Virus record (IMG/VR): IMGVR_UViG_3300047321_000298
Coordinates: 32,001-96,000 of that record
Reading direction: 5' to 3' (one strand)
From: a virus
Taxonomy: Duplodnaviria > Caudoviricetes
DNA length: 64,000 nucleotides
In this document: positions 1 to 64,000 of the stretch, one piece after another
Layout: every line of letters begins with the position of its first letter
Numbering within the stretch: the first letter of the stretch is position 1
Program-made: the position numbers and the translations under genes
Notes under the pieces: model-generated
Told to the model about the DNA's origin: nothing
What the model saw: only the letters and a program-made list of their open reading frames with translations
The model's database searches: none

Positions 1-261
1 CGCCGCGCGCAGTGGGCGGCAGTCAAGTCCACGGCCCACATAACGCGCGATCCTGCGCTGCTCGCGGCGATTGCAGACGCGGAACAACGCGCTAACGAAG
101 CGCTCAGGGAAACGTATGGCTCCGCTGCTATCGCACACCCCACGCCCAAGCAGGCCGATGAACTGTGCGGGCTGGCACTGCGTCTTGTCTCCGATACAGA
201 CGGGTACATCGTAACGAAGAATAGTGAGGATCAACATGTCGGATTGGATTCCCGTAGCTGA
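1..261 (+). CDS. 5'-truncated hypothetical protein
   Basis: Open frame 1 from the window edge to TGA at 259-261; overlaps the start of the next gene. Confidence 0.4.
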   Translation, partial: RRAQWAAVKSTAHITRDPALLAAIADAEQRANEALRETYGSAAIAHPTPKQADELCGLALRLVSDTDGYIVTKNSEDQHVGLDSRS

Positions 262-421
262 CGCGAAAGTAGACGGCCAACAGTGCGCCCTGAGGTTCCG
301 TGATCGGTTAGGTTCGTACGAAATCGAGAAGCCGTGTTTTCTGCACGATGACGGTTTCTGGTACGTTATCGACCCACCATCGCAACTAACGGTCAAGCCG
401 ACGCACTTCCGCCTGCTGTAA
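236..421 (+). CDS. Small phage hypothetical protein (DUF551-like)
   Basis: MSDWIPV...PTHF pattern; GAGG ribosome-binding site before ATG 236. Confidence 0.55.
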   Translation: MSDWIPVADAKVDGQQCALRFRDRLGSYEIEKPCFLHDDGFWYVIDPPSQLTVKPTHFRLL

Positions 422-436
422 GCGTACACACAGGGA

Positions 437-465
437 TTTACACAACCCGAAAAACGGTCTATAGT
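437..465 (+). promoter_or_regulatory. sigma70-type promoter of vapBC
   Basis: TTTACA-17 nt-TATAGT upstream of vapB. Confidence 0.7.
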
Positions 466-501
466 ACATACGTCGTACACACACGATGTGAGGAACAACG
501 A

Positions 502-738
502 ATGACCACTACACGGGTTTTCAAGAACGGCAACAGTCAGGCCGTTCGTATCCCTGCTGAGCTTGCATATGACCGTACGGATATCGATCTTGAAATCGAG
601 CGCGTAGGGGACGAGATTCGCATTCGACCGATTGCCCGACCGCTGACCGGAGTGCTCAGGAAATTCGCGAAGTTCGGTGCAGATTTCATGAGCGAGGGGC
701 GCGGTGATCAGGAGCAGACTGAGCGGGAGGGTCTCTGA
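502..738 (+). CDS. vapB: AbrB/MazE-fold antitoxin VapB
   Basis: TRVFKNGNSQAVRIPAE N-terminus; TGATG overlap with the downstream PIN toxin. Confidence 0.93.
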   Translation: MTTTRVFKNGNSQAVRIPAELAYDRTDIDLEIERVGDEIRIRPIARPLTGVLRKFAKFGADFMSEGRGDQEQTEREGL

Positions 739-1145
739 TGCCCCGCTACATGCTCGATACCAACATGTGCATCTACCTGATGAAGAATCAGCCTGAGCAG
801 GTAGCCAAGCGGTTTGCGCAATGTGTCGTGGGCGATGTGGTGATGTCTGCTATCACGTACGCAGAGCTTGAATACGGCGTGGCCGTTTGCGAAAACCCGG
901 CACGCGAGCGGCGTAATCTTTCATCGCTGATCGAGGACATTCCGGTCGTTCCGTTTGATGCACCGGCCGCCGTTGCGTACGGGCCGATTCGGCAAGCCAC
1001 CCGCGACAAGAAAAAGGACCATCTGGACAAGCTCATAGCAGCGCACGCGGTTTCCCTTGACGTTCTGCTTGTCACGAACAACACGAAAGACTTCGTGCAG
1101 TATCCGGGCGTCCGGCTGGAAAACTGGCTTGATGAAAGCCACTAA
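738..1145 (+). CDS. vapC: PIN-domain RNase toxin VapC
   Basis: YMLDTN...ITYAEL...DKLIAAHA...LVTNNTKDF PIN motifs. Confidence 0.95.
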   Translation: MPRYMLDTNMCIYLMKNQPEQVAKRFAQCVVGDVVMSAITYAELEYGVAVCENPARERRNLSSLIEDIPVVPFDAPAAVAYGPIRQATRDKKKDHLDKLIAAHAVSLDVLLVTNNTKDFVQYPGVRLENWLDESH

Positions 1146-1157
1146 TCAGGGGGTCGT

Positions 1158-1532
1158 GTGGTTAATCTGAATGCACTGTTCAAGCTGAAGAAGCCGTGCG
1201 AAAACTGCCCGTTCCGCAAGGTCGGGGCAATCCAACTGCGGCCGGGTCGTGTGGAAGCAATCGTTGACGGCTTGATTCGAAACGATCAGTCCACGTTCCA
1301 TTGTCACAAGACTGTGCACGGGCCGAAGGGTGGCGGTGACGGCGAACTGACGGGCGAGGAAAGCTACTGCACGGGCTCTATGATCTACTTGCAGAAGATC
1401 GGTCAGCCGAACGTGGCAATGCGTTTGGGTGCCGGGTTGAAGATGTTCAAGCCTGACGATCTGGCTGCTCAATATGATGTCGTGATCGATACGATTGCAC
1501 CAAACAAGAAACGCGTGACCGATGATAGTTGA
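1158..1532 (+). CDS. Cys-rich hypothetical protein (possible Zn binding)
   Basis: CENCPF, FHCHKT and YCTG motifs. Confidence 0.65.
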   Translation: MVNLNALFKLKKPCENCPFRKVGAIQLRPGRVEAIVDGLIRNDQSTFHCHKTVHGPKGGGDGELTGEESYCTGSMIYLQKIGQPNVAMRLGAGLKMFKPDDLAAQYDVVIDTIAPNKKRVTDDS

Positions 1533-1557
1533 CGATCTGTGCAGCGGGCTATAGAAT
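1529..1557 (+). promoter_or_regulatory. sigma70-type promoter
   Basis: TTGACG-17 nt-TAGAAT. Confidence 0.7.
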
Positions 1558-1588
1558 GAACTCGTTGAACATCGAACGAGGGGAAAAC

Positions 1589-1756
1589 ATGACACAGCAA
1601 GAACTGTTGAAATCGATTCAGGAGCGGATCGAAACGTTCGAGGGGTACGTGAAAGACGGAGTGTCGAACATGCCGATCAGCGGCACCGTTTCGTTGCTCC
1701 AGCAAATCCAGAAGGATGTGGAATCGCTGGACATCGAACGAGGGAAAAATGGCTAA
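1589..1756 (+). CDS. Hypothetical protein
   Basis: GAGGGG RBS, ATG 1589, downstream of the promoter. Confidence 0.6.
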   Translation: MTQQELLKSIQERIETFEGYVKDGVSNMPISGTVSLLQQIQKDVESLDIERGKNG

Positions 1757-1988
1757 GCCCTACGCAACGCTGCAGCTAGACGAACAACAGTTTCTGTCGC
1801 TGCGAGGTGCCGCGTGTGAGACGCGCAAGACCGTGTTCAAGGCTTGGAGTGATGCGACGGACCCTAACGAAAAGGCGTTCTATCGCGAGCGTGTCGCAGT
1901 CTGGGACAACATGATCCAACTGTTCGATGACCGGCTGATTGCTGACACCAGTCAGGATGCGCCCGATGAGGAAGAGGGCGAGGGCTGA
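1749..1988 (+). CDS. Hypothetical protein with acidic C-terminus
   Basis: GAGGG RBS, ATG 1749. Confidence 0.6.
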   Translation: MAKPYATLQLDEQQFLSLRGAACETRKTVFKAWSDATDPNEKAFYRERVAVWDNMIQLFDDRLIADTSQDAPDEEEGEG

Positions 1989-2103
1989 AAACCCGCTCGT
2001 AGCATCGATTTTTACTGTGATTTTTACAGAGGAATCGGGGCTAAAATGTGCCCTGAATGGTATCCCTAATGCGGGCCATCTACTACACAAAAACAGGTGC
2101 AAC

Positions 2104-2334
2104 ATGAACGCAGCAGAAGGACTAAGACGTATCGCAAAGGGAATCGGCTATTTAGGCTTCGTTCCTCTGGGTCTGGTGATCTACGACATCGTCTACGCTA
2201 TGGCGAGTGGTCGGCACTGGCCCGGAGACAGCCTGCTCAATATCGGCTTTGCGCTCCTTCTGCTTGCAGTCTTCAAGGGGGTTGCGTGGGTCATCCTCGG
2301 ATTTACAGCACCAAAGCGGACTGAGGGAAGCTGA
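2104..2334 (+). CDS. Small two-TM membrane protein
   Basis: Two hydrophobic stretches; AGGT RBS before ATG 2104. Confidence 0.6.
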   Translation: MNAAEGLRRIAKGIGYLGFVPLGLVIYDIVYAMASGRHWPGDSLLNIGFALLLLAVFKGVAWVILGFTAPKRTEGS

Positions 2335-2373
2335 GCGTAGAATTTCGCTTCGATAGATGAACCGGAGGATTGA

Positions 2374-2583
2374 ATGCCGTTGAGTCAGCAAGACCTGAAC
2401 ACACTCGCGCAGTTGCATGCGCTGCGTGGTGCAGAGAAGGACGCAATCGACAAGGCGCTCAAGGCAGCAGTGCAGGAGATAGAAGCAGCCAATTTCGTAA
2501 CGCTCGGAGACTCACACCTTGCGGCCCTACAGGCAGCGCTGACCAGGTATTTCCTGGCGTCGAATCCGGACATCTTGCCGTAG
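2374..2583 (+). CDS. Hypothetical protein
   Basis: GGAGG RBS; ends just before a terminator. Confidence 0.65.
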   Translation: MPLSQQDLNTLAQLHALRGAEKDAIDKALKAAVQEIEAANFVTLGDSHLAALQAALTRYFLASNPDILP

Positions 2584-2607
2584 CTGCAACACCCATCAGG
2601 CCCAAAG

Positions 2608-2648
2608 AAAAAGCCCCCGAATCCAATACAGGAGACGGGGGCTTTTTT
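2608..2648. terminator. Bidirectional intrinsic terminator
   Basis: AAAAAGCCCCCG...CGGGGGCTTTTTT between convergent genes. Confidence 0.85.
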
Positions 2649-2652
2649 GTTG

Positions 2653-3162
2653 CTAGTTGGTCGCTTCCGCTTTCAACTGAGGGCCGAACGACAGGGGCAG
2701 CGGGTCGGCTGCTAGCTCGGTGTTCTTCTGCTCGACCCACAAGCGTAGCTGCGCGGTGTTAGGTGCATCGTAGGACAGCGTGAGATGCGCACGGTAGTCC
2801 GGGAACGAGTGCTGCAACCCTTCACCCAGCAACTCGGAATGCAGCCGCTGTAGGTCCGGAGAATCGATGCACGCAACGAGCACCGGCCGCTGCTTGTGAT
2901 CGAGCCACACCTGCAGGCTAGTCACTGATCCCTTGCACACGCGATCTGCTGGCGGCTTCACACCGAACGGAAGATCATGCTTGTGGTAAAGCACCGTCAC
3001 GTGAAAATCCGTGGAGTGGTTCGGCTTGAACGGTGCACCCGCCAGAAAGTTGCGCAGACTCAGGATCGACTGCTCATCCGGATCGGCCCACACGTAGAGT
3101 CCGGAGCCCGAATCAGCCTCCCGGATTTGATCGTAGAGAATCTGCGCTTCTATCTTGAACAT
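2653..3162 (-). CDS. acb1: 2H phosphoesterase, Acb1 / T4 gp57B-like anti-CBASS nuclease
   Basis: Two HxT motifs (FHVTVLY, AHLTLSY); SGLYVWA and VWLD...VLVACIDS...HSFPDYRAHLTLSY follow the T4 57B pattern. Confidence 0.8.
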   Translation of the reverse strand: MFKIEAQILYDQIREADSGSGLYVWADPDEQSILSLRNFLAGAPFKPNHSTDFHVTVLYHKHDLPFGVKPPADRVCKGSVTSLQVWLDHKQRPVLVACIDSPDLQRLHSELLGEGLQHSFPDYRAHLTLSYDAPNTAQLRLWVEQKNTELAADPLPLSFGPQLKAEATN

Positions 3163-3273
3163 ACACTACCTTCATTGTTTATAGGGCTACCCGGATAGCA
3201 TCGACCGTGAGTGCTGGCTTTTGTGTTGATCGGCGTACGCTATCGTTTGCTGTCATTTGGACCCGCTATGCAG

Positions 3274-3828
3274 TCAACTCCATTTGATCGACATGATTTC
3301 ATCGATGTCCTTTGCTGAAGCCAACTTGGCCTTTAGCTTTGAACGCGTCTGGAAAGCCTCCCACCCTTGTGCGGTTATGGCTGCGTTTAAGCCCTGAATA
3401 TCTTTCAGTGTGAAGGGAACCGGGGTGTTATCGGACGATATCCAGTAGAACCCGCTGGGAGTTTCGCCTAGGATGGAATACGATTGCGCTGCCCTTGCAA
3501 CAGATGCCGCACTTTCTGCATCAGCTTCAAACTTCTTGGTCACACCTCCCTCTGTAGTGAAGGAGATGTCGCTGACCACAGCGGAGTTGTAAGACGCAGT
3601 TATCGTCCTCTTCTGTGCTCCGCGTGCCTGCGACAACAGGAATTCAGGCGAGGGCGGAGTTAGCTTGTCGTCATTTACTGTCCAGCCGCCTTGCACCGCG
3701 AGACAAGCTTGCCATTCGTCATGGCTCAGGGCAATCGCTTCTACGCCTTCTGGCACTGGACTGTCAGTGCTATCGTAGAAGGCAACGATAACCCCATTCT
3801 TATCATATGCTGCGTACTTCTGACCCAT
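3274..3828 (-). CDS. Tail fibre assembly protein (DUF4376-like)
   Basis: MGQKYAAYD...AFYD N-terminus and DUF4376-like C-terminus; directly downstream of the tail fibre; GGAG RBS before ATG 3828. Confidence 0.8.
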   Translation of the reverse strand: MGQKYAAYDKNGVIVAFYDSTDSPVPEGVEAIALSHDEWQACLAVQGGWTVNDDKLTPPSPEFLLSQARGAQKRTITASYNSAVVSDISFTTEGGVTKKFEADAESAASVARAAQSYSILGETPSGFYWISSDNTPVPFTLKDIQGLNAAITAQGWEAFQTRSKLKAKLASAKDIDEIMSIKWS

Positions 3829-3839
3829 GTCGGTCTCCA

Positions 3840-5459
3840 TTAATAGCCTATTGCGAGCCAGTTAGCACCTTTCTGATCGGCTCCGATAACAGCGGACGAA
3901 TTTGTGAAACTCACAACTCCGCTGTAGTTGTTGTTGGCAACGTTTCCGGGGCCAAACAAAGAGACGCTGTTTAATACCCTCAAGCAAGCGTTAGGGAACG
4001 TAATAGGGAAATTAACGGTGGGGAACGTTTGATTGCCGGGAGTGGTGCCCCATTGGAGTATTAGTCCATCTGGTAAAACGTCATACCCGTTCCCTGCGAA
4101 CAGCGTGCCGCTACCTAGTTTTCCGCGCATTGAAAACGGGAACCAGTCCGTCCAGTTAGCACCGTTGTTGTAGCCTTGTCGCCAGTACGGGGGATACCCA
4201 CCGACACCGTGACTATCGCCACCGCCTGTATTCCACGGATACGCGATCTGCGTGATGTCTGAGCCATGCGCGCCGGACACACCGTCACCGATGTTGTGAA
4301 CCCAGATGTTGCAGTTCCAGTTGATCGGCATGTTGGCCGGTAGGTTGCCCGAAGTCGCAATGTACAGCCCAGATGCAAGCGCGTTGCTGTTCAGATCGTC
4401 CGCACTGGTCAGTTGGCGTCCGCTGCTTGTTGACGGGCTCTGAAGCATGCCGACCGCTTGAATCACGCCCGGTTGCGGCATGTACAAGCCGGAACCACCG
4501 TACGCGAGACCAGGTGTGCCCACAGTGGCGAGAGGCGCGCTCGGAGGCGGGTCGATGATCTGCGAGTAGTAAATCTTCAGTCCCGATTGCGTGGACGAAT
4601 ACAGACGGCAGTGGCTACCAACAGCCGGTGAATTCAGCAGCGGGATATTGCTGTACGTGCCATCGTTCGTCACGTTCAGATTGAACCGGTAGTTAGCGCC
4701 TGACGTAACGATGCTCGACACTGACCGGAAAAATCCGTCCGGTGTTTCGAGGACCCACTGACGATTAGCAGATGCGAGCGCAGCAGGCGTGAACAGGGCC
4801 GGTGAAAACTCAACCCATGTCGTGGACGAGTTCAGGACCGGTGCCGCGTTGTTTACCTGATAGTAGGTCGTGCCCAGAGTCCACGATGAGTCACTCGAAT
4901 TTTGCAGGAGCGACGAATCACCTGAAGGGCTTAGCTCGCGCACAACGTACAGCGGAACATCGGGGTTAGCCGATACACCGGGCGGGTACACGTCGGACCA
5001 CTGATAGATATCGAGCACGGCCGGGGGCGCGTTGATTGTGTCGATCTGGAAGACTGCAACCGACTGCTCCAACTTCAACAGGCAGTTGAACGTGTAGCTC
5101 GATACGACGTTCGTGCCCAGGCTCGAATACTTCGTTTGCGGCTCGTCAAAGACGCCCTTTGCAAACATGACACCGCCATCGAGATACAGCGCGACTTCAC
5201 CGAACTGAAAAGGACCGGCATCGACCGGAATCTGACAGATGATGTTGAGCGTGTTGTTGCCGATGTATTCGTAGCTAGTTGGCACACCTGTGAAAAGCAG
5301 GTTGCCATTCAGACCGGCATCAGTGCGTTGCGGATCGTAGCCATAGGCCGATCCAACTTCAAAGCTGGTGATGTGAATGTAGGGACCTTCAGGCATCGCG
5401 GTTGACGCGACAGCAAGCCCCGCATTGGTGATCACCAGAAGTGGTGTGCCGTTACTCAT
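3840..5459 (-). CDS. Tail fibre protein
   Basis: Baseplate-attachment N-terminus (ITNAGLA), knob-like central segment, gp53-like C-terminus LPDGLILQWG...FPITFPNAC. Confidence 0.88.
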   Translation of the reverse strand: MSNGTPLLVITNAGLAVASTAMPEGPYIHITSFEVGSAYGYDPQRTDAGLNGNLLFTGVPTSYEYIGNNTLNIICQIPVDAGPFQFGEVALYLDGGVMFAKGVFDEPQTKYSSLGTNVVSSYTFNCLLKLEQSVAVFQIDTINAPPAVLDIYQWSDVYPPGVSANPDVPLYVVRELSPSGDSSLLQNSSDSSWTLGTTYYQVNNAAPVLNSSTTWVEFSPALFTPAALASANRQWVLETPDGFFRSVSSIVTSGANYRFNLNVTNDGTYSNIPLLNSPAVGSHCRLYSSTQSGLKIYYSQIIDPPPSAPLATVGTPGLAYGGSGLYMPQPGVIQAVGMLQSPSTSSGRQLTSADDLNSNALASGLYIATSGNLPANMPINWNCNIWVHNIGDGVSGAHGSDITQIAYPWNTGGGDSHGVGGYPPYWRQGYNNGANWTDWFPFSMRGKLGSGTLFAGNGYDVLPDGLILQWGTTPGNQTFPTVNFPITFPNACLRVLNSVSLFGPGNVANNNYSGVVSFTNSSAVIGADQKGANWLAIGY

Positions 5460-5740
5460 TTACATACCTCTGTTAATGATTGAAGTGCGGGCTCTCGCAT
5501 TAGTGGTTTACCCGCGAAATGTTGATAAAATCCATTATGTCAAGTTCTGCTGCAACGCACCAAATGAATGAAATCAAATACATAGGTCAAGTAGCTGACC
5601 CTTTAATGAGTAAAAAGCGACAAAACAACACTTATTGCGTGCCCAGGCAACCAATATGCAATTGTTTTTCTGTGCAGCTATTGACAGTTTGTGCAACCCG
5701 TGCAGGTGCGAGTCATCGATGTGGAATCGAGCGGAAAAAG

Positions 5741-5835
5741 TTATCCACACGGCACGCAAGCCGCGTAGTTATCCACTTGCAGGGGAGTTGTTCACAATGC
5801 GTGAGGCTTATCCAACGCTTCGCGACTTATGCACA
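5741..5835 (+). promoter_or_regulatory. Array of five DnaA-box-like 9-mers; candidate replication origin
   Basis: TTATCCACA 5741, TTATCCACT 5769, TTGTTCACA 5788, TTATCCAAC 5808, TTATGCACA 5827; same orientation; AT-rich tract at about 5520-5680. Confidence 0.65.
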
Positions 5836-5846
5836 GCGTTGGAGCC

Positions 5847-6968
5847 TTATGCGTACTGCTGCAGGATGTCGGAGAGGCGTTCCATGTTCGTGTGCAGCCG
5901 GAAGTCTTGCCGCTCGCGTGTCGTGTGCACGTAGCCAGCCGGACGTGTCGAACCATCGAAGAACACCAGGTACAGATACTTGAAGCCCTTGTGCAGGGCC
6001 CCGCGAGCCTTGCGCGTAATCTCGTCTGTCACGCTTCCCCTATCGGCCGGGGGCTCGCTTGTGAGGTCGATCACCAGACCGCGCTTTTCGATCCACAGAT
6101 CAGGCGCGTAGTCGCGTCCTTCCGAGCGATACGTTGGGCCGGATGTATCGATAGATTGCGCAGCGATTCCCTCAGTCAGGAGCCACGGAATCGCCACCTT
6201 TTGGGTGCCAACGACCAACCACGAAGCGCCGCCCGAATCGAGCCGTTGTGGGGCGTTTTTGAAGGCCGCACGCAGCGCTTCGACGGGTTCCAGAGGCGCG
6301 ACCGGCAGCGCCTTTTTCTTGATACGCACGGGCACCGGCAGATCGTCTTCAACTTCGATCTTCAGGTTGTGTGCTGAGTCCCTGAGCTTTTCCCGCACCT
6401 CCCGCCGTTGGCTCGAACTGGTGCGTTTGCCGTTGCTGCGTTCTAGCTCGTTGCGCCGGTTTGATTCCACGCGTTTGGCTATCGCTTCCGGACGTGATCG
6501 CGGATCGACCGATGTACCGTTGGAGCGTTCAAGCTCGCGATCCATGATCATCTCTTTGTACGTCTTCGAGCGACGCAGCGCGCGGCTTCGGTTTCTGAGT
6601 TCCGGCCGCTGCGCTACGTTCGTGTACTTGCCGCCTGATCGTTCTAGCTCGTTGCGTCTGCGCGTCTCGATCTTCGCCGGGTCTTTCCACGAGCACGCAG
6701 CAGAGCAGTAGCTGATGTACTTCAGTGCGCGTTTATCGAACCGGACCGTTTCGTTGCAGCCCGGAGTCTTGCACGTTGATCGCGCGTTAGGAAACAGGTG
6801 CGTGTAGAACTCAAGCTGATTGAACCGTGAGCCCAATGCGTCCTGCAATTCACTAAACAGTTCCGCGTCTATACGGTTGCGCAGCCATGCACTGAATCCA
6901 CCTGGTCCGCTAGGTTTGGATAGCTGCAGCAGCCCCCTCACATCCTTTATAACAAGTTTCTGGTCCAT
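5847..6968 (-). CDS. Putative free-standing homing-endonuclease-like protein (Zn finger, ELERSxG repeats, degenerate PD-(D/E)xK-like C-terminus)
   Basis: CKTPGC...YCSAAC; three ELERSxG repeats; YAPDLWIE...LVIDLTS; inserted in the structural module. Confidence 0.5.
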   Translation of the reverse strand: MDQKLVIKDVRGLLQLSKPSGPGGFSAWLRNRIDAELFSELQDALGSRFNQLEFYTHLFPNARSTCKTPGCNETVRFDKRALKYISYCSAACSWKDPAKIETRRRNELERSGGKYTNVAQRPELRNRSRALRRSKTYKEMIMDRELERSNGTSVDPRSRPEAIAKRVESNRRNELERSNGKRTSSSQRREVREKLRDSAHNLKIEVEDDLPVPVRIKKKALPVAPLEPVEALRAAFKNAPQRLDSGGASWLVVGTQKVAIPWLLTEGIAAQSIDTSGPTYRSEGRDYAPDLWIEKRGLVIDLTSEPPADRGSVTDEITRKARGALHKGFKYLYLVFFDGSTRPAGYVHTTRERQDFRLHTNMERLSDILQQYA

Positions 6969-7043
6969 CTACATATCCCGCAGTTTGCTTGCATATAGCT
7001 CAAATTGGGGTATGTGCGTGTAGCGCTTCAGATGTGTTGGGGC

Positions 7044-7087
7044 TACAGCGTGCAGTCTACAGTTGGGTCTGTACAGCGTGCAGTCTA
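7044..7087 (+). repeat. 16-bp direct repeat TACAGCGTGCAGTCTA x2
   Basis: Copies at 7044-7059 and 7072-7087. Confidence 0.8.
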
Positions 7088-7128
7088 TATAGCGCTCTAC
7101 TGCTGCTTTGTGCTGCGTTTTTTTGTGT

Positions 7129-8247
7129 TCAGAACAGACGGCTAGACTGTATGTTCAGTGCACGTTGCTGCTGATCCGATTGCAGACCGAACACATAGTT
7201 GCGGAACCCGTAGTTGATATCGAACATCACAGGGAACGACGGTTGACTCACCTTAGAGCCGGTTACCGTCAGTTGCTCTGTATCAGCCCATGACAGAGAT
7301 ATGATCCCTGATTGGGTAGTTGAGTTGTTGGATGAGGGTTGCAGTGTCCCCTGTGTTTGGTTGTTACCAGCGAATCCTGAGAGCATCTTGATGAAGTACT
7401 GTCTCTGTGTAAGCTGTGCAGTAGTCGGTGAGTTCGCTGGTGTCATAAGCTTGCCGTTGATGAGGAACTGCGATCCATACTGAACGAACGACGTGCCCAT
7501 TGATCCGCTTTGTGTTCCCATGAATCCCCAGTAGGCTGACGTATCTGTCATGTTTACTGTTGAACCTAGCAGCTTGACGTAGCCATGGCTCGATGAATCC
7601 ATGTTCCTCACTACATCCGCATAGATCGAATACAGAGCGATTGACGGAGTGGCTGGTGCTTGGGGCAGGTTTAAAGCCACCCCTTCAAACGTGATAGACC
7701 CGCCGTACCTGTTGATTCCGTATAGAACCCATTGCGCGTTTGTTTGGCCTGTTGAGAACGTGATAGTCGGTCTCTGGAGGTCTTGCATATACTGCGATTT
7801 ACACTGTGTTCCGGAGACCAATGTGTCGAAATCTCCGTAGTTCGTATCCCCATAGAACGTGAACACAAGGTTAGCTCCGGTGTAGATCGCAACGTCTGAC
7901 TGAGGGAACGAGAAGGTCTGGGAGGCGAGCAGCGCGATATACACAGAGCCCGTTATCTGCTGATTCGGAAACAGCGATTGGGCTGCTTGTACGGCTTTGG
8001 CTATAGTCTGGAACGGCTGTGCTTTGGTACCCGGGTTTGTATCTGAACCTGAGTTGGACACGTAGAAAGCGGTGAACGAACCGAAGTAGGAGTGGCTCCC
8101 AACGTACACGCCATCTGCATTGGACTGAACGAGGTTACCGGGTTGCTGTGAAATCGGCACCTGAGTCGGGGGGATGGTCGCTGACGGGTCCATCGGCCGC
8201 GTTACCTGAAGGGCTGAATCGTAAAACGAAGGAAGCTGGTATGTCAT
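7129..8247 (-). CDS. Virion structural protein with DUF1565 / beta-helix-type N-terminal motif
   Basis: FYVSNSGSDTNPGTKAQPFQTIAKAV; lies in the baseplate cluster. Confidence 0.65.
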   Translation of the reverse strand: MTYQLPSFYDSALQVTRPMDPSATIPPTQVPISQQPGNLVQSNADGVYVGSHSYFGSFTAFYVSNSGSDTNPGTKAQPFQTIAKAVQAAQSLFPNQQITGSVYIALLASQTFSFPQSDVAIYTGANLVFTFYGDTNYGDFDTLVSGTQCKSQYMQDLQRPTITFSTGQTNAQWVLYGINRYGGSITFEGVALNLPQAPATPSIALYSIYADVVRNMDSSSHGYVKLLGSTVNMTDTSAYWGFMGTQSGSMGTSFVQYGSQFLINGKLMTPANSPTTAQLTQRQYFIKMLSGFAGNNQTQGTLQPSSNNSTTQSGIISLSWADTEQLTVTGSKVSQPSFPVMFDINYGFRNYVFGLQSDQQQRALNIQSSRLF

Positions 8248-8251
8248 GTTT

Positions 8252-9496
8252 TCACCAATAAGGGACGTACTGATTAGCTGAAAGCTGCGTGAACCCTTTG
8301 GGGTTGCACAGAAGGTTCTGGCGCTGGCCTACGATCTGGGCCGGAATCAGGTTTAGGCCCTGCGTGCGCTCGACCGGTACCGACGTATAGAACGGGATAC
8401 GCGCGTCTGATCGGGTGGAACCTGGTACGGGCATCCACCCAACGGGGCCAAGAAGCACTGAATAGCCGGATGTCTGACCGTTCGTTGATTCGCCGCCCAT
8501 TAGCGTTGAGGGAACCACCCCGCTTGTTGAACCCTGCCTGTCGGTCGCTGCGTATGCCGGTATGGAATTACCGTTCGTGTCTTTAATCCACGCAGTAGGC
8601 TGCCCCAGCATGTAAACGCCGCTGTAGTTCGTGTTTGCCGGTGTTGTAGTCAGCGCACCCATCGGTATTTGAGGCGACACATCGAACGTGGGTGGAGCAT
8701 CTGATCCATACGAAAACAGATTGGACATCACGATTTCGTTGTTTGCCCACAGACCTATGGCCACGACCTCTGCGTCTGTCCGTTCTCTCGTTTCGTCGTC
8801 CGTCACCCACATATCGAACGATATATCGACCGAATGCAACACGAGGTTGTAGTTGGCAATCTCGTAGAAGAACGAAATCAGCGTGGAGATATCCAAGCCC
8901 TGTAATCCGCCCTGCGCGACAATCGCCACGTGCGTTGTCGGGTACCACGTGCCGCCTTCCCACAGAGGTGTACCGATAGCCGCGTCTCCGTCCTTGAAGA
9001 AGTGCACGTAATCCTGCGTCCACAGGCGTGACACCTGAAGCGATGAGCTTAGGCAGTAGTTGATGAAGTTGATAAACGACTGCGTGCCCTTGCCGAACCA
9101 GTAAGCACCGACCCAGCGCGCAATCGCCTGGTACGAGTCGTTGGATATGATCCCCGCGTTCATCAGCTTCATGCCAAGCATATTCACCTGTTTGACGAGA
9201 ATCTGACGTTCGGGCTGAGACCACGCCTCAAACGGGATTAACTGCGCTTCTTCGACATACTGTGTTTCCAGTGCAGGATTCGATACCCACATGTTTCGCA
9301 GATCACCCAGAATCTCGGTCGGAATATCGACTGAAGCTTCGAACACATCGTCAATCGCATCCATAAATTCAACGAAATATGGGTTCTGCGCCATGTACGG
9401 CGGAAGAAGGATTGAACGCGGGGTCCGGTACCCCAAACGCTTGTTCTCAACCGGATTCGTGGATGGAACATCCAGCGTGTACTGATATTGAGTCAT
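8252..9496 (-). CDS. Baseplate wedge subunit (P2 gpI / T4 gp7-like position)
   Basis: LLPPYM...EFMDAID N-terminus; follows the baseplate J-like gene. Confidence 0.6.
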   Translation of the reverse strand: MTQYQYTLDVPSTNPVENKRLGYRTPRSILLPPYMAQNPYFVEFMDAIDDVFEASVDIPTEILGDLRNMWVSNPALETQYVEEAQLIPFEAWSQPERQILVKQVNMLGMKLMNAGIISNDSYQAIARWVGAYWFGKGTQSFINFINYCLSSSLQVSRLWTQDYVHFFKDGDAAIGTPLWEGGTWYPTTHVAIVAQGGLQGLDISTLISFFYEIANYNLVLHSVDISFDMWVTDDETRERTDAEVVAIGLWANNEIVMSNLFSYGSDAPPTFDVSPQIPMGALTTTPANTNYSGVYMLGQPTAWIKDTNGNSIPAYAATDRQGSTSGVVPSTLMGGESTNGQTSGYSVLLGPVGWMPVPGSTRSDARIPFYTSVPVERTQGLNLIPAQIVGQRQNLLCNPKGFTQLSANQYVPYW

Positions 9497-9505
9497 GGAT
9501 CATCC

Positions 9506-11353
9506 TTAACCTATCGAGCTACGTGACGGCTGGCCTGAATCGATCTGCTGCTGACGCTCTGAATAGAACACGTTGATAACCGGAGGCTGAGCCAGCGTGT
9601 TGTACTGGATAGGCGTGTTAGCTATCGTTGTGGGCGTCGGTCCTGAAGGCGTCAGTGTCCCGTTGTCCGTGAACGTGTAGGTAGCTGCGGATGTTGCCGG
9701 AACCGTCGTCAGAATCCCCAAGCTTGCGCCCGGTGCACGTCCCCACACTGTGTACGATGCAGCGTCCATCACTGCGGGCCAGGTCAGCGTGATTCCGTAG
9801 TCGGCGGTTGTCGAAATGACTTGAGGGAATACCCAGTTCGTTGGGGTTCCCGACTGCCCATTCGTCAACGTCGTTGAAATCGCATAGCCGTACACCAGTT
9901 CACCAAGCGAGCCGCCACCTGGAACGAGCGTGTACGTGATCTGCGGGCTTGTTGGAGCCGTCACGATCATCGGCCCTGTCGGAGACAACACTTCTACGTA
10001 CGAAATCTGTCCGGGGCTCGATTTGAATGCTGCGCGCTCAAGATCGGATTCATAGAAGTTCGTCCGAAGCAGGCCGGGGCGTGGAGCAAACAGCTTTATG
10101 ATCGCGTCCGTCACCTGCGTCTGCACCTGTTGCGGAAGCGCAGAGTTGAAGATGTAGACGTTCATCTGCACGGTGCGAGGGACCGCAATGGGCTCCTGCC
10201 ACAGGAAATAGCATGAGTACATGCTCACAGCCTGACAGTAGTCCGTGAACTCCTTGATCTGCGCTTGTGACCATGGGCTAGTGGTCAGTCCCGACACGCG
10301 GATCACGTTCATCCAGCGGTAGTCGCTCGGATTGATTTCGCGCTGCGCTTGTGTCACCGCATCAACGATTCCGGGAAACGTTGCGACGGTCGCGAGATAC
10401 TGCGATTTTGTGACTGCTGATTGATACGTGCCGAACCCGCCTGATGCCACGTTTTTGTACGCGAGAGTCGGATTCTGGTTCGATCCGCCTTGCGGATTGT
10501 CAGTCATCACGCCATAGATCAACGGGAATCCGGTGACCGTGACTTGCGTGCCCGATGTCGTCAGCGAGTTGCCGTTTGCACCATGAGTCACCGGGTACGT
10601 GATAACGACCGTGTCAGAGACTTGCGGAATCGAGCCGAACGCTTGCAACGTGCCGAACTGCGCAGACGTTCCGCCCAGGTTGCCGAATTGCAGGAGCAGG
10701 CGTCCATCGCTTGTCGTAATGTCCGCGTATCCCGGGAGTCCATCGAAGTTCCACAGACCGCCATACGATTTCGGGATTATCGTGCTGTTGATCTGAACAG
10801 TCACGTCCTGATCAGAGACCACAAACGCATCTTGCGAACCCACAAACGTCTGGCGCTCGGTGCCCAGGCCGTTCATCTGGTAAGAGTACAGTTGCCCCTC
10901 ATACAGCGTCACAGCCAGCGGAATATTCGCTTTGAAGGTCAGCGCATCACGGTTGAAGAAGTAGTTACCAGCGGCTGAGAATTGCGTGTAGGGCGGAAGC
11001 GTGACATCGACCGGGCTCGTGATTGACGCGGGAGCCTGAGCGGGCAGGCAGCGAGCAATACGCAGGCCCTGCATTTGCGTGATTGACAGGATCGCTGAAT
11101 CTGACTGTGCGGTTTCAGCGAATGCATCCTCCGCTTCGCGGATCACACGGCCTTGTGCAAATGTCCCGACAGTCGAAACCAGTTCGATTAGCGTCTGTGA
11201 GGTCTGCGTCGTGAGGTTACCGACCCAAACAGGTTTCTGTTGCAAATAGGCTTGAAACTGCTGCACGAATTGATCGACATCGGCAGTCAGATCGCTCAGT
11301 ACAAGCGTTACTGCTGGCGTCGATGTGGTGCTTGAGGTAGCGGGCGTAGACAT
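9506..11353 (-). CDS. Baseplate wedge protein (gpJ / T4 gp6-like)
   Basis: ETAQ...ILSI...G motif, GG...AVTKSQY motif; follows gp25. Confidence 0.8.
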   Translation of the reverse strand: MSTPATSSTTSTPAVTLVLSDLTADVDQFVQQFQAYLQQKPVWVGNLTTQTSQTLIELVSTVGTFAQGRVIREAEDAFAETAQSDSAILSITQMQGLRIARCLPAQAPASITSPVDVTLPPYTQFSAAGNYFFNRDALTFKANIPLAVTLYEGQLYSYQMNGLGTERQTFVGSQDAFVVSDQDVTVQINSTIIPKSYGGLWNFDGLPGYADITTSDGRLLLQFGNLGGTSAQFGTLQAFGSIPQVSDTVVITYPVTHGANGNSLTTSGTQVTVTGFPLIYGVMTDNPQGGSNQNPTLAYKNVASGGFGTYQSAVTKSQYLATVATFPGIVDAVTQAQREINPSDYRWMNVIRVSGLTTSPWSQAQIKEFTDYCQAVSMYSCYFLWQEPIAVPRTVQMNVYIFNSALPQQVQTQVTDAIIKLFAPRPGLLRTNFYESDLERAAFKSSPGQISYVEVLSPTGPMIVTAPTSPQITYTLVPGGGSLGELVYGYAISTTLTNGQSGTPTNWVFPQVISTTADYGITLTWPAVMDAASYTVWGRAPGASLGILTTVPATSAATYTFTDNGTLTPSGPTPTTIANTPIQYNTLAQPPVINVFYSERQQQIDSGQPSRSSIG

Positions 11354-11363
11354 GAATTAAGCC

Positions 11364-11786
11364 TTACGTATTTGTTGTACTCACACTGAAACTGACGGCG
11401 GAAGGCTGTAGATTCAGATTGATGGTGAATGCGATACGCACCTGATACCCCGGTAGCGTCATATCAGGCGTCACATACGAGTTCGAGTTATCGAGCGTGA
11501 TTCGTGGCTCCCACCGCTGTAGAGCCTGGATCATCGCCACGTTCATTTTGTTCGCGGTTGATTGATCAATTGGTTCTTGCAGGAACTGGTACCAGAGGGA
11601 GCCATACAGCGGCTGGAAGATTCGGGAGCGTGCGCCAATCGCACAGTTGCAGATGTTGTAGATCGAGTTCTGGACTGCCAGGACGTTCGGCAGTCGGTCC
11701 GGGGCAGCGTTCAGCGTGACAAGACTATTTACGTCGATCCACGTTGCCCCGTTTAGCGAGATTTGGTAATTCGTTAGTTGTGCCAT
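11364..11786 (-). CDS. Baseplate wedge subunit gp25 / gpW-like
   Basis: IGARSRIFQPLYGS...FLQEP...ALQRWEPRI. Confidence 0.85.
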   Translation of the reverse strand: MAQLTNYQISLNGATWIDVNSLVTLNAAPDRLPNVLAVQNSIYNICNCAIGARSRIFQPLYGSLWYQFLQEPIDQSTANKMNVAMIQALQRWEPRITLDNSNSYVTPDMTLPGYQVRIAFTINLNLQPSAVSFSVSTTNT

Positions 11787-11791
11787 GGCTA

Positions 11792-12577
11792 TCAAATATG
11801 CGGGGTAGGTGTGTTGGTATTGCGTTGCGCTCCATCATCGTCGTACACATGGAAATGTTCGTTGTAGAACGTGCGCATGTTCGCCATCGTTTGTCCGTTG
11901 CCGGTGCTCGTGCTGTCCGTGATGTCACCGCCAGCCGAAATCGTTGTGCTTGCGAGGACAGGGCCGTTGAACTGATGGACAGATGCTGTGTATGACGCTG
12001 GGCCCGACGCGTTCAGGTTGTACGCTGAGCAATTGATGTTTGCGGTGCCCGTCACCTGAAACTGCAGATTCCCTGACACCTGATGCGTTTCGTTGGCCTT
12101 TACCACGTGGATCACGTTACCGGCTTGATCGTAGGAAACCGTGTCGCCTGACTGATGGGTCCATACCCAGGTACCGGCTGACATATCGACTTGCAGCGAA
12201 TTGCCCTGCGGATCGACAAAGCCCCATCGGGTCGGTACGTTGAACCACGGATGTGCGTTAGGTTGCGTGTACAGCGTCTGATACAGGGGCTTGTGCTCAT
12301 CCCCGTTCTGAAGCTCTACCATGACCGTAGACCCCACCTGCGGGAAGCCGTAGACCCCATAGGGGCCCTTTGGTCCGGTACCGAAACCAAAAGGGGAGTC
12401 CTTGATTGCGCCAATCCACGGAACAGCGCCCTGCGTTGGATCGAACAGGCCGGGTACCGTTGCCTGGACTCGCGCGATACCCAATGAGTCCGTGTTCACA
12501 GACACAGTGCCCGCGTAATAGCCTTGCCCGTAGTCTTCTTTGTGTTGAACAGCATCATTGATCGTGTTGAGCGGCAT
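11792..12577 (-). CDS. Baseplate central spike (gp5 OB-fold / gpV-like)
   Basis: D..GIARVQ..VPGL, PQVGSTVMV OB-fold; C-terminal HxH apex motif (EHFH). Confidence 0.85.
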   Translation of the reverse strand: MPLNTINDAVQHKEDYGQGYYAGTVSVNTDSLGIARVQATVPGLFDPTQGAVPWIGAIKDSPFGFGTGPKGPYGVYGFPQVGSTVMVELQNGDEHKPLYQTLYTQPNAHPWFNVPTRWGFVDPQGNSLQVDMSAGTWVWTHQSGDTVSYDQAGNVIHVVKANETHQVSGNLQFQVTGTANINCSAYNLNASGPASYTASVHQFNGPVLASTTISAGGDITDSTSTGNGQTMANMRTFYNEHFHVYDDDGAQRNTNTPTPHI

Positions 12578-12580
12578 AAA

Positions 12581-13702
12581 TCACCCTGACGTATAGGGGG
12601 TATTCACACCTTGGCGAACACCCAAAATCTTTTCTGCGTATTGAGCACCAGTCACCAGAAGCGAACGACCGCCCACGATGTACGTACCTGAGTACGCTAT
12701 GTCCTGCTTGTTCACATCGGAGTCCACGGCAAACGTGAACGTATCGAGAAGCCTGAACGTCGTAGGCGTCTGGATCAGAAACTCGACATCGAGCGAATAC
12801 AGATTCGCGATGCGCATGTTCTGGTAAATCGCGCTCTCATAGTTCGCATGCGTGTTGCCTACGTCGATCCCCCCGAACGACTGATATCCCCGCGCGACGG
12901 TCTGCTTAACCGTTGAGTTGAAGAGGGGACTTGAAACGTCGGGCGAGAACGTGACCTGTTCGTTCGCTGTACTAAGATTCGCGCCGACCATAGATTGCGC
13001 ATATCGGGTGTTCTGATACCCCGTCATCTTGTTTGCGATCCCCGATTTCGCTTTCGGGTTGTAGTCGGCTGCTGTGTAAGCTCCAGACTGATACTCGCCA
13101 AGAATCACTGTCTGCGTCGGTCCCGGAAGCTTCGTCACGTCGCGATAGACCATTGATCCATCGGGATTGACGCCTAGCTCCATATACGAGGTTGCTGATG
13201 CATAGCCACGACGCTTTATGATGTTTGCAAACTCACCGTACGTACGATTGCGGGGCATCCATAGCTGTGCGTCGTTTGTTGAGTCTCCAGAGAACGACAT
13301 TCCGCATTTGCTTGCGATCTGCTGGAGCGCGGCGCTTGACGTACCCTGAATTCCACCTATCGAGGTGCCCGCCCAATACAGAGGGAGGTCCAGATATCCA
13401 TCCACCTCGTAGGTGAAGCCGTTACCGTTGAAATCCTTCGTATGGTGAAACTTCCGGAAGTTGTAGGTAACGGTAGGAGAAGCCAGCGGTTTCAGCGTTA
13501 TGCGCAGTGGTATGCCGTCCTGAAGCTCAAGCTGATCGAGCGAGTGCAAACCATCGAAGATGGAGAAGTGACAGAGCGGCAGGATTCCACGCGTCCACCA
13601 ACTGATCTTGAGGAAGTTGAGCGTGTTGATCGATTCGAGCGGAAATTCCTGATTGTTTATGAACAGCGATACTTCAATTTTCCCCTCAACAACGTATCCC
13701 AT
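12581..13702 (-). CDS. Baseplate hub protein (gp27 / gpD-like)
   Basis: Size, beta-rich composition and position upstream of the spike. Confidence 0.65.
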   Translation of the reverse strand: MGYVVEGKIEVSLFINNQEFPLESINTLNFLKISWWTRGILPLCHFSIFDGLHSLDQLELQDGIPLRITLKPLASPTVTYNFRKFHHTKDFNGNGFTYEVDGYLDLPLYWAGTSIGGIQGTSSAALQQIASKCGMSFSGDSTNDAQLWMPRNRTYGEFANIIKRRGYASATSYMELGVNPDGSMVYRDVTKLPGPTQTVILGEYQSGAYTAADYNPKAKSGIANKMTGYQNTRYAQSMVGANLSTANEQVTFSPDVSSPLFNSTVKQTVARGYQSFGGIDVGNTHANYESAIYQNMRIANLYSLDVEFLIQTPTTFRLLDTFTFAVDSDVNKQDIAYSGTYIVGGRSLLVTGAQYAEKILGVRQGVNTPYTSG

Positions 13703-13709
13703 TTGTACC

Positions 13710-14060
13710 TCAGATCGTTACCGACGCCTGCTGAGTGGACTTCTGCTTACTCAGGTATGCGAGCAGCGCGCTCTTCGTCGGTATGTTCAAAACAATGCCA
13801 ATCGCTATATCTGAAAGCGGATCGGAATAGCCGTTGTATGCGAGCAGGCCGCGCCATAGCGAGGTATCACCAAAGAACCGATAGCTGAGACCCGGCAGGT
13901 TTGCCATATCGGTTGCAGTCAGTTGGTACTGCGTCTGCGGCTGCACGTTGAACCGTATATTTTTGTACGCGGACCGAAAGATGTCGTAGTTCTGTCCGGT
14001 TGAATCCAATGGCGTATAGTTCGACCAGTTGAAGTCTCCGGTGTAGCCAATAAAAGGCAT
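13710..14060 (-). CDS. Baseplate protein gp53 / tail X (LysM-like)
   Basis: LPGLSYRFFGDTSLWRGLLAYNG..DPL...G.VLNIP. Confidence 0.75.
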   Translation of the reverse strand: MPFIGYTGDFNWSNYTPLDSTGQNYDIFRSAYKNIRFNVQPQTQYQLTATDMANLPGLSYRFFGDTSLWRGLLAYNGYSDPLSDIAIGIVLNIPTKSALLAYLSKQKSTQQASVTI

Positions 14061-14071
14061 GAGTCACCCCA

Positions 14072-15031
14072 TCAAAGACTGAATGTGTAAGCTGAATTTC
14101 CCGACACGCCGAACGAGTTGGATTGAGGACTGCCAGCGCCTGGAGGGAGGGAGAACTGCGAAGCGGATGCCGTAGCTGGAGTTGAGTTCGCACCTGGATT
14201 AACAAACAACGATTCCAGATCGCCCTGTGTCAGCATGAACAGGGGCTTGAACCTCACCGATACGCGTGCGTGGTGTGGAAGCCCCGTCTTTGCGTCGAAG
14301 TTCGACAAGAACGTCTGACGCACTCCAGTGACCACCACCGAATCGAACTTCAGATAGTTGCCAATCCAGATCGTGATCGGATTCTTGACCAGCGATTTCC
14401 AGTAGGCTGCGGAGCCAATGCCTGGGTTCTGCGTGATCGACTGTACCGCTGCGCTGTTCGAGCCGTCCGTTGTCTGCGTATTCGGGTCGGTCATCTGACC
14501 GGACTGCGTGTTGATGCCCAACTGACTAGCGGCACCGCCTGCTAAGTTTGATGCGCCGTTAAACACCGCACCCAGTACGGACGAGCCGGACGCAAAAGCG
14601 GTCTGCAAAGTAGTGACCGCTGCGGAGCCCGCAGCCGCCCAATCGATGTAGGGTCCTGGGCTTGACAGAAAACCAGTAGCCGAACTTACTGAAGGCATCA
14701 CCATCTTCAATAGATTCACGATGTTATTGCGCACATCGGCTACAGGATCGGATTCTGTGTGGAATTCAATCTCAACAGCCAGTTCGGTATCGGTTGACCC
14801 CGACCAAAGCTGTGCGGTAAATGCCTGCACCGCAAGCTTGGTTCCCATTAGAGCCGCACCGATGTTGATTACCTTATTGTTGCTCAGGCCCTGAGGGAGC
14901 ATCTGCTCATAGGCCGCGCCCACATCCATTTCAAACTGTTCAGGCATTGGTGCTTCTACGGTGAGCGTGCTGGACCCAGAATTGTTAGACAGCGTCTGCT
15001 GTATAAGCACAACATAGTTCGTATTCGCCAT
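14072..15031 (-). CDS. Tail tube initiator / baseplate protein (gp48-like)
   Basis: LWSGS...LAVEIEF...GNYLKFDSVVVTGV tube-like fold pattern; position. Confidence 0.55.
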   Translation of the reverse strand: MANTNYVVLIQQTLSNNSGSSTLTVEAPMPEQFEMDVGAAYEQMLPQGLSNNKVINIGAALMGTKLAVQAFTAQLWSGSTDTELAVEIEFHTESDPVADVRNNIVNLLKMVMPSVSSATGFLSSPGPYIDWAAAGSAAVTTLQTAFASGSSVLGAVFNGASNLAGGAASQLGINTQSGQMTDPNTQTTDGSNSAAVQSITQNPGIGSAAYWKSLVKNPITIWIGNYLKFDSVVVTGVRQTFLSNFDAKTGLPHHARVSVRFKPLFMLTQGDLESLFVNPGANSTPATASASQFSLPPGAGSPQSNSFGVSGNSAYTFSL

Positions 15032-15038
15032 AGCTATC

Positions 15039-16463
15039 TCACGTATTTACTGCGATCATTTCGCCGTTTTTGCCGGTCAAGATCGTTTTGCTTCCTGATG
15101 GCTGAGGCAGCAAGCCGCCCGCTCCTGGCTGCGACTGCGCGACCTTCGATGGAGTTGCTGCTGCGTTTGATATCGTGGTTCCGGGCTGCACCGAGACACC
15201 AGAGTCAGCTACTCTTGTGGGGTTCGCATTGCTAGCAAGCAACGCGATGACTTCGCGTGCGCGGTTGCCGACCTGTGTGAACCATGCGCTCGAAGTCAGA
15301 GATTGAACCGCGCCTTCGATGTTGAACATCTGCATGAACTTGGTGAACTGCGGCCAGCGCTTCCACCACGACGCACCCATGTTGTACGTAAGGTCGATCA
15401 GTGCCCCCTGACCCTTGGGGTTCAGCCGGTCGAAGTTTGGAATCTGCATTGCAGCTTTCTTGTGAGACTCGAAGTCCTTATCGAACAGAGCCATCACTTC
15501 CTGCATGCTGAATTCACGGTTCCACTCCGGGGGCAGTGATCTACCGTCACCGATCAGGTGACCCACGCCCACGGTCCACAATCCACGCGAGTCCTTATAG
15601 GGCTTCGTCTTCACACCCTCGTGGCGCATGATCATTTTCTTGGTGTCTGCGTCACTGCCGGACAGATTGGTTGCCGCTGCGTCGCCTGCTGCGTGCGGTG
15701 CTTCAGCAACAATCGCTCTACCACTGTCCGCAACGGTTGGCTGCGAGGGTGCTACCGGCTGCGAGGGCGCTACGTATGAGCTACCCTGATCTGCGGTTGT
15801 CGGCGCTTCGGAAACCTCCGCCCGTTCCGCTGCGTTAGCAAAGTCTGGCTCACTGGCTACGTCCGTAGGTGAGCCAGTGGACGAACCCTTGAAAAACTTG
15901 TCGTAGACATACCAGGCCAAAGCCGCTGCACCACCGGCAAGCGCGATGAATGGCCACAGTTCCGGATTGACCCCGATGAACTCAAGAACGCCCATGAAGA
16001 TAGGGCGGATCAGCCACTCAAGGACACCGCGAATCGCATTCCGGACGACGGTTTTAACTACGTCCCATATCGCTTCCAGCGCATAGCGCATGATGCGTTT
16101 GATGACGGTCTTGAGCACCTTCTTGATCGTGCGTTCGACTATGCTCTTGATCAGTTTCTTACCAAGGCTTTTGAAGAAGTCCGCGCGCTCGCGCTTCTTC
16201 ATTTCTTCGATGATGTCTGCTGATTCGAGCATCGCTTTTACGATGTCGTCCTTGTCAGCGTCTGTTAGCTTCGAAGAGTGATACTCGCCCAACGCCTCGA
16301 ACGTCCATTCAACAGTTGGTGTGTTCTTTGCGTTGGGCACCACCATGATGTCCAGCAGATCGTCTAGCGGCATTTCACCAAGAGATGCCATGATCCGATC
16401 TTCATCACGGTCGTCTGATTCCTTGTAGGGAACCAGGGACGCAGCATCCATTAGTGTTTGCAT
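15039..16463 (-). CDS. Tail-associated protein with T4-type (GH24) lysozyme domain
   Basis: HEGVKTKPYKDSRGLWTVGVGHL has the E-x8-D-x5-T catalytic spacing of T4 lysozyme. Confidence 0.85.
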   Translation of the reverse strand: MQTLMDAASLVPYKESDDRDEDRIMASLGEMPLDDLLDIMVVPNAKNTPTVEWTFEALGEYHSSKLTDADKDDIVKAMLESADIIEEMKKRERADFFKSLGKKLIKSIVERTIKKVLKTVIKRIMRYALEAIWDVVKTVVRNAIRGVLEWLIRPIFMGVLEFIGVNPELWPFIALAGGAAALAWYVYDKFFKGSSTGSPTDVASEPDFANAAERAEVSEAPTTADQGSSYVAPSQPVAPSQPTVADSGRAIVAEAPHAAGDAAATNLSGSDADTKKMIMRHEGVKTKPYKDSRGLWTVGVGHLIGDGRSLPPEWNREFSMQEVMALFDKDFESHKKAAMQIPNFDRLNPKGQGALIDLTYNMGASWWKRWPQFTKFMQMFNIEGAVQSLTSSAWFTQVGNRAREVIALLASNANPTRVADSGVSVQPGTTISNAAATPSKVAQSQPGAGGLLPQPSGSKTILTGKNGEMIAVNT

Positions 16464-16465
16464 TA

Positions 16466-18331
16466 CTAGCCTGTGAAGTACGGTGTGTTCATCATCATCA
16501 GCGAATCATCAGTGCCCGTATGGAAGTTGAACGTTGACATGCCGATCTGAGGACCACCCTTTGAAGGACGGTTATCTCCAGTCCCAGCAGAAGCGCCCAT
16601 ACCTGCGGCAACCCCTGTGTTGGGGACTGCAACACCCGCCGTCATAGAAGCGGATTGAGCAGGCGCAGAGGTCGTTGATGTCGTGTTGCTGATTGAGGTC
16701 GGACCCGATACGGACGAGCGATTTCCGCCAATCGTCGTAGTCGAACCACCAACATTCACCGAAGATTCGCCCGGGTTCGTGGTGCTGCCACCAACTGAGG
16801 TTGTCGAACCTTCGAGGTTGACCTTGTCGGCACCGACAGTAATTCCCAGCTTGTTCGCAACCCACGACTGCCAACTTTGATGGCCCTCGCCAGGTGTGCC
16901 CTTCGCTACGGCGTTCGGGTTGCGGTCCTTGTTTGCCGCATCCATCTTTGCCATTTCCGCCTTTTGTTCGGGCGTCAGGTTGTTCAGGTCTGCGTGGCCC
17001 GCCTTAGGTCCCGTGAGCTTCGCTGCCGGACCATTGCGTGACGCGTCAACCTCCTGCTGAGTTACTGTGTCGGACTTCGGATGCAGCTTTTCGAGCACCC
17101 AATCGAGCACCTCATGCGCCTGTTTCCCGACCCAATCCCACGCTTCACCGACCGCCTTTTTAAGGTTGTCCCACGTCGCGTACTTGGTGATCAGATCACC
17201 GATTGTCTTGAACAGTTGCGGATTCGTTGCCATCAGGAGCAGGGCACCGCCCAATGTCTTCAGCCAACCCCAGCCATCGTCGTCGCTGCTCTTCTTCTTG
17301 CTCTTTGAAGGATCACCGACAATCGACTTGTACGAGTTCCAGAACGTGTCTGCTCTGTTCTCGTCCTCTTCCTTCTGATCTACGGTTGAGTCGTCGTCCT
17401 TTTGCAGGAAGTCCATCAGCTTCTGGTAAAGCGATGTCTGGTCTGATGCTGCCTTCGTGATTGCCTGCTCTGCGGCCGAACTCAGCGATATTGAACCTGA
17501 AGCAACAGACGACTTCGTGTGAGGCTCCATACCTCCGGTCTGATCCGTCAATGCCTTTGGCCCACTCGGCTGCACAAGTTGCATCGCGCTGTCTGCAATC
17601 GTGTGAGGCTCCATGTCAATCACGTCGTGCATCGCGTGACGTTGTTGAAGCGGAACCAACGCGTTGTTCGTCGCGCCGTGTGGAGCGGGAAGGGCTAGCG
17701 CTCCAGCATGTGGCGCATGGGCCTGCTTTGCCGCACGTTCCTTGTTGATCTGTTCCGCAAGATCGCGAAGCGTCGTCTTGAACACGTCGGCAATCTTTTC
17801 GACCAGCGACGTTTCGCGAGTCTGCCAGCGATTCGCATCAGCTTCGAGCAGCGACTCTTCCAGCAAGTCGTTCGCAGCAAGTAAATCGCTAGTCGAAGGA
17901 AGATCAGTCGGCAGCGCCTCGTGCACACCTGTGAAGCCGGTGTTCATCGTCTTCGTCAAATCCTCGTTGGATTCGAGGGCAGACAGTTCGATGAATTCCT
18001 TGATCGTTCCGACTATGTTCGGCTCGATTGTCTGGAGTGCTGCGTTGAGCGCCTTCTCGTAGGCCGTCAGGTTGTCTGCGTTGTCTTCGCGGATACCTTG
18101 CTCCAACTGCGCGTACGACGCTTCGAATTTCTTCGCCTGCACTTCGGATGCGGAGATTGCTTGTGCGAATGTCGTTGCTGCCAGAGACGAAAGACCGTTC
18201 AGGACCGAAGAGACGCGCGAGAAGTCTGCGGTGGATGCCCGACCCTGAACGATGTTGTTGAGTGACGAGCCTGCGCTGTTTTGCAGGCTCTGCCATTTCT
18301 TTGATGCCTGATCACTATTGAACCCAGCCAT
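16466..18331 (-). CDS. Tape-measure-like protein
   Basis: Helical, Ala/Ser-rich, Trp-spaced segment; lies between chaperone-like genes and the lysozyme gene. Confidence 0.6.
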   Translation of the reverse strand: MAGFNSDQASKKWQSLQNSAGSSLNNIVQGRASTADFSRVSSVLNGLSSLAATTFAQAISASEVQAKKFEASYAQLEQGIREDNADNLTAYEKALNAALQTIEPNIVGTIKEFIELSALESNEDLTKTMNTGFTGVHEALPTDLPSTSDLLAANDLLEESLLEADANRWQTRETSLVEKIADVFKTTLRDLAEQINKERAAKQAHAPHAGALALPAPHGATNNALVPLQQRHAMHDVIDMEPHTIADSAMQLVQPSGPKALTDQTGGMEPHTKSSVASGSISLSSAAEQAITKAASDQTSLYQKLMDFLQKDDDSTVDQKEEDENRADTFWNSYKSIVGDPSKSKKKSSDDDGWGWLKTLGGALLLMATNPQLFKTIGDLITKYATWDNLKKAVGEAWDWVGKQAHEVLDWVLEKLHPKSDTVTQQEVDASRNGPAAKLTGPKAGHADLNNLTPEQKAEMAKMDAANKDRNPNAVAKGTPGEGHQSWQSWVANKLGITVGADKVNLEGSTTSVGGSTTNPGESSVNVGGSTTTIGGNRSSVSGPTSISNTTSTTSAPAQSASMTAGVAVPNTGVAAGMGASAGTGDNRPSKGGPQIGMSTFNFHTGTDDSLMMMNTPYFTG

Positions 18332-18334
18332 CTT

Positions 18335-18487
18335 TTACCCCACGTACTGTTTTCCTTCCTGTGCCGCTTTGATACGGTCATCCCGCCGCGCCTGAGCAGC
18401 ATCGGAAAACTGCTGGAACTTATAGATAGGAGTGTCCTCGCTGACCTGAACTCCGTACTCGCTCAGAATCAGCAGTTCCCTATCCAT
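18335..18487 (-). CDS. Small gp51-like baseplate/tail assembly protein
   Basis: 50 aa ORF directly after the gp26-like gene, as in T4-like phages. Confidence 0.5.
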   Translation of the reverse strand: MDRELLILSEYGVQVSEDTPIYKFQQFSDAAQARRDDRIKAAQEGKQYVG

Positions 18488-18500
18488 CACTTCCTTGGCG

Positions 18501-19844
18501 CTAGTTAGCGGGAAAGAAGCTGTGGGCAGCAAGCGAAAGCTTACTTTCGCTCATTGCGCCACACCCCTTGCACTGGATTTTTACGGTTTGATCTACGCCA
18601 TAATTACGTACCGCTTTGTCGTAGTCCTTAATTAGCTGCACCTGATCAGGAGTCGCGTTCTCAACAATGGCCACGCGCTGATCCAACGTCAGGTGAAGCT
18701 CCTGATGCTGAATGTGCGTAGCCAACTGTGCGAGGAACGAAAACTCAGCACGCTGATCCGGGTCCTGCATCTTCGGATGCTCTGCGAATTCGATTACATC
18801 GCGCATCGTCGGAGGACGAAACACCATGGTCGATGCGTCGCTGAAGTGATAAACCTCCGGATCAGGAATCGTTTCGAGTTCGGTGACCTTGACTGATGCG
18901 TTGGTGATGACTTGCGAAATCTCCAGCGACGATTCAGGAAGAACGGCCGCTTCGATTTCCGCATAGTGCTCTGCGGTCATCTGTCCGGCACGTACCATCG
19001 CCTGGAAGTCGATCAAGCGCAGACCATTCTCTACACGACGTGTATGCTCCGGATTCTTGCATCGCGTGGTGTGCACGAAATTCGATTTCGTGAACGAGTT
19101 CTGACGCAGCCAGAACAGCACGAAGTAGAAATCGGGTAGCGTCAGTTCGAACGCGAGGGGCACGCCACTCCATGCCGGATCACTCGTGTACAAAACAGAA
19201 GACACTGCTTCAACTACAGGCTGCAGTGACTGCTCGCGATGCGCCTTCTGGAGCTTGGCTATATGCTTAGCTAGGAACGGCTTTGCATAGAGGTCCTTGA
19301 ACCCGTAAAACGCGAAGTGCGAGGGCAGACCCAGCGAGAACGAGGAACCATCTGCGACTGGTGTCTGAAACCCGGGCATCGGGTTGCTTACCTGATTTTG
19401 AATGTCCGGCGCAGTCTCGTGCTGCTGCATGGACTGATGGACCCACGAGAAATCATCGGCCGCTGGTACCTGCGGTTGCACAGCCTGAGCAATCGGCCGT
19501 TGCTGCGTTTGCGGGGGCCGTGATTGAGCCTGTTGCTTGGCCTGCGGAGGAACGCGGTGCTGAACCATCGGAGACGGTTGCGGCTGAGCAGCCGGTGCCG
19601 CCTGCGTTTGCGTTTGAGCCAGAGCCATCTGGTCCAAGCTCTGCGCGTGCATCGCAATGCCAGGACGCTGCGGCTGCTGTACACGGGGACCTTGATCCTC
19701 AGTCGGCACCATCATCGGAACGCCCGGGAGCTTGATCGGCTTCGGAAAATGCGCGACGCTTTTCATGCGGTCCTGTTGGGCGCGTGCCAGCGCATCCTTT
19801 TTGTCCTGCGTGAATGGCATGAATTCTGTCTTCTTTTCAGACAC
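18501..19844 (-). CDS. gp26-like baseplate hub assembly chaperone with Q/P-rich N-terminal extension
   Basis: RPPTMRD motif, IQCKGCG, ends LAAHSFF; low-complexity first ~150 aa. Confidence 0.65.
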   Translation of the reverse strand: MSEKKTEFMPFTQDKKDALARAQQDRMKSVAHFPKPIKLPGVPMMVPTEDQGPRVQQPQRPGIAMHAQSLDQMALAQTQTQAAPAAQPQPSPMVQHRVPPQAKQQAQSRPPQTQQRPIAQAVQPQVPAADDFSWVHQSMQQHETAPDIQNQVSNPMPGFQTPVADGSSFSLGLPSHFAFYGFKDLYAKPFLAKHIAKLQKAHREQSLQPVVEAVSSVLYTSDPAWSGVPLAFELTLPDFYFVLFWLRQNSFTKSNFVHTTRCKNPEHTRRVENGLRLIDFQAMVRAGQMTAEHYAEIEAAVLPESSLEISQVITNASVKVTELETIPDPEVYHFSDASTMVFRPPTMRDVIEFAEHPKMQDPDQRAEFSFLAQLATHIQHQELHLTLDQRVAIVENATPDQVQLIKDYDKAVRNYGVDQTVKIQCKGCGAMSESKLSLAAHSFFPAN

Positions 19845-19873
19845 GTTATTAACTCCGGTTTATGAGCAAGAAT

Positions 19874-21028
19874 TTAGAGTGAGGCGAAGCCCGAACCAAC
19901 GGCATTAATCCCGCGTTGGAGCAGGGCAGAGCCCGCGTTGGTTATCACTGAACCAAAGCTGTTGATGGTTGCGGTTATCGCGTTGTTAGTGCCGTTCTGA
20001 GCCACAGAGCCGGGAAGGATTGAACCCGCGTCCACCAGGTTCACAAAAACGTCCCCGACTTCGAAGGTCACTTGATTGATGATCCGGTTGCTGTTGCCGG
20101 ATTCCATGGCGTACGACTCAACGTTAGACGGCCAGCATTCGGTGTACTCGACAATCGCCAGAACGTTCGACGTAACGTCCAGCAGGTAGATGAAGATTGG
20201 AAACTTGTAGTCGGAAGGACGACCCCAACCACCTCCCATACTCGCTGCCTGATTAGCGGAGAACGGCGTGATAATCGCGTTCTGCCACGCCTGTATGTAG
20301 GTCAGCGCAACGTTTGATGAGTCCGCGTAGATTCCGAGACGCAAGCTGCCAACTGAATACTTCGCTGGGTATGCACGCGGGCGGCCCTCACGGAAAATGT
20401 GCTGAGCCTCAAACGTGCGGAAGGGCAGGGTAGCCTGCTCAACGTAGTACCACGGAAGCTGCGCAGCGTTAGACGTTGCAATCTGGCCGCCCAAGGCCGA
20501 GGTCAACCCACCGGCCAGTGCTGAACTCAGGTTCGATAGAATCGAACTGGAGGTCGCATTGGATGCCGTCTGGTTCGAGCCCGGAGTAATCACGGGCATC
20601 TGCGCGTACCACGTGTACGCGAGCATAGGATCGGAGCGAGCTTGCGCACCAGCCAGATCGTAGCCCGGGTTGATACCGTTATTTGACGAGCTTTGGAAGG
20701 AGGTCCCGGGACTCGAAAGCACGGAGCCGGACGACGCCATCCCACCTAAGCCGGATATAGCGGCCGAAAATGCGTTTGCCGGGGCTGAGGCGAGCGTAGA
20801 AACCGCTGCAGAGACATTCCCCGTGAGTAGGTCACCGGCTGCACCAACGACCGAACCTAAGGCCGATTTGACGGTATTGGACGCGGCACCTACGACATTA
20901 GATACAACTGTGTTCTTGGCGTTCGAAACAGCACCGGTAATGCCAGTCTTGATACTGTTGATCTGGCCTTTGGTATTTACTTTGATTTGACTTTCGGCGG
21001 AAGATACTGCATCGGAGAGAAACGACAT
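19874..21028 (-). CDS. Tail-tube-like (gp19/gp54-type) protein with S/A/G-rich N-terminus
   Basis: YVEQATLP...AWQNAI...IVEYTECWPSNV...VTF tube fold pattern. Confidence 0.7.
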   Translation of the reverse strand: MSFLSDAVSSAESQIKVNTKGQINSIKTGITGAVSNAKNTVVSNVVGAASNTVKSALGSVVGAAGDLLTGNVSAAVSTLASAPANAFSAAISGLGGMASSGSVLSSPGTSFQSSSNNGINPGYDLAGAQARSDPMLAYTWYAQMPVITPGSNQTASNATSSSILSNLSSALAGGLTSALGGQIATSNAAQLPWYYVEQATLPFRTFEAQHIFREGRPRAYPAKYSVGSLRLGIYADSSNVALTYIQAWQNAIITPFSANQAASMGGGWGRPSDYKFPIFIYLLDVTSNVLAIVEYTECWPSNVESYAMESGNSNRIINQVTFEVGDVFVNLVDAGSILPGSVAQNGTNNAITATINSFGSVITNAGSALLQRGINAVGSGFASL

Positions 21029-21108
21029 AGGGCAGACCTTTCAAAAGGTGCGCCCTAACAATGAATGACAGGCGTTTGAACCTCTAACGCCTGTCTGTGC
21101 GTTAGGGC

Positions 21109-21152
21109 AAAAAAGAGGGCGGCAAACCCTCGAAGGTCTTAGCGCCGCCCTT
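21109..21152 (-). terminator. Intrinsic terminator
   Basis: AAGGGCGGC...GCCGCCCTCTTTTTT on the minus strand. Confidence 0.75.
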
Positions 21153-21236
21153 GATACAGTTACATGCAAGCCCCCTTCCCTATGGGAATTCCGCGGCCCT
21201 TGCTCAAAGCCAACTTGCGTGCACCTGTTCGAGTTA
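21109..21236 (-). ncRNA. Candidate ~125-nt structured small RNA
   Basis: ORF-free; bounded by the AATTTCATAG motif and a terminator; helix GTGCACGCAAG/CTTGCATGTA and hairpin TTCCC-ATA-GGGAA. Confidence 0.35.
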
Positions 21237-21251
21237 CTATGAAATTGGAGG

Positions 21252-21710
21252 TCAGTTTCCCCAGATCATCAACAATGCCGGGTCCACAGGGATATAGCCA
21301 TTAGGTGCTGGTCTCAGCAGCGATATGGAATCCGGCGCGAGCCGCCCTTGCGGAGGCAAGTAATAGCCGTTGTTTCTGGCGTCATCAAGAACGACCATCT
21401 TGGGATCGGCCTTCGGCACGTACAGGTCACGCTGAATCAGCGTCCGTGTGTTTTCCACTTCTTCCGGCCAGTGCTCTTCTGTCCGATAGGCAATCCAGTC
21501 CTTGGCTAGTTCCGGCTTTACGAGCAGGGTCAATCCGAGTCCTGAAAGCATACGTTCCGGCTGCTTGTCGAGACCAACGACCACCACCTCTGAGTACTGG
21601 TGACGGGCGTTGGCCAGCAGCGTAAGACAGTCGCGAAGCATCTGCCCTTCAACTGCTGGCGTGTACTTTGTGTAAGTCACACCGATGTAGAAAATACGAG
21701 GCTTGTTCAT
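21252..21710 (-). CDS. Hypothetical protein
   Basis: In operon downstream of the portal; overlapping stop/start. Confidence 0.7.
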   Translation of the reverse strand: MNKPRIFYIGVTYTKYTPAVEGQMLRDCLTLLANARHQYSEVVVVGLDKQPERMLSGLGLTLLVKPELAKDWIAYRTEEHWPEEVENTRTLIQRDLYVPKADPKMVVLDDARNNGYYLPPQGRLAPDSISLLRPAPNGYIPVDPALLMIWGN

Positions 21711-21934
21711 CTCTTTGTCCCCTTAGCTAGGGCTCGCGCTTTCTCCAGCGGAACCAGATAGACGCGATCATTTGATGCCAGAGTAAATCGCACCAGGTCA
21801 GGATCAGAGGACTGACGAACTCCAAACTTTGTACCTTTCTCCAAAGTAACACTGCTCGTTATCTTCAACGACCGGCCGCTGTAAGTGAACCAGTCGAAGT
21901 TTTCCTCAGTTTTCTTCAGAAGGAAGCTGTACAT
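21707..21934 (-). CDS. Hypothetical protein
   Basis: Translationally coupled to the portal gene. Confidence 0.65.
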   Translation of the reverse strand: MYSFLLKKTEENFDWFTYSGRSLKITSSVTLEKGTKFGVRQSSDPDLVRFTLASNDRVYLVPLEKARALAKGTKR

Positions 21935-23829
21935 TATTTGTAATTCCCAAAACCCGGAAGCGTTGCGCGGCCCAGCTTTTGCACGTTAGCCCGACGCAGC
22001 TTCTCCTGATAGTGCGGGTCACCATCGACCTTCTTCGCGATCTTCATAATCTGATCGTGCGCACGGTGGCGACGGTCTGCCATCGCCGCAGAAGGGATGT
22101 GCCGAACCTGATCGGTTTTCGTCAGCGCCCACGCATCACCCGAATCACCGAAGTCACGTGAAAGCAGGGGCTTGCGGTACGCGCGTTGTTGCATGAGGTT
22201 TGCGCTCATCGACGTATGCTGGTTAGTCCGTTCGATCAATGCGGAGAGTTCCGGCTGCTCTGCGTCATCGATTTCACGCTCGTCATCATCGAACTCGTTG
22301 GAGAAATGATCCTCGCCTTCGTGCGACGTATCCTTGCCGGTGAATTCCTCCAGGCGCTGACGCAACACCTTGTCTTCATCGAGGTCGCGTACCAGCGCGT
22401 CCGGGTCGATCTTTGCAGCGGCCATCCACATCTTGAGAGGGATAGGGACGCCCTTTTCCGAAGCCATTTCGAGCAGTTCCATCATGTTCTCTTCGCCCTT
22501 CGCTTCAAGCTCCTTGTGCCAGTGAAGCTGCGGCATCTTGAGGTTCGAACGGTTGGCGCGGTTGAACAGGAAGTCCACAATCTTGCCGCTCTTCGCTTTG
22601 TTCTTCGGATCGACATACAGATCGTTGACCACAGCAATCAGCGGGAACAGCTTCGCATAGAAGACGCGGTCTGTCAGGTCTGTGCGGTAGCTATTCATCG
22701 TTTCGAGGAACGTTGAATATGCAGACTCTGCCGCCGCGTACGACGATTCGCCAGACAGGAACGACTCACTGATGCCCAGCGCCCGGAGCTTGTACGGAAC
22801 AAGCACATCGGCCATGTCCGTCCACTTCCAGAAATCGCCACCGGGTCGGATGTCTGCGGCCTGCACCGAATTACGTGTCGAAATCCATCCGCCCAACGGG
22901 TCGAATTCGGCCTGCTGGAACTGCGACACGAGCGCCTGGAGTTCTTCGCCGGTCGGAGTCCAGTTGTCATCGCCAGCCGTCAGGTGAGTCATCGCGCGCT
23001 GACGACGCTGAGCCTCAACAAGCGTCCCACGGAACAGCGTCTTTTCGATCAGATACATCGGCAAGATGCGGTGCAAGTAGGACGTGTATGCGCGGTCCGT
23101 TGTTGAACGGCGCGGGACGAACAGTGTGGTCACCGGGTCCAGCGTGAACGCGCCCGACTTCAGCATGTCCAGGAACTGCGGAGGCATCGAGTCGAGATAC
23201 TTACGCGCGTACTCTGACGTGTCGTGCATGAACTGCTGTGTTGACTGACCAACACGCACATTGATCGTCGGGTCGATACCCCAGAACGGGGAGGGGATCA
23301 CGGCGCAGGACAGCGCGTCATGAATCAGCGTGTCCATGAACTGCTTTGAACGTGGATCGAACACCAACGATCCGCAGAAGAAACCATCAGTCAGGTGAGC
23401 CGTCGATATCGTAGGCATCATCTGGCGGAGGTTCAGTCGGTCTAACGCCTCTTCATAGAACTTCAGTTCTTTCTCTTCCAGACCGCGCAGTTCCCAATCG
23501 GAGAACGGAAAATGCGACTGGATGTCCACAGACGAACCCGCTGTGTTATCGAACAGATACATATCCCGGTAGAACAGGGCTAGGGTAGAGGTGTCGATCA
23601 GATGCGGGTCTGCGGGGATGATACCCGTCATGTAGTACTGGTAGTTCGACTGCCAAAACCCGTTCACGGACATTGATGCGCCGCCCGATGTTCCGCTCAT
23701 ACCCATGCTTGCGGTCACCTGCGTCATCGAACGCGGGGACGCACGGTGTACGATGGTGTTCCCCGGTGATTCGCCCATCATGTTTATTGAGCCGTTTGTA
23801 ACGCCCAAAATGCGCTTCTTGCTGTACAT
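21934..23829 (-). CDS. Portal protein
   Basis: Stem-clip-stem pattern ending LRALGISESFLSGESSYAAAESA; near TerL; AGGA RBS before ATG 23829. Confidence 0.75.
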   Translation of the reverse strand: MYSKKRILGVTNGSINMMGESPGNTIVHRASPRSMTQVTASMGMSGTSGGASMSVNGFWQSNYQYYMTGIIPADPHLIDTSTLALFYRDMYLFDNTAGSSVDIQSHFPFSDWELRGLEEKELKFYEEALDRLNLRQMMPTISTAHLTDGFFCGSLVFDPRSKQFMDTLIHDALSCAVIPSPFWGIDPTINVRVGQSTQQFMHDTSEYARKYLDSMPPQFLDMLKSGAFTLDPVTTLFVPRRSTTDRAYTSYLHRILPMYLIEKTLFRGTLVEAQRRQRAMTHLTAGDDNWTPTGEELQALVSQFQQAEFDPLGGWISTRNSVQAADIRPGGDFWKWTDMADVLVPYKLRALGISESFLSGESSYAAAESAYSTFLETMNSYRTDLTDRVFYAKLFPLIAVVNDLYVDPKNKAKSGKIVDFLFNRANRSNLKMPQLHWHKELEAKGEENMMELLEMASEKGVPIPLKMWMAAAKIDPDALVRDLDEDKVLRQRLEEFTGKDTSHEGEDHFSNEFDDDEREIDDAEQPELSALIERTNQHTSMSANLMQQRAYRKPLLSRDFGDSGDAWALTKTDQVRHIPSAAMADRRHRAHDQIMKIAKKVDGDPHYQEKLRRANVQKLGRATLPGFGNYK

Positions 23830-23866
23830 GTGTTTAATCCTGTTGTTCGATGCACTCGTACACGGC

Positions 23867-24364
23867 TCATTGCCTTGACCTTCGCGCGTATCGGTTAAAG
23901 TCGGCATTCCGGAAGGCCAAACGTATGCATAGGTTCAGCTTTGTGTCAGAGGCGATTTCTCGGTATTCCGCACGTTGAACCATGCGCAGGGTGTACCTAG
24001 CGCTCGCACCGTTCTTGGCTATGAACTTACGGACAACGAAGATGCCAACGCCTTTCGGAATGTCGCCCTTGATCTTCTCGTAGGTCTTGGAACCAACTAC
24101 GAAAAACAATTTATTCGAGTAGTCCAGATACTTGGGCCACTTACCTGCACGGTGATCCACGTAAAAATCAGCGGGGCAGCTTTTGATTTCGCAGATGACG
24201 ACTTCGCCTCTCATGTTGACGGCGAGTAGGTCTGCACGCAGCGCCCCGCTTGGGTTTAATCCGACCTCCGCATTCACCGCATAGCACTTATCTGTGTAAT
24301 ACCTTCGCACCTGATCCTTCAGAAGCTGTGCGATATCCTTGCGGGTCATCTGTGTTTTGATCAT
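23867..24364 (-). CDS. MmcB-like PD-(D/E)xK endonuclease
   Basis: EVGL...RADLLAV...ICEIKS...DF...KWPKYLDY. Confidence 0.75.
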   Translation of the reverse strand: MIKTQMTRKDIAQLLKDQVRRYYTDKCYAVNAEVGLNPSGALRADLLAVNMRGEVVICEIKSCPADFYVDHRAGKWPKYLDYSNKLFFVVGSKTYEKIKGDIPKGVGIFVVRKFIAKNGASARYTLRMVQRAEYREIASDTKLNLCIRLAFRNADFNRYARRSRQ

Positions 24365-25050
24365 CGTTGAAGGAACTTCACCATGTCGTCTCGTATCTTT
24401 CCGTACTGATCCTGGAGGAACGCTGCGATACGTTCCCGGCTATCCAGTTGGACCTTTCGAAACTGTTTGTACTGTTCCTCGTCACCCACAACTTCCTTGG
24501 TATCGTGCGCGACCTTTGCATACTCGGTCATCACCTGCATCGCCATGTCCAGGAACGCGGGGCGCAAGATGTTTTCTGTTATGGCGACGCCTAGCGCGCC
24601 CCGATCCTTAGTTGATTGCAGATCGATCACAAGCTCACGAATCGTCTGAACCAGCCCGTTGTACGAGTGGACACCGTACCGGCCGTTCGACTCGTGAACG
24701 CCCTTTTCGACTTGCGCAATCAGGTTGATTGACGACTGAATCAGTCGCTTGTTGAGTTTGGAGATAGTGGAGTCATCATCGTCACCAGACTCCAGCAATT
24801 CGACCATCTCTTCAGCGTCGTCACCGAAAACGGTGCGGAGATTGGCGAGGTTCGACGGAGCGTCTGTCGCTGCTTTCTTACTCTTGCGCTCAGGCTCAAC
24901 GATCACCAGTTCTGTGCTCGCTTTCTTTTTCTTCAGACGGGGTTGGTCGTCATCATCGTCATCCAGCGACATCGTGGGGCGCTTGCTCTTCGGCTTGCGA
25001 TTAAGATTGAAGTCCTCATCGACTTCGACAGCAACAGACTTTTTCGGCAT
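24361..25050 (-). CDS. Hypothetical alpha-helical protein
   Basis: Long ORF coupled to its neighbours; charged N-terminus. Confidence 0.7.
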   Translation of the reverse strand: MPKKSVAVEVDEDFNLNRKPKSKRPTMSLDDDDDDQPRLKKKKASTELVIVEPERKSKKAATDAPSNLANLRTVFGDDAEEMVELLESGDDDDSTISKLNKRLIQSSINLIAQVEKGVHESNGRYGVHSYNGLVQTIRELVIDLQSTKDRGALGVAITENILRPAFLDMAMQVMTEYAKVAHDTKEVVGDEEQYKQFRKVQLDSRERIAAFLQDQYGKIRDDMVKFLQR

Positions 25051-25053
25051 GGC

Positions 25054-25293
25054 TTAGACTTGGGAATCAGGGATCGGTATTGCGATGCGGTGCTCGTCGC
25101 ACGTGAGTACCGGGAATCCGTTTGCGTGTGAGCGCTCCATCGGCTTGCGGCACTCCGGGCAGAGACCGGCACCGGCCACGTCGGCGGACATGTCGATACG
25201 CGCGTGAACCTTGGACGCAGATGATTCGAGCTTTTTCTGTTTGTCAGAGACGGTTGCAGATGCCGTCATAAATGCTGCTGGTATCTTTTTCAT
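25054..25293 (-). CDS. Small Zn-ribbon protein
   Basis: CPECRKPM...TCDEH. Confidence 0.6.
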   Translation of the reverse strand: MKKIPAAFMTASATVSDKQKKLESSASKVHARIDMSADVAGAGLCPECRKPMERSHANGFPVLTCDEHRIAIPIPDSQV

Positions 25294-25520
25294 TTCAATT
25301 CCTTGGGTATATAAATCGTGTCCTTGCGCGGAGTCATTCCCTCAGGACATGCGAAGAACTGGAAGCGTGTGCCGTGGCGGTCACCGGAATTCCAATCCTT
25401 CGTTAGATCAGCTACCGCCCGATGCGCCGCGCGCTTATTCTTGTACTGCTTTGGTGTATCCCACCACCTACCGGTTTCAAGTGGGGTGTGTAGAACGCGG
25501 CACCATACGTACCATTTCAT
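25290..25520 (-). CDS. Hypothetical protein
   Basis: ATGA overlaps on both sides. Confidence 0.6.
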   Translation of the reverse strand: MKWYVWCRVLHTPLETGRWWDTPKQYKNKRAAHRAVADLTKDWNSGDRHGTRFQFFACPEGMTPRKDTIYIPKELK

Positions 25521-26134
25521 GCGGATGTCCTCGGTGTTCGTTTCTGTTTCGGCGGCAGGCGGGATGAGTTCTCTGCCTGCAGCATGACCTTGTGCGGGTC
25601 ATAATCGAGCAACGAACCGGTCCCCTTTTCCAGACCGAAGATGCCGATGAAACACGCGTCCAACTGGTGCGGAGTAATCGCGCATTCTGCGTACATAGCA
25701 TCGAGAGTCAGCGGATCAAATCGCCTGTTCCAAGCGTTCTTCCAGGTAGCGGCTGTGATTGCCTTGATCGGCAGTCTGTAGCCCCCTAGAAGCCCGACCA
25801 TGACCCCAACGTATTCGATCAGGGGCCCAGACTGTCCACGCGTCTGGAACCGCTCTACGACGATTCCATTAGGCTGGTACACTTGAACCCATTTGTCGAT
25901 TTCGGCAAGGAAGTCGTTGCGCTGCTGACCGTACGCAACCAGGTCAGAAATCGGCTTTGTTACCAGCGAGTTCGCAACGATCTTCACCTTGCCGTGTTCG
26001 TTGCACGCAACTACTGAAATTCCGCAGTTGCGCGAACCAGGGTCCAGAGCGAGCACACGTTTTGTTGCATCGAGCAAGCCCGAACTTTCCGGAAGTGTGT
26101 ATTCCTTGTTCGGTTTTATTGGTTTTTTCGGCAT
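25517..26134 (-). CDS. ruvC: RuvC-like Holliday junction resolvase
   Basis: RVLALDPGSRNCG, IVVERFQ and HQLDA RNase H-fold motifs. Confidence 0.8.
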   Translation of the reverse strand: MPKKPIKPNKEYTLPESSGLLDATKRVLALDPGSRNCGISVVACNEHGKVKIVANSLVTKPISDLVAYGQQRNDFLAEIDKWVQVYQPNGIVVERFQTRGQSGPLIEYVGVMVGLLGGYRLPIKAITAATWKNAWNRRFDPLTLDAMYAECAITPHQLDACFIGIFGLEKGTGSLLDYDPHKVMLQAENSSRLPPKQKRTPRTSA

Positions 26135-26180
26135 CTCTTATAGACCTCAGGAAGATGCTATGAAATTAAAGCGAATCACC

Positions 26181-28391
26181 TCATCTGTATCGCTGGCCGT
26201 AGCGGTTAGCCATACCGGAACGTGACGCAAATCCTGGCATTGGCATGCCCACTCGATTCCCGTCGTAGTTGTACTTTCGAGCCTCAGACAAGCGCTCCAT
26301 GACCTTTTCGTTATGGATGCATTTAGTCAGCAGCACAATCGCCCGCCAGATATCGTCCGTGGTGTGTTCGCCCTTTTCGGGTGCCCGCGTCGGGCCCGCA
26401 TCGCGAACGGTCACTGCCTGCAACAGGAAGTGAGCCACGGGCTTATTCATCATTTCCGTACGGTAGTTCTCCACGCGTCCGTCCAGGATGAAATCGATGT
26501 CTATTTGCTGGACTGTCGGCAGTATCAGGTTCTTGTTCTCGAACATCGCACGTGTCGCCTCGAAGTCGGCACGCTTTGGCGAGTATTGCTTCGGCAAAGT
26601 CCGGGGTTTTCCATCCGGATTCAAGCCCATGTCCTGACGTATGCGGTACAGCAAATCAATCGACTGCCACTGGTCGGCACCGAGCCCCACGGCGTTCAGG
26701 TCCTTTGCCAACTTCAAAATCACTTCCTGATATAACAGGTTGAAGTTGATCTTTCGGCCCTCCGTAGGCATGCATTCGAGAATCGTGGATACGATGGTCT
26801 TGCCCGTATCGAAGTCGTAGTGCCCGCCAGTAATCACGAATGAGTTGTTGGTGTGCCCCGCGTCGATTGCGATCACGGAGGGGTAGCGGAACGTTCTGAT
26901 CTTCTCGATCTTTCCGTAGACCTCGCCTGCGATGTCGTACTGGTAAATGAAGTTGTGACTGTTGTTGCCGTTGACGAAAATTCCTTCTTTCATCGTAGAC
27001 GGCTGAATGAAACGCGAGTGCACGGCTGGCGGGTTCGCGCCCCAATCTCGCTCTGCCTTTTCATAATTAGAGTTATAGGCAGCGACGATCATGGGTGATT
27101 GTCGTGTGAAACCCGGGTTCACTTCCCAGGTTGGCAAGTTAATGCCTAAGATGGTTTCACGTCCTACGTCTGTCTCTTTCGATTCCTTCAGCAGGCGCAT
27201 CATCTTGTCGCGCATGGAGTAGGGGGAGGACACATTGAAGAGAACAGGTTTCGGGCAGGTGAAGTAGCCTTGTTTCATCAGGCTCTCATACACCATGTTC
27301 ATCGTACCGAGACTTGTGAAAAGCGATTTGTGAGCTTCGTCAGCGTTGGCACGCTCCGAAGTCTCGTCTTCTTCCGTGTCGCCCTTCGGCAAAGGGAAGA
27401 GACCCAACTCGTCCAGACCGGCGAAGATTCGCGTGTCACCACGGAGAACCGTTGAGCGCGGGCCAGACGGGTAGATAAAGAGGTTCCGGTGATGGAATCG
27501 CATGTACTCGGTTGATACCTTGTACAGTTCCTTGCCGTATTTCTCTTTGTAGTGATCCATGATTTCGAAGTACTGCTGAAACCACACAGAGTCTTCGATA
27601 ATCTTTTTATACGGTGCCCACATCAGACCACGGGCTTTACCAAACGTCAGGCTGACGAACGTACCAGTAAGTTCGGTTGACGACTGCATCAGCTTTGTGA
27701 GCGTAGCAATCGGCGGAAATTTCAGATGCTTGTGCGTCAAGTACGACGAGTACATAGCCAGAGTCAGCGACTTACCGGAACGCTGACCTAGGACGTTCGC
27801 CAACTGGATGTAGTCATTCAGACCATACTTACGTTTCAGCAGACGCTTCGACCGGCCGCAGTCAGGACACTTTCCCTTTTCCAGCAGTACGAGGTGGCGG
27901 GTGAGCTTACGGGTGTCGTAGTCCACCGGCACATTGTGGACATCTAGCCATTCTTTCTTCGAGCAGCAGGGGCACACTTCACCGAAGAGCATCAACCCAA
28001 TCCACATTTGCCGCGCGAACGGTGGATTGATCTTCTCGCCAAGAAGGTTGAAGCAGTAATCGAAGAAGTTTTTCGCCATCTTTAGATCGCGAGTATCAAT
28101 CTTCAGATCGTGCAGGGTCCCCGTCTCGTGATCTTCCGCCTCGTGCATGTAGCGACGGATGTCGAAGTCATCAATGGGGGAGCCGTCCGTGTCGTACCCG
28201 CCATCCTTGATGATATATTCCGTGTCCTTAACTTCCTTGACCTTGACGCCCCTTGGTGTGCTCTTGATCCGCTTTTTCTGAATGTCCTCCATCTGACTAT
28301 CCGACAGGAGCATCGGAAACAGAATGTCGGCTTTTGCCTTCATCAAGCGAGTCGTCGCATCGTCTACCTGGCTATAATCTACCTTTCTCAT
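26181..28391 (-). CDS. terL: Terminase large subunit
   Basis: GQRSGKS Walker A, AGLDE Walker B, IAIDAG...DD nuclease; Cys-rich insertion near the N-terminus. Confidence 0.9.
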   Translation of the reverse strand: MRKVDYSQVDDATTRLMKAKADILFPMLLSDSQMEDIQKKRIKSTPRGVKVKEVKDTEYIIKDGGYDTDGSPIDDFDIRRYMHEAEDHETGTLHDLKIDTRDLKMAKNFFDYCFNLLGEKINPPFARQMWIGLMLFGEVCPCCSKKEWLDVHNVPVDYDTRKLTRHLVLLEKGKCPDCGRSKRLLKRKYGLNDYIQLANVLGQRSGKSLTLAMYSSYLTHKHLKFPPIATLTKLMQSSTELTGTFVSLTFGKARGLMWAPYKKIIEDSVWFQQYFEIMDHYKEKYGKELYKVSTEYMRFHHRNLFIYPSGPRSTVLRGDTRIFAGLDELGLFPLPKGDTEEDETSERANADEAHKSLFTSLGTMNMVYESLMKQGYFTCPKPVLFNVSSPYSMRDKMMRLLKESKETDVGRETILGINLPTWEVNPGFTRQSPMIVAAYNSNYEKAERDWGANPPAVHSRFIQPSTMKEGIFVNGNNSHNFIYQYDIAGEVYGKIEKIRTFRYPSVIAIDAGHTNNSFVITGGHYDFDTGKTIVSTILECMPTEGRKINFNLLYQEVILKLAKDLNAVGLGADQWQSIDLLYRIRQDMGLNPDGKPRTLPKQYSPKRADFEATRAMFENKNLILPTVQQIDIDFILDGRVENYRTEMMNKPVAHFLLQAVTVRDAGPTRAPEKGEHTTDDIWRAIVLLTKCIHNEKVMERLSEARKYNYDGNRVGMPMPGFASRSGMANRYGQRYR

Positions 28392-28393
28392 GA

Positions 28394-29101
28394 TCAGTCC
28401 AGTTGTTCAGACTCTTCGCTGATTGGTTTTCGTTTAGGCTTCGACGTTACCGGCTGCGGCTGCGTTGATGCTGATCGGCGCTCCGGTTCTGTTGGGTGGA
28501 GTATCATCACTTCCTTTTTCGGAGTGATCGAGCCGACGAGTTCAGGAACGAGCGTTTCCGGCACGCCCATGTATTTCGCGATGAACTGTGCCATCCGGTA
28601 GCCGTGTGCGTACCGCATCATTTTTTCGAACTGCGCGAACGGCTCCTGATCAATAGGGGCGTCCAGTGTTCGCTGAAGCACGTCCATCGCCTGCGTGGTG
28701 CCTGCACTCACAGCCAGCACCTTGGGGCCCATTTCCTTCGTGAAGAACGAATAGACCTTTTCAATGTTGGGCGTCAGCTTAGGCGGCAGTTCTTTCGCGT
28801 ACAGCTTGAGCTTCTTTTCAACTTCGCCGTTCACCACTTCCAGAGTGGTTGGTTGCACGCCTTGTTTAAGCGTATCCACCGACTCAGCGAACGAGGGGCT
28901 TAGATGGAAAAAGAAGCGCGAGCGTTTCTTTTGCTGGTTGTTCTTTTCGGGCTTTGGTTTGCGCTTCGGGGCAGGGTCATCTGCAGCACGCTTCGCTGAC
29001 GGCGTTGCGTACGCAATGTTAGCAATGGCCGAAAGCACGTCATCTGCATCCTGCTCCTGCTTCCTTGTCTGAAGAACCAAATAACTGCTGCTTCCGGCCA
29101 T
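28394..29101 (-). CDS. Hypothetical protein
   Basis: Long ORF between the recombinase and TerL. Confidence 0.7.
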   Translation of the reverse strand: MAGSSSYLVLQTRKQEQDADDVLSAIANIAYATPSAKRAADDPAPKRKPKPEKNNQQKKRSRFFFHLSPSFAESVDTLKQGVQPTTLEVVNGEVEKKLKLYAKELPPKLTPNIEKVYSFFTKEMGPKVLAVSAGTTQAMDVLQRTLDAPIDQEPFAQFEKMMRYAHGYRMAQFIAKYMGVPETLVPELVGSITPKKEVMILHPTEPERRSASTQPQPVTSKPKRKPISEESEQLD

Positions 29102-29106
29102 TTCGT

Positions 29107-30525
29107 TTATTCCTCGTCGCTCTCTGCGGTCTTGCCAGCCTGACGTGTCAGGCTGAACAGTTCTTCTGCCTTGCCGGACCGCATCTGTTTGAAACAGTAT
29201 TTCCGCAAGTCGAACGGCTTGTAGCCGAGTTGATTACAGATTTCCGTTTTCTGTGCCTTGTCGCCCAGAATCCATTGCTTCAGAGTCAGCCAATGAACAG
29301 GCTTGGCTGTCGGTCCAAAACCGTCGATGTTGACCTTCAGCTTCTTGCGGTCGTTACCGACAATCTGTCCCGTCAACTGCATGTAGTACAGCGTGTCGAA
29401 CACAGGATCGATACCGCGAGCCTCACCCTTTTGGTCTTCAACCCAAAGGCGAATCCAGACCTTGCGATCTGGTAGCGAAAGCTTGTTTTTCTTGTTCTGG
29501 ATACGCACGTAGCGGTAGCGGTCCACGCCTTTACCATCGGCTGACTTCTCGATTTCGCGGCGCTCTTCCTTGTCCAACTGACCATTGAACGGAAAGCCTG
29601 AGGTCAGGGACGTGAACCACGAGCGTGCGTCACTGTAAAACTTGAGCGCGTTACCGCACGCTTCCTTTTCCTTCGGTCCGTACATGGCCATCGGAATTTC
29701 GCGCAACTGGTTCAAGCCGTACAGCGCGACCATCTTGTCAGCCATGCGCGCCTTGATCCGGGGCAGGTGCTTTGCGTAGAATCGTGCGTGAACGCCCAGC
29801 GAGTTATCTACTTCTTCCTCGTCGTTCGAATCCGGATTCAGCGCAGGCCACGAGTCCATAATGATCAGACCCTGGAGTTTGCCGTCCTTGGCTTTAACCC
29901 ACAGACCCTTACCGTATTTCCGGCGCATGGTTGCATCTGCAACATCGCCTACCATCGCTTTGTGTTTCTTGTTGTCCTCATCGAACACGAGCCACCACTC
30001 ATCGCCAACGTAGCGCTTGTCCGGCAGCATCTTCAGCGTCGAGTGAAACCAGTTGAAGAACCGTTCGCCAGACTTAGGGCTCATGTAACGAACGCGAGGT
30101 GTGATCACCCACTTGCCGCTGGTCTTGTCCTTCTTGCCGAACAGTTGATCGGTCGTGAGGTTCACGCCCATCGTGCGCAGAATGTTCGACACGTACGGAA
30201 TCGAATTGCGCGTTGAGCCTTCTGCGTCGGCAAAGACGATCATGTCGATGTTTTCCTGCACGGCCGATGCCATCACGTTCAGTGCCGCAGTCGTCTTCGA
30301 TGACTGCTCGAAGCCCGCGCCACCGTACATTGCCGGACGGACACCGCCACCCAACAGGTGGTCATAACACAGCAGGCCCGTTGACATCGGCTCCGAGACA
30401 TCATTGATGTCTGTATCGAGACCTTGCCGAGCACCGACCTCGTCAAGCGTGTCGTTGATCATCCCCGAAATATCGAAGTATGATGTTTCCTGCGTTGCTT
30501 CTTTCGCAACTTTTTTCGTCGCCAT
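29107..30525 (-). CDS. recA: RecA/UvsX-like recombinase
   Basis: GFEQSSKT P-loop, IIMDS, LNQLRE, GNALKFYSDAR. Confidence 0.88.
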   Translation of the reverse strand: MATKKVAKEATQETSYFDISGMINDTLDEVGARQGLDTDINDVSEPMSTGLLCYDHLLGGGVRPAMYGGAGFEQSSKTTAALNVMASAVQENIDMIVFADAEGSTRNSIPYVSNILRTMGVNLTTDQLFGKKDKTSGKWVITPRVRYMSPKSGERFFNWFHSTLKMLPDKRYVGDEWWLVFDEDNKKHKAMVGDVADATMRRKYGKGLWVKAKDGKLQGLIIMDSWPALNPDSNDEEEVDNSLGVHARFYAKHLPRIKARMADKMVALYGLNQLREIPMAMYGPKEKEACGNALKFYSDARSWFTSLTSGFPFNGQLDKEERREIEKSADGKGVDRYRYVRIQNKKNKLSLPDRKVWIRLWVEDQKGEARGIDPVFDTLYYMQLTGQIVGNDRKKLKVNIDGFGPTAKPVHWLTLKQWILGDKAQKTEICNQLGYKPFDLRKYCFKQMRSGKAEELFSLTRQAGKTAESDEE

Positions 30526-30549
30526 TCAATGCACCTGAGTTTGGGGTAC

Positions 30550-30590
30550 AAAAGAAAAGGCCCGCAGCCCTCAAGAGAGGGTCACGGGCC
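30550..30590 (-). terminator. Intrinsic terminator
   Basis: GGCCCGTGACCCTC...GAGGGCTGCGGGCC followed by TTTTCTTTT. Confidence 0.75.
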
Positions 30591-30614
30591 GGGTTTCAAT
30601 CGAGGGACTAACGA

Positions 30615-32123
30615 TCAATCGTCTAGGTCGTCGTCATCCTCATCACGGGCGGGCTTACGCTTCGAACTGCGCTTAGGAGCAGGTTCGTCGTCTTCATCTT
30701 CATCCGGATCGGGACGGCGCTTTTTCGAGGTGCGCTTCGGTGCCGGTTCGTCGTCTTCGTCTTCGTCGTCGCGGGACGCTTTGCCACGCTTCTTGGGCGG
30801 CTCGTCGTCTTCATCTTCGTCGTCTTCATCCGGATCAGGGCGGCGCTTCTTGTTCGACTTCGACTTGGCGCTCACGCCTTCGTCGTCCTCGTCTTCGTCT
30901 GAATCGTCATCCCCGTCATCGTCGTCTTCCTCAGAGGCACGTTTTGAGCGACCCTTGGCTGAACTGGCGCTGCTTGTGCCGGTCTTGCCTTTGCCACGAC
31001 GCGGTTCATCGTCATCATCGTCTTGATCGTCATCGTCTTCATCCTCATCGCGCGATGATTTCGAACCACGCTTCTTGGGCGGCTCATCCTCATCGTCCAG
31101 ATCGTCGTCATCGTCATCCCGCGACGGCTTACCACGCTTTTTCGAAGCGGGTTCGTCGTCCTCGTCATCCTCATCTTCATCCGGGTCGGGGCGGCGCTTG
31201 CTGCTACGCTTGGGGCGATCTTCTTCGTCCTCGTCTTCATCTTCGTCAGATGAACGACGCTTGCTGCGCTTCGGCTGCTCGTCCTCGTCCTCGTCGTCTT
31301 CATCACGCTTCTTCGAACGCTGCTTGCGCTTCGGCTCGTCATCGAGTTCGATACCGGCGCGTCTGCAGAACCCTTCGAAGTCGCGCTTCACTTCCTCGTC
31401 GGTCTGCTCGGTGACCAGGTTCGACGTGTCGTAGCGGAGAAGTGCCAGTTCTTCTTCGGTCAGCGGCGTGCGCTCGCCCAACTGAATCTGGTACTGATCA
31501 GCCGGTGACTTCTCACTGTCGTAGTAAATACGAACATCGCAGCCGTAGGCTTCGTCTGCAACACTGTATGCTTTGCTACCTGACTTCTTCGAACGAACGA
31601 CGTTCAGTCCCTTGAGTTCCTTCACCTTCTCAACGAGTGAAGGGGGCATTGCAAACACCGTCCACGGCGTCCACGTATCGGAATCCTTGTCCTTGAAACC
31701 CGACTCGCGCTCTGCACGCGTGGGCTTCGTCAGAGTTGACGGAGCCTGACGCTGTGCCGAGCGCAACAGGAAGTCCGCATAGAACTTCTTGTTGATCTGG
31801 ATCGTCATCTTCTCTTTCGCTACACCTTCGTCCTTCTCTTTCTGCCAGAGCGCGAACCACGGATCGTAGATCGTGGAATCGAACGAGCCAGATTGCGGGT
31901 CCCACGAGCGAAGATTGACCGGGAATTTCCCCTTGCCGCCGCCTTCCTTCTTCTTGTAATTAACCCAGCCGGTTGCATAGCTGTTCAGTCCGCCATACAG
32001 TCGCCCCGTTACCCATTTCTTTTCAGGAAGCTTGAGTAGGTTGACCAGGTCAGTTACCTTGACCTTTTCTGAGCGCGAGTTTGTCTTAGCGTCGTCAAAA
32101 GAGACGCTTCGTTGTTTAGCCAT
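30615..32123 (-). CDS. Probable ssDNA-binding protein (gp32-like) with ~240-aa acidic/basic low-complexity tail
   Basis: Globular N-terminal half next to the recombinase; C-terminal blocks of D/E alternating with K/R. Confidence 0.6.
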   Translation of the reverse strand: MAKQRSVSFDDAKTNSRSEKVKVTDLVNLLKLPEKKWVTGRLYGGLNSYATGWVNYKKKEGGGKGKFPVNLRSWDPQSGSFDSTIYDPWFALWQKEKDEGVAKEKMTIQINKKFYADFLLRSAQRQAPSTLTKPTRAERESGFKDKDSDTWTPWTVFAMPPSLVEKVKELKGLNVVRSKKSGSKAYSVADEAYGCDVRIYYDSEKSPADQYQIQLGERTPLTEEELALLRYDTSNLVTEQTDEEVKRDFEGFCRRAGIELDDEPKRKQRSKKRDEDDEDEDEQPKRSKRRSSDEDEDEDEEDRPKRSSKRRPDPDEDEDDEDDEPASKKRGKPSRDDDDDDLDDEDEPPKKRGSKSSRDEDEDDDDQDDDDDEPRRGKGKTGTSSASSAKGRSKRASEEDDDDGDDDSDEDEDDEGVSAKSKSNKKRRPDPDEDDEDEDDEPPKKRGKASRDDEDEDDEPAPKRTSKKRRPDPDEDEDDEPAPKRSSKRKPARDEDDDDLDD

Positions 32124-32160
32124 CTGGAAAGTCCTTTGAGGGGAGGGTTACACTATTTAT

Positions 32161-32526
32161 TTACTGCGGAGCAACCGGTTTCATGTGCTCAACACAACTC
32201 GTTAAATCTCGCAACATGTCCAATAAAATCCGCCGTTGTTCAGCAGCGTCCTGCGTTTGAAGCACAGCGTTGAGAGAGACAACCGTTGCTTGAAGCACTG
32301 CCTGCTGCTGAACGGAGCGCTCATATGCCTTAAGCTTGATTTGCTCAGTGATCAGCGAAACGACGGCGGCCATTTGCTGGTCGTTCAGTTTGTCCATGAG
32401 CAGGCGACCCGCTAGCTCTTCAGCTTGCTTCGCCCGCATCGCATAGTTGGAGACGAGGCTCTTCATCGCGGCTAGCGACAGTTCAAGTGAGGCTTCGCGG
32501 CTGTTGTTGCGTGACTGGAATGTCAT
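32161..32526 (-). CDS. Hypothetical coiled-coil protein
   Basis: Coupled to the sigma-like gene. Confidence 0.65.
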   Translation of the reverse strand: MTFQSRNNSREASLELSLAAMKSLVSNYAMRAKQAEELAGRLLMDKLNDQQMAAVVSLITEQIKLKAYERSVQQQAVLQATVVSLNAVLQTQDAAEQRRILLDMLRDLTSCVEHMKPVAPQ

Positions 32527-33497
32527 GCATCCTCCAGAACAAACATTCGGAGTATTTCGCGATGCTCAGGACTGACGGTCTCAGGTATGCCCATGGACGC
32601 GCGGAGTATCCCCAGAGGGTCGAGCGGCTTCGTGATGTGCGCAACGTGCTCGATCAACTCTGAGGAAGTGTCTTGCTCGCAGTAGCCGATTACGTCTGAG
32701 ACGGAATCTCCAAGCTCTTCAACCAGAGACTCATACGACTGATCGTTCTGTGTCTTGGCTAACTCAGCTACTTCGGATCGGCCGCTCTTAAACCAGTTCT
32801 GAATGAACGTCGTGAGAACACCCTGACGCGCGTCGCACCGGTCAATCGCCCGCGATGTCACCATGAGATAAATCTGCACAATGTCATCGAGCTTGATGTA
32901 GTGGTTGTAGTCCTTGTACGTGGCTTGGGCGGAGTTCAGCGCTAACCGGTAATACTTCTCGGTGATCATCTCCTTCCACTTTTGCGCCTTCTCGTACCAG
33001 TACTTGACCTGGAGAATGCAGTTGTAGAGTGAGCCGCCCGTGCGCAGACCAACGGCGCGTTCCATCTGCCACATTTTCGATTTGCGGATCGTCGTGTCCA
33101 TCTCGATAAACGGCGAATGCAGCTTCTCGTAGCCTGCCAGGCAGCGGAGGAAGACCAGGATCAATCCGAATGACAGACCACGGTTCAGGAACATCTTCTT
33201 CGCGTGCTCGCGCGCCTTAACCGTGTCCTGCGTTGTCACCAGATTGAAGAGATGGATGGGTAGCTTGGCGCGGTCGTCGCTGGAAAACTTGGTGCTCGAT
33301 TTCAGCGTCTGGTTGGAGACAACCTTAGCGATGTAGTTATTGAAGAACGCTGGACACTCATCGTGTATCGGGGATAGGGCGTTCCATAGGAACATGTCCA
33401 GCGTCTGCAAATATTCCAAGCTGAGAAGATTCTTTTCGATCTTCTCCCGTATGTTCTTCAGCTTGGAAAATGATTCTGAATGTTCATAGTCCTTCAT
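32523..33497 (-). CDS. Phage sigma70-like factor, C-terminally truncated
   Basis: KEMITEKYYRLAL...LDDIVQ...RAIDRCDARQGVLTTFIQNW matches sigma region 2; ends shortly after a region-4.1-like SPEHREILRMF. Confidence 0.7.
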   Translation of the reverse strand: MKDYEHSESFSKLKNIREKIEKNLLSLEYLQTLDMFLWNALSPIHDECPAFFNNYIAKVVSNQTLKSSTKFSSDDRAKLPIHLFNLVTTQDTVKAREHAKKMFLNRGLSFGLILVFLRCLAGYEKLHSPFIEMDTTIRKSKMWQMERAVGLRTGGSLYNCILQVKYWYEKAQKWKEMITEKYYRLALNSAQATYKDYNHYIKLDDIVQIYLMVTSRAIDRCDARQGVLTTFIQNWFKSGRSEVAELAKTQNDQSYESLVEELGDSVSDVIGYCEQDTSSELIEHVAHITKPLDPLGILRASMGIPETVSPEHREILRMFVLEDA

Positions 33498-34324
33498 TTT
33501 CTACCTTTCGATGCCGGACCACGGTTCGCGCGTCCCGGTGCGGCCTTCGAGCTTGGCGCTCGCATTGCTGCCGGTGGCGGTTTCACGGCTACGGGCTTCG
33601 GTGCTGTTCTGGGGGCAGTCATCATCGCAGGGGGTGCTGAGCGCGGAGGCTGCGACTTAACGGCTGGTGATTTCTTCGCTGGCGGGTTCTGCATTGACTT
33701 CGGAAGCGTGGATTGTTTCTTGCCCGGTTTCACTGAACGCTGAACATTCTTCGGCGTGTTGATCTTCACGGGCTTGATCAGTTGCTCCTTGCGTTTGCGT
33801 TCTTCCTCTTCCTTCCGGCGCTTCAACTCGGAAGGCGGAACCTGAATCTCAGGCACACCGATAGGCGACTGGCCTTTCTTGGGGGGCTTCGGTCTTGGCA
33901 ACTGATCTTTGATCTTGTTGTACAGAGCAACAAGGTGCTTGCACTGAGCGGGCCGCATTTGCGGGTTGCGGATCACTGGGAGTTCGCCGTTCGAATATTC
34001 GATGTCGGCCGCCTGCTTGTGATTCAACGCGACTTCCCAACGGTATTTGAAGTCAGCACACGAGCACGAAACAATCACGTGTAGATACGTGTCGAGAAAG
34101 ATGATGACGGTCACGTACCGGTTTGGCTTTCCGTTCTTGCCTGTCTTGTTCTTTACGAACTTCTGCTTGTAGTGATCCCAGACCTTTGTTGAGTAGGATG
34201 CTGAGGCAACATAGCCACGTCCCAGCGAATCCCATCCCTTTTTCTGGTGCACGATCTTTACGTACTTTGCAGACTCGTGGCGACGTTTGTTAACTCTTTT
34301 GACAATCTGGGGCAGCGTTAGCAT
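33494..34324 (-). CDS. SWIM zinc-finger protein with basic Pro-rich tail
   Basis: VSCSCADF...CKHL. Confidence 0.7.
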   Translation of the reverse strand: MLTLPQIVKRVNKRRHESAKYVKIVHQKKGWDSLGRGYVASASYSTKVWDHYKQKFVKNKTGKNGKPNRYVTVIIFLDTYLHVIVSCSCADFKYRWEVALNHKQAADIEYSNGELPVIRNPQMRPAQCKHLVALYNKIKDQLPRPKPPKKGQSPIGVPEIQVPPSELKRRKEEEERKRKEQLIKPVKINTPKNVQRSVKPGKKQSTLPKSMQNPPAKKSPAVKSQPPRSAPPAMMTAPRTAPKPVAVKPPPAAMRAPSSKAAPGRANRGPASKGRK

Positions 34325-34379
34325 AGTTACCTCTAATGCCTTATGTAGAACATCAAATTACGCTGCCCCGTGCTTCGCT

Positions 34380-35441
34380 CTATGCTTCGTACAAGAAGGT
34401 TGTGCCTCCGACAAGTTTGCGATTCGCAGACGTTGACTGAACAAAAACCGTGTACTTGCTTGTATCAAAACCTGCATCCCGTGGATTCAGATTAATAGAT
34501 GCACCATGGGGCAGACCCAACACCTCACGGGCAGCCGCACCCTCGAACAGGTCACCGGTCTCGCGGTCGAGAATCAGGACTTCCTTCGATGCCTGAATCG
34601 TTTCGCGCTTGGTGAATTCGTAGAAGCCACGACCGATCTTGAAAACAAGGCCGTTATCGAGCACGAACTCCTTGATAGCTCGGTCTGTCGTGACTGGAAT
34701 GCGTTGGAATCGCGATGGGTCTGTAGCACGGGCATCGACCGAAGCGAACGTGCCGGTTGCCGGATCACGCTTCATCACCTTGTCGAAGATCGCGGACAGC
34801 GAACGGGTCATGCGCTTTTCGGCTACGACTTCGGCCTCGTACGTCTGTACCGCTTCCGGACTCACCTGGCTGTAGGCAAGCGCAACCAGCATTTCGGTCG
34901 CTTCGCTAAACTGCGAGAGACGCAGGTGGGCACCACCAGTTGTCGCTGCAATCGTCTGGTAGAAAGATTCGGCGTACCGGTTGTTGAGAGCCTGCACGCC
35001 GTGGATCACGACACCCAGATCGAGCAGCGCTTTCGCTTCGGCTCTCCAGTCGATATGTCCAGGGTTATGCGCAAGCATGTGCGGCACATCGTCCCCGATC
35101 ATGATCAACAGACGACGCGAGTCGGGCGTCCACTGCATTTTCGTGCGGGCCTCTTGAAGCACCAGTTCGTAGCATTCGGGCGCGTCACCGCCGTGCGTAG
35201 CTTCGACGTTCTTGACGAAATATGAAACGGCGTTCGGATCGTTCGTCAGTTGCAGGTGCTTCGTCACGTAGGTCCGACCCGCGTCGCAGTAGTCACCGTG
35301 CGCGATGATGCCAACGCGCAGACTTGGAACTTCCTTGAACAGCCGGGTAGCAGTCGCGTCCACACGACGGCGCACCTCAGACAGGCACGGATACATCGAA
35401 CCCGTTGTATCGAAGCTCAGAACAATGTCAATCGGTTGCAT
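34380..35441 (-). CDS. von Willebrand factor A domain protein
   Basis: DIVLSFDTTGSM MIDAS, GGDAPE, IMIGD. Confidence 0.88.
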   Translation of the reverse strand: MQPIDIVLSFDTTGSMYPCLSEVRRRVDATATRLFKEVPSLRVGIIAHGDYCDAGRTYVTKHLQLTNDPNAVSYFVKNVEATHGGDAPECYELVLQEARTKMQWTPDSRRLLIMIGDDVPHMLAHNPGHIDWRAEAKALLDLGVVIHGVQALNNRYAESFYQTIAATTGGAHLRLSQFSEATEMLVALAYSQVSPEAVQTYEAEVVAEKRMTRSLSAIFDKVMKRDPATGTFASVDARATDPSRFQRIPVTTDRAIKEFVLDNGLVFKIGRGFYEFTKRETIQASKEVLILDRETGDLFEGAAAREVLGLPHGASINLNPRDAGFDTSKYTVFVQSTSANRKLVGGTTFLYEA

Positions 35442-35522
35442 TTATTCTCCAGGGAAGGGAGTTCGATCAGAACAGGCGGAAGAACACGCCGAACCACAGC
35501 ATGCAAATTGTGTAGAAGCTCA

Positions 35523-35654
35523 TCAGATGACCCTCACATGTTTGTAGATAAACGCGCAGGCCGCGCCTATCTGCTGCCCACACGACCAGATACCGCTGAT
35601 CCCGGACCATAAGATCACGGCGAGGATCAGCCACCGCTGAATATGGCGCTTCAT
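35523..35654 (-). CDS. Small membrane peptide
   Basis: MKRHIQRWLILAVILW...; ATGA overlap with the thyX stop. Confidence 0.45.
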   Translation of the reverse strand: MKRHIQRWLILAVILWSGISGIWSCGQQIGAACAFIYKHVRVI

Positions 35655-36592
35655 TTCGCTGTCCCGTAGAGAGCCACTGTCTTGCCGTACACTTGGCGCA
35701 TCGCCTGGATCGAGCCCAGACGCTCCAAGATGTCGCGGTGCTGGAACCAACCACCTGTGAAGTTGCGGCAGGAGCCGTTTACCTCAGCGCCATAGGCTTG
35801 GTGCTCGGTCGGTGAGGCGTGAAGTGGCTTGGACTCAACGAGCCGCTCATAGAGCGCAATATCTGACTCGCGCGAGGGATTTTTCTTGTCGTGAGTCAGA
35901 TACGAAACGCGTGCGCAGCGTGCGGCCGACATCGCCAAAAGGTCACAGACGGGAACATGCATACGCTCTTCGAGCGAGATGTATGGCAGGTGCCAGTTGC
36001 GTGCGTCGGAGCCGTTTGATGCGTATTTCACGACGCGCGGCTTTGACGCTTCGTAGGCCGTGATCATCGTGTGTGCCAGGTCTTGAATGTCCGGCTGCGC
36101 GTCTTCGTGGTCACGCAGTTCGTACCAGTTCTCCCATTCCGTAGCGGTAGCTACGACAGAGATTCGGGAATACGGCTCCAAATGTCGATTCACGATCTGT
36201 TTGTGGTAACCGGCTTCAGAGAACGCTTCAGCCCAATTGGCAGAGTGCGCGGCTGCACGGTCCCACGCTTCCTCGCGGGTCAGGAGTTCGCCTGTCATCG
36301 GATCGGCCACGAGGTTAGTGCACTCTTCGTGTGCTTGCATGCCCGGTTGGTTCTTCCCCCAGTGCACGGGCTTTGCTGCGTCCGTGCGTACTTCTTCGAG
36401 CAGCTTCGCAGTCGGGATGGCGCGCGACGAGGAAGCATTGCGCGAGAAAACTCGGTGAGTCAAGAACTCGGCATGGACGGCACGCCAGTAGCGTAGCTGG
36501 AACGTGAGCAGTTCCTTGCCGGTGTGTCCGTTAATCGAGTGTTCGATGACGGATACGAGTGCGGCTTTGCCTTGGAAGGTTTGATAGTTCAT
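35651..36592 (-). CDS. thyX: Flavin-dependent thymidylate synthase
   Basis: EFLTHRVFSRNASSSR, ARCARVSY, HASPTEH. Confidence 0.92.
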   Translation of the reverse strand: MNYQTFQGKAALVSVIEHSINGHTGKELLTFQLRYWRAVHAEFLTHRVFSRNASSSRAIPTAKLLEEVRTDAAKPVHWGKNQPGMQAHEECTNLVADPMTGELLTREEAWDRAAAHSANWAEAFSEAGYHKQIVNRHLEPYSRISVVATATEWENWYELRDHEDAQPDIQDLAHTMITAYEASKPRVVKYASNGSDARNWHLPYISLEERMHVPVCDLLAMSAARCARVSYLTHDKKNPSRESDIALYERLVESKPLHASPTEHQAYGAEVNGSCRNFTGGWFQHRDILERLGSIQAMRQVYGKTVALYGTAK

Positions 36593-37935
36593 TTCTTCTC
36601 TTTGTTGAACAAGTTTTGAGTTTTGGGTTCAGCCGTTTTTCGAGCGTGCTTGATCCGGGCCCGTGAAATCTCGACGTACTCTGGCGTCATGTCGATACCC
36701 GCGAATTTGAAACCTTCGAGCATGCAGGCTTTGCCCGTCGAACCTGAGCCCATGAAGGGGTCAAGCACAATTCCGTTGGGTGGAGTTACGAGTCGGACCA
36801 GATATCGCATCAAGTCTGTAGGCTTGACTGTGGGGTGAATATTGGCTCTTGGAAGATTCGGATTTTTAGCCGCATCTTTTGACCACCCACCGCCCCCGCC
36901 GTCCTTACTAGCTATGTGTGCCTTGGACTTCTTTTCAAAACTTTCCAGTCCGTCGTCACGATCTTTCTTTGATGCCTTGGCGCAGTAGAAGAAACGAGCG
37001 GCTGACCCCTTGTCGAGATATTGATTCGCACTATTGTCGTGTGGGTTCTTAAACTCCCCGTAACTCACGACATTATTTTTCAGGCCGCCCTTCTGGCGAC
37101 CGCCACCTCCCGAGGACCTCGCATCGGGGAATGCGGCTAGTACCTCATCCGAACCATCGTGGGTCACGTTCGCAGGCCAGCGGCCTAGGTCGCTTCCGTT
37201 AAAGCCCTCTTTCGGCGTCCACCCATCGTCGTTCATTCGCCCTAGTGAGCCAGGTGGGCGCTTTACGCGAGTTGATTCCGTTCCGACACGGCAACCATCA
37301 ATGTTGATAGCGCCTGTTCTGTGAGCCAGCACATTGTTAGCTACTGTTCCCTTGAAAGGTTTACGCGCAACACAGATGGGCTCGTGTGCCGGTTTAAGTG
37401 CAGTGCCCCAGCCATCCCACTCTTTTGCCGCGTCTGTTGCAGGTGCGGTAATAGCAGATAGATCAATGGTTTTTGTTTGTTCACCCGCGTGTAGCCTTCC
37501 ACCGCGCACATCTTGTTTGGGAGTTGCTTTTCTGCCAGCAGTATGATGGCCAATCACTTGGCGTTCTGCGCCTGCTGCCTTATCCAGAGCCTTTCCAACA
37601 TTTTGGGATTTTGGAAATCCCGAACCGTATAACCACATAATCTGGTCACGAATTTCGAAGCCCGCATCTTCGATTGCGCACACCATCCGATGGTAGGTAC
37701 GCGATCCGCTGAACGCTAGAAGATGTCCACCCGGTTTCAGAACTCGCAGTGCTTCTTTCCACAGATCGACGTTGTTGGCTATTCCCGATTTGTCCCAACC
37801 TTTTCCCATGAATCCGAGTTCGTACGGCGGATCACAAACTATCGAATGCACGGAGTTAGAGGGTATGGTTTTTAGAACTTGTTCGGACTTCCCCAGGAAC
37901 AACTGATATCTTGAACACTTATACTTTGGTTTCAT
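36589..37935 (-). CDS. DNA amino-methyltransferase (m6A/m4C, beta class)
   Basis: DPPY motif IV, HPTVKP, VLDPFMGSGSTG motif I; start at MKPKY. Confidence 0.9.
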   Translation of the reverse strand: MKPKYKCSRYQLFLGKSEQVLKTIPSNSVHSIVCDPPYELGFMGKGWDKSGIANNVDLWKEALRVLKPGGHLLAFSGSRTYHRMVCAIEDAGFEIRDQIMWLYGSGFPKSQNVGKALDKAAGAERQVIGHHTAGRKATPKQDVRGGRLHAGEQTKTIDLSAITAPATDAAKEWDGWGTALKPAHEPICVARKPFKGTVANNVLAHRTGAINIDGCRVGTESTRVKRPPGSLGRMNDDGWTPKEGFNGSDLGRWPANVTHDGSDEVLAAFPDARSSGGGGRQKGGLKNNVVSYGEFKNPHDNSANQYLDKGSAARFFYCAKASKKDRDDGLESFEKKSKAHIASKDGGGGGWSKDAAKNPNLPRANIHPTVKPTDLMRYLVRLVTPPNGIVLDPFMGSGSTGKACMLEGFKFAGIDMTPEYVEISRARIKHARKTAEPKTQNLFNKEKK

Positions 37936-38293
37936 ATTCGAACGGCTGAAGTAGGTCTGGTTGGACCACGATGAACTGCGCACGCGACGAGTCAGAGCCC
38001 GGGTTCTCATTCACCCACTGCATGTTTCTGTCCAGTGCCATATCCGTGAAGATCAGGCGACCGCGAACCTCCAGGATCAGGCCAACCTTCTTGAACTGAG
38101 CGGGAAGGACAATCGCGTCCTTTTGGAACGTCTCGAAGTCATCGCTCAAAAGCTGTGCTGTGTTCGAGTCCACAACGACGTGCTGCACGTCCGGCATCAG
38201 AATTCGAGCAATGAAATCCCCGGTCGTCGTGAATTCGAGGCGCTTCACATCAGCCGGGAAATGTTTTGAGCGGTAGTGCTGCCGTTGACCCAT
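37919..38293 (-). CDS. Hypothetical protein (start uncertain)
   Basis: Fills the gap between coupled genes. Confidence 0.5.
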   Translation of the reverse strand: MGQRQHYRSKHFPADVKRLEFTTTGDFIARILMPDVQHVVVDSNTAQLLSDDFETFQKDAIVLPAQFKKVGLILEVRGRLIFTDMALDRNMQWVNENPGSDSSRAQFIVVQPDLLQPFEYETKV

Positions 38294-38639
38294 AGGGAAC
38301 CTGTTGTGGATGTTTGATAACGCAGTCCATGAACTTCTGACGGAACGACTCAGGGATATCCGGATGCTGGATAACGAACTGCAGAAGTAGGTTCTTCACC
38401 TGGAGTGCAATGGCTCTTGGATCAGAGCCGTCCCAGACAAACGCATCAGTGAACTTGAGGTGGTGACCTCTGCGCGTTGACTCGAAGGCGAACTTGCAGG
38501 AGGCTTGAGGTCGTCCAACTGTTCCGTGGATGTTGAGGAAAGCGCGACCCGAATTCATGTTCATTGAGTAACTGAAAGACGTTACGTCAACGGTCATCGC
38601 ACCCTGCTTCTCATCTTTGAACGTAAATTTTGTTCCCAT
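38250..38639 (-). CDS. Hypothetical protein
   Basis: ORF in the operon. Confidence 0.6.
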   Translation of the reverse strand: MGTKFTFKDEKQGAMTVDVTSFSYSMNMNSGRAFLNIHGTVGRPQASCKFAFESTRRGHHLKFTDAFVWDGSDPRAIALQVKNLLLQFVIQHPDIPESFRQKFMDCVIKHPQQVPYGSTAALPLKTFPG

Positions 38640-38851
38640 TGTTTGTAGTATTTCCGTTCGATTCGTTTTTGTATGTGAGCACCTCGATTGTCGTCAGGTG
38701 GATCAAACAATGGTTGGCACTGCTCAGCCTCAAAGACTTTCGCTTGTTCGACAAGAATTTTTGCGATGTTCTCTGACAAAGGGGTGGGCCCAACAACGAG
38801 GATTGGCGTTCGATCACGTTGTGGTGAATCTTTCGGCTTCTGGTCCATCAC
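38594..38851 (-). CDS. Hypothetical protein
   Basis: GGAG RBS; ORF in the operon. Confidence 0.5.
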   Translation of the reverse strand: MMDQKPKDSPQRDRTPILVVGPTPLSENIAKILVEQAKVFEAEQCQPLFDPPDDNRGAHIQKRIERKYYKQWEQNLRSKMRSRVR

Positions 38852-39137
38852 TATCTCCGTTCGTCCACTGGCTAAGCCACTCCCGCTCCTGCTCTACCCA
38901 CCAGTCAGGCGGTCGCACATCTATGTTCAAAAATCCAGTTTGTAGGGACTCAGGCGGGTTATTCGATTCGTCGCAGACCACGATGTATTGAAGCGGTTCG
39001 ATTGAACCCTCGTTCTTCCACTTCTCCAGCAACTGATGCGCACGGTTGGTGATTTCACGCAGCAGCATTGGACTGATGGGTTCAGAGAGGAATTCATCAA
39101 CTAGCAAGTCGCGCAGATACTGAGCGTTGACTGACAT
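38814..39137 (-). CDS. Stand-alone tail-sheath C-terminal-domain-like protein
   Basis: EFLSEP...G.I...YIVVCDESNNPPE...G.LNIDVRP resembles the sheath C-terminal signature. Confidence 0.6.
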   Translation of the reverse strand: MSVNAQYLRDLLVDEFLSEPISPMLLREITNRAHQLLEKWKNEGSIEPLQYIVVCDESNNPPESLQTGFLNIDVRPPDWWVEQEREWLSQWTNGDSDGPEAERFTTT

Positions 39138-39383
39138 CTAGCGCCTCCCAGTCCGAGCACGTGCTCGCTTCTTGTCTCGATGGAGGGCTTTACGAAGCGC
39201 TCGATTTTTACGTCGAGCTTCTTCGGGGCGCTCCCAGCTATTGCCGTGGTACACGATCCATCCAGAAGCGCCATCCGGTGGTGCGGGAAGTGTTAGCGTA
39301 AGAGTGTTCGACTCCGAGTCTGTGCAATCGGGAAGCTCTCTCCAACCGTTGCCGAAGGCCACATGCGTTGTCCTGAATTCCAC
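39138..39383 (-). CDS. Hypothetical protein, basic C-terminus ...RARARTGRR
   Basis: GTG start overlapping the upstream TAG. Confidence 0.55.
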   Translation of the reverse strand: MEFRTTHVAFGNGWRELPDCTDSESNTLTLTLPAPPDGASGWIVYHGNSWERPEEARRKNRALRKALHRDKKRARARTGRR

Positions 39384-39598
39384 TAGCGTCTCCCAGTGCG
39401 TGCACGCGCCTGCTTCTTACGGAGGTTCGCGCGCAACCTGCTGCTGCGAATAACCTGACGCCATATTTCACCAAACTGCACGTCCTGAACTTGCGTAACC
39501 TGCGCTGCAGCGGATTCCCATGACGGGCCGTCGTCAAGCGTGAAGATCGGGAGGTTCACCCCGCGAAGAGCGGGCTGGCGTTCTTCACTTACTTTCAT
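39383..39598 (-). CDS. Hypothetical protein, basic C-terminus ...QARARTGRR
   Basis: C-terminus duplicated with its neighbour. Confidence 0.55.
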   Translation of the reverse strand: MKVSEERQPALRGVNLPIFTLDDGPSWESAAAQVTQVQDVQFGEIWRQVIRSSRLRANLRKKQARARTGRR

Positions 39599-40607
39599 TT
39601 TGTGTCCTCACGTGAGACAGCGATTTCTCCACGAGAGAGACGACAGACTTCGGAAGCTTCACGCCGGTTAGGTGCAGAGATACGGACTCAGCAAATAGCT
39701 CAGCGACGCTCTTTGTGGCGTACTCGGTGACCAGCGGCTTCAGGTCGTTCATCGAGACGCCTGACACGGGCCACACCTCGCGAATGTCGTCTTTGAACCC
39801 GGCTTCGAACAGAACGTCCAGTTCCTTGATCGAGAGCTTGTGCTGCTGCTTGATGTGCTTCAGTATCCACTTCAGGGCCAGTGAATTTTCTTCGTCCAGT
39901 TGACCCTTGAAATCAGAGGGGAGGTCCTCTTGAGACAGAAACTGGTCCAGCAACTCAGTGCACACCTTCTTGTCGATGTCTTCGACCAGGATCGTTGAGT
40001 TGTACAGTTGGACCCACTGACCACGCAGCGACTTCGAGTGCAGAAACTCGCGGTCCATGTGGTGTGCGTGCTCGTGCAGGATGACCCACAGATAGTCTTT
40101 CGGCTCAACCATTTCCGGCCGGAAGATGAAGCGGTGCGGATTCTTTTCGGGATCGCGCGAACGCTTGTACATACCGCAATACTTCTCGCCGTTGTAGCGC
40201 TGGATTTCCCAGATGCTTGATTCCGGCTGAATCGTAAAGTCCAGACGTTGTTGCTTGAGAACGCGTGCGGCTTTATCGAAGGACTTGAAGATGCGTTCAG
40301 CAACTTCCTGTTCTGGTTTATAGAACCAGTAAAGGGTGCCAAACTGATCATGCGTCTTGCGACCCTTGTACAGCGTCGTCAGATCGCAGTCGTACGCTTT
40401 GCCCGGTCGTGGGCTGCGCCCAAGATTTATGATGATGTCTTTGGTCGGAACCTCAACGGTTTTACGCAGGGCGCGCACATGAGAATCCTTTTCGAGGGCC
40501 CCCACGACAATCCCTTGATCAACACCGGACACCTTGAAAAGAAAATTCTTGCCGCTATCGCCAGTACTGGCAATGACGTAGTCACCACTTTCGAATTTGG
40601 ACATCAC
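39585..40607 (-). CDS. Putative zincin metallopeptidase
   Basis: ILHEHAH (HExxH) and distal EYATKSVAELFAE. Confidence 0.6.
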   Translation of the reverse strand: MMSKFESGDYVIASTGDSGKNFLFKVSGVDQGIVVGALEKDSHVRALRKTVEVPTKDIIINLGRSPRPGKAYDCDLTTLYKGRKTHDQFGTLYWFYKPEQEVAERIFKSFDKAARVLKQQRLDFTIQPESSIWEIQRYNGEKYCGMYKRSRDPEKNPHRFIFRPEMVEPKDYLWVILHEHAHHMDREFLHSKSLRGQWVQLYNSTILVEDIDKKVCTELLDQFLSQEDLPSDFKGQLDEENSLALKWILKHIKQQHKLSIKELDVLFEAGFKDDIREVWPVSGVSMNDLKPLVTEYATKSVAELFAESVSLHLTGVKLPKSVVSLVEKSLSHVRTQNESK

Positions 40608-40618
40608 ACAGACCTATA

Positions 40619-40653
40619 GAAAAAGGCCCGAACCTTGTTTCAGGATCGGGCCT
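40619..40653 (-). terminator. Intrinsic terminator
   Basis: AGGCCCGA...TCGGGCCT followed by TTTT. Confidence 0.7.
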
Positions 40654-40675
40654 CGTACACGGAGCAGACGGGCAC

Positions 40676-41776
40676 TTATTGGGCCATCACCTGGACAACG
40701 GGAGCTTGCGGAACGACAGGGATCACAATCGGTTGCGGAACCGGCTGCGGCTGAATCGTGATCGGCGTCTCGACCACTTCCGGGGCGGGTGTGGGCGCTG
40801 CGACTTCGGCAGGGATCAGAGCTTCAGTGACCACTGCGGGAGCCTCCACGGCTGCTTCCGGTGCTCCTGCGACCGTTTCTTGCGCGGCTAGGATCGTAGC
40901 CGGATCGAACTCGCTTTCTGCGGAGCTAACAACGGGCTGCGTTGCTACGGGGCCAAGCTCCACAGCTTCCACGCCCGGGGTCGGTGCCGTATCGAGCGTC
41001 TTGTTCGCCGTGCCCACCAGAACCGCAGCGTACAGGCCGTTCACCGAGTATTCAGGAACGATGCCGATCCATGCGTCCCACACGATTTCGTCACGGCGGA
41101 ACTTCGTCAGGACCGTGAAGTAATCGACCGTGTTGACTTCTGTTGACGGGTGGAACACTTCGCGCAGCGACTCTTCCGTGATGTTGCCTTCGAGCGGGAA
41201 GAGCAGCTTGTGTTCGGTCAGGTCGTATTGTTCGTTGGGCGAGTTCGAGTACAGAACGACTGCCTGCGACAAGTCTTCAGCCGTCAGCTTCGGCATGCGA
41301 AGGTCCGGATTCTGAGAGATTGCGAACGACACGCTCAGATGCGTCGGCTCTTCGTTGCTCGCGGTCAATTCGCGCAGCATCTGCTCCGCAAGCGTCTCGT
41401 CGGAGTTTGTCGTGGCCGGTGCGCGAACAATCAACGAATCTTCGTCTTCGCCGTCGTCCGTGATTTGGATTACCGCGTCGTCTTCGTCTTCAAGGGTGCT
41501 GTAATCAGCCGGGTTGAAGACGATCAGGCGATTCAGGCGCTGTTCAAGCTCGCCATCGACGTTGTAGAACTGGTAGACCTTCAGAAACTTGTCCACGTCA
41601 CGGTTGTACACGTTGCCTTCAACGTCCGTGTAGATGACCTGTGGCGGATGGTCTTCCTGTGTTTTCGGGCTCAGGGTCAGGTTCGTCAGGAACAGGAATT
41701 TGACCTGGCTACCGTCCTTGCGCATCCATACACTGCCTTTTGACAGTTGCAAATCGAGGTTTTCGTTAGACGACAT
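40676..41776 (-). CDS. Acidic hypothetical protein with P/A/V/E-rich tail
   Basis: AGGA RBS; own terminator. Confidence 0.75.
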   Translation of the reverse strand: MSSNENLDLQLSKGSVWMRKDGSQVKFLFLTNLTLSPKTQEDHPPQVIYTDVEGNVYNRDVDKFLKVYQFYNVDGELEQRLNRLIVFNPADYSTLEDEDDAVIQITDDGEDEDSLIVRAPATTNSDETLAEQMLRELTASNEEPTHLSVSFAISQNPDLRMPKLTAEDLSQAVVLYSNSPNEQYDLTEHKLLFPLEGNITEESLREVFHPSTEVNTVDYFTVLTKFRRDEIVWDAWIGIVPEYSVNGLYAAVLVGTANKTLDTAPTPGVEAVELGPVATQPVVSSAESEFDPATILAAQETVAGAPEAAVEAPAVVTEALIPAEVAAPTPAPEVVETPITIQPQPVPQPIVIPVVPQAPVVQVMAQ

Positions 41777-41818
41777 TCTAAAAATCCTTTAGGGAAGGGG
41801 TTACGCCTGCTTCATTAG

Positions 41819-42193
41819 TTATTTACTCGTCGCAGGTGCATCTTTCGCAGGTATTTGTGCACCCGCTTTCACGTTTATATTCAACAACTTAGAGGTCAGT
41901 TGCACGTATCTGGCAAAGCGTCCGGAGCAGTCGGTATAAGCGTTTGCCCATGCAGAAATGGGGTCCAACGTGTCGCTTTCTGAGTACGGCCGGGTGTCAA
42001 GCGAAGCCATCGGCGTGCAGGGTGCGATTAGCTGCTCGTCAATCGTTACGGACTGCTTGGCAGCAACGGTAGCCGGTAGGTCAGGGGCCACAGGTTTAGG
42101 CGGGGCCATTGAGCAGCCGCTAACAAGCACGGACACGCCGACAACAAAAAGTGCAAGTGCCACCAGCACTAGATCGCTCTTCTGTAGCTTCAT
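41819..42193 (-). CDS. Outer-membrane spanin (Rz1-like lipoprotein)
   Basis: Signal peptide with lipobox LVSGC, Pro-rich; follows the i-spanin. Confidence 0.78.
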   Translation of the reverse strand: MKLQKSDLVLVALALFVVGVSVLVSGCSMAPPKPVAPDLPATVAAKQSVTIDEQLIAPCTPMASLDTRPYSESDTLDPISAWANAYTDCSGRFARYVQLTSKLLNINVKAGAQIPAKDAPATSK

Positions 42194-42600
42194 TGAGATG
42201 CCCCGATAGGTGCTGAGGCAGGCGACTCAGCTTTCAGTATGTTGTTGATCGCTTGGACCGTTGGCAGAGACCAGCCGCACGATTTCGCTGTTTGCGGATT
42301 GGCTTCGCGATACTGCGTGACAACGCGCGACCGGGTAGTCATGGCCGCGAACGTAGCTGAGGCTGCGTCGGCGCGTGCGGCCTGCGCGTCACTCTCGAAC
42401 TGCTCCAGCTTGCCGTTGTTTGCTGCAACCTGGAGATTGTTCGCATCGACCATCTTGTTGATTGTGGTTTGCTGCGTGTCCCATGCCACTTGATAGCCCT
42501 TGCTGTAGCCGTGACTCGAACCGGCCTCAAACGCACCGAGTAGAATCGCTAGGACTGCCACAAGGGGTAGCACGTACTTCAAAAGTAACGTTCCAATCAT
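42190..42600 (-). CDS. Inner-membrane spanin (Rz-like)
   Basis: N-terminal TM followed by a coiled coil; precedes the lipoprotein. Confidence 0.72.
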   Translation of the reverse strand: MIGTLLLKYVLPLVAVLAILLGAFEAGSSHGYSKGYQVAWDTQQTTINKMVDANNLQVAANNGKLEQFESDAQAARADAASATFAAMTTRSRVVTQYREANPQTAKSCGWSLPTVQAINNILKAESPASAPIGASQ

Positions 42601-43640
42601 TCCTGCACCTCGCACGAGAAGTATTTCGATTTGATACGGTCGATAATCCACGCGGGACAGTTGCCGGGATCAAACAAATCAACCCCGTCCTCTTTCGCGC
42701 GTTTCGACGGCTCCGGATAATGCGCATATAGCTGGTAGGGCGAACCCTTCACGGCCCACAACCTGATGGCCACAACGTCGAAGAAATTCCTTAGCTGGGG
42801 TTTCAATTTGTCGGTTGCGTCGATGCCCGCATCGTCACCGTCCATCATCAAAATGATGCGTTCGACTCCTGAGATTTCCAGCAGACGGGACTTTTTGTCG
42901 GACCAGGACTGGGTGCCGAAAATACACACAGCAGGAATGCCGGACATAATCAAACGCAAGGCATCTCGCTGACCTTCGACCAGCACCAGCGTGTTCAATC
43001 CCATGTCCTTCATCATCTGCAACGACAGATCGAATGGCCACAATCCGCGCGATTTTGACCAGCCGTCGTGATCGATGGCAGCGGCCAGCAGGTAGGAGGG
43101 TTTGTCCTTTTTCTTCTTCAGACGTGCGAGAAAGAAGCCTTCGGTTTCACCCTTGACGACGACCGGGAAATGAATGAATTTTTCTGTTCCCCATTTTTCA
43201 TATTCTTCGAACCACCGATAACAAAAACGAGCGCCAAGCTCGATCAGGAGATTCGTGGGTATCTGACGCCAGAATTTGTTTCGGGGAAGCTTCGAGAACT
43301 TGAATTTGTCCTTGCGATATTTCTCTTGGACAGTGAGCATCGATAGACCTTTGCTCATTAACAGGTCCATCGCTTCCTCATCCTTGGGCGGCCCCTTGGT
43401 GTAGGGCTGCAGTCCCAAGCGAGGTGCAACTTCGTCCCACGTAGCACGAGCAGGGCACGCAAAGCATTTGAAACGGCCTAGCCCACGTTCCCCTAACCAG
43501 ATGCTGCCTGAGGGCGTCCGCTCGCTGTGGTAGGGGCACAGGATCATCACCCGGTTACCTGCGTCTTTCTTCTGCCCCGCGTACCGTGCTAGCTGATCAC
43601 GGATGAAGTTGTATTTATTCTGCCGATCAATCGCGTCCAT
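42597..43640 (-). CDS. dnaG: DNA primase (Zn finger + TOPRIM)
   Basis: CPYHSERTPS...CFAC; LVEGQRDA; MDGDDAG. Confidence 0.9.
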   Translation of the reverse strand: MDAIDRQNKYNFIRDQLARYAGQKKDAGNRVMILCPYHSERTPSGSIWLGERGLGRFKCFACPARATWDEVAPRLGLQPYTKGPPKDEEAMDLLMSKGLSMLTVQEKYRKDKFKFSKLPRNKFWRQIPTNLLIELGARFCYRWFEEYEKWGTEKFIHFPVVVKGETEGFFLARLKKKKDKPSYLLAAAIDHDGWSKSRGLWPFDLSLQMMKDMGLNTLVLVEGQRDALRLIMSGIPAVCIFGTQSWSDKKSRLLEISGVERIILMMDGDDAGIDATDKLKPQLRNFFDVVAIRLWAVKGSPYQLYAHYPEPSKRAKEDGVDLFDPGNCPAWIIDRIKSKYFSCEVQE

Positions 43641-44364
43641 TTTCCGTTTTCCGTCTAGGCGGAAGCACATCTAGATTCGGGTTCTTGTACAGCACCGCTT
43701 CGAGCGCGTTAAACGCTTTCAGCAAGCCATCGGTTTCCGTGAACGTGTTGCCCCACGAGTACCAGCGTGAGCACAGACTTTGCGTGTGGATGAACAACGG
43801 CCGGTTGTAGATCGCGGGGTACCGATAGAACACGTACCGCGTTGGCTCCTGATCGCGGATTTCCGGAATCCAGGAGTCGTCCGTCGAAAACAGCAGCCTC
43901 ACAGACTTATTTACTACGTCGTAGCAGCCCGTGAGGTGTAGCGGAACTTTTTCGGCCAGGACAATGAAGTACGAGTGATCCGACTGGTTGTTGATGATCG
44001 CTAGATACGGATCGTCTAACAGCAACCGAACATCCGACATCATCTGGTTGAGCTTGTACAGATTGCGTGCGCCTTCGAATCTCGAATCTATTTCCGTCAG
44101 CAACTCTTTGAGTTTGGTTGTGATGGTCGCAGATGCCGGACCGGATTCAGATATCACCGATACAGTGAGATACTTGTTGCGCTGGGGGATCGCAACAACG
44201 TCCTCTGTCTTGTTCAGACTGGATATGAGCAGGGAATAGATACCGCGAAATCGGGATTCGGTGTGAGCCCCGTGTTTCGTCTGTTCGTCCCTGAAAACGG
44301 GGAACGGTTTTACTGGCGTTGTTGCAGCCAGCATCACCGAGCCATAGACAGATGACTCTTGCAT
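43627..44364 (-). CDS. Hypothetical protein
   Basis: ORF in the replication operon. Confidence 0.7.
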   Translation of the reverse strand: MQESSVYGSVMLAATTPVKPFPVFRDEQTKHGAHTESRFRGIYSLLISSLNKTEDVVAIPQRNKYLTVSVISESGPASATITTKLKELLTEIDSRFEGARNLYKLNQMMSDVRLLLDDPYLAIINNQSDHSYFIVLAEKVPLHLTGCYDVVNKSVRLLFSTDDSWIPEIRDQEPTRYVFYRYPAIYNRPLFIHTQSLCSRWYSWGNTFTETDGLLKAFNALEAVLYKNPNLDVLPPRRKTENGRD

Positions 44365-44385
44365 AGGGGAACCTCTGAGGGCTGG

Positions 44386-44757
44386 TTAATTCGTGGCGAG
44401 CATCTGGGGGACGGTGATCGCGCGGTTGCGGACCGTTCCACCAAAGAGGTGCGCGAGTTCGACGGGATTCTCAATCTCTGAATCCATGAGCACGTCAATT
44501 ACGTCGAATATCAGTAGCTCGCGCTGATCGGCCGTAGAGGCAAAAAACATCGTTGAGTACAGTTCCTGCTCAAAGACGTAAGTGCCTCTAGGCTCAGATG
44601 CGTCGTATGACGTGATGGTGAGTTGCATGTCGAACACGCCGCTAACCTTCGTCACAAACAGCAGATACGTGATGGGCGTGTCCTGCTTCTCCGCATCAAA
44701 TATCTGCCATTCATCATCACCAACCCGATCTACTGTGTATCGGGCCTGTGCTGTCAT
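44386..44757 (-). CDS. Hypothetical protein
   Basis: ATGA overlap with the polymerase stop. Confidence 0.65.
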   Translation of the reverse strand: MTAQARYTVDRVGDDEWQIFDAEKQDTPITYLLFVTKVSGVFDMQLTITSYDASEPRGTYVFEQELYSTMFFASTADQRELLIFDVIDVLMDSEIENPVELAHLFGGTVRNRAITVPQMLATN

Positions 44758-47700
44758 GCTTCTACTTCCTCCTTAATTGCGTCCCTGATCTGTGCGTCAA
44801 GATCGGGAACGTTCAGCAGCGGGAAATTCTTCTGGAGCCAACGGCGCGTATCCTTCATCGTCCACGGCTTGAGAATCTTCTCTAAAACTTCGGACTGTGA
44901 GCCTTCGAGCACGCCCAGTTCCTCCGAGTCCTTCAGGGTTGATTTCAGGCCGGAAATGAGGTTAGGCAACGACCAGTCCCACTTGTAGGTCTGTGCGTCG
45001 TGTGCCCCGATTTCGATTTCGATTTCGGGCTCGACCGTGAACTCGATGTTGAAGTCTTCGAGGTACGCTTGAGTCACGCCATACGTCGCCTGGTATTGCA
45101 GAATGTGGATGAACGGAATCACCATTTCGTAGGGGACGCTGTAGTAATTTGCGTCGTGCACAGTTCGATTGAACAGAACACGCCAGTCCCAGTTGGTCCC
45201 ATCGAGGCTTAGCCACTCCTTGAAGCGTCGCAGGTGCATGTAGTAAGCCTTCATGATTTCCCGCCCAGCCTTCACCCCAATCTCCGATGCCATACCCTGC
45301 ACTGGAGCGTTAGAACCACGCCGCACCTGTTCCGCAACGATTGCCCGGTTCTCTGTCATGGCCGCAGGCAGAAAGCGACGACGGCCGTTAGGCGCGTAGA
45401 CGTAATACTCGTTTTCTGCCATCTCCTGCATCTTCTTGGTCCAACGCGCGCCAGCTTTGAATTCCTTGAACATCTTGTCGATGATGTCCTGCGCGTAGCC
45501 CGTGCGATCTTCTTCGAGCAGGGCGGTCAGCTTCAGGTCAAGCTCTTCGAGCATCTTGTTGATTTCGATCAGACGCTTGCTGTCCTTCGTGACCAGCGAT
45601 TCTTCGTAGAGCGCGGAAATCTTGCCCTTCAACGAATCCATGTCACCCTTCTTCGTGTCGATACCCAAGGTCTTTGCTCCCTTGCCGTACAGCACGCCGA
45701 ACACAACCGCCTTCACGGCGTCACGGAGCGGGTGATCCTTGTCCACCAACTGACCGAAGAACCGGAGCACGTTCAAGATGTGGATGTCGCCTTTCTCCTT
45801 GATCGCCTTCTTGTTCTCGTCTGTCGGGTTCTTGATGAAGTCTTGGCGCAGCTTCTGGCCAGCACGGAACGCTTCGGCCAACACCTTGTCTCCAGCGATA
45901 ATCGACCACACGCGAACTTCGTGAGCAGAGTAGTCGTACCGGATCATCAGGTACCCTTTCTTCGCCACGAACATGCGCTTGATGATCTTCGCGAGCTTCC
46001 CGCGCGATGGAATCTGCTGAAGGTTCGGACCCATCGAAGCTAGACGGCCGGTGACCACGGCCCAGATCGAGTAGTCGGGTCTCAGGTGATTGTCGAACGC
46101 CGCGTCGATGTTCACGGTGAGCCGCTTGTACCACCCCTTGACGTAGGTGGACATCAACTTGTGCAACGCTTGAAATTCACCGTACAGCGAGATGATCTTG
46201 TTCGTGTCCTTGTAGTGAGCAACGAACGCTTTGTCGATGGCCGGTGCGCCCGTAGCAGTCTGAGATAGCGGCTCTAGCCCCAGGATATCGAGAAAGAGCT
46301 TCCGCTTGTGGAGCGGCTTCGTCAGCTTGAACATCCAGGTTGCTGCGACATTCTTGAACCCTAGTCCCGCAGACTTGAATCCCGACTCGTTCAGCAGTTC
46401 CTTGTTTGCCTGCTTTACTTCCCGGTGGACCTTGAACTCGCCTTCCGCCCGTGTCAGTTCCTTCTGGAGTGGCGACTCCGCACCGAGCAGGTGCTTCAGG
46501 TACGATTTCTGGATCAGAGACCCGTCCTGCTTCAAATGCGATAGCTGGTGAGCGGTGTCGCCCATCTGGCAGAGCATGTGCCGCAGGTAATACGGCTTGT
46601 AGTTCTGCCCAGCAATCTCCATGAACGACGAGCGACGTATCTGCTCTTTACGTATGTGGAAAATCGACACAACGTCAGTCGCAGCGTACGCCAGAAAGTC
46701 TTTGGATGACGGATCGGTCGAACCGGTGTTCGAACGTTCCTCTTTCGAGAATGCGGCCTTGAAATAGAAGTCGTTGCCGTACGAGCAGTAGATCGGCCGC
46801 AGACCACCGAACTTCGAACTGTCGTTTGCTGCTTCATCGCGGATCGACGTGACGTGATTAAGCGCCGAAATGTTTTCGTCTAGCTCGTGCTCGCCAAACG
46901 TCACTTCCCAAACGTCGTGCCAGATGATCGGAATCTTCAGGCATTGTCTGATCACACGCAAATCAAACATGCCGTTCATCGTTATGAGAAGCTTGCGATC
47001 CTCGTAGTCCTTCGAGAACCGTTTTTTCAACTCACGTTTTATGTACAGACGCTCGTCGTCCGTCCAGTGCACCAGCGGGTGATCAACAGGAATCACGTAG
47101 CCGGTTTCTGGCGCGTGGTCCATACAGAACTGGATCGTATATATTCGATTGAACAGGACCGACAGGTTACGTGTTTCCGTGTCTACCGCGATGATCCGCG
47201 CTTCATCGAAACGGCGCATCACCTGGTTGAATTTCTCAATCGTATCTACATACTTTGGCTTTGCCTGTATGTGCGAGAGATTGTGCGGCATCCTTCCGAT
47301 AAACAGATTCATCAGATGCCGACACCAGAACCCTAAGAGGTTTGCGTACTCGCCGTCCTTCTCCATGAGTTTGAAGAAGTCCAGGGTCGATACCACTTTC
47401 AGATCGAGCCCCTGGACCTTCAGTTCGTGGACCCACCCACGTTTGTATTGTGGGTGTTCGATCATCGGAAATAGCGCACGCATCGCCTGATCGCCGGACA
47501 CCAGGATGTGTGTCGGCTTGATTTTCTGAATCAGCTTGTGGATGCGTTCGGCAAACAGGCCCTCAGCCTCACGGCGATGGCCCGGACTCAAATGCAGATG
47601 TCGGAACGCGTTGAAGTTGGCAACCGTGTAAGCCGCTTCAGGTAGCCCCTTCTTCTGGTAGGGAACCGACAGCTTCCGTGCGTATTTGATAGCGTTCTTC

Positions 47701-47897
47701 ACCGGGGTCATCGTGTCCTGATGACCAAGCATCTCGCCTTCTTTCAGGTCCCGGATGTCTACCGTCTGCATCACGACCAGGACGCGGGTCTTTGAGTCAC
47801 CCCACGTCCTACACTGCTTGATGCCTAGCCCGTAAGGCTCGCGTTTGGCGAACGCTTCGGTTTGTATGTCAAATGCAAATGCCCGCTCAAGCAACAT
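44754..47897 (-). CDS. Family A DNA polymerase with 3'-5' exonuclease and N-terminal UDG-like domain
   Basis: AVDTET exo I; YDYSAHEVR motif A; RDAVKAVVFGVLYG motif B; NAPVQG; TVHD motif C. Confidence 0.93.
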   Translation of the reverse strand: MLLERAFAFDIQTEAFAKREPYGLGIKQCRTWGDSKTRVLVVMQTVDIRDLKEGEMLGHQDTMTPVKNAIKYARKLSVPYQKKGLPEAAYTVANFNAFRHLHLSPGHRREAEGLFAERIHKLIQKIKPTHILVSGDQAMRALFPMIEHPQYKRGWVHELKVQGLDLKVVSTLDFFKLMEKDGEYANLLGFWCRHLMNLFIGRMPHNLSHIQAKPKYVDTIEKFNQVMRRFDEARIIAVDTETRNLSVLFNRIYTIQFCMDHAPETGYVIPVDHPLVHWTDDERLYIKRELKKRFSKDYEDRKLLITMNGMFDLRVIRQCLKIPIIWHDVWEVTFGEHELDENISALNHVTSIRDEAANDSSKFGGLRPIYCSYGNDFYFKAAFSKEERSNTGSTDPSSKDFLAYAATDVVSIFHIRKEQIRRSSFMEIAGQNYKPYYLRHMLCQMGDTAHQLSHLKQDGSLIQKSYLKHLLGAESPLQKELTRAEGEFKVHREVKQANKELLNESGFKSAGLGFKNVAATWMFKLTKPLHKRKLFLDILGLEPLSQTATGAPAIDKAFVAHYKDTNKIISLYGEFQALHKLMSTYVKGWYKRLTVNIDAAFDNHLRPDYSIWAVVTGRLASMGPNLQQIPSRGKLAKIIKRMFVAKKGYLMIRYDYSAHEVRVWSIIAGDKVLAEAFRAGQKLRQDFIKNPTDENKKAIKEKGDIHILNVLRFFGQLVDKDHPLRDAVKAVVFGVLYGKGAKTLGIDTKKGDMDSLKGKISALYEESLVTKDSKRLIEINKMLEELDLKLTALLEEDRTGYAQDIIDKMFKEFKAGARWTKKMQEMAENEYYVYAPNGRRRFLPAAMTENRAIVAEQVRRGSNAPVQGMASEIGVKAGREIMKAYYMHLRRFKEWLSLDGTNWDWRVLFNRTVHDANYYSVPYEMVIPFIHILQYQATYGVTQAYLEDFNIEFTVEPEIEIEIGAHDAQTYKWDWSLPNLISGLKSTLKDSEELGVLEGSQSEVLEKILKPWTMKDTRRWLQKNFPLLNVPDLDAQIRDAIKEEVEA

Positions 47898-47932
47898 GGG
47901 TTGATCCTTAGTTCGAACTCTCTACTTGCTAT

Positions 47933-48652
47933 TTACTGCGGGCAAAGCGCTTCATTGCGGTGTTGAGCGATGTCGTCCCCTAACGCCAGCAGACAGTCGT
48001 TGAGGAAAGTTGACTGCATGTACTGCCCATGCTCGGTGTACATACGGGCACCAGTCAGGAACTTGCTAGTCTGTTCGATGAACCGATCATGATCAGACAT
48101 GAAGTTGAAACCCATCTCCAAGCCCAGACCGATTGTCAGTTGACGACCTTCGGCTGAATAAATCATCATCAGATCGGCGTCACGCATGCACTGATGCATG
48201 AGCGAAGCGGGTTCGCGGGGAAAGGTCCCGTTGGAGAACTCCGTGCAGCGGATGGTGTCGATCACCTTCGCGAGCGTTGAACTGGAGACCACGTCGTGTA
48301 GCCGGTACTGCGCGAAGCGGGTCGCGCGGCCGATGTTCTCGCGGTCGGACGTGCGGCCTCCGCTGTGATTGTGGTCATGGAACAGCGCAGCGAGGACGAG
48401 CGCGGGGATGCTGGTATCTAGCAGGGGGCCTGGGCTGTTCATGGCGCACGAGTGGGCCCAGTAAACACAACTCAACTCGTGATGCAGATTGTGGTATGGG
48501 TTCTGCGTGTGCGTGCCCGATTGCGCGAGAAGCATGAGGGTACTGAAATCATCGGGGAAGTAATGCGAGAGAATATTCAAACCCTCAACTGAGGGTTCGA
48601 GTGCCACCTCGTCCGAGATTAGCGGGATGATCCGGGTGTTTTCGTTAGTCAT
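47933..48652 (-). CDS. HD-domain phosphohydrolase, class I cyclic-nucleotide PDE-like
   Basis: NPYHNLHH, AALFHDHNHSG, RDADL. Confidence 0.75.
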   Translation of the reverse strand: MTNENTRIIPLISDEVALEPSVEGLNILSHYFPDDFSTLMLLAQSGTHTQNPYHNLHHELSCVYWAHSCAMNSPGPLLDTSIPALVLAALFHDHNHSGGRTSDRENIGRATRFAQYRLHDVVSSSTLAKVIDTIRCTEFSNGTFPREPASLMHQCMRDADLMMIYSAEGRQLTIGLGLEMGFNFMSDHDRFIEQTSKFLTGARMYTEHGQYMQSTFLNDCLLALGDDIAQHRNEALCPQ

Positions 48653-49649
48653 TTTTGAGTTTGAGCAGGTGAGGGAGGATCATTGATGCGACGTGTTGCA
48701 TCAGAGGAACAACCACTGAATTACCGAACTGCTTGTAGGCACGTGTGTCGGAGACTGGGATTACGAATGAATCGGGGAATCCCATCAGGCGCGCGCACTC
48801 GCGGGGTGTCAGCTTGCGTGGGTTCATCGAACCACGGCTAACGAGAATTTCGGAGCCGTCCTTGTAGTAGCGGGCACTCAGCGTACGCGCGACATCTGAC
48901 GGTCCGACGACCGAGCAGCCGAACCCGTTACCCGCGTCCTTGTGCTTCTGTGCGTAGCCCTGAAGGAACGCCCACAGTTTGTCGCTCAGGACGTAGCGCG
49001 GATTAATGCCACCCGGAACGATGAAACGGTCGTCCACTGGCTCGGACCGTCTGTGTAGTACCTGAGCCATAGTGACGCCATCCGTAGTCGGTAACGGCTT
49101 CTGATCGAAGGAGAAGGGCACGGGCCTACGGAACCCAACGATCACAATGCGCAGCCGCTTCTGCGGTGTGAAGTGCTGGCCGTTCAGCACGCGATAGTGC
49201 ACGTCGTAACCAAGATCGGTCAGCGTCTGGTAGATCACGCGGAACGTGTTGCCGCCGTCGTGGGACAAAAGATTGCGGACGTTTTCAAGCATGAAGGCGT
49301 GAGGCTGCTTGTGCTTGATGATGCGTGCAACATCGAAGAAGAGGGTGCCGCGCGTCTCGTCTTCGAACCCGTGCTTGCGGCCCATCGAATTGTTTTTCGA
49401 TACGCCTGCAATTGAGAACGGCTGACACGGAAACCCTGCAACCAGCACGTCGTGGTCTGGAATAGATGACGCTTTGATGTTCGTGATGTCCCCATGGATC
49501 GGATCGTCACCGAAGTTAGCGCGGTACGTCTGCTGTGCGTAAGAGTCGAACTCAGAGGTGAACACGCATTCGCCACCCACGTTTTCAAACGCAGTGCGGA
49601 GCCCGCCGATCCCTGCAAACAGGTCAATGAACGTAAATTTTCTCTTCAT
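48645..49649 (-). CDS. dcm: C5 cytosine DNA methyltransferase, Dcm/EcoRII-like
   Basis: FIDLFAGIGG, GFPCQPFS, ENV, TLSARYYKDGSEIL target-recognition segment, KQFGNSV. Confidence 0.9.
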   Translation of the reverse strand: MKRKFTFIDLFAGIGGLRTAFENVGGECVFTSEFDSYAQQTYRANFGDDPIHGDITNIKASSIPDHDVLVAGFPCQPFSIAGVSKNNSMGRKHGFEDETRGTLFFDVARIIKHKQPHAFMLENVRNLLSHDGGNTFRVIYQTLTDLGYDVHYRVLNGQHFTPQKRLRIVIVGFRRPVPFSFDQKPLPTTDGVTMAQVLHRRSEPVDDRFIVPGGINPRYVLSDKLWAFLQGYAQKHKDAGNGFGCSVVGPSDVARTLSARYYKDGSEILVSRGSMNPRKLTPRECARLMGFPDSFVIPVSDTRAYKQFGNSVVVPLMQHVASMILPHLLKLKND

Positions 49650-49852
49650 GCTCTTTTGTTCCACAGTTCGACTGCCTCTCTCTCGCGTTCCCCAACCGGT
49701 CCCGATGCTTCGGGCCCCAGAGCCCCGCATTTTGAGCAACGGACGCACCAGAACGAGAACCCGAAGCCAACTTCATAATTTTCAATTTCGTTGAGGCTAC
49801 CTTTACCGTTATCGAATGGGCACGGAAGGATGGAAGGGAGCTTAGACTTCAC
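49646..49852 (-). CDS. Lar-family (restriction alleviation) Zn-binding protein
   Basis: LPCPF...VRCSKCGALGP...AVELWNKR. Confidence 0.7.
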   Translation of the reverse strand: MKSKLPSILPCPFDNGKGSLNEIENYEVGFGFSFWCVRCSKCGALGPEASGPVGEREREAVELWNKRA

Positions 49853-50048
49853 GAACGATCCTCAGGGCCTCAACACGCTGGATATCCAGGCGACCCTCCG
49901 GAGTGTTTACGTTCATTAGCAAGCGCCACGACCCGTCGGGCAGTTTGTCTAGATGGATGAATTCCTTTTCAACGGCGGGCGTCGCGAACTTCGACAGGTC
50001 TAGCAACAGGTGAAGGTCAGGACCTTCAATCTTGATCGAGCGTTTCAT
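49842..50048 (-). CDS. Hypothetical protein
   Basis: Coupled ORF. Confidence 0.55.
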   Translation of the reverse strand: MKRSIKIEGPDLHLLLDLSKFATPAVEKEFIHLDKLPDGSWRLLMNVNTPEGRLDIQRVEALRIVREV

Positions 50049-50746
50049 TTCGCGGGTGCCCTCTTGATGCGCGACAGGAAATCGGGATACTTCGAAAGAA
50101 GCTTCAGGTGGACTAGAGCCTGATTCTCTGCATCGTTGAGCGCTGTGTGTTGAGCTTCAGACGTGGGCCATTCGAGTTCATCGATATAGAGAATGCCTAG
50201 CGTCCGGAAGTCGATCTTCTTCTTGTAATGCCATGGCGCAGAGCCCCACATCGATTCCAGAACGGGTAGATCAAAGTCGTTGCCGTTGGCAGACATGTAG
50301 AGTTCGGTCGGGTCGTCCAGTTCTAGCGAGCACTGGACATCTGCATAGAACCTGCAGAACTCAGCCAGAGATTCGGCCACTGTCATTCGGTCGCGGGAGG
50401 CAACGTCGCGACGTGCGCTTTCTGACTGTTGGAGCCACCAGAAGAACGCGTCTTGTTCCGGCTTCCGACCGGAGTCGAACTGCTCCTGTAGCTCGATGAA
50501 CGCCTCGAAGCGCTTGAACACCCCGAACGTGAGGTTGTAGGCAACGGCACCAATACTCAGGACCGGGGCGCTCGACTTTAGCCCCATAGTTTCGCAATCG
50601 ATCATGATGAACGAGCGGTCACCAGCGCCTTTATTTCCGTTTGTCATTATCTGTTCTTTTATGAGCATGACGATTCGCCGGTCTTCTTCCGGATCGTCGT
50701 AAATGGTTGTTTGCAACTCAGTCACCCAGCAGTCGATCTGCTGCAC
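50045..50746 (-). CDS. DEDD 3'-5' exonuclease (phage exoribonuclease-like); start uncertain
   Basis: MIDCETMG, ANGNDFD, HTALNDA. Confidence 0.85.
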   Translation of the reverse strand: MQQIDCWVTELQTTIYDDPEEDRRIVMLIKEQIMTNGNKGAGDRSFIMIDCETMGLKSSAPVLSIGAVAYNLTFGVFKRFEAFIELQEQFDSGRKPEQDAFFWWLQQSESARRDVASRDRMTVAESLAEFCRFYADVQCSLELDDPTELYMSANGNDFDLPVLESMWGSAPWHYKKKIDFRTLGILYIDELEWPTSEAQHTALNDAENQALVHLKLLSKYPDFLSRIKRAPAK

Positions 50747-51059
50747 GCACGATGACTTTCACGGCCTTGTCGTCGTACAGCTTTTCCATATGTGGGTCTT
50801 TGATGCAGGTGACTTCCAGCCGCTGACCAATGTGCTTTTCGGTCCAGTCCTGGATAATCTTGGTTTTCTCTTCAACCGTCAGTTCGTCGTCTTCAGCGAC
50901 ACGTGCTGTGAATATCTTGACGGTCTTGCCCTGCGCGAGATAGCGCTTGATCAACGCCACGATCTTCGGTACGGGCTCACCAATGTGTTCCGAGCCTTTC
51001 CATCCATCGTAGTAGGCCGTCGTGTTGTCCAAATCGAAACCGATCCAGCCGTCACTCAT
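50718..51059 (-). CDS. HAD-superfamily phosphatase
   Basis: WIGFDLDNT, IFTAR, K...YDD. Confidence 0.8.
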   Translation of the reverse strand: MSDGWIGFDLDNTTAYYDGWKGSEHIGEPVPKIVALIKRYLAQGKTVKIFTARVAEDDELTVEEKTKIIQDWTEKHIGQRLEVTCIKDPHMEKLYDDKAVKVIVRAADRLLGD

Positions 51060-51570
51060 GTCCCGCTCCGATATAAACAGGTATTGTCTGTTCAGCTAGC
51101 TTCATCCCTTCGGGGGAGATAGCGACGCTTGCGTTGTGCCGAAGTACATTCAATTCTTCGGGGCTGATCCAGGCATCAGGCTGACTTGCCCTGGGCCATT
51201 TGATCAGCACCTCGTCTTCAATTGCACGCGCGAATTGACGCCATCCCCAAAGCTTCGCGAAGCTATCCAGGCCACCGGGCATCGACTGCGCAACGGTGTC
51301 GATATCTGGATCGGAGAGTCGCGGCGGGTCTGCTTGGGGAGCAAGTTCCGGTTTGCTTTCAGAGGGCTTCCTGATGTTCCAGGCTTCACCAATGTTGAAT
51401 GTCATATTGCGTGCGTACGAGAATTTCGGGCCCGTAGCTCCGCACCCGGTACACACGCAAAACAGATTGACGGCAGGTTGACCCTCGTAGCCCACTGTTA
51501 CGCCCTGCGAACCGCAGAAAGGGCATGGGTCAAAGACCGTTTGTGGTTGTTCCATCGATAGTGTTTCCAT
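51052..51570 (-). CDS. Lar-family N-terminal domain protein
   Basis: PCPFCG...CTGCGATGP...AWNIR plus a C-terminal extension. Confidence 0.65.
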   Translation of the reverse strand: METLSMEQPQTVFDPCPFCGSQGVTVGYEGQPAVNLFCVCTGCGATGPKFSYARNMTFNIGEAWNIRKPSESKPELAPQADPPRLSDPDIDTVAQSMPGGLDSFAKLWGWRQFARAIEDEVLIKWPRASQPDAWISPEELNVLRHNASVAISPEGMKLAEQTIPVYIGAGHE

Positions 51571-53175
51571 TTAATCCTCCGCTAGAACGAGAGCCATCGA
51601 TTCAGAGGCTCTGGTTGCTGCTGTATATAGATGATTCCAACGCTGATCAGCGAACACCTGTGATTCGTCAATGACCAGCGTCTTTCCGAATTGCGAGCCC
51701 TGCAACTTGTGCACGGTCCCCGCGTATGCGAACGTGAACGCGTCGGTTCCTGCAATGTCCTTCCAGTAGGGTTCGGGCAGGCTCTCATCGAAGTGATGAG
51801 TCGAACACACTGTGTCGATAATCACGGGTGAGCCATTCGCATCGAACAGGTCAAGAGCACGGACCTTGAAGTGCAGACCCTCAACGCGCGTCGCTTCGAA
51901 TCCAAGTTCGGGTCTGCGGTGGTCGATGAGCTTCATCATCGGCTTGATTTCAGGCGTCGAGCACGTCCACTGCGTACCGTTCAGGAAGCCGTTCTGCTTG
52001 TTGTTCTTCGTGCACATCAGCTTGTCGCCGCGCACAGGGAACTGCGTATCAACGTCGAATTTCCCGCTCAGGATTCGGTGGCGTCGATTTAGGGTGTGGC
52101 GCGTGCGGTTGAGTCCAACGATGATCTGATCGCTGCCAATGATCAGTTCATCGGTGACCTTGAAGCCGGGGCGGTACACGCGAGATTCGCCGTATCTACC
52201 GGGCTTTGGTAATCGCCCGTTGCGAATCTCTGTCGCTAGCCAGATCAACGGATTTTCGGCCGCTACCCGCTCCACCTCTGTTAGGGTGATGTCTGCGTCG
52301 CCACGCGTGAAGAATCCTTCGCCCTTGATAGGCTTCACCTGACCGGGGTCTCCCAGCACGAGAATCGGGATACCGAACGAAAGTAGATCAGCCCCTAGCT
52401 CGTCATTGACCATAGACATTTCGTCACAGATCAGCAGCTTCGCCTCGCACAGCGGAGACTCAGGGTTTAGGGTGAATCCCTTCGCCTTGCCCGTTACGTA
52501 ATCTATAACTGGCTTGTAGATCAGCGAGTGCAGGGTAGATGCACCTGCACAGCCTTTTGACGCTAGGACAGACGCAGCTTTGCCGGTGTATGCAGCGAAC
52601 AGGACTTGCCCGCGTTCGCCACCGGATTCGCCGTTCTCGATACACCACGCAATCTCTTTGGCTAGTGTCGTCTTGCCGGTGCCCGCGAAACCGAACAGCC
52701 TGAAAACCTGCTTGCGACCATTTGACTTGTACCACTTGAATACAGAGCGCAGCGCTTTCGACTGCTGCCCGTTCCACTTCAGATTGGGTCTATCGGCTAC
52801 AACGTGTGAGCCGACTGCCGCGATCCCGCCGAACAGTTCGTCTAACGTTGGGTCGGGTACCGGTTGCGGTGGTTCGTCGTGCTTCGAAGGTTCCCAAAAA
52901 TCCGCAGGATCATTGAGAACAAACGCGGTGATCAGGTCGTGCAAAAGAAGATAGCGCGAGTCCTCTTTCAACACAGGAGGATCGCGCTTCTCAAGTACAG
53001 ATCGTCTTCGAAAAATGTTGTGTGGATCAGCTTCAAGGTGGACCATGCAGGAAGAAAATACGATACGTGTAGTTTGCTTCTGCAGGTCCAACACTTGGTC
53101 AGTCGTCAGAGTCGTTCTGAGTGCCGCATCTTGGATGAGCGAACGAGTAACGCTTTTTGTTTTGTTCCGTAACAC
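51571..53175 (-). CDS. RecD/Dda-like SF1 helicase
   Basis: GFAGTGKT, ICDEMSM, GDPGQ, TVHKLQGSQF, YTAATRA. Confidence 0.92.
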   Translation of the reverse strand: MLRNKTKSVTRSLIQDAALRTTLTTDQVLDLQKQTTRIVFSSCMVHLEADPHNIFRRRSVLEKRDPPVLKEDSRYLLLHDLITAFVLNDPADFWEPSKHDEPPQPVPDPTLDELFGGIAAVGSHVVADRPNLKWNGQQSKALRSVFKWYKSNGRKQVFRLFGFAGTGKTTLAKEIAWCIENGESGGERGQVLFAAYTGKAASVLASKGCAGASTLHSLIYKPVIDYVTGKAKGFTLNPESPLCEAKLLICDEMSMVNDELGADLLSFGIPILVLGDPGQVKPIKGEGFFTRGDADITLTEVERVAAENPLIWLATEIRNGRLPKPGRYGESRVYRPGFKVTDELIIGSDQIIVGLNRTRHTLNRRHRILSGKFDVDTQFPVRGDKLMCTKNNKQNGFLNGTQWTCSTPEIKPMMKLIDHRRPELGFEATRVEGLHFKVRALDLFDANGSPVIIDTVCSTHHFDESLPEPYWKDIAGTDAFTFAYAGTVHKLQGSQFGKTLVIDESQVFADQRWNHLYTAATRASESMALVLAED

Positions 53176-53202
53176 AGGCGGTCCTCACTGTGGCCTTTCG
53201 GT

Positions 53203-53694
53203 TTAATGTAGGTATGCGGGCACCTCATCGTCGGACTCTTCATCCATGCCCAGGACCGTGTCCGCGTCAGAATCCAGACCGACAGTGCGCTGAGTCGGGA
53301 CCTTGGACATCGAGCGCATTTCGTAGATCAGATGGCGCTGAACAAACTCTTCAAGCGCCTCTTCGGGCAGATCGTCAGGCAAGTCATCTGCATCCGGGAT
53401 AAACGCAAGCGCCTGCCGGAAGATCAGAGCGCGCTGCCACTCTGGATGAGGAAGTACCGTGTACACAAAATCAATGAACCGATCTGTGTATATCTCCATA
53501 GCAAACTTTCCGTGCATGTAGGAAGCCGATGGAATCTGCTTGGCCTTCGCTATGTTTTCTTCGGTGAATTGAGGGCACTCCTTGATAAAGCCGCCGTAGT
53601 GCACGGCCCCAAGGAAATCAGCATCGGCTAGCGCTGGGTCATCTACGTCAACCAAGACCAGCAACTTGTCTACATCCGCATGGCTCATCGTCAT
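53203..53694 (-). CDS. Hypothetical acidic protein
   Basis: GAGG RBS before ATG 53694. Confidence 0.65.
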   Translation of the reverse strand: MTMSHADVDKLLVLVDVDDPALADADFLGAVHYGGFIKECPQFTEENIAKAKQIPSASYMHGKFAMEIYTDRFIDFVYTVLPHPEWQRALIFRQALAFIPDADDLPDDLPEEALEEFVQRHLIYEMRSMSKVPTQRTVGLDSDADTVLGMDEESDDEVPAYLH

Positions 53695-53751
53695 AACTAA
53701 CCTCAACTGAAAGTGGTACCTCTAAATGGGCACTACCATCAAATTCGGAGG

Positions 53752-54141
53752 CTAGTCTTTGCTCAGGAGCTTCATGTCTACGTCGATTACGTCCGGGTCC
53801 GATTCAATCAGGCGCGGTGCATACCGATGATGTGACGGCCCACTCAGCGCGGGCGTTCGCTCTACGCTAGGAGCGGCCTGCATGACCACACACCCGCCGA
53901 TGTTGAACGTTGGATTAGCCCGCTCACCGTCCCAAGACATGTACGATTTTCGAATCGGAACAGTGCACTGAAACCACATCGAAGGGCGGTCCAGTGTATG
54001 AAAGCAGTCGCCCACCGTCACCTGCGATAGGTACGCCTCGAAAATCTGGTTGCCCCGGAATATCTCTACGAGCTTATCGTTGTAGCCTTGTCTGTGATGC
54101 CCAACTGCGTGCTCTTGCTTCTTCTGGATATCCTGGCCCAT
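53752..54141 (-). CDS. Hypothetical protein
   Basis: AAGGG RBS before ATG 54141. Confidence 0.55.
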   Translation of the reverse strand: MGQDIQKKQEHAVGHHRQGYNDKLVEIFRGNQIFEAYLSQVTVGDCFHTLDRPSMWFQCTVPIRKSYMSWDGERANPTFNIGGCVVMQAAPSVERTPALSGPSHHRYAPRLIESDPDVIDVDMKLLSKD

Positions 54142-54151
54142 GATTTGCCCT

Positions 54152-54529
54152 TTAGTGGCGCGTCTGCGGTTCGAAATCTCCGAGTGAAGACTCGACCTTC
54201 GAACCAACCGTGTCCGCTACTTGCTGAAGTTCTTCGTGCAAACTCAGCGGCCCGACGTTTGGATGTTGCTCGCGAATACCCTTGAGGATGCCTGCGACGA
54301 CATCTGGAGCGTTCGATAGTGCGCTGCTCTTGAGCAGAGAATCGGCGTAGTTTGCGGCCCAGATCGTGAGGATTCGCAGTTCGTGACGAGTGATCTTGAG
54401 GTCCAGCATTTCGCGGAGGTCGGCGGGAATTCCTGCAGAACCGCAGTGAGGACAAGACGTGGCTGTCGCTGTCTCTTCGGCCGTGAAGGTGGTTCTGCAT
54501 TCCACGCACAGAATGTATTTCTCTGACAT
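54152..54529 (-). CDS. Zn-ribbon protein
   Basis: CVECR...CPHCG; GGAG RBS. Confidence 0.7.
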   Translation of the reverse strand: MSEKYILCVECRTTFTAEETATATSCPHCGSAGIPADLREMLDLKITRHELRILTIWAANYADSLLKSSALSNAPDVVAGILKGIREQHPNVGPLSLHEELQQVADTVGSKVESSLGDFEPQTRH

Positions 54530-54629
54530 TGTGTTCTCCGTTTTAACGGGGGCAAATACCCCTCACTTCTTATTTACGACAGTGGAGCAAGAAAGGGAGC
54601 GTGGTTGGAAATATGGGACCGACAGACGC

Positions 54630-54666
54630 AAAAAAGGGGAGTCGGATTTTAGTTTCCGCTCCCCTT
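54630..54666 (-). terminator. Intrinsic terminator closing the RNA cluster
   Basis: AAGGGGAGCGGA...TCCGACTCCCCTTTTTT. Confidence 0.8.
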
Positions 54667-54780
54667 GCTATTTTCTTTCTTCTGGACACTTCATAGTCAA
54701 ATGTGCAGGAGAAAGAGCGAATGCAGAAATCGTAGCTGAATCTGCATCCGCACTTCGGACGTTAATCCCAATCACATAGA

Positions 54781-54963
54781 GCAAGTCATCAAGGCTAGTT
54801 ACGATAACAAGAAAAGCCGACCCTCTACCGCTGAGGTACTCACCTCCCAAGATCACTTCAGCCGACAAATGATCTAGGGCAGGTGAGACGGGATTCGAAC
54901 CCGCGTCTTTCGACTTGAACCAGTGCTCTCATCCATTGGGTGCACTGGCAACCTTCCGCCTGC
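54781..54963 (-). ncRNA. Circularly permuted tRNA-like RNA 2 (Y-RNA-like)
   Basis: T arm GCGGG-TTCGAAT-CCCGT, then CTCACCT pairing with downstream AGGTGAG, then TA and D arm CCTC-AGCGGTA-GAGG; outer stem GCAGG..AAGGTT / AGCCTT..CTTGC. Confidence 0.7.
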
Positions 54964-54986
54964 TTTAAACTGCGATTGCTTAATAC

Positions 54987-55280
54987 AATGAGATTTGGGT
55001 AATACGATCAATGAAAGTTGCCGCTCGCTGCCGCACGTCTACCAATTCCGTCACCTCTGCACCAAACACGCTGCCATACTCAAAACCGGGTTATCGGGAA
55101 CCGGCTCTGATTAGAGCAGACGACCCAAACTTTTCCCAAGAAAAGATCGCTACCGTGGGAATCCACCCCCGTCGAGAAAGGTGGCACGACTACATACAGC
55201 AGTGTGTTTGGTGCAGAGGGGTGGAGTCGAACCACCACTGAGCTTCTACTATCAACGATAACTATAACGATTTCCCATTT
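54987..55280 (-). ncRNA. Circularly permuted tRNA-like RNA 1 (Leu-like D arm, internal CCA)
   Basis: T arm GGTGG-TTCGACT-CCACC + CCTCTGC-A-CCA (55209-55236) precedes GCAGAGG-TG-ACG-GAATTGGTAGA-CGT (55035-55060); 16-bp perfect inverted repeat. Confidence 0.72.
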
Positions 55281-55289
55281 ATCTCAACT

Positions 55290-55937
55290 CTATAATTCAA
55301 TACTTTTTGAAGCGTACCGTCGTTTAGCCGCGAGTGACATATTAAGCCGCGCCTGTTCGCTGTGAACTCTTCCTCGGTTCCCCTTCCCGGTCATGCCGCG
55401 TCGTTGACCTTCCGACATGTTCATGCGGGACTGTTCAGTGTGGACACGCCCAAGGTTCAGCCTGCCTCCCATGCTAGGAGCCTTACGGCCCGCCGCCATG
55501 TTTCTCTTAGACTGTTCCGTGTGTTTATATCCACGTTCACGATGCTGCCAAGCCTCAGCCATTTTCCGTCGCGCTTCTGCGTCGTGCATATCGCCGCTGC
55601 GTCCCTCACCGCCGTCTGTCATATTCGCTAAACACCCGGTGCCGTTGTTGCGCCGACCGTAGAAAGCTATCGTGTTGATTTCACAGCCAAACGCCTGTTT
55701 CTCCGTTAGCTCCGTGGCCTCATACTCAATGTGAATTCGCTTACCTTCGCGAATCGCCTTGCGTATGATGTGGTTCTTGTAACTTGGTTTGGCTAACAAC
55801 TCAGGCTTCAAATGATTTCTAGCACGATTTGCCTTTCCTTTTCCGACGTAGAAGGGTAGCTCTTCATCATCCACTCTGAATTTATAAACGTAATATATTC
55901 GGTGTCTATCAAAGGGCTTCCCGTTCTTTCTCGGCAT
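55290..55937 (-). mobile_element. GIY-YIG homing endonuclease with NUMOD3 repeats
   Basis: YYVYKF...FYVGKG...R GIY-YIG; HTEQSKRNM / HTEQSRMNMS / HSEQARLNMS. Confidence 0.88.
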
Positions 55938-56014
55938 GGCATAGGTCTATTTACTGTTGACTCTTCGAAATGAAATTGAATTCTATCGGAACGTCATCAG
56001 AACGCAACAGACGG

Positions 56015-56206
56015 TTACTGCTGTTTCTTCAAATCGAAAAAGAAGGTTAGGCGAATCTCACCGATGCCGGATGTCTCGTTGTCGGTCAGATCGTCTGAGT
56101 TCGAAATCGGATAGCAGTCCGTGAAGGTGAGATGTCTATCGTCATCGGTAACCACCCTGAGATTCGAACCTTCCCACCACAGACTTTTGATCCGGTGTTC
56201 GGACAT
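56015..56206 (-). CDS. Hypothetical protein
   Basis: ORF directly after the 56209 gene. Confidence 0.55.
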   Translation of the reverse strand: MSEHRIKSLWWEGSNLRVVTDDDRHLTFTDCYPISNSDDLTDNETSGIGEIRLTFFFDLKKQQ

Positions 56207-56208
56207 GT

Positions 56209-57003
56209 TTAAACCTGGTTGCTGGCTGGCGGATTACGCAGCGGCTCAAGGATCACTGCAATCAGGTCGCGGCCGATGTTCTGCGTCATCACAGGCACCG
56301 AGTTCGCGCGGGTCCGAGCCTGCTTAACAGCCGTGATCAGTTCGTCCAGAGTCGCGATAACCTGCGCCTTCTGGATTGCGGTCGTCGCGCCCGACACGTT
56401 TTCCTGCGTGAACGTGCCGATGATCTTGTCGCTGGTCACTTCCTTGACCTGTGCCGGGTGCTTGTCCGAGTGCGGGTACAGGACCACGGGCACAGTCTGC
56501 TTTTCGGTCTTGGTCGTGATCGACGGATGTGCTGCCTTCCACGTACCGGCTTGTGCCGCGTTGGGGTCGATGCGCCAATCCTTCGATGCGTCCAGCGTCG
56601 GGATTTGCATCGCGAGCTTGCGCAGTTCGCCCAGACGCACTTCCAGACCCATCAACTCATCGACCGGCACATTCTCTGCGAATGTTTGTCCACGGAATTC
56701 GATGTTGGCGAGAGCGGTCGTGTTGGTCAGGTTCTTCGACGCCAGAACGTCTTCGGCCTTCGCCCAGTAGCTCAGGAAGTAGTCCAGAGTCGTGAGCACC
56801 GTTGTCGGCAGCGTCTTATCCTGGCGCGCGGCCTTTTCGAGGTCTTCGTTGTTCGGATCGTCACCGAGCAGCTTCAGGGTCTTCGTGAAGCCCGTGAAGT
56901 AGTTGTCACCCTTTTCAAATTTCGTCAGGGTGTCCTTAGCCATCGCGTCGCGCGAATTTGTTGCCGTCTTTTCAGCGGCCAACAGTTCATGAAGTTGAGC
57001 CAT
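56209..57003 (-). CDS. Conserved-looking helical phage protein (MAQLHELLAAEK... family)
   Basis: Resembles a widespread phage/bacterial hypothetical family (recalled, not searched). Confidence 0.7.
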   Translation of the reverse strand: MAQLHELLAAEKTATNSRDAMAKDTLTKFEKGDNYFTGFTKTLKLLGDDPNNEDLEKAARQDKTLPTTVLTTLDYFLSYWAKAEDVLASKNLTNTTALANIEFRGQTFAENVPVDELMGLEVRLGELRKLAMQIPTLDASKDWRIDPNAAQAGTWKAAHPSITTKTEKQTVPVVLYPHSDKHPAQVKEVTSDKIIGTFTQENVSGATTAIQKAQVIATLDELITAVKQARTRANSVPVMTQNIGRDLIAVILEPLRNPPASNQV

Positions 57004-57084
57004 GTGTGTTTGTATGAGCAAGAGTTATGGGGCCTTACACTTCTTATTTACTGGAGCGTCCACGTTTCCGCTCGATTATTTTAG

Positions 57085-57112
57085 TTGACGGTCTGTGCAA
57101 TCAGTGTATAAT
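57085..57112 (+). promoter_or_regulatory. Near-consensus sigma70 promoter
   Basis: TTGACG-16 nt-TATAAT. Confidence 0.75.
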
Positions 57113-57149
57113 CGTTTCTGTGGTGATGACGAGCGAACTGGGGAACGAA

Positions 57150-57344
57150 ATGGCTACGAAGAAGAGACTGACAACGGCACAAAAGGCGGCGTTGAAGGCG
57201 TACGAATACGCTTTGAGGCAGGAAGATCGTTACCTTGGTTCTGTGTTCGTTACGCCGCAAGGTCAGCGCGATGTCGAAGCGAAGACCAGGGCAGCATACG
57301 ACCACTGCAAGTCGTTGGGCATGACGCACGAGCATGGCCTTTAA
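57150..57344 (+). CDS. Hypothetical protein
   Basis: First gene after the promoter; GGGG RBS. Confidence 0.65.
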   Translation: MATKKRLTTAQKAALKAYEYALRQEDRYLGSVFVTPQGQRDVEAKTRAAYDHCKSLGMTHEHGL

Positions 57345-57374
57345 AAGCAGCATCGCAAACTTAAAGAGAACAGA

Positions 57375-57602
57375 ATGAATTCTGCCTACTACGCTCCGCT
57401 GGTTCTTCTCCCCGCTATCGTCACTGAGCCAGGGAGTTACCTGACCCGTTGCGGCGAAACCGTGACTGTCACCGCCGTTTCGATTCGGCATGATCACGGA
57501 TGCAAAGGCACCTACTCGAACGGCGTCAGTGAAGGCTGGCACAAGAGCGGTCGTATTTTCGCGGGGCAAGAAACCGCGAACGACATTGTCAAAGCGGTTT
57601 AA
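57375..57602 (+). CDS. Hypothetical protein
   Basis: YLTRCGETVTV...W...G small beta protein. Confidence 0.65.
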   Translation: MNSAYYAPLVLLPAIVTEPGSYLTRCGETVTVTAVSIRHDHGCKGTYSNGVSEGWHKSGRIFAGQETANDIVKAV

Positions 57603-57641
57603 CGCGAGCGTGGCGGTTCGGGAACCCTTCTAGGAGCAGTT

Positions 57642-57827
57642 ATGACTTTCGAAGAATGGATGCAGCGGCCGGTGTACGTTGCTCAGTGTAAGACTGCGAC
57701 GCTGGCCGGGGAGTTGGGAATCAGCGGCTACTATTTCCGCAAGCTCCCGGCGTACCGAAGCGAACAGGACAAGGCTGACCGAAAACTGATAGCGGACGCG
57801 ATGCGCAAGATTCGGAACAACCGGTAA
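57642..57827 (+). CDS. Hypothetical protein
   Basis: AGGAG RBS; ends before a terminator. Confidence 0.65.
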   Translation: MTFEEWMQRPVYVAQCKTATLAGELGISGYYFRKLPAYRSEQDKADRKLIADAMRKIRNNR

Positions 57828-57843
57828 GTCGAGCAGATAAAAG

Positions 57844-57879
57844 AAAAGCCCCGTCAAATCTCACTTTGACGGGGCTTTT
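57844..57879. terminator. Bidirectional intrinsic terminator
   Basis: AAAAGCCCCGTCAAA-TCTCAC-TTTGACGGGGCTTTT. Confidence 0.9.
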
Positions 57880-57883
57880 GTTT

Positions 57884-57961
57884 TGGCAGGGGGTACAGGA
57901 TTCGAACCTGTGCATGCTGGGATCAAAACCCAGTGCCTTAACCGGACTTGGCGAACCCCCA
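57884..57961 (-). tRNA. tRNA-Gln(TTG)
   Basis: Cloverleaf; CTGGG-TTTTGAT-CCCAG; encoded CCA. Confidence 0.92.
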
Positions 57962-57976
57962 ACTGAAACAAACTAC

Positions 57977-58107
57977 TGGTCGGAACAGCAGGAATCGAAC
58001 GCTGCGTCATCCTCTCCCTACCGGGCTTCAAGACACATGCGGTGTGCTGAGTGCATGCTGAATTGTGGGTCCCGGCGAGGATTACTCTACCTTTGAGCTA
58101 TGCTCCG
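57977..58107 (-). ncRNA. tRNA-Pro-like shell with anticodon arm expanded into a long nested helix
   Basis: Acceptor CGGAGCA/TGTTCCG + A-CCA; D arm GCTC-AAAGGTA-GAGT; bulged T arm; ATCCTC/GAGGAT, GCCGGG/CCCGGT, TTCA/TGAA, GCATGC/GCATGT. Confidence 0.72.
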
Positions 58108-58196
58108 AGTGGAACAGGGTGAGCGTGCGTGCGCTCAAGAAGTGGCGAGTTTCAGGCGGGCCTCTTTGTTGTGTTGCTCGCACGCTCAAAACTTAC

Positions 58197-58484
58197 TTAC
58201 GAAACGACGCCCATGATTTCAGCTTCTTGGAAAAGCGTCAGTTCTTCACCGTCAACCTCAACCGGGTAACCAGCGTTCGGATTGAAGTGAACGATGTCAC
58301 CGACCTTCACTGTCATAGGTACGACGCGGCCGTCAGCCACGAAATGACCGGCACCGACTGCAACGACTTCGCCCTGATCGGGACGCTGCTCGCGGTTGGA
58401 AGGGATCACGATGCCTGAGGCAGTCGTCTGCGGCTTAACAGTGACACGGACCAGCAAGCGATCATACAGCGGTTGAAACGGCAT
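58197..58484 (-). CDS. groES: Co-chaperonin GroES
   Basis: QPLYDRLLV, TTASGIVIP mobile loop, GEVVAVGAG, VKVGD. Confidence 0.93.
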   Translation of the reverse strand: MPFQPLYDRLLVRVTVKPQTTASGIVIPSNREQRPDQGEVVAVGAGHFVADGRVVPMTVKVGDIVHFNPNAGYPVEVDGEELTLFQEAEIMGVVS

Positions 58485-58513
58485 TTTGTACCTTTGATTT
58501 GAGCAAGAAACTT

Positions 58514-58589
58514 TGGCTCCATAGCCTGGGCTCGAACCAGGGACCAACGGATTAACAGTCCGCTACTCTACCAACTGAGCTACTATGGA
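58514..58589 (-). tRNA. tRNA-Asn(GTT)
   Basis: Canonical 76-nt cloverleaf with CCA. Confidence 0.95.
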
Positions 58590-58608
58590 ACAGACGAGAA
58601 CTTAATTC

Positions 58609-58694
58609 GTATAGGCGGTGATGATCGAAGCCAGCGGGCCCGCTAGGAGGCGCGTACAAGGAAGACGCGCTACGACGATCATCACCGCCTATAC
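58609..58694. ncRNA. Candidate structured RNA: perfect 19-bp stem closing two hairpins
   Basis: GTATAGGCGGTGATGATCG / CGATCATCACCGCCTATAC; inner AGCG/CGCT and GCGCGT/ACGCGC hairpins. Confidence 0.55.
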
Positions 58695-58844
58695 AAACTT
58701 GAGGGGTGGAGACTTATCGTCTCCGACTTCTTGTGCCGACAGCAGGTAGCTAATCCGCTGAATACCTGTAGATTCAGGTTGTCCTGGTGCGCTAGACACT
58801 GCAGGCTCCGTTTCCAGAGCGTTGCAAGCGTGACCGGCGAATTC

Positions 58845-58920
58845 TGGCGAGGTGTAGGGGATTCGAACCCCTGACATGCGGATAGACAATCCGCTGCTCT
58901 ACCAACTGAGCTAACACCCC
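58845..58920 (-). tRNA. tRNA-Asp(GTC)
   Basis: Canonical cloverleaf with CCA. Confidence 0.95.
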
Positions 58921-58938
58921 TTTACTGATTGAAACTCG

Positions 58939-59097
58939 AAGGTCGGGCAGGATTCGAACCTGCGGACGGTATGGGAAAGTCGGACCTTTGACACCGATAG
59001 CCTGATCAGGAGCAACCGCCTACGCGTTGATGCTCTGGTCAGACAGTCCCAACCCGTTCTTGTCTCGGTCACCATTAAGCCACTCTGGCACCGACCC
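58939..59097 (-). ncRNA. tRNA-like shell (U73, Cys/Gly-type end) with ~110-nt structured insertion replacing the anticodon arm
   Basis: Acceptor GGGTCGG/CCGACCT; D arm CCA-GAGTGGCTTAA-TGG; perfect T arm GCAGG-TTCGAAT-CCTGC; no CCA. Confidence 0.72.
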
Positions 59098-59106
59098 TCA
59101 CAACTC

Positions 59107-59364
59107 TTAAGCTCCGTGCGGCGTCAGCCTTACATGCCCGTCGTCGCTAAGTACTGCCCGCCACTGATCACCACCGTGAGACTTTGGCGTTCGCATGATG
59201 TAGTGAACAGCATCACGTGTCCGGTACCCGCTGATGATGTGTACAGGAGGGTCCCAGCGCGCTTCGTTATCTCGCATTTCCGACACGGTCAGCGCCCGGG
59301 GCCAGGGCCAACTCTGCGGTTGCGTGACACCAAAGCCGAATATCGAAGACACCTCAACTTGCAC
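59107..59364 (-). CDS. Hypothetical protein
   Basis: GAGGTG RBS before GTG. Confidence 0.55.
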   Translation of the reverse strand: MQVEVSSIFGFGVTQPQSWPWPRALTVSEMRDNEARWDPPVHIISGYRTRDAVHYIMRTPKSHGGDQWRAVLSDDGHVRLTPHGA

Positions 59365-59388
59365 GGATCACCTCGTCAAAACGTTTAG

Positions 59389-59473
59389 TGGTGGGTGCGG
59401 AAGGATTCGAACCTTCGAAGGCAGAGCCGCCGGATTTACAGTCCAGCCCGTTTGACCGCTTCGGTACACACCC
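59389..59473 (-). tRNA. tRNA-Tyr(GTA)
   Basis: Class II cloverleaf with CCA. Confidence 0.95.
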
Positions 59474-59513
59474 ATTACTAAATGTTCCAATTACTACGGC
59501 CCAAAGAGTTGGG

Positions 59514-59624
59514 CATCCCCGGGAGGACTCGAACCTCACAGCGCCCCGTAACTGCTGTCGCAGCGCGAGACACGTCGGACCGAAGTCCGCACGTACAGGC
59601 TACCAATTACCTGCATACAGGGGT
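59514..59624 (-). ncRNA. tRNA-like RNA with cUUCGg tetraloop in place of the anticodon loop
   Basis: D arm CAGG-TAATTGGTAG-CCTG; CGGAC-TTCG-GTCCG; CTGC-GACA-GCAG; T arm GAGG-TTCGAGT-CCTC; acceptor 6/7 paired. Confidence 0.72.
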
Positions 59625-59635
59625 ACTGATACAAT

Positions 59636-59723
59636 TGGCGGAAGCGGTGAGATTCGAACTCACGGATAGTTTCCCATCGCCGGTTTTCAAGACCGGTGCC
59701 TTAAACCCCTCGGCCACACTTCC
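59636..59723 (-). tRNA. tRNA-Ser(TGA)
   Basis: Class II cloverleaf with CCA. Confidence 0.95.
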
Positions 59724-59909
59724 CCTTCACTAACCTATTTACTACAGCGCTTCGGTTTCCCGAAACTTTCTTTGCAAATCTTTCTGCTGTGCCCGACGCT
59801 GCTTCGACTGAACGTTGCGCCCGTGCTTTCCACGCTCGCGAAACATCATCTCTGCAATCATCGGGTTGCGCGGCTTCATCAGATTGTCCACCACGTTACC
59901 TTTTCAAAT

Positions 59910-59986
59910 TGGAGGCGGTACCCAGATTCGAACTGGGGAACCAAGGATTTGCAATCCTGGACCTTAGACCACTCAGACATACCGCC
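59910..59986 (-). tRNA. tRNA-Cys(GCA)
   Basis: TT-GCA-AA loop, U73, CCA. Confidence 0.9.
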
Positions 59987-59997
59987 GTATTTAAAAC

Positions 59998-60074
59998 TGG
60001 TGGGCCGTGCCTGACTCGAACAGGCAACCAACGAATTATGAGTTCGCTGCTCTAACCGCTTGAGCTAACGGCCC
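59998..60074 (-). tRNA. tRNA with CAT anticodon, Ile2 (lysidine) type most likely
   Basis: GGGCCGT acceptor and CT-CAT-AA loop resemble E. coli ileX. Confidence 0.88.
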
Positions 60075-60076
60075 AC

Positions 60077-60289
60077 TTACAGAATGAATAACAGTTCCCT
60101 GAGCTTGCCGTTCTGCTCCAGCAATACCTTGCAACCCGCGTCTCGCTGCTTCTGCAAGAAGCTCTCGGTGCTGATGGCCCTGCGTACGGCTTCTGACAGG
60201 CTGATGCTTTGCGATTCCGCTAGATACTGGAGAGCGTCAGCCACGTCCGGTGCGAGGTCTGCGTTCAATCTCACTTTCTTCGTCTTCAT
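60077..60289 (-). CDS. Ribbon-helix-helix (CopG-like) DNA-binding protein
   Basis: KVRLNADL...LQYLAE...SLSEAVRRAI. Confidence 0.75.
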   Translation of the reverse strand: MKTKKVRLNADLAPDVADALQYLAESQSISLSEAVRRAISTESFLQKQRDAGCKVLLEQNGKLRELLFIL

Positions 60290-60419
60290 TTTCTGCCCCG
60301 ATTCGGTGTTGTAACTGAGGCGATTTTACGGAGCAGTGAAGCGACTGTGTGATCGGTGTTCTACTAGGAGTACCGCAGAGCAGGTAAGTCTTTGATTCTA
60401 CAAGTAGCACCTGCAACAT

Positions 60420-61025
60420 CTATTGCGGTTCGAACGTGAACTTTTCCAGGAACTCTGAAACCGGACGCGACCATATGGCACCAGCTTCGTCACGGTACAC
60501 GACAGTCGGAACGAAATCCGGCTTTGTCGAGCGTTCGTTCGACACGATGAGAACTTCGTATTCGTTGCCAGTCTTCGGGTGCGTCCACTTGCGGCCTGCT
60601 CGCAGATTTTCAGGAATCGGCGCGGGGGCACGGACTGCAGCCACGTTTACGACTTCCGCACCTTGCACAAACGTGGTCGTAAACTCCACGCAGTCACGGG
60701 TTGCGACGAGTCCGATTTTGCCATCGTCAACGTTCAAGCCTTTGGTGAAGCGTGCAGCGATGTCCTGAAGCTCAGCCTCGGTCGGGGTCCACGAGTCGTT
60801 GCCTGCCGTGATGTGAAGCAGCGTGCGTACTTTGTCTGTCATGTTCGATCCTTCGTTCAGTCCTTTCTTGTAGGACTGGAAAATTGCGTCTGCTAGGCAT
60901 GGAACATCCCAAGGACGCTTGTTGATAAACAAGGAGGCGATTGAGTTGGCTTCGCTCATGCACCACGCGGGGATTCCGTGAAACGTTCCGTCATCTCTGG
61001 CGTTGAAACCTTCGGGCATCGTCAT
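60420..61025 (-). CDS. Fusion of a portal-clip-like segment and a DUF1653-like domain
   Basis: HITAGNDSWTPTEAELQ vs portal HLTAGDDNWTPTGEELQ; C-terminal WTHPKTGNEYEV...VVYRD...IWSRPVSEFLEKF. Confidence 0.75.
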   Translation of the reverse strand: MTMPEGFNARDDGTFHGIPAWCMSEANSIASLFINKRPWDVPCLADAIFQSYKKGLNEGSNMTDKVRTLLHITAGNDSWTPTEAELQDIAARFTKGLNVDDGKIGLVATRDCVEFTTTFVQGAEVVNVAAVRAPAPIPENLRAGRKWTHPKTGNEYEVLIVSNERSTKPDFVPTVVYRDEAGAIWSRPVSEFLEKFTFEPQ

Positions 61026-61204
61026 AGATCAAGAAATGTTTTGTAGAAGGACTCGAACTGCTTTTCGCATTCGATGATTGCCATCTGCTCAGCGTCCGGC
61101 CGTCCCTTCAATAGTTTGCGTCTGCGCCGGATGTCCTCGAAGTCCAGAAGCATAGACTTGTAGAATTCCGGATCGAAGAAATCACGGTTGGATATCAGCA
61201 CCAT
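61022..61204 (-). CDS. Hypothetical protein
   Basis: Coupled ORF. Confidence 0.5.
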   Translation of the reverse strand: MVLISNRDFFDPEFYKSMLLDFEDIRRRRKLLKGRPDAEQMAIIECEKQFESFYKTFLDL

Positions 61205-61476
61205 ACGACTTTGTTTTCGCGCACGAAGTAGTGCGAGTTGCACGGCATCTGGAAATTGCCGATAGAAGGGGAGAGCGTCACCTTGCCGTCGATGTTCGTC
61301 ATGGACCAGCCGGTGTACGGATTGTGAATCGGGGTGACCGTCTGTTGGTTACACCAGCCACACGCACACAGGTGGATTGCTACCCCGTATTTCTCGGATA
61401 TGTACAGCTTGCCTTGTTCGAGTTCGGAGTCGATAAGCTCAACGAAAACAGGCTCCAGTTCAAACAGCTTGGTCAT
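61195..61476 (-). CDS. DUF6527-like protein
   Basis: HLCACG...VTP...W...VTLSPSIGN...C.SHYFVR. Confidence 0.75.
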   Translation of the reverse strand: MTKLFELEPVFVELIDSELEQGKLYISEKYGVAIHLCACGWCNQQTVTPIHNPYTGWSMTNIDGKVTLSPSIGNFQMPCNSHYFVRENKVVWC

Positions 61477-61530
61477 TCGTGCCTCACAGAATGAAACAGG
61501 CTGCTACCTGTTGAGGGCAGCAGCCTGCGT

Positions 61531-61803
61531 TCAAAAGTCCGGATAGACTCCGGTATCCAGAAACTCATGCCAGCGGTTGGATGCGCGGTTAGACAGTTCA
61601 TCCGAGTCGGACACCTCGTCCCAGTGCGCGCGTTCGTCAAACGATTCTTCGCTGCGTTCGATGCGAGTGAGTAACCGTTCTTCTATCTTACGAACGAACC
61701 GGCGTTCGCGCTGCCGATGCTTTGGGCTGGGTCCGCAGCACGGACAGTGGTAGCCGCCCGGACCGTAGCTGATGAGTTTGTGGTGATAGCCTTTTGCTTT
61801 CAT
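61531..61803 (-). CDS. Hypothetical protein with HCPCC motif
   Basis: GGAGG RBS, ATG 61803. Confidence 0.6.
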   Translation of the reverse strand: MKAKGYHHKLISYGPGGYHCPCCGPSPKHRQRERRFVRKIEERLLTRIERSEESFDERAHWDEVSDSDELSNRASNRWHEFLDTGVYPDF

Positions 61804-61872
61804 GATTGCCTCCATTAGATGATCTAATGTCGCTTCATGATTGCCTCCTTGTCGGTCGTTACTCTTCAGTAT

Positions 61873-62088
61873 TTAGTCTCTAGTCCGATACTCATCTGGG
61901 TACAGAGCAGACATCGCCACCACGGAACAGTACGAAGCGCACCGCTCATCCGCTAGGCCCAGGTTCATTGCGTCGGCTATCAACAGTAACGCCCTGCGTG
62001 TGCGCGTAGGCGCATGCGGTTCATTCGTTACTGACTTCACCAAGTCCACGCACTTCGCCTGTATAGCTGCGTCGGTACTCCAGACCAT
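61873..62088 (-). CDS. Hypothetical protein
   Basis: GGAG RBS. Confidence 0.55.
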   Translation of the reverse strand: MVWSTDAAIQAKCVDLVKSVTNEPHAPTRTRRALLLIADAMNLGLADERCASYCSVVAMSALYPDEYRTRD

Positions 62089-62091
62089 AGC

Positions 62092-62310
62092 TCAACTCCT
62101 GTAGAAACCCATGTCGATGAAATCAGAGTTGTTCAGGCCAAGGTACTCGAACTCTGCGTACGCCTTGTCTGAAATCTTCAGAGGCTGGCCATTTGCGCCC
62201 AGCCACTCGATGTCTTTGACCTCGTGCTTGTTCACAGAACGCAGGAACTTGCGCGCGTTGAGCACGTCCTGAACGTTGATCTTGACCTTTTCCTTGGGTT
62301 TCTGTGCCAT
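62092..62310 (-). CDS. Hypothetical protein
   Basis: ORF downstream of tRNA-Pro. Confidence 0.6.
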   Translation of the reverse strand: MAQKPKEKVKINVQDVLNARKFLRSVNKHEVKDIEWLGANGQPLKISDKAYAEFEYLGLNNSDFIDMGFYRS

Positions 62311-62328
62311 GCTTCTCTCTTGTATGTG

Positions 62329-62405
62329 TGGTCGGAGATACAGGATTCTAGCCTGTGACCCCTTGATCCCAAATCAAGTGCGCTACCAGACTGCGCTAAT
62401 CTCCG
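62329..62405 (-). tRNA. tRNA-Pro(TGG) with atypical T loop CTAGAAT
   Basis: CGGAGAT/ATCTCCG acceptor, TT-TGG-GA loop, CCA. Confidence 0.88.
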
Positions 62406-62539
62406 AATGAACGCCCACTCCCCTGAATTTGCAGCAGGGGCTAGACGCTCGGATGTTTCACCGAACGCAACTACCGCGATGTTTCACCAGGCGCGGTGTT
62501 CCTGGATGACCTGAAAGTCGGACAATCAGGTCACGGGGA

Positions 62540-62615
62540 TGGAGCAGGATACCGGGCTCGAACCGGTGACCGACAGCTTGGAAGGCTGCGACTCTACCAA
62601 CTGAGTTAATCCTGC
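62540..62615 (-). tRNA. tRNA-Gly(TCC)
   Basis: Canonical 76-nt cloverleaf, U73, CCA. Confidence 0.95.
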
Positions 62616-62621
62616 GTTACC

Positions 62622-62816
62622 TTAGAGACCTCGCGCTTTGAGCGCGGCTTGCAGCAATGACCTACGTGACTGCCAGAAGCGGCGCTGCGTAGCTTCCGAT
62701 AGATAAGAAGCGCCTTGGCCCATCTCATAGTTCATCGCGTAGTCGGCCGCTTCCTGCGCTGCGGCCTTCAGTTCTTCGTCTGACATCGCGTCGATGTTCA
62801 GTGGTCTGGTGTCCAT
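62622..62816 (-). CDS. Hypothetical protein
   Basis: ATG 62816 (MDTRPL). Confidence 0.55.
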   Translation of the reverse strand: MDTRPLNIDAMSDEELKAAAQEAADYAMNYEMGQGASYLSEATQRRFWQSRRSLLQAALKARGL

Positions 62817-63064
62817 CTGGTTAAACCCTTGGCTACTAGATAAGGGACCGACGACACATGTCGGTACGTGCGTTTGGTGCGTTTGGCCATTTCCCACACG
62901 CAGTCCATACCAGCACACACGGCGTGGAGCTTCAGCGCCTCATCGCGCAACATAAATACATGATCGCGATTGTGGAAATGGCGCTCGCACACGTGGCACC
63001 GGTCCTTGGTGAACGCGGGCGGAAACTTCCGGTTGAACAGAAACGTACGGATGAACTTGATCAT
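62798..63064 (-). CDS. Hypothetical protein with CxxC...C...C motif
   Basis: CHVCERH, CAGMDC. Confidence 0.55.
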   Translation of the reverse strand: MIKFIRTFLFNRKFPPAFTKDRCHVCERHFHNRDHVFMLRDEALKLHAVCAGMDCVWEMAKRTKRTYRHVSSVPYLVAKGLTRWTPDH

Positions 63065-63078
63065 TGCGTTGTTTCGTG

Positions 63079-63155
63079 TGGTGCCCCGTGACGGATTCGA
63101 ACCGCCAACATTCGCATTACAAGTGCGCTGCTCTACCAGTTGGAGCTAACGGGGC
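63079..63155 (-). tRNA. tRNA-Thr(TGT)
   Basis: Canonical cloverleaf with CCA. Confidence 0.95.
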
Positions 63156-63182
63156 ATCAGACTCACATCTCAGCGAGTCCTT

Positions 63183-63440
63183 TTAAATTGCGGCCAGTGC
63201 GTCGAACTTGCGCTTACGGTTCTGGAAGTCAACTTGGATCACGTTGCTTGGAGGCGGGATGATCCCGTCGTCCTTCATGGCTGTGATGATCTTCCGATGA
63301 AGTTCCTCAGCCTTCTTGGTAACCAGGGAGCCAGCATTCGAACTGGTGAGGAACGCGGGTCCCCATCGGTGCTCAGAACGAAGCGTGTCGCCGTTTCGTT
63401 CAACGTATTCAAACGAGATGATGAAGTTACCGTCGATCAC
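63183..63440 (-). CDS. Hypothetical protein
   Basis: AGGA RBS before GTG. Confidence 0.55.
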   Translation of the reverse strand: MIDGNFIISFEYVERNGDTLRSEHRWGPAFLTSSNAGSLVTKKAEELHRKIITAMKDDGIIPPPSNVIQVDFQNRKRKFDALAAI

Positions 63441-63461
63441 GCTTTGTCCTATACCAGAAAG

Positions 63462-64000
63462 TTAGTTTGCCAGGTTGTCCACGTCGCCACCGGCTACGAC
63501 CGACGAGTACGCGCAATCCACGCTCGTAGCGCCAGCAGCCGTAGCCGTGAAGTAGTTCGATGTTGACGCGTTCAACGCAGACTTGGCGAAACCACGCGAA
63601 CGGACTGACGAAGCATCAAACTGCACAGTGTTGCCGGACAGCACACCGAGGTTCTTCGTGAACAGGTCCAACGACCCACGCGGACCCATAACCGTCACGG
63701 TCCACCGGCCTGTTGCGTTCAACTCTCCGATCATCGATTTCAGACGCGCTGCCGTGTATTTACGGCTGTGGTTTTCATCACCGTCAGTAAAGACTTGCAG
63801 CAGGAACTGTGCGTTGGAGAGCGCACCATCGAAACCCTGCGCGGTCTCGATAGCCAGGCCAATTGCGTCGTACAGGGCCGTCCAGCCGTCTGGAATGTAG
63901 TTTGATTTGTTGAGGTGAGTCGCACGGTCCGGATGCGCCGCCGCGTACTCTACCTTCACCTTGTCGTTACTGGAGAAGGTGACCAGTGTGGCCGTGACCT
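63462..64000 (-). CDS. vWA domain protein (5' end outside the window)
   Basis: TLVTFS, GWTALYDAIG, VFTDGDEN; frame is open to the window edge. Confidence 0.85.
   Translation of the reverse strand, partial: VTATLVTFSSNDKVKVEYAAAHPDRATHLNKSNYIPDGWTALYDAIGLAIETAQGFDGALSNAQFLLQVFTDGDENHSRKYTAARLKSMIGELNATGRWTVTVMGPRGSLDLFTKNLGVLSGNTVQFDASSVRSRGFAKSALNASTSNYFTATAAGATSVDCAYSSVVAGGDVDNLAN

Follow-up and report, generated by a model that had tools for sequence, protein, structure and literature searches.

Does the permuted tRNA-like element at positions 54781–54963 belong to a phage Y RNA, as an earlier note on this DNA had proposed, or to an RNA of the same design with a partner other than Ro60? 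The element lies in a window of 64,000 nucleotides, bases 32001–96000 of a phage genome that is complete at 245.5 kb and bears terminal repeats, and the phage is related to the Ralstonia jumbo phage phiRSL1. It is encoded on the minus strand, as are all features described below, beside a cluster of ten tRNA genes. Taken to its outermost closing helix, the whole permuted tRNA-like domain, termed domain B, spans 54769–54978, as delimited by RNAalifold on the window and phiRSL1 sequences, and the MFE structure of the 676-nt region closes the domain separately. The description of the element as the second of a tandem pair is borne out by domain A (54983–55293), the first permuted tRNA-like module, which has its T arm at 55236–55220 and a module extending over about 55236–55035. 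The acceptor of domain A is formed by CCTCTGC/GCAGAGG with A-CCA and a 152-nt insert, and its D arm is of the Leu type.

In 5′ to 3′ order, domain B comprises a variable region, a T arm, a capped 7-bp acceptor stem, U8–A9, and a D arm, and its flanks form an equivalent of the anticodon stem. The 3′ strand of this anticodon-stem equivalent, GTCGA, and the five-nucleotide variable region AAGAC, ending in C48, which pairs with G15, occupy 54905–54914 and lead into the T arm, GCGGG-TTCGAAT-CCCGT (54888–54904). The acceptor stem CTCACCT/AGGTGAG (54839–54887) pairs at seven of seven positions (54887–54881 with 54845–54839) and is replaced by CCGCCGT/ACGGCGG in phiRSL1. Its cap is composed of CCC/GGG (54879–54877 with 54848–54846), AGATCA/TGATCT (54875–54870 with 54855–54850; the earlier note had given the ATCA/TGAT part of this helix), and a 14-nt loop. 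As a result of this closure, the acceptor of the window copy has no free 3′ end, and GCCC, paired into the closed hairpin, takes the place where N-CCA is expected; among 28 relatives, 15 have N73-CCA next to the acceptor 3′ strand. The segment 54816–54838 contains U8 and A9 (TA, 54838–54837), the D arm CCTC-AGCGGTA-GAGG (54836–54822, with A14, G15, G18, and G19), G26, and the strand TCGGC, which pairs with GTCGA (54914–54910 with 54820–54816). This anticodon-stem equivalent, 5–7 bp in length, is found with differing sequences in nearly all loci.

Around the permuted tRNA body of domain B lie two more long-range helices. The 5′ strand of an interrupted helix (54950–54963) consists of GCAGG, a CGG loop, and AAGGTT, and its 3′ strand (54781–54796) of AGCCTT, a GATGA loop, and CTTGC. 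In this helix, recognized both in the sequence and by RNAalifold, GCAGG pairs with CTTGC (54963–54959 with 54785–54781) and AAGGTT with AGCCTT (54955–54950 with 54796–54791); the former becomes GTTCG/CGAAC in phiRSL1, and the latter CACCCT/AGGGTG in phiRSL1 and TCGAGT/ACTCGA in a further relative, L010. The outermost helix pairs CAATCGCA (54971–54978) with TGTGATTG (54776–54769) and is replaced by CAATCTAA/TTAGATTG in phiRSL1 and CAACTGCA/TGTGGTTG in L010. Between the outer helix and the anticodon-stem equivalent lies a 7-bp hairpin, CCAGTGC/GCACTGG with a 15-nt loop (54920–54948), which appears as CCATGGC/GCCATGG in phiRSL1 and as GGCAC/GTGCC in L010. The T arm, the complete acceptor pairing, the TA, the D arm, the cap, and the interrupted helix had all been placed correctly in the earlier note when read 5′ to 3′ on the minus strand. 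The same note had taken the interrupted helix as a terminal stem, and in this it was mistaken, as the RNA extends on both sides. The anticodon-stem equivalent, the hairpin at 54948–54920, the outermost helix (54978–54971 with 54776–54769), and the upstream DUF7873 gene did not figure in that note.

On the 3′ side, a single strand, UUAUCGUAAC (54798–54807), lies between the anticodon-stem equivalent and the outer helix and is identical in phiRSL1 and L010. Its motif recurs across the family: 23 of 30 family RNAs contain ATCGT versus 11 expected, and TCGT occurs 85 times versus 49 ± 7. Downstream of domain B, the hairpin ATGCAGA/TCTGCAT (54721–54747) displays CAGCUACGAU in its loop; in phiRSL1, the stem is changed to TCCAGGGA/TCCCTGGA and the loop motif is unchanged. 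Judging from complementarity to the conserved AUCGUA, the CAGCUACGAU loop could conceivably pair with the single strand.

The fold is strong and is conserved by compensatory change. The 183 nt at 54781–54963 fold with −70.8 kcal/mol (z = −2.9; none of 200 shuffles is as good), and the whole 676-nt RNA region has z = −10.3. From the window and phiRSL1 sequences, RNAalifold recovers every helix unaided, giving 58 pairs with 18 compensatory double changes and none broken. A covariance model, R1, with 89 positions and 21 pairs, was built from 17 modules, and 29 matches were aligned to it. Standard pairs fill 94.6% of the pair cells in these 29 relatives versus 58.1% in shuffles (0 of 500 reach the observed value), and only 39–47% are paired when the partners are slid by one to three columns. 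The acceptor and T stems are 100% paired, and all seven acceptor pairs covary. Because the R1 alignment is fitted to the structure, a signal outside the model was sought, and it is provided by the Levitt pair 15:48, which is not in R1 and is G:C in 14, A:U in 13, and other in 1 of 28 relatives, with G15:C48 in the window. On the 245.5-kb genome, the domain B site is the sole strong R1 match at 75.5 bits, a score obtained partly by construction because the window is among the 17 seed sequences; the next match has 36 bits, and family members outside the seed score 36–65 bits. Further close relatives were sought for the outer helices: pattern scans gave, among metagenomes, just the L010 phage in three copies and, among viruses, phiRSL1 together with a near-identical contig. 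We regard it as nearly certain that domain B is a real, conserved, tRNA-shaped RNA domain.

The window copy retains U8, A9, A14, G18, G19, G26, A44, G46, and the T loop TTCGAAT, which together make up a full class-I tRNA core. With these elbow and core contacts kept (U8–A14, G15–C48, G18/G19 with the T loop, G26–A44, and G46), the domain should fold into the L-shape of tRNA. Lacking an anticodon loop and a free CCA end, it cannot be charged or decode, and neither ARAGORN nor the Rfam tRNA model makes a call at the site. A decoding tRNA was accordingly rejected, as the acceptor is capped, a 7-nt anticodon loop is missing, and the anticodon-side stem runs on into helices. A decayed tandem tRNA duplicate was rejected as the present state on the grounds of covariation; as the origin of the module it is plausible, because R1 also recognizes the points at which identical tandem tRNAs adjoin (for example, L020:6595–6668, 48 bits). 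The permuted order could also mark a precursor, to be rejoined after cutting or put together from pieces, with a permuted tRNA gene and the tRNA-like portion of a two-piece tmRNA as the two candidates, and the N73-CCA of many relatives and the A-CCA in domain A of the window phage could be read in this way, as could a weak match to the permuted β-proteobacterial tmRNA model (24.4 bits versus a cutoff of 84). The two-piece tmRNA was rejected, however, because pair 3:70 is G–C and not G–U, GCCC stands in place of CCA and is held in the closed hairpin, and a tag reading frame and pseudoknots are absent; ARAGORN reports no tmRNA, and the anticodon-stem equivalent leads into further helices rather than into an anticodon loop. 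As far as can be judged from sequence, a precursor of either kind is already contradicted, and we consider it highly improbable.

Domain B is part of a highly structured, putative noncoding RNA of ∼670 nt that would end at an intrinsic terminator near 54630. The likely 3′ end is a hairpin resembling an intrinsic terminator, GGGGAG...CTCCCC followed by T6 (54630–54664), which was read from the sequence; a consensus terminator scan did not pick it up, probably because the stem is bulged, and comparable hairpins come after the RNA in other loci. The RNA is possibly cotranscribed with the gene that precedes it, which encodes a DUF7873 protein (56209–57021; PF25283, E = 5.5e-65; probable true start ATG at 57003). 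In phiRSL1, the DUF7873 homologue ORF270 ends directly before the RNA, and both tandem modules lie in an unannotated gap between ORF269 and ORF270. In the window, the RNA starts about 0.9 kb downstream of the DUF7873 gene, the insert being a 648-nt ORF resembling GIY-YIG/NUMOD3 homing endonucleases (55290–55937; Pfam NUMOD3, 7e-7; LEM-3 GIY-YIG, 3e-4) that is absent at this place in phiRSL1, and with this distance cotranscription is not assured. The sequencing runs listed for the window stretch and for the phiRSL1 homologue include no RNA runs and are DNA, from rhizosphere, soil, and plant metagenomes. A coding reading of the site, suggested by an overlapping 66-aa ORF with a TTG start, was rejected because the substitutions occur in compensating pairs and the phiRSL1 annotation is blank at this place.

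The association with DUF7873 extends across the family. Searching with the protein gave 33 viral loci, and at every one a permuted module lies on the same strand immediately after the DUF7873 stop codon; 30 of these modules were found by R1 at ≥36 bits, and three were parsed directly because large insertions sit in the acceptor loop. The RNA is likewise downstream of DUF7873 on the same strand at all 20 cyanobacterial chromosomal loci and at five of five further metagenomic loci with enough flank from a profile search, so that the linkage holds at 58 of 58 testable loci, a count that covers the clear members of the DUF7873 family, with distant relatives (E above about 1e-68) outside it. No second protein family is common to the neighborhoods of the RNA loci, and in Calothrix, the DUF7873–RNA pair stands alone among ordinary chromosomal genes. 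Many family members have a single module of the domain B type, which is therefore taken as the common core; others, the window phage included, add a further module upstream whose D arm is Leu-like. Insertions of 150–490 nt are tolerated in the loops with the core kept, as visualized in the 152-nt insert of domain A and in an HNH ORF of ∼490 nt in domain B of L010. Such tolerance of inserts in the closing loops agrees with a molecule whose important parts are the elbow and core rather than the acceptor tip. The profile search yielded at least 2,641 DUF7873 clusters at 50% identity; the RNA family is absent from Rfam 15, the literature searched contained nothing on it, and it is apparently both large and undescribed.

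This arrangement, in which the RNA always follows the gene on the same strand and has a terminator at its end, could be that of a cis-acting 3′ element of the DUF7873 mRNA, serving as a stabilizer, processing signal, or translational regulator rather than as a trans-acting RNA. A stem-loop does often come after the DUF7873 stop codon. In the window, however, the endonuclease-like ORF separates gene and RNA, and the RNA is still fully conserved. An RNA of 200–600 nt with a complete tRNA tertiary core, kept through the large loop insertions, also far exceeds what a stabilizer needs, and we judge a cis-acting element to be very unlikely.

The published description of YrlA RNAs provides the comparison for the Y RNA proposal. 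These RNAs have T, acceptor-like, and D stem-loops that mimic tRNA and a stem formed by the flanks (Chen et al. 2014, PMC4201824), a GNCGAAN0-1G motif near the 5′ end that is thought to contact Rsr, and a location within 4 kb of the Ro60 gene on the same strand (PMC4201824). The order of T, acceptor-like, and D stem-loops is that of domain B, whose alignment to the Rfam model spans model positions 23–85, and the compensatory Levitt pair supplies the tertiary hallmark; the description of a permuted tRNA-like structure on a stem of 5′ and 3′ flanks thus agrees with the published architecture (PMC4201824). YrlA (RF02553) is also the best non-tRNA Rfam match for domain B, at 30.1 bits versus a gathering score of 69. 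The phiRSL1 homologue reaches 32 bits, and none of 33 related records passes (best, 42.8). Because tRNA-like RNAs located next to Rsr in Calothrix also fall below the cutoff, at just 37–47 bits, the cutoff appears conservative, and the failing score is given limited weight. R1 in turn scores these Rsr-adjacent RNAs at 51–66 bits, and the tRNA-like module itself therefore does not separate the two classes.

The earlier note had given the Ro-binding motif correctly (PMC4201824), but the strand in which it saw a loose resemblance, GGCGGAAG, does not fit GNCGAAN0-1G, and the motif is absent within 120 nt upstream of the window module. The corresponding position is GTTCGGCAC in phiRSL1 and CCCGTCGAG in the next relative, L010; since GGCGGAAG is not kept in the nearest relatives, it evolves as an ordinary helix strand. 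Across the family, the motif is found in one of 27 members versus 1.15 expected by chance, whereas each Rsr-adjacent unit of Calothrix bears a motif of the GGCCGA(C/A)GA type. The complete 245.5-kb phage genome contains no TROVE, DUF2828, or DUF7788 domain, so that the rsr gene for which the note would have had phage genomes checked is not found here. Among 12 complete phage records with the RNA, TROVE is present in none and DUF2828, which we take to be Ro-like, in two.

These observations bear on the possibility that the RNA is a true YrlA-class Y RNA, which would bind Ro60/Rsr, encoded by the host or, in some lineages, close by on the phage itself, and tether it to an exoribonuclease, with DUF7873 as a mere neighbor. 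Module order, flank-formed stem, and Rfam ranking all agree with such an RNA, as do the similarly low scores of the likely Y RNAs of Calothrix. Three phage lineages with the RNA carry a Ro-like gene 2–4 kb downstream on the same strand (TROVE in L012; DUF2828 in L013 and L016) and would count as YrlA candidates by the published 4-kb distance. Rsr could also come from the host of the phage, and cellular genomes were therefore used as a cleaner test of Ro dependence. Of 401 sampled cyanobacterial genomes, 27 have DUF7873, 53 have TROVE, and five have both; TROVE is not enriched with DUF7873 (5 of 27 versus 48 of 374, Fisher p = 0.38), DUF2828 is present in none of the 27, and 22 of these 27 have no Ro-like gene. 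The gene–RNA unit thus occurs independently of Ro-like genes in these chromosomes, as it does in the window phage and in 10 of the 12 complete phage records. Together with the missing motif, the unconserved look-alike, and a linkage to DUF7873 without exception, these findings make a YrlA-class Y RNA unlikely, and the RNA family probably does not depend on Ro60. What stands of the phage Y-RNA-like gene is its YrlA-type architecture; its identity as a Ro60 partner is opposed by the score, the motif, the missing Ro-like gene, and the DUF7873 linkage.

A tRNA-shaped RNA might also act on its own, as a free-standing decoy or sponge for a host tRNA-binding factor such as a modification enzyme, RNase P, a CCA-adding enzyme, or a defense nuclease that recognizes the tRNA elbow or acceptor. 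The intact elbow and core nucleotides and the site beside the phage tRNA cluster are what such a decoy would be expected to show, and TruB, DusA, and RNase P all act on YrlA RNAs (PMC4201824). A decoy with no dedicated partner would, however, leave unexplained the strict linkage to DUF7873, the conserved non-tRNA helices, and the UAUCGU motif. Anticodon nucleases could not be diverted by an RNA that has no anticodon loop, and the occurrence of the gene–RNA unit alone in cyanobacterial chromosomes, outside prophages, indicates that its role is not phage-specific. A free-standing decoy is, in our estimation, an improbable account of the whole.

The best overall explanation, to which we assign a probability of about 55%, is that domain B is the tRNA-shaped handle of a scaffold RNA that works with a dedicated protein and without Ro60. 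According to this explanation, the tRNA elbow of domain B would be presented to tRNA-binding proteins, presumably the cellular target, while the flanking helices and the conserved single strands (UAUCGU) would bind the dedicated protein, for which the DUF7873 protein encoded upstream is the best candidate. The logic would be that of Ro60–Y RNA particles, with Ro60 absent.

The DUF7873 protein itself offers few clues. Its AlphaFold model (pLDDT 90) contains long helices and a long β hairpin with an invariant DKHPAQ at the tip. The protein has no PHROG, NCBIfam, or PADLOC family and no PDB sequence match, and the literature search found no paper that names DUF7873. A Foldseek comparison of the model with the PDB gave nothing at E ≤ 0.001 and matched no known RNA-binding fold. 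In a wide structure search (VIA), the best match was 3kdq, a protein of unknown function (Z = 9.0, rmsd 7.1), followed by generic helical hairpins, and an ESM Atlas search returned only DUF7873 itself and unnamed phage clusters; this absence of structure matches does not show a new fold. With a median pI of 6.2, the family is near-neutral, which does not favor a general RNA binder, and gene adjacency does not by itself show that DUF7873 binds the RNA. Direct binding is accordingly put forward as a tentative proposal, one that we would not yet favor over its opposite. Somewhat more speculative is a fuller version, in which DUF7873 and the RNA would form a self-contained ribonucleoprotein, parallel to and independent of the Ro60–Y RNA particle. 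The protein would sit on the non-tRNA parts (the outer helices and UAUCGU strands), perhaps binding through the DKHPAQ hairpin tip, the one or two tRNA-shaped heads would dock on tRNA-recognizing machinery, and the unit would be common to numerous phages, phiRSL1-type jumbo phages among them, and to bacterial chromosomes.

Y RNAs have so far been defined by their Ro60 partner, and here the same tRNA-mimic design is tied to a different protein family. Should DUF7873 and the RNA prove to be paired physically, scaffold RNAs in the shape of a tRNA would be a solution of general use, adopted by more than one protein, and DUF7873 would gain its first functional handle. The tRNA-cluster region of jumbo phages gains a conserved noncoding component. 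Since phiRSL1 is cultured and infects Ralstonia solanacearum, the idea is directly testable.

Comparison with known systems places domain B among RNAs that borrow the tRNA fold. Two-piece tmRNAs (RF01850 and RF04321) share with it the order of T arm, acceptor 3′ strand, intervening loop, and acceptor 5′ strand, and their models match weakly. Domain B differs from them in having a full D arm, in lacking the G3–U70 pair, CCA, tag frame, and pseudoknots, and in its negative ARAGORN result. In the circularly permuted tRNA genes of Cyanidioschyzon merolae, the 3′ half precedes the 5′ half, the two are joined across the acceptor ends, and the products mature to decoding tRNAs. Similar to these genes, domain B has its 3′ half encoded first; the anticodon loop that they possess has no counterpart in domain B.

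Nonpermuted tRNA-like Y RNAs, represented by Yrn1 of D. radiodurans (PMC4201824), resemble domain B in mimicking the tRNA elbow, in lacking an anticodon loop, and in occurring as tandem copies in phages with tRNA clusters. Tandem nonpermuted tRNA-like units of this kind are observed upstream of Rsr in Calothrix (L071) and upstream of TROVE in the phage contig L012. The main differences are that the nonpermuted RNAs have free acceptor ends and a protein-binding stem in place of the anticodon arm, whereas in domain B the acceptor is capped and both ends of the RNA lie on the anticodon side; the Calothrix units, unlike domain B, carry the Ro-type motif. The closest parallel is YrlA (RF02553), in which the T arm is likewise followed by a closed acceptor-like stem-loop and the D arm, the 5′ and 3′ flanks form a stem, and the tRNA tertiary nucleotides include a covarying Levitt pair; YrlA RNAs, too, are often in tandem and are found in phages. 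Domain B departs from YrlA in its score (30 bits versus 69), in having neither GNCGAAN0-1G nor a Ro60 gene within 4 kb or elsewhere in the phage, and in its link to DUF7873. It also belongs to a longer RNA that has additional helices, the UAUCGU motif, and another tRNA-like domain closed in a different way. Domain B is thus a YrlA-like tRNA mimic with a different, candidate partner.

Within domain B, the permuted tRNA-like RNA domain with the capped 7-bp acceptor stem, a conserved strand, UUAUCGUAAC (window 54807-54798, minus strand), is complementary to CAGCUACGAU, the loop of the next hairpin (54738-54729, minus strand). The complementarity in the window comprises AUCGUA with UACGAU, and the strand and the loop may form a loop-strand tertiary contact. 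The loop of the corresponding hairpin in the viral relative L010 is CGGAUAAG, for which a shifted-register pairing with the same strand is possible (CUUAUC). In the related Ralstonia jumbo phage phiRSL1, the conserved hairpin downstream of domain B contains both the annotated start codon of ORF269 (L001:4002) and a GGAGGAG box. At the position matching this start, the window reads ATT and has no ORF.

Endonuclease-like reading frames are found both within and beside the RNA. In the L010 contig (IMGVR_UViG_3300030503_000315; L010:4368-4872), the capping hairpin of the domain B acceptor stem accommodates an insert of ~490 nt. This insert contains an intact HNH-endonuclease-like ORF of about 157 aa, and the stem strands flanking it remain paired (CTCCGCC TCACTGT ... 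ACAGTGA GGCGGAG). In the window, a GIY-YIG/NUMOD3 homing-endonuclease-like ORF (55290-55937, minus strand) separates the DUF7873 gene from its RNA, and a weak sigma-70-like site (55366-55339) falls within the 3' end of this ORF; phiRSL1 has no GIY-YIG/NUMOD3 ORF at the corresponding place between the DUF7873 gene and the RNA. The DUF7873 frame of another viral contig, L040, is interrupted by a single in-frame stop (L040:3031-3036) where relatives have Ser. This stop could be a sequencing error or a case of stop-codon recoding, or the frame could be a pseudogene.

At window 55209-55293 (minus strand), ARAGORN predicts a "tRNA-Asp (anticodon atc)". This call is probably false, because it shares positions with the T arm and the 5' closing helix of domain A, the first tandem permuted tRNA-like module, and is unsupported by the Rfam tRNA model.

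tRNA-like RNAs are also observed near Ro-like genes. In the Calothrix chromosome, four tRNA-like units form a tandem array (L071:420-1060) upstream of TROVE. In every unit, the stem standing in place of the anticodon arm carries a GGCCGA(C/A)GA-type motif. Matches to TROVE are distributed over two distinct open reading frames of 316 and 295 aa, and the gene may therefore be split in this strain. The phage of L012, which also carries the DUF7873 RNA, has two non-permuted tRNA-like RNAs (L012:6430-6700), followed about 0.9 kb downstream by a same-strand TROVE ORF of 547 aa. Both RNAs have paired acceptor ends, a D arm and a T arm, with the anticodon arm replaced by a ~65-nt insert in each, and the first carries G-CCA. 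In the phage record of L022, a second permuted tRNA-like module (L069:2960-3110; 59 bits with our covariance model R1) has G-CCA after the acceptor and its own closing helix, TGCGGAT/ATCCGCA. A 497-aa ORF with DUF2828 and DUF7788 (L069:3951-5444) lies 0.9 kb downstream of this module. This ORF may encode a Ro-like protein that has a Y-like RNA of its own in the module.

Follow-up and report, generated by a model that had tools for sequence, protein, structure and literature searches.

What kind of RNA is encoded where the parts of a tRNA stand in permuted order? The question was raised by positions 54987-55280, minus strand, of a stretch of viral DNA of 64,000 nucleotides (the window). Comparison of sequences among related loci favours one answer, with a probability of about 0.75: the region would be domain A of a structured non-coding phage RNA of about 650 nt that has two tRNA mimics, both circularly permuted and non-decoding, and a genetic coupling with a gene of the DUF7873 family. 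No published description of the DUF7873-RNA pair was found.

Elements of Domain A

In the order of transcription, domain A consists of the following elements.

55240..55286, minus strand: closing helix, 5' strand (duplex with its own 3' flank, -27.4 kcal/mol)
55220..55236, minus strand: T arm GGTGG-TTCGACT-CCACC (direct reading and structural scan)
55209..55219, minus strand: acceptor 3' strand CCTCTGC (55219-55213), then A73 (55212) and CCA (55211-55209) (direct reading and scan)
55061..55208, minus strand: 148-nt insert, in which an extension of the acceptor helix leads into a three-hairpin junction; conserved words GUAUG, UCUAAUC and GAGUA (comparison with relatives)
55054..55060, minus strand: acceptor 5' strand GCAGAGG (direct reading, scan and inverted repeat)
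55035..55051, minus strand: D arm of the tRNA-Leu type, ACG-GAATTGGTAGA-CGT, with a 3-bp stem (direct reading and scan)
54989..55034, minus strand: closing helix, 3' strand, including the conserved block CGUAUUACCC, with no anticodon arm (flank pairing and alignment)

The preliminary description of this DNA had placed a T arm and CCTCTGC-A-CCA before GCAGAGG and a Leu-type D arm on the minus strand, and both direct reading and the scan found every element in its place. The perfect 16-bp inverted repeat that it had reported was contained in a longer one of 21 nt (55054-55074 / 55199-55219, 95% complementary), in which the perfect stretch is followed by one A.C mismatch and then CUGC/GCAG. The acceptor helix and its extension together make up about 25 bp and enclose the insert. 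Moreover, the elbow residues U8, A14, G18 and G19 and their T-loop partners were all present on direct reading. The fold energy of the region had a z of -5.2, and none of 100 shuffles matched it; the T and D arms were not recovered by thermodynamic folding alone. A strict pattern of T arm, 7-nt strand, spacer, perfect complement and D arm occurred twice in the 245.5-kb genome, here and 330 nt downstream, and the same permuted pattern recurred at the same place in every related locus. In view of such rarity, together with the recurrence in position, this is not a chance match. ARAGORN called a "tRNA-Asp (atc)" at 55209-55293, which was an artefact in which the real T arm and acceptor strand were joined to the 3' end of the neighbouring endonuclease gene; the Rfam tRNA model gave no match.

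Conservation of Domain A

All 7 acceptor pairs of domain A were kept in the relatives, with changes on both sides. In addition, one T-stem pair (alignment columns 59/73) took four pair types among six phages, and the D stem covaried, with A-U in the window and G-C in the relatives. In the A-type seed alignment, 15 of 15 pairs were 100% paired, a figure that partly reflects selection, since the modules came from a scan that requires pairing. Fourteen of these pairs changed on both sides, which none of 500 shuffles reached, and the paired fraction collapsed to 28-45% when the registers were slid. These shuffle and slide controls, like the positional recurrence, are independent of this selection. 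The covariance model built from the seed scored A modules in non-seed loci at 42-59 bits.

The flanks of domain A were also compared. Family-wide, own flanks paired at a mean of -22.5 vs -15.4 for mismatched flanks (p = 2.5e-9). For the pairing of the flanks proposed earlier, GCUC/GAGC was retained in relatives; the comparison did not uphold AAUGGGA/UCUCAUU and supported UGGG/CCCA instead. RNAalifold favoured an alternative, in which the D loop GGUAGACG is paired with the conserved CGUAUUACC block, and this pairing was invariant. Domain A probably derives from a tRNA-Leu-type body. It has retained A73, the class-II D arm, the T arm and the 7-bp acceptor helix, and with them what builds the elbow and the stack of acceptor and T arm. 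At the acceptor end it is closed into a hairpin, and the open ends on the variable-arm/anticodon side pair in a long interrupted stem.

The Insert and the CCA Sequence

The 148-nt insert had one copy in the genome, which excludes a repeated mobile element, and was 98% identical in the near-identical relative L003. L040, L041 and L042 had homologous inserts of the same layout, which shared motifs with it and in which the basal helix covaried; the Ralstonia phage phiRSL1, whose RNA likewise has both domains, had no insert and a loop of only about 10 nt at that place. Furthermore, the acceptor hairpin of module B in L005 carried an HNH homing-endonuclease insertion of about 500 nt at the equivalent tip. 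Judged from these comparisons, the tip of the acceptor hairpin accepts insertions throughout the family, and the insert is an expansion of this tip by three hairpins that is conserved and specific to the lineage. Among the hairpins listed for it in the preliminary description, CCACC/GGUGG and the one with the UUGGGA loop recurred in relatives with altered stems; GCUCU/AGAGC became uncertain, the conserved element there being the word UCUAAUC. A pairing of UCUAAUC with the 3' hairpin GGAUUAAC was rejected, as it was not retained in L040 or L042. A group I intron or self-cleaving ribozyme was also rejected: a comparison of the insert with Rfam at E <= 10 gave nothing, and a group I core would need more than 148 nt.

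The CCA after the acceptor strand was lineage-specific in A-type modules, being present in 4 of 18. In the close relatives L041 and L042, CGA or UGA replaced it, with compensating changes in the partner strand, which indicates that the helix is what selection keeps in the A module. For B-type modules, N-CCA followed the acceptor strand in 18 of 29, vs about 0.5 expected by chance; module B of the window has GCCC at that position.

Extent and Transcription of the RNA

The non-coding structured RNA was delimited to about 55286-54630 on the minus strand (about 650 nt) and comprises domain A, domain B and 3' hairpins. Its remaining parts and the signals around it are as follows.

55947..55955, minus strand: promoter-like phage motif AGTAAATAG (7 copies in the window, all on the minus strand, vs 0.22 expected)
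55290..55937, minus strand: GIY-YIG / NUMOD3 homing endonuclease gene (Pfam NUMOD3 and LEM-3 GIY-YIG; PHROG homing endonuclease)
54769..54982, minus strand: outer helices and side hairpin enclosing domain B, with TAAGCAAUCGCA / UGUGAUUG, AAGGUU / AGCCUU, a hairpin at 54949-54919 and the mini-hairpin GUUAUCGUAAC at 54808-54798 (RNAalifold, six phages)
54814..54916, minus strand: domain B, second permuted tRNA mimic, with 7-bp closing stem, T arm, acceptor hairpin (G1 of the 5' strand at 54845) and D arm (sub-threshold YrlA and beta-tmRNA matches; scan; consensus fold with many double-sided changes)
54682..54768, minus strand: three conserved 3' hairpins (six-phage consensus fold)
54630..54664, minus strand: intrinsic terminator GGGGAGCGGA ... 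UCCGACUCCCC with a U run (direct reading)

For the whole RNA, RNAalifold gave 143 consensus pairs in the six-phage alignment, of which 55 were compensatory, and the long middle 3' hairpin kept its pairing with different sequences in 6 of 6 phages. Across the family, the size ranged from about 380 to 650 nt. Each domain is closed by its own flanks, so that a single long helix around both domains was rejected; the only long-range pairs predicted were the three between columns 15-17 and 708-710, which were invariant or weak. The conservation and covariation across distant phages and bacteria likewise ruled out a recombination scar or integration site.

The motif AGTAAATAG stood directly upstream of the RNA in L003, L040-L042, phiRSL1 and L005; every DUF7873 gene was preceded by it as well. 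Counterparts of the terminator were found in L003, L040, L041 and L042. Transcription of the unit that is terminated at 54630 probably starts at the motif. In the window, an endonuclease cassette of about 665 nt lies between motif and RNA. It was missing from L003, in which DUF7873 was 99% identical to that of the window and the shared RNA region 97.5% identical. By this comparison, the homing endonuclease gene is an insertion outside the RNA family, and in the window the gene and the RNA probably share a transcript.

Association with the DUF7873 Gene

One gene accompanied the RNA wherever the modules were found.

56209..57021, minus strand: DUF7873 gene (Pfam PF25283, E 5.5e-65)

This gene is single-copy in the genome. 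In the window it runs from 57021 to 56209, the modules lie at 55236-55035 and 54904-54822, and between them there are only a small ORF and the inserted endonuclease gene. In each of the 36 phage loci (33 from IMG/VR and 3 further metagenomic ones), permuted modules followed the DUF7873 gene directly, within about 1 kb downstream and on its strand. Of 25 loci in cyanobacterial chromosomes, 24 likewise had modules downstream of the gene, and no other place within +-1.5 kb held any. Among 26 non-redundant loci, DUF7873 was the only neighbour conserved in more than three (+-4 kb). The family has at least 713 homologues, and its proteins are near neutral (median pI 6.3). DUF7873, which in phiRSL1 is ORF270, bears the invariant motif D186-K187-H188-P189-A190-Q191 at a hairpin tip. 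No RNA-binding fold or informative relative was obtained for DUF7873 from PHROGs, NCBIfam, PADLOC, a PDB sequence search, Foldseek against PDB/AFDB, VIA-align or the ESM Atlas. The best structural match was 3kdq (Z 9, rmsd 7.1), the function of which is likewise uncharacterised.

From gene linkage only, we infer that DUF7873 physically binds the RNA, which might then work as a ribonucleoprotein. Its two tRNA-shaped heads could engage readers of the tRNA shape, such as RNase P, 3' trimming or CCA enzymes, modification enzymes and tRNA-directed nucleases, and the RNA may be cut at its acceptor ends into base-paired pieces. It is tentatively proposed that DUF7873 and the RNA form an undescribed, Ro60-independent ribonucleoprotein of bacteria and phages, the heads of which would capture, divert or be processed by tRNA-directed enzymes (e.g., host anticodon or acceptor nucleases, RNase P and CCA enzymes). 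In this phage lineage, the tip expansion would be a further binding surface, and with A-CCA a form cleaved into two pieces could be charged. Should the pair prove to be a ribonucleoprotein, tRNA mimicry would have been put to use by a protein-RNA machine for a second time, independently, and the pair would be a candidate player in the conflict between phage and host over tRNAs.

Comparison with YrlA and Other Known RNAs

Among non-coding RNAs with permuted tRNA mimicry, those of the bacterial Y class are to our knowledge the only ones studied well, and they are defined by their partner Ro60. The YrlA Y RNAs have a T arm, a stem-loop that replaces the acceptor stem, a D arm and a long closing stem formed by both ends (Chen et al. 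2014, PMC4201824). Domain A has the same topology, with T arm, closed acceptor hairpin, D arm and long interrupted closing stem in this order. Moreover, as with YrlA, the RNA adjoins a dedicated protein gene on the same strand, and there are often two tandem RNAs or modules. However, the partner gene here is DUF7873 instead of Ro60, the two modules lie inside one larger RNA with extra conserved helices, and domain A is opened at the variable-arm side, where it may carry an additional non-decoding hairpin. The Y-RNA architecture is thus accompanied by a different partner, from an uncharacterised family, and jumbo phages carry the pair, as do cyanobacterial chromosomes without linkage to Ro60.

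Accordingly, the Y-RNA-like molecule suggested in the preliminary description was borne out in architecture and not in family membership. With the YrlA model (Rfam RF02553), module A gave no match at E <= 10 and module B 30.1 bits vs a gathering score of 69, and no module in 16 related loci reached the threshold. Ro60/Rsr, RtcB and SmpB were the proteins for which a search of the genome had been suggested earlier; RtcB is encoded in the genome, and Ro60/TROVE and SmpB were not found there. TROVE/Ro60 was absent from all six genomes searched, that is, the complete 245.5-kb genome and five near-complete relatives. In addition, the Ro60-binding motif GNCGAA(N0-1)G did not occur in the flanks of domain A and varied among relatives in domain B, where GUCGAAAG stands ahead of the T arm in the window and L040 and the aligned sites are CCUGAAAG in phiRSL1, AUUGAAUG in L041 and ACUGAAAG in L042. 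We infer that the RNA is not a partner of Ro60 in this genome.

Further known systems share single features with this RNA. GOLLD and ROOL are large ornate non-coding RNAs in or beside phage tRNA clusters, with uncharacterised function. They resemble the present RNA in being large, intricately folded phage non-coding RNAs; we know of no permuted tRNA mimics or dedicated protein partner gene in them, and their Rfam models gave no match here at gathering scores or E <= 10. Burroughs and Aravind in 2016 reportedly noted SPFH/Band-7 modules with "a novel tRNA-like molecule", proposed to be Ro-independent. The likeness is that of a Ro-independent tRNA-like RNA paired with another scaffold protein. 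No Band-7 gene was found in the genome, and none of 24 DUF7873 members had a Band-7 match, not even a weak one.

Alternative Explanations

The proposal of a two-piece, CCA-ending and leucylatable RNA in the preliminary description was also considered. RNase P would cut 5' of G1 (55060), RNase III may cut the helix of about 25 bp, and the 3' side would be trimmed to the CCA at 55209, which would leave a tRNA-like RNA of two pieces held by the acceptor and closing helices. In E. coli, the identity features for LeuRS are A73 and the class-II D arm, and the anticodon is not read by LeuRS; A73 and the D arm of the window module fit this identity, and its acceptor stem is exactly 7 bp long, followed by A73-CCA. 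The retention of N-CCA in B-type modules far above chance agrees with such processing, and so does the YrlA of M. smegmatis (PMC4201824), an RNA with an acceptor-like stem of 7 bp that RNase P cleaves and to which CCA is added. Large insertions are tolerated at the tip, even the 500-nt gene in L005, as would be expected if the tip is removed or peripheral. However, most A-type modules lack the CCA, its replacements in L041 and L042 have compensating partners, and module B of the window has GCCC. Furthermore, every base of the A-CCA in the window is paired with the 5' leader, an arrangement that does not favour RNase P. RNase P cleavage of the window module is possible on these sequence features; the full pathway to a leucylated RNA found little support in the window module and is considered doubtful, and it would refine the main explanation more than oppose it. 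A two-piece tmRNA precursor, as in alpha- and beta-proteobacteria and cyanobacteria, shares the permuted gene order, and its pieces would similarly be held by acceptor and P2-like helices if the RNA were cut. The beta-tmRNA model gave weak partial matches of 11.6 bits for module A and 24.4 bits for module B vs a gathering score of 84, so that the covariance models named earlier as a check placed neither module in the YrlA or the two-piece tmRNA family. The 3-70 pair is A3-U70 and not G3.U70, neither a tag frame nor a pseudoknot region is present, the D arm is complete and of the tRNA-Leu type, SmpB is lacking from the genome, and ARAGORN, which detects permuted tmRNAs, reported none in it. The tmRNA comparison therefore failed, and a tmRNA precursor is almost certainly not encoded here.

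The permuted order also invites comparison with the permuted tRNA genes of Cyanidioschyzon merolae, other algae and Thermofilum, which yield decoding tRNAs by means of a bulge-helix-bulge splicing endonuclease and a ligase. In those genes, as here, the half with the T arm and acceptor strand lies upstream of the half with the acceptor strand and D arm, and a linker joins the acceptor ends. A transcript circularised or ligated (e.g., by the phage RtcB) and cut again would give a decoding tRNA-Leu to fill a gap in the tRNA set, and the 10 ordinary tRNAs of the phage do include none for Leu. When the modules were un-permuted in silico, ARAGORN called cloverleaves in 42 of 42, but the anticodons were inconsistent or 2 or 4 nt long. 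Module A of the window has no anticodon arm, a feature that had escaped the preliminary description. In phiRSL1, L005, L032, L041 and L042, a short non-canonical hairpin takes the place of this arm, and the loops on the anticodon side of relatives are UUCG or GNRA tetraloops or have irregular sizes, with no conserved anticodon. Modules with arms of this kind, absent, tetraloop-capped or irregular, do not decode. Moreover, the open ends form a long conserved interrupted helix instead of a bulge-helix-bulge, no splicing endonuclease (tRNA_int_endo domain) was found in the genome, RtcB was present in only 3 of 6 genomes with the DUF7873-RNA pair, and the same RNA occurs in cyanobacterial chromosomes with full tRNA sets. 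A true permuted tRNA gene is therefore very improbable. A Glu anticodon read from the "TTC" shared at the open ends of domain B was rejected too; the triplet is missing in phiRSL1, and the closing stem is 7 bp without a loop. The constant place immediately downstream of DUF7873 on the same strand, and in the window the probable co-transcription with the endonuclease gene, would also suit an RNA without action in trans, namely a processing or stability element of the adjoining mRNA (DUF7873, or here the endonuclease). Its tRNA-like fold would recruit RNase P to set the mRNA 3' end, as in MALAT1-mascRNA. However, an intrinsic terminator separates DUF7873 from the RNA in many loci (L025-L030), the promoter-like motif precedes the RNA in a separate copy, and a length of about 380-650 nt with two domains, 3' hairpins and wide covariation exceeds the needs of a 3'-end signal. 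Such a cis-acting role is unlikely, being somewhat less remote than a permuted tRNA gene.

For the preferred reading, that of a structured RNA with two permuted tRNA mimics, the family offers natural comparisons: L003 without the endonuclease gene, and relatives that differ in the presence of the insert and of the CCA. In addition, the copy in the window shows where the RNA is permissive, namely at the acceptor-hairpin tip, and tags or insertions could be placed there.

Structure of Domain A

The preliminary description had placed a T arm and CCTCTGC-A-CCA ahead of GCAGAGG and a Leu-type D arm on the minus strand. This permuted order was confirmed by direct reading, by a 21-nt inverted repeat found in a repeat search (55054-55074/55199-55219, 95% complementary), and by the region folding far better than shuffled sequence (z = −5.2). 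The elements of domain A are as follows.

Elements of domain A
55236-55220, minus: T arm GGTGG-TTCGACT-CCACC (direct reading)
55219-55209, minus: acceptor 3′ strand CCTCTGC, A73 and CCA (direct reading)
55208-55061, minus: 148-nt insert
55060-55054, minus: acceptor 5′ strand GCAGAGG, followed by UG (direct reading)
55051-55035, minus: class-II tRNA-Leu-type D arm ACG-GAATTGGTAGA-CGT (direct reading)

The inverted repeat indicates that the acceptor helix runs on through a paired A-CCA to a total of about 25 bp. Furthermore, the full set of tRNA-elbow nucleotides (U8, A14, G18, G19, T54, psi55, C56, A58 and G53-C61) was read directly in domain A. The anticodon arm is absent, a point left out of the preliminary description, and only 8 nt lead from the D arm to the strand paired with the 5′ flank. 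GGUAGACG (D-loop/stem segment, 55043-55036) can also pair, in each of the six phages aligned, with the conserved block CGUAUUACC (55008-54999). This pairing may represent an alternative conformation of domain A, and its invariance means that covariation speaks neither for nor against it.

Standard Detectors and Domain B

ARAGORN called 10 ordinary tRNAs upstream. Its 'tRNA-Asp (atc)' at 55209-55293 (minus) was rejected as false, because it splices the genuine T arm and acceptor strand onto the 3′ terminus of the endonuclease gene. At gathering scores, Rfam returned nothing but these ordinary tRNAs, and no module of the related loci reached its thresholds. The YrlA and two-piece tmRNA models, proposed earlier as checks, did not recover module A: at E ≤ 10 its sole match was a partial beta-tmRNA of 11.6 bits, with none to YrlA. 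Another element lies 330 nt further downstream (54912-54818); it matched YrlA at 30.1 bits (gathering score 69) and also beta-tmRNA, both below threshold. This element, domain B, is permuted too, with a T arm, CTCACCT, a 35-nt hairpin, AGGTGAG and a D arm. The strict pattern of T arm, 7-nt strand, spacer, perfect complement and D arm occurred only twice in the entire phage genome.

Covariation and Extent of the RNA

In a seed alignment of nine A-type sequences, 15 pairs of the T stem, acceptor and D stem were scored. All 15 were 100% paired and 14 were altered on both sides; the 100% figure is partly selection because the module scan demanded pairing, which leaves the shuffle and slide controls and the positional recurrence unaffected. 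None of 500 shuffles matched the seed, and slid registers dropped to 28-45% paired. The covariance model built from the seed gave 42-59 bits for A modules in loci outside it. Moreover, the modules' own flanks paired at −22.5 kcal/mol, compared with −15.4 kcal/mol for flanks swapped between loci (p = 2.5e-9), and the closing helix usually started directly at the module edge.

The whole-unit alignment of six phages (727 columns) gave 143 consensus pairs, and compensatory changes were present in 55. It upheld the core helices of domain A and the closures UGGG/CCCA and GCUC/GAGC; the closing helix is less secure in its middle part. Domain B is closed by a 7-bp stem and enclosed by a side hairpin and outer helices; on its 3′ side come three hairpins and then a terminator. 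The consensus fold thus defines an RNA of about 650 nt in the window's clade, of which domain A is one part.

Each RNA has three same-sense copies of a word resembling UUAUCGU(A/U): one precedes domain A on its 5′ side, one separates the two domains and one follows domain B on its 3′ side (in the window at about 55262-55246, 55010-54998 and 54808-54798; equivalents in phiRSL1, L007 and L008). The last copy forms a mini-hairpin, GUUAUCGUAAC, invariant in six phages; a protein might bind the word, or processing might take place there. In phiRSL1, the annotated start of ORF269 (L002:2689-2934) falls within the RNA's long 3′ hairpin, a hairpin that compensatory changes conserve in phages without such an ORF. 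ORF269 may be a wrong annotation or may overlap the RNA.

Genome Context and Linkage to DUF7873

The window belongs to a complete 245.5-kb jumbo phage genome with terminal repeats, a relative of Ralstonia phage phiRSL1. The minus-strand order, 5′ to 3′, is tRNA array, DUF7873, small ORF, homing endonuclease, domain A, domain B, hairpins and terminator.

Genes and terminator around the RNA
57021-56209, minus: DUF7873 gene
55937-55290, minus: GIY-YIG/NUMOD3 homing endonuclease gene
54664-54630, minus: terminator

With the DUF7873 protein as the query for related loci, one or two permuted modules were found right after its gene in 33 of 33 IMG/VR loci, and likewise in three more metagenomic loci (70-77% protein identity). 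Among 26 non-redundant loci, DUF7873 was the sole neighbouring gene common to more than three. DUF7873 was also present in 27 of 401 sampled cyanobacterial genomes; in 24 of the 25 loci scored, a module followed the gene by 50-280 nt on its strand, and no permuted module was found elsewhere in the fetched flanks.

At least 713 homologues of DUF7873 exist, none of them named, and no library searched held an informative relative. AlphaFold modelled the protein with confidence (pLDDT 91) as long helices and a long beta-hairpin bearing the invariant motif DKHPAQ at its tip. Proteins of the family are close to neutral in charge, and a few conserved lysines cluster around the hairpin. What suggests binding of the RNA by DUF7873 is the gene linkage.

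The motif AGTAAATAR occurs seven times in the window (32157, 41819, 43907, 47929, 55947, 57044 and 59735) against 0.2 expected, always on the coding (minus) strand and upstream of genes and the RNA. In relatives it precedes both the DUF7873 gene and the RNA; it probably serves as a promoter element specific to the phage. An endonuclease cassette of ~665 nt sits exactly between the AGTAAATAG motif and the RNA 5′ flank, and is missing from L003 (L003:4981-5017), a near-identical relative with 99% identical DUF7873, which indicates a recent insertion. Since a copy of AGTAAATAR stands immediately before the endonuclease start codon and L003 is without the cassette, the window phage probably produces the RNA as the final part of the endonuclease transcript.

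Acceptor Tip and Possible Processing

In phiRSL1, the acceptor hairpin is closed by about 10 nt, and spacers elsewhere in the DUF7873-linked RNA family span 5 to 161 nt. The window, L003, L040, L041 and L042 have homologous inserts at this hairpin, 134-167 nt long. All share a basal helix that covaries, three hairpins whose stems have changed, and the words GUAUG, UCUAAUC and GAGUA. The window insert, single copy in its genome, is therefore a conserved, lineage-specific expansion domain. L005 has only the insert base of domain A in common with the window, and the tip of its domain B acceptor hairpin carries an insertion of ~500 nt (L005:5351-5890) encoding an HNH-type homing endonuclease. These variable spacers, the inserts and the HNH gene mark the acceptor tip as a permissive site. 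The HNH open frame spans 5353-5859, with the first ATG, a few codons in, as its likely start, and the insertion is flanked by the extension helix UCACUGUGUAU/AUACAGUGA.

In modules curated by position beforehand, 18 of 29 of B type had N-CCA directly after the acceptor strand, against about 0.5 by chance, compared with only 4 of 18 of A type (window, L040, L005 and L015). L041 and L042, both close relatives, read CGA or UGA at the aligned triplet and compensate for it on the opposite strand, so selection in domain A preserves the helix and not CCA. The B-type CCA enrichment, the exact 7-bp acceptor stems and the precedent of Mycobacterium smegmatis YrlA (PMC4201824) make RNase P cleavage with 3′ trimming, as in the two-piece, CCA-ending precursor proposed in the preliminary description, a possibility at the family level. 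The RNA may be cut at its acceptor ends.

Non-Decoding Character and Relation to Known RNAs

A-type modules descend from a class-II (Leu-like) tRNA opened on the variable-arm side; A73 is retained in 15 of 18. The hairpin at their anticodon position is optional and non-canonical.

Anticodon position of A-type modules
Loop CUAAUCA or CUAAUAC: phiRSL1, L032
Tetraloop: L007 (UUCG), L009 (GCGA)
Irregular loops: L006, L025, L041, L042
Hairpin absent: window, L040, L008, L027

When the halves were rejoined in silico, ARAGORN called a cloverleaf for 42 of 42 modules; the anticodons varied among orthologues, and many were 2 or 4 nt long. The modules are tRNA-shaped, without decoding identity.

YrlA Y RNAs are the closest described kind (PMC4201824), and a few phages have TROVE proteins with a tRNA-like partner, according to a review of jumbo phages (PMC7824862). 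The Y-RNA-like reading of the preliminary description held for the YrlA-like design; it failed on the Rfam YrlA threshold, missed by domain B, and on TROVE/Ro60. Neither TROVE/Ro60, tRNA-splicing endonuclease, SmpB nor Band-7 was found in the window genome, and TROVE was absent from all six near-complete phage genomes with the DUF7873-RNA pair. Of the genes proposed for search (Ro60/Rsr, RtcB, SmpB), RtcB alone was present, in one copy about 57 kb from the RNA; it occurred in three of those six genomes. A literature search found no paper on DUF7873 or on permuted tRNA-like RNAs in phages. In 2016, Burroughs and Aravind reportedly described SPFH/Band-7 modules paired with a novel tRNA-like RNA; neither the DUF7873 family nor the window genome gave a Band-7 signal. 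Domain A is best read as a genuine RNA domain, both conserved and structured, and as a permuted tRNA mimic that does not decode and follows a YrlA-like design. The RNA that contains it is an elaborated phage version of a DUF7873-linked RNA apparently undescribed in the literature.

RNA-repair genes occasionally lie near the pair. In L041 (1-1273), genes for an RNA ligase (PF09414) and for an HNH/NUMOD4 endonuclease precede DUF7873 by 1.2 kb. In the genome of L009, RtcB (G004:C1:170667-171800) follows the RNA after about 4 kb and shares its strand; it is distant from the RNA in the window genome and phiRSL1. In addition, phiRSL1 contains a tRNA shape at L002:2975-3100, not called by ARAGORN, with acceptor GCGATCG/CGGTCGC, D and T arms, and an anticodon loop interrupted by an insertion of about 60 nt. 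Similar interrupted or anticodon-less shapes have been noted in the window at about 57977-58107, 58939-59097 and 59510-59626.

What the first reader, a model, noticed from the sequence alone, without database searches (positions are those of the whole stretch)
57977..58107. Pro-like tRNA shell (C1-G72, A73, CCA) with a ~60-nt insertion in the anticodon arm
Seen: a full acceptor with encoded CCA and a normal D arm. The anticodon stem ATCCTC/GAGGAT continues into GCCGGG/CCCGGT, TTCA/TGAA and GCATGC/GCATGT. The sequence CGG-GA (the Pro CGG anticodon plus positions 37-38) sits just inside the stem but is base-paired. Inference: it could still be charged or bound by ProRS/EF-Tu while unable to decode, or it is an intron-like insertion; it is too short for a group I intron.
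Basis: partly seen in the sequence, partly recalled or inferred. Interest (0 to 1): 0.7.

Follow-up and report, generated by a model that had tools for sequence, protein, structure and literature searches.

The report
Non-decoding tRNA-shaped phage RNA
A 245-kb soil phage and its relatives carry a conserved 131-base gene that keeps the body of a proline tRNA but has a long folded arm where the codon-reading loop should be, so it is most likely a stable tRNA look-alike with an unknown job and not a broken or spliced tRNA.

Summary
On the minus strand (58107 to 57977) lies a tRNA cloverleaf. It has a Pro-type acceptor (C1-G72, A73, encoded CCA), a D arm and a T arm. A 62-nt stem-bulge-stem arm replaces the 7-nt anticodon loop. 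ARAGORN and Rfam do not call it.

It is not unique. I found five further distinct copies in seven phage or metagenome contigs, 79-99% identical to it, always in a tRNA array with a phage GroES gene and tRNA-Gln. The fold is kept: 92.7% of cells pair against 40-51% in slid controls, and 7 pairs change on both sides. The arm is as conserved as the shell and as the neighbouring tRNA-Gln. A bulged base in the T stem is also conserved.

The splice product that ARAGORN called, tRNA-Pro(AGG), is not conserved. The only conserved one, loop GCCGGGA, would carry G32 and C33. No splicing endonuclease gene was found.

Best reading (0.6): a non-decoding, tRNA-scaffolded stable RNA matured by tRNA-processing enzymes, analogous to T5 RNA2 and T4 RNAC. 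Function unknown. This scan has already noted similar tRNA-shaped RNAs in this genome and in other phages.

The parts
57977..58107 (-). Whole tRNA-shaped RNA gene (E1), 131 nt, with encoded CCA at 57979-57977 and A73 at 57980
   Evidence: family model R1 scores it 136.5 bits; six distinct homologues
58101..58107 (-). Acceptor stem 5' strand; pairs with 57981-57987. Top three pairs C-G, G-C, G-C are invariant
   Evidence: helix 1 (92% of cells paired; pair 7-66 is A-U in five copies and G-C in one); A.A mismatches at 4-69 or 5-68 in three relatives
58084..58098 (-). D arm: 4-bp stem and 7-nt loop with the invariant GG
   Evidence: helix 2, 100% paired; pair 10-25 seen as G.U, G-C and A-U
58077..58082 (-). 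Anticodon-stem 5' strand; pairs with 58009-58014
   Evidence: In the hand-registered alignment 35 of 36 cells pair. The outermost pair is A-U, U-A or G-C in different copies
58071..58076 (-). Helix 2, 5' strand (GCCGGG, holds the CGG triplet); pairs with 58020-58025. Invariant in all copies together with the following A (58070)
   Evidence: helix 4, 100% paired, one C-to-U change giving G.U
58015..58019 (-). 3'-side bulge between helix 2 and the anticodon stem (AGGGA here; 4 nt and different in relatives)
   Evidence: AGGGA, AGGA, UGCA, UGGA
58029..58065 (-). Head: 3-bp middle helix (58065-58063 with 58031-58029), a sequence-conserved internal loop, a 6-bp apical stem (58058-58053 with 58040-58035) and a 12-nt apical loop (58052-58041)
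   Evidence: helices 5 and 6. The apical pair U-A becomes C-G in two copies; middle-helix pairs switch between A-U and G-C. Head identity to relatives is 75-84%
57988..58005 (-). T arm: 4 bp, a bulged C at 58001, the G53-C61 pair and the loop UUCGAUU
   Evidence: helix 7, 100% paired (G-C becomes U.G once). The bulge is present in all six copies, as C or U
58197..58484 (-). Phage GroES (Cpn10) gene immediately upstream in the same transcription direction
   Evidence: PF00166 on all homologues. E1 is adjacent to GroES in every complete locus
57884..57961 (-). tRNA-Gln(UUG), 15 nt downstream of E1; last gene before the terminator
   Evidence: tRNA-Gln follows E1 in all relatives
57844..57879 (-). 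Strong terminator-like hairpin that ends the minus-strand tRNA array

Best explanation
E1 is a functional, non-decoding tRNA-scaffold RNA.

Inferred route: it is transcribed with the GroES mRNA and tRNA-Gln as part of the phage tRNA array. Host RNase P and 3'-end enzymes cut it out, because it keeps an acceptor/T-arm minihelix, the D-loop/T-loop elbow and an encoded CCA. It then accumulates as a stable L-shaped RNA of about 131 nt.

The anticodon loop is replaced by a rigid arm of about 21 bp: 6 bp, then 6 bp with a 3' bulge, then 3 bp, then 6 bp. The arm carries a sequence-conserved internal loop and apical loop. This head is the working part, most likely a binding surface for a protein or RNA. 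The Pro-type tRNA body provides processing, stability and possibly access to tRNA-binding factors.

Shown here: the fold, its conservation, its covariation and its synteny. Inferred: the processing route, the stability and the ligand-binding role. The molecular target is unknown.
For: 1. Six distinct copies lie in seven phage or metagenome contigs. They were found through GroES neighbours and a DNA pattern.
2. The fold is conserved. 92.7% of cells pair against 40-51% when partners are slid. Seven pairs change on both sides, and 0 of 500 shuffles reach this. In the correct register the anticodon stem pairs in 35 of 36 cells, and its outer pair is seen as A-U, U-A and G-C.
3. The head is not junk. 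Its identity to relatives is 75-84%, against 80-87% for the shell. Whole-E1 identity (79-86%) is close to that of the adjacent tRNA-Gln (81-90%) and equals or exceeds GroES nucleotide identity (69-85%).
4. Elbow nucleotides (U8, A14, G18, G19, the T loop) and a peculiar T-stem bulge are kept in every copy.
5. There is no 7-nt anticodon loop. ARAGORN, with and without intron mode, and Rfam fail to call it.
6. The architecture matches annotated tRNA-like stable RNAs of T5 (RNA2) and T4 (RNAC) that sit in tRNA clusters. T4 RNAC is expressed and of unknown function (PMC9697503).
7. Engineered tRNA scaffolds with a hairpin in place of the anticodon arm are processed and stable in E. coli (PMC3753655).
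Against: - There is no expression data.
- No target was found. The complement of the apical loop is not enriched in the phage genome.
- The family is small and patchy. It is absent from relatives whose GroES is 65-76% identical.
- The 7-mer GCCGGGA, a Pro CGG anticodon with G37 and A38, is invariant next to the stem, and the Pro identity acceptor is invariant too. Those features could instead point to a decoding or charging role.
- Covariation rests on only six sequences.
Confidence: 0.6

Rival explanations
1. Intron-bearing tRNA-Pro. A protein endonuclease cuts out 55 nt, and the phage RtcB ligase joins the halves into a working tRNA-Pro(CGG).
For: - Removing 55 nt in silico makes ARAGORN call tRNA-Pro.
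- The 7-mer GCCGGGA next to the stem is invariant in all six copies and reads as CGG plus G37 and A38.
- The acceptor is Pro-type, and the family model best matches tRNA-Pro genes.
- The phage encodes RtcB.
- Lak megaphages were reported to have tRNAs with unexplained conserved introns (PMC6784885).
Against: - The product called at ARAGORN's default threshold with a 7-nt U33 loop (loop GUAGGGA, anticodon AGG) exists only in this copy. Relatives have AGGA, UGCA or UGGA there.
- The conserved product would have G32 and C33 instead of the near-universal U33 (general tRNA knowledge).
- Neither junction has a bulge-helix-bulge. No EndA-type endonuclease gene was found, and 55 nt is too short for a group I intron. 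Rfam finds no ribozyme.
- No intron-less allele was found in IMG/VR.
- The would-be intron is as conserved as the exons.
- The shell has a conserved T-stem bulge and A.A acceptor mismatches, which are unlike a translating tRNA.
- RtcB in the nearest named phages is read as tRNA repair (PMC7824862).
Confidence: 0.12
2. tRNA-Pro mimic acting as a decoy. The body is recognised by a host tRNA-binding factor, such as ProRS, a tRNA-modifying enzyme or a tRNA-cleaving defence nuclease. The arm blocks catalysis or decoding, so the factor is titrated. This is a special case of the best explanation.
For: - The complete Pro identity set (G72, A73, G35, G36) is invariant.
- The phage invests in tRNA repair (RtcB), which implies pressure from tRNA-targeting defences (PMC7824862).
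- Several other non-decoding tRNA look-alikes lie in the same array.
Against: - G35 and G36 are buried in a 6-bp G+C-rich helix in every copy.
- No anticodon loop is offered to an anticodon nuclease.
- No defence or ProRS link was found in the gene neighbourhood.
Confidence: 0.15
3. Decaying tRNA-Pro pseudogene. A hairpin-forming sequence landed in the anticodon loop and the gene is drifting.
For: - The two 7-mers flanking the central 48 nt (GCCGGGA and GUAGGGA) look like a target duplication in this copy.
- The T stem and acceptor stem are imperfect.
- The element is absent from some relatives.
Against: - The second 7-mer is not conserved, so the duplication is not a family feature.
- Copies from lineages whose GroES proteins are only 53% identical keep the whole structure, with compensatory changes.
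- The rate of change equals that of a functional tRNA next door.
- The odd T-stem bulge is itself conserved.
Confidence: 0.05

Closest known systems
Phage T5 RNA2 (rna2, T5s06; NC_005859 32959-33083), annotated 'tRNA-like stable RNA with unknown functions'
   Same: About 125 nt and inside a phage tRNA cluster. It has an acceptor-like terminal stem, a D-like hairpin, a canonical T arm and an enlarged middle arm in place of an anticodon stem-loop.
   Different: No sequence or model homology: R1 does not hit it. Its middle arm holds a second T-loop-like hairpin. No encoded CCA was checked and it has no Pro-type acceptor.
Phage T4 RNAC / species 1 RNA (NC_000866 70908-71046)
   Same: A small stable RNA at the end of a phage tRNA cluster, 139 nt, with a canonical T arm and paired ends. 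It is expressed and its function is still unknown (PMC9697503).
   Different: It has no D arm of tRNA type and has two long hairpins instead of one coaxial arm. R1 finds no homology.
Engineered 'tRNA scaffold' RNAs (Ponchon and Dardel approach, described in PMC3753655)
   Same: Identical design principle: acceptor, D and T arms are kept and the anticodon stem-loop is replaced by an inserted hairpin. These chimeras are processed and protected from degradation in E. coli.
   Different: Artificial constructs. They serve only as a functional analogy for processing and stability.
Lak megaphage tRNAs with 'enigmatic' conserved introns (PMC6784885)
   Same: Phage tRNA-like genes carry short, highly conserved inserts in the anticodon region that no known bacterial mechanism removes.
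   Different: There, intron-less alleles exist and a canonical tRNA is restored on excision. Here no intron-less allele was found and the restored loop is non-canonical.
YrlA-type bacterial and phage Y RNAs (Rfam RF02553)
   Same: Non-decoding tRNA mimicry in an RNA of about 100-130 nt.
   Different: The topology is the opposite. In YrlA the ends form the Ro-binding stem and the tRNA-like part is internal. E1 has a true acceptor end with CCA. There is no Rfam hit at E up to 10.

Membership tests
Canonical elongator tRNA (tRNA-Pro) | Detected by tRNA gene finders and the Rfam tRNA model | tested here: not met
   ARAGORN default and intron modes, and Rfam RF00005 at gathering score and at E up to 10, give no call
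Canonical elongator tRNA (tRNA-Pro) | 7-nt anticodon loop with U33 on a 5-bp stem | tested here: not met
   62 nt lie between the stem strands, folded into three further helices. The only conserved 7-mer has C33
Canonical elongator tRNA (tRNA-Pro) | Acceptor, D and T arms with elbow nucleotides; Pro identity C1-G72 and A73 | tested here: met
   The family model aligns end to end with real tRNAs, with tRNA-Pro(UGG) the best match in three phages. The T stem carries a conserved bulge
Group I intron-containing tRNA | Self-splicing ribozyme of roughly 200 nt or more in the anticodon loop | tested here: not met
   The insert is 55-62 nt and there is no Rfam intron or ribozyme match
Archaeal-type spliced pre-tRNA | Bulge-helix-bulge at the junctions and an EndA-family endonuclease | tested here: not met
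   The 5' junction lies in an uninterrupted helix. PF01974 is absent from the complete phage genome. The host genome could not be tested
tmRNA | tRNA-Ala-like domain without a D stem, plus a tag reading frame | tested here: not met
   ARAGORN tmRNA search is negative. The D stem is present and there is no G3-U70
YrlA / Y RNA (RF02553) | Match to the Rfam model; terminal Ro-binding stem | tested here: not met
   No hit at E up to 10. The ends form an acceptor stem with CCA
Phage tRNA-like stable RNAs (T5 RNA2, T4 RNAC) | Location in a phage tRNA cluster, tRNA-type T arm and paired ends, no anticodon loop | tested here: met
   This is a resemblance of kind only: no homology
Phage tRNA-like stable RNAs (T5 RNA2, T4 RNAC) | Accumulates as a stable processed RNA in infected cells | not testable with these tools

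The most novel reading that the evidence does not exclude
E1 is a caged tRNA-Pro(CGG). Its invariant Pro identity set (C1-G72, A73, CGG with G37 and A38) exists because the RNA is used as a proline tRNA body. Either it is freed by a so far unknown protein-dependent excision sealed by the phage RtcB, which would be the first non-group-I tRNA splicing in a bacterial system. Or it is prolylated while unable to decode, and it delivers or withholds Pro-tRNA for a non-ribosomal purpose.
Probability: 0.1. Interest if true: 0.9.

Novelty: new variant of a known kind. Interest (0 to 1): 0.55.

Why it matters
Phage tRNA clusters have been known since the 1970s to hold tRNA-like stable RNAs (T4 RNAC and RNAD, T5 RNA2), and their function is still unknown. 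E1 is a compact, well-defined new family of this kind, with a clear division into scaffold and head and enough divergent copies to design mutants.

This one phage lineage carries several unrelated tRNA-shaped, anticodon-less RNAs. That suggests phages repeatedly use the tRNA body as a natural expression and stability scaffold, the same trick later invented for recombinant RNA production. Finding what the conserved head binds could expose a new layer of phage-host conflict around tRNA metabolism or defence. The practical point for annotation is that such genes are missed by tRNA finders and by Rfam.

Tried and rejected
1. ARAGORN intron modes on the native sequence gave no call.
2. I removed every possible segment in silico. 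Three removals are called at default stringency, all as tRNA-Pro: two equivalent 55-nt cuts give anticodon AGG and a 53-nt cut gives GGG. The AGG loop is specific to this copy.
3. A shared 14-of-15-nt motif with another tRNA-shaped RNA of this genome (genome 124531-124683) suggested one family. I rejected this. The motif is not conserved in E1's relatives, R1 scores that RNA only 11.7 bits, and the pattern scan hit an unrelated class-II tRNA-like gene.
4. Blastn of E1 against 50,697 phage records gave only chance-level hits. The one to tRNA-Pro 3' ends had E = 5.
5. BcepSauron, the nearest named phage, has no E1 in the syntenic gap.
6. An apical-loop pattern in the metagenome and viral collections gave no hits.
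7. The genome contigs pattern scan gave four chance matches, none confirmed by R1.
8. A search for an intron-less allele in viral contigs found one unrelated tRNA.
9. An antisense target for the apical loop is not enriched in the phage genome.
10. Pfam searches of the phage genome for a ProRS-type core, a CCA-adding enzyme and EndA were all negative.
12. Linkage to DUF7873 holds in three lineages but not in L031.

Full report
**Context.** The window is bases 32001-96000 of a complete 245,517-bp IMG/VR phage genome with direct terminal repeats. Its Dda-like helicase is about 49% identical to those of Burkholderia jumbo phages BcepSauron and BcepSaruman, the nearest named relatives. Positions 57.9-63.2 kb hold a minus-strand array of ten ordinary tRNA genes. 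The array is interspersed with small ORFs, a phage GroES gene (58197-58484) and a GIY-YIG/NUMOD3 endonuclease gene. It ends at a strong terminator-like hairpin at 57844-57879. The finding lies between GroES and the last gene, tRNA-Gln(UUG).

**The observation.** Read on the minus strand from 58107 to 57977, the 131 nt form the following:
- a 7-bp acceptor stem whose top pairs are C1-G72, G2-C71 and G3-C70, followed by A73 and an encoded CCA;
- U8 and A9;
- a 4-bp D stem with a 7-nt loop containing GG;
- a 6-bp anticodon stem that continues, with no break on the 5' strand, into a 6-bp G+C-rich helix (helix 2). Helix 2 buries the triplet CGG;
- a 5-nt bulge on the 3' strand between these two helices;
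- beyond an internal loop, a short middle helix, a second internal loop, a 6-bp apical stem and a 12-nt loop;
- a 3-nt variable region;
- a T arm with the loop UUCGAUU. Its stem is 4 bp, then one bulged C (58001), then the G53-C61 pair.

ARAGORN (default, intron modes, tmRNA) and Rfam (gathering score, and E up to 10) do not call the element. Energy alone is unremarkable: z = -1.3 for the whole RNA and -1.5 for the arm. The cloverleaf-plus-arm fold lies only 0.2 kcal/mol above the MFE.

**Relatives.** Direct pattern and protein scans of IMG/VR found one near-identical contig. It differs by a 1-nt insertion in the apical loop. I then searched for relatives of the adjacent GroES protein and fetched their contigs.
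- Two Logan contigs whose GroES is 85-87% identical carry full-length copies that are 85% identical to the window copy.
- A metagenome scan with a pattern spanning the D arm, anticodon stem and helix 2 gave three more contigs. Two have identical element sequences and one is cut at its 5' end.
- In one of these lineages GroES is only 53% identical to the window's protein, and the order is E1, GroES, tRNA-Gln instead of GroES, E1, tRNA-Gln.

That makes six distinct sequences in seven contigs, always in a tRNA array with GroES and tRNA-Gln. Relatives with 65-76% GroES identity lack E1 and carry other structured RNAs at the corresponding place. The family is therefore patchy. No further copy turned up in GTDB genomes.

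**Structure conservation.** I built a covariance model (R1) from the six sequences and the proposed structure.
- It scores members at 125-145 bits.
- It aligns end to end with ordinary tRNAs at 13-40 bits, with the head deleted.
- The best-matching ordinary tRNA is tRNA-Pro(UGG) in this phage (38.8 bits), T5 (32.2) and T4 (29.0).

On the model-based alignment:
- 92.7% of cells form standard pairs, against 40-51% when the 3' partners are slid by 1-3 columns.
- Seven pairs change on both sides, and 0 of 500 shuffles reach this.

That alignment misplaces the window copy by one column in the anticodon stem. In the correct register 35 of 36 cells pair, and the outermost pair occurs as A-U, U-A and G-C. 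Other informative changes:
- acceptor pair 7-66 goes from A-U to G-C;
- D-stem pair 10-25 is seen as G.U, G-C and A-U;
- T-stem pair 49-65 goes from G-C to U.G;
- an apical-stem pair goes from U-A to C-G in two copies;
- the middle-helix pairs switch between A-U and G-C.

Six sequences give limited power, and related sequences can beat shuffles without structure. The slid controls, and the spread of double changes over five of the seven helices, make a real structure the sensible reading.

**What is conserved.** These features are invariant:
- the top of the acceptor stem, A73 and CCA;
- the elbow nucleotides;
- the inner five pairs of the anticodon stem;
- both strands of helix 2, apart from one C-to-U change that gives G.U;
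- the A that follows helix 2;
- most of the internal loop around the apical stem;
- the presence of the T-stem bulge, as C or U.

These features vary: the 3' bulge (AGGGA, AGGA, UGCA, UGGA), the junction strands and position 26. Three lineages have an A.A mismatch in the middle of the acceptor stem.

Identity to the window copy is 80-87% for the shell and 75-84% for the head. Whole-element identity (79-86%) is about that of the adjacent tRNA-Gln (81-90%) and is at or above that of the GroES coding sequence (69-85%). The head is thus under purifying selection as strong as the tRNA-like body.

**Is it an intron?** I removed every possible segment in silico. At default stringency ARAGORN calls three removals, all as tRNA-Pro. 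Two equivalent 55-nt cuts give anticodon AGG on a 7-nt loop with U33, and a 53-nt cut gives GGG on a non-canonical 7-bp stem. The AGG loop depends on the 3' bulge, which differs in every other lineage, so that product is not conserved. The one product that all six copies could yield has the loop GCCGGGA. That is CGG with G37 and A38, but with G32 and C33, which from general tRNA knowledge is highly atypical.

Further points against splicing:
- The 5' junction lies within a continuous helix, so there is no bulge-helix-bulge.
- The complete phage genome has no EndA-family gene.
- The insert is far too short for a group I intron, and Rfam finds no ribozyme.
- No intron-less allele was found in IMG/VR.

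The phage does encode RtcB. RtcB, Rnl1 and Rnl2 in the BcepSauron group are interpreted as tRNA repair enzymes (PMC7824862). The conserved T-stem bulge and the acceptor mismatches also sit badly with a translating tRNA. I give splicing 0.12. It is kept alive mainly by the striking invariance of the complete Pro identity set.

**Is it a pseudogene?** No. Structure with compensatory change is retained across lineages whose GroES proteins are only 53% identical, at the rate of a functional tRNA. That excludes neutral decay (0.05).

**Best explanation.** E1 is a non-decoding tRNA-scaffold RNA. Its position inside the tRNA operon, 15 nt upstream of tRNA-Gln, with an intact acceptor/T minihelix, elbow and encoded CCA, implies release by the tRNA-processing machinery and tRNA-like stability. 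This is an inference. It is supported by the behaviour of engineered tRNA scaffolds that have exactly this design (PMC3753655). The conserved arm then presents its internal loop and apical loop some 21 bp away from the elbow. What it binds is unknown. The complement of the apical loop is not enriched in the phage genome, and no protein gene is consistently linked apart from GroES. A decoy role for a tRNA-Pro-binding factor or a tRNA-directed defence is a reasonable special case (0.15).

**Comparison with known RNAs.** The closest described objects are T5 RNA2, annotated as a tRNA-like stable RNA with unknown functions, and T4 RNAC.
- Both lie in phage tRNA clusters.
- Both keep a canonical T arm and paired ends.
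- Both have enlarged middle arms.
- T4 RNAC is expressed and is still of unknown function (PMC9697503).
- R1 detects neither, so E1 is a new family of that kind and not a homologue.

Lak megaphage tRNAs with 'enigmatic introns' (PMC6784885) are a looser parallel. YrlA Y RNAs have the opposite topology and give no Rfam match.

**Earlier notes of this scan.** Earlier notes record several other tRNA-shaped, anticodon-less RNAs in this genome and in other phages. I confirmed that three of them exist here. I also confirmed that the one outside the window is not the same family as E1.

**Limits.** The host is unknown. Only six sequences are available. Processing, stability and ligand binding are inferred and not shown.

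Noticed in passing
window 58938-59097 (minus): A second tRNA-shaped gene of about 160 nt. It has a class-II-type D arm, a perfect T arm and a large structured insert. ARAGORN calls it only in intron mode, as 'tRNA-Asp(atc) i(32,66)'.
   Followed up: partly
window 59510-59626 (minus): A third tRNA-shaped RNA of 117 nt between tRNA-Tyr and tRNA-Ser. It has a T arm and two hairpins (one capped UUCG) where the anticodon arm should be.
   Followed up: partly
genome 124531-124683 (plus), outside the window; L037:1501-1653: A 153-nt tRNA-shaped RNA with a Leu-type D arm and CCA. It shares a 14-of-15-nt motif with E1, but the motif is not conserved in E1's relatives, and R1 scores the RNA only 11.7 bits.
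   Followed up: yes
L009:3043-3200; L019:991-1161; L021:1457-1625; L012:3390-3545: A conserved structured element of about 165 nt, closed by a long-range stem (CGAUGGUCAGG with CCUGACCAUCG), lies just before tRNA-Gln in relatives. L009 has both this element and E1. The window has only E1.
   Followed up: no
L024:331-455; L012:2246-2370; L020:1841-1968; L021:431-558: Relatives that lack E1 carry a different 125-128-nt tRNA-shaped RNA upstream of tRNA-Asn. Its anticodon arm holds a second T-arm-like hairpin and a tetraloop hairpin.
   Followed up: partly
genome 143003-144133 (plus); L034: A full-length RtcB RNA ligase gene (407.6 bits against PF01139), probably for tRNA repair.
   Followed up: partly
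window 55290-55937 (minus): A GIY-YIG/NUMOD3 homing-endonuclease-like gene just beyond the end of the tRNA array, reminiscent of segB in the T4 tRNA cluster.
   Followed up: no
window 58108-58196 (minus): The GroES-to-E1 spacer contains a long-range hairpin (GAGCGUGCG with CGCACGCUC). It is kept in the near-identical relative. It may be a processing or stability element for the GroES mRNA 3' end.
   Followed up: no
L007:640-745 (minus), IMGVR_UViG_3300006914_000018: A class-II-shaped tRNA-like gene with a GUC anticodon loop and a long variable arm. ARAGORN does not call it. It turned up as a chance pattern hit.
   Followed up: no
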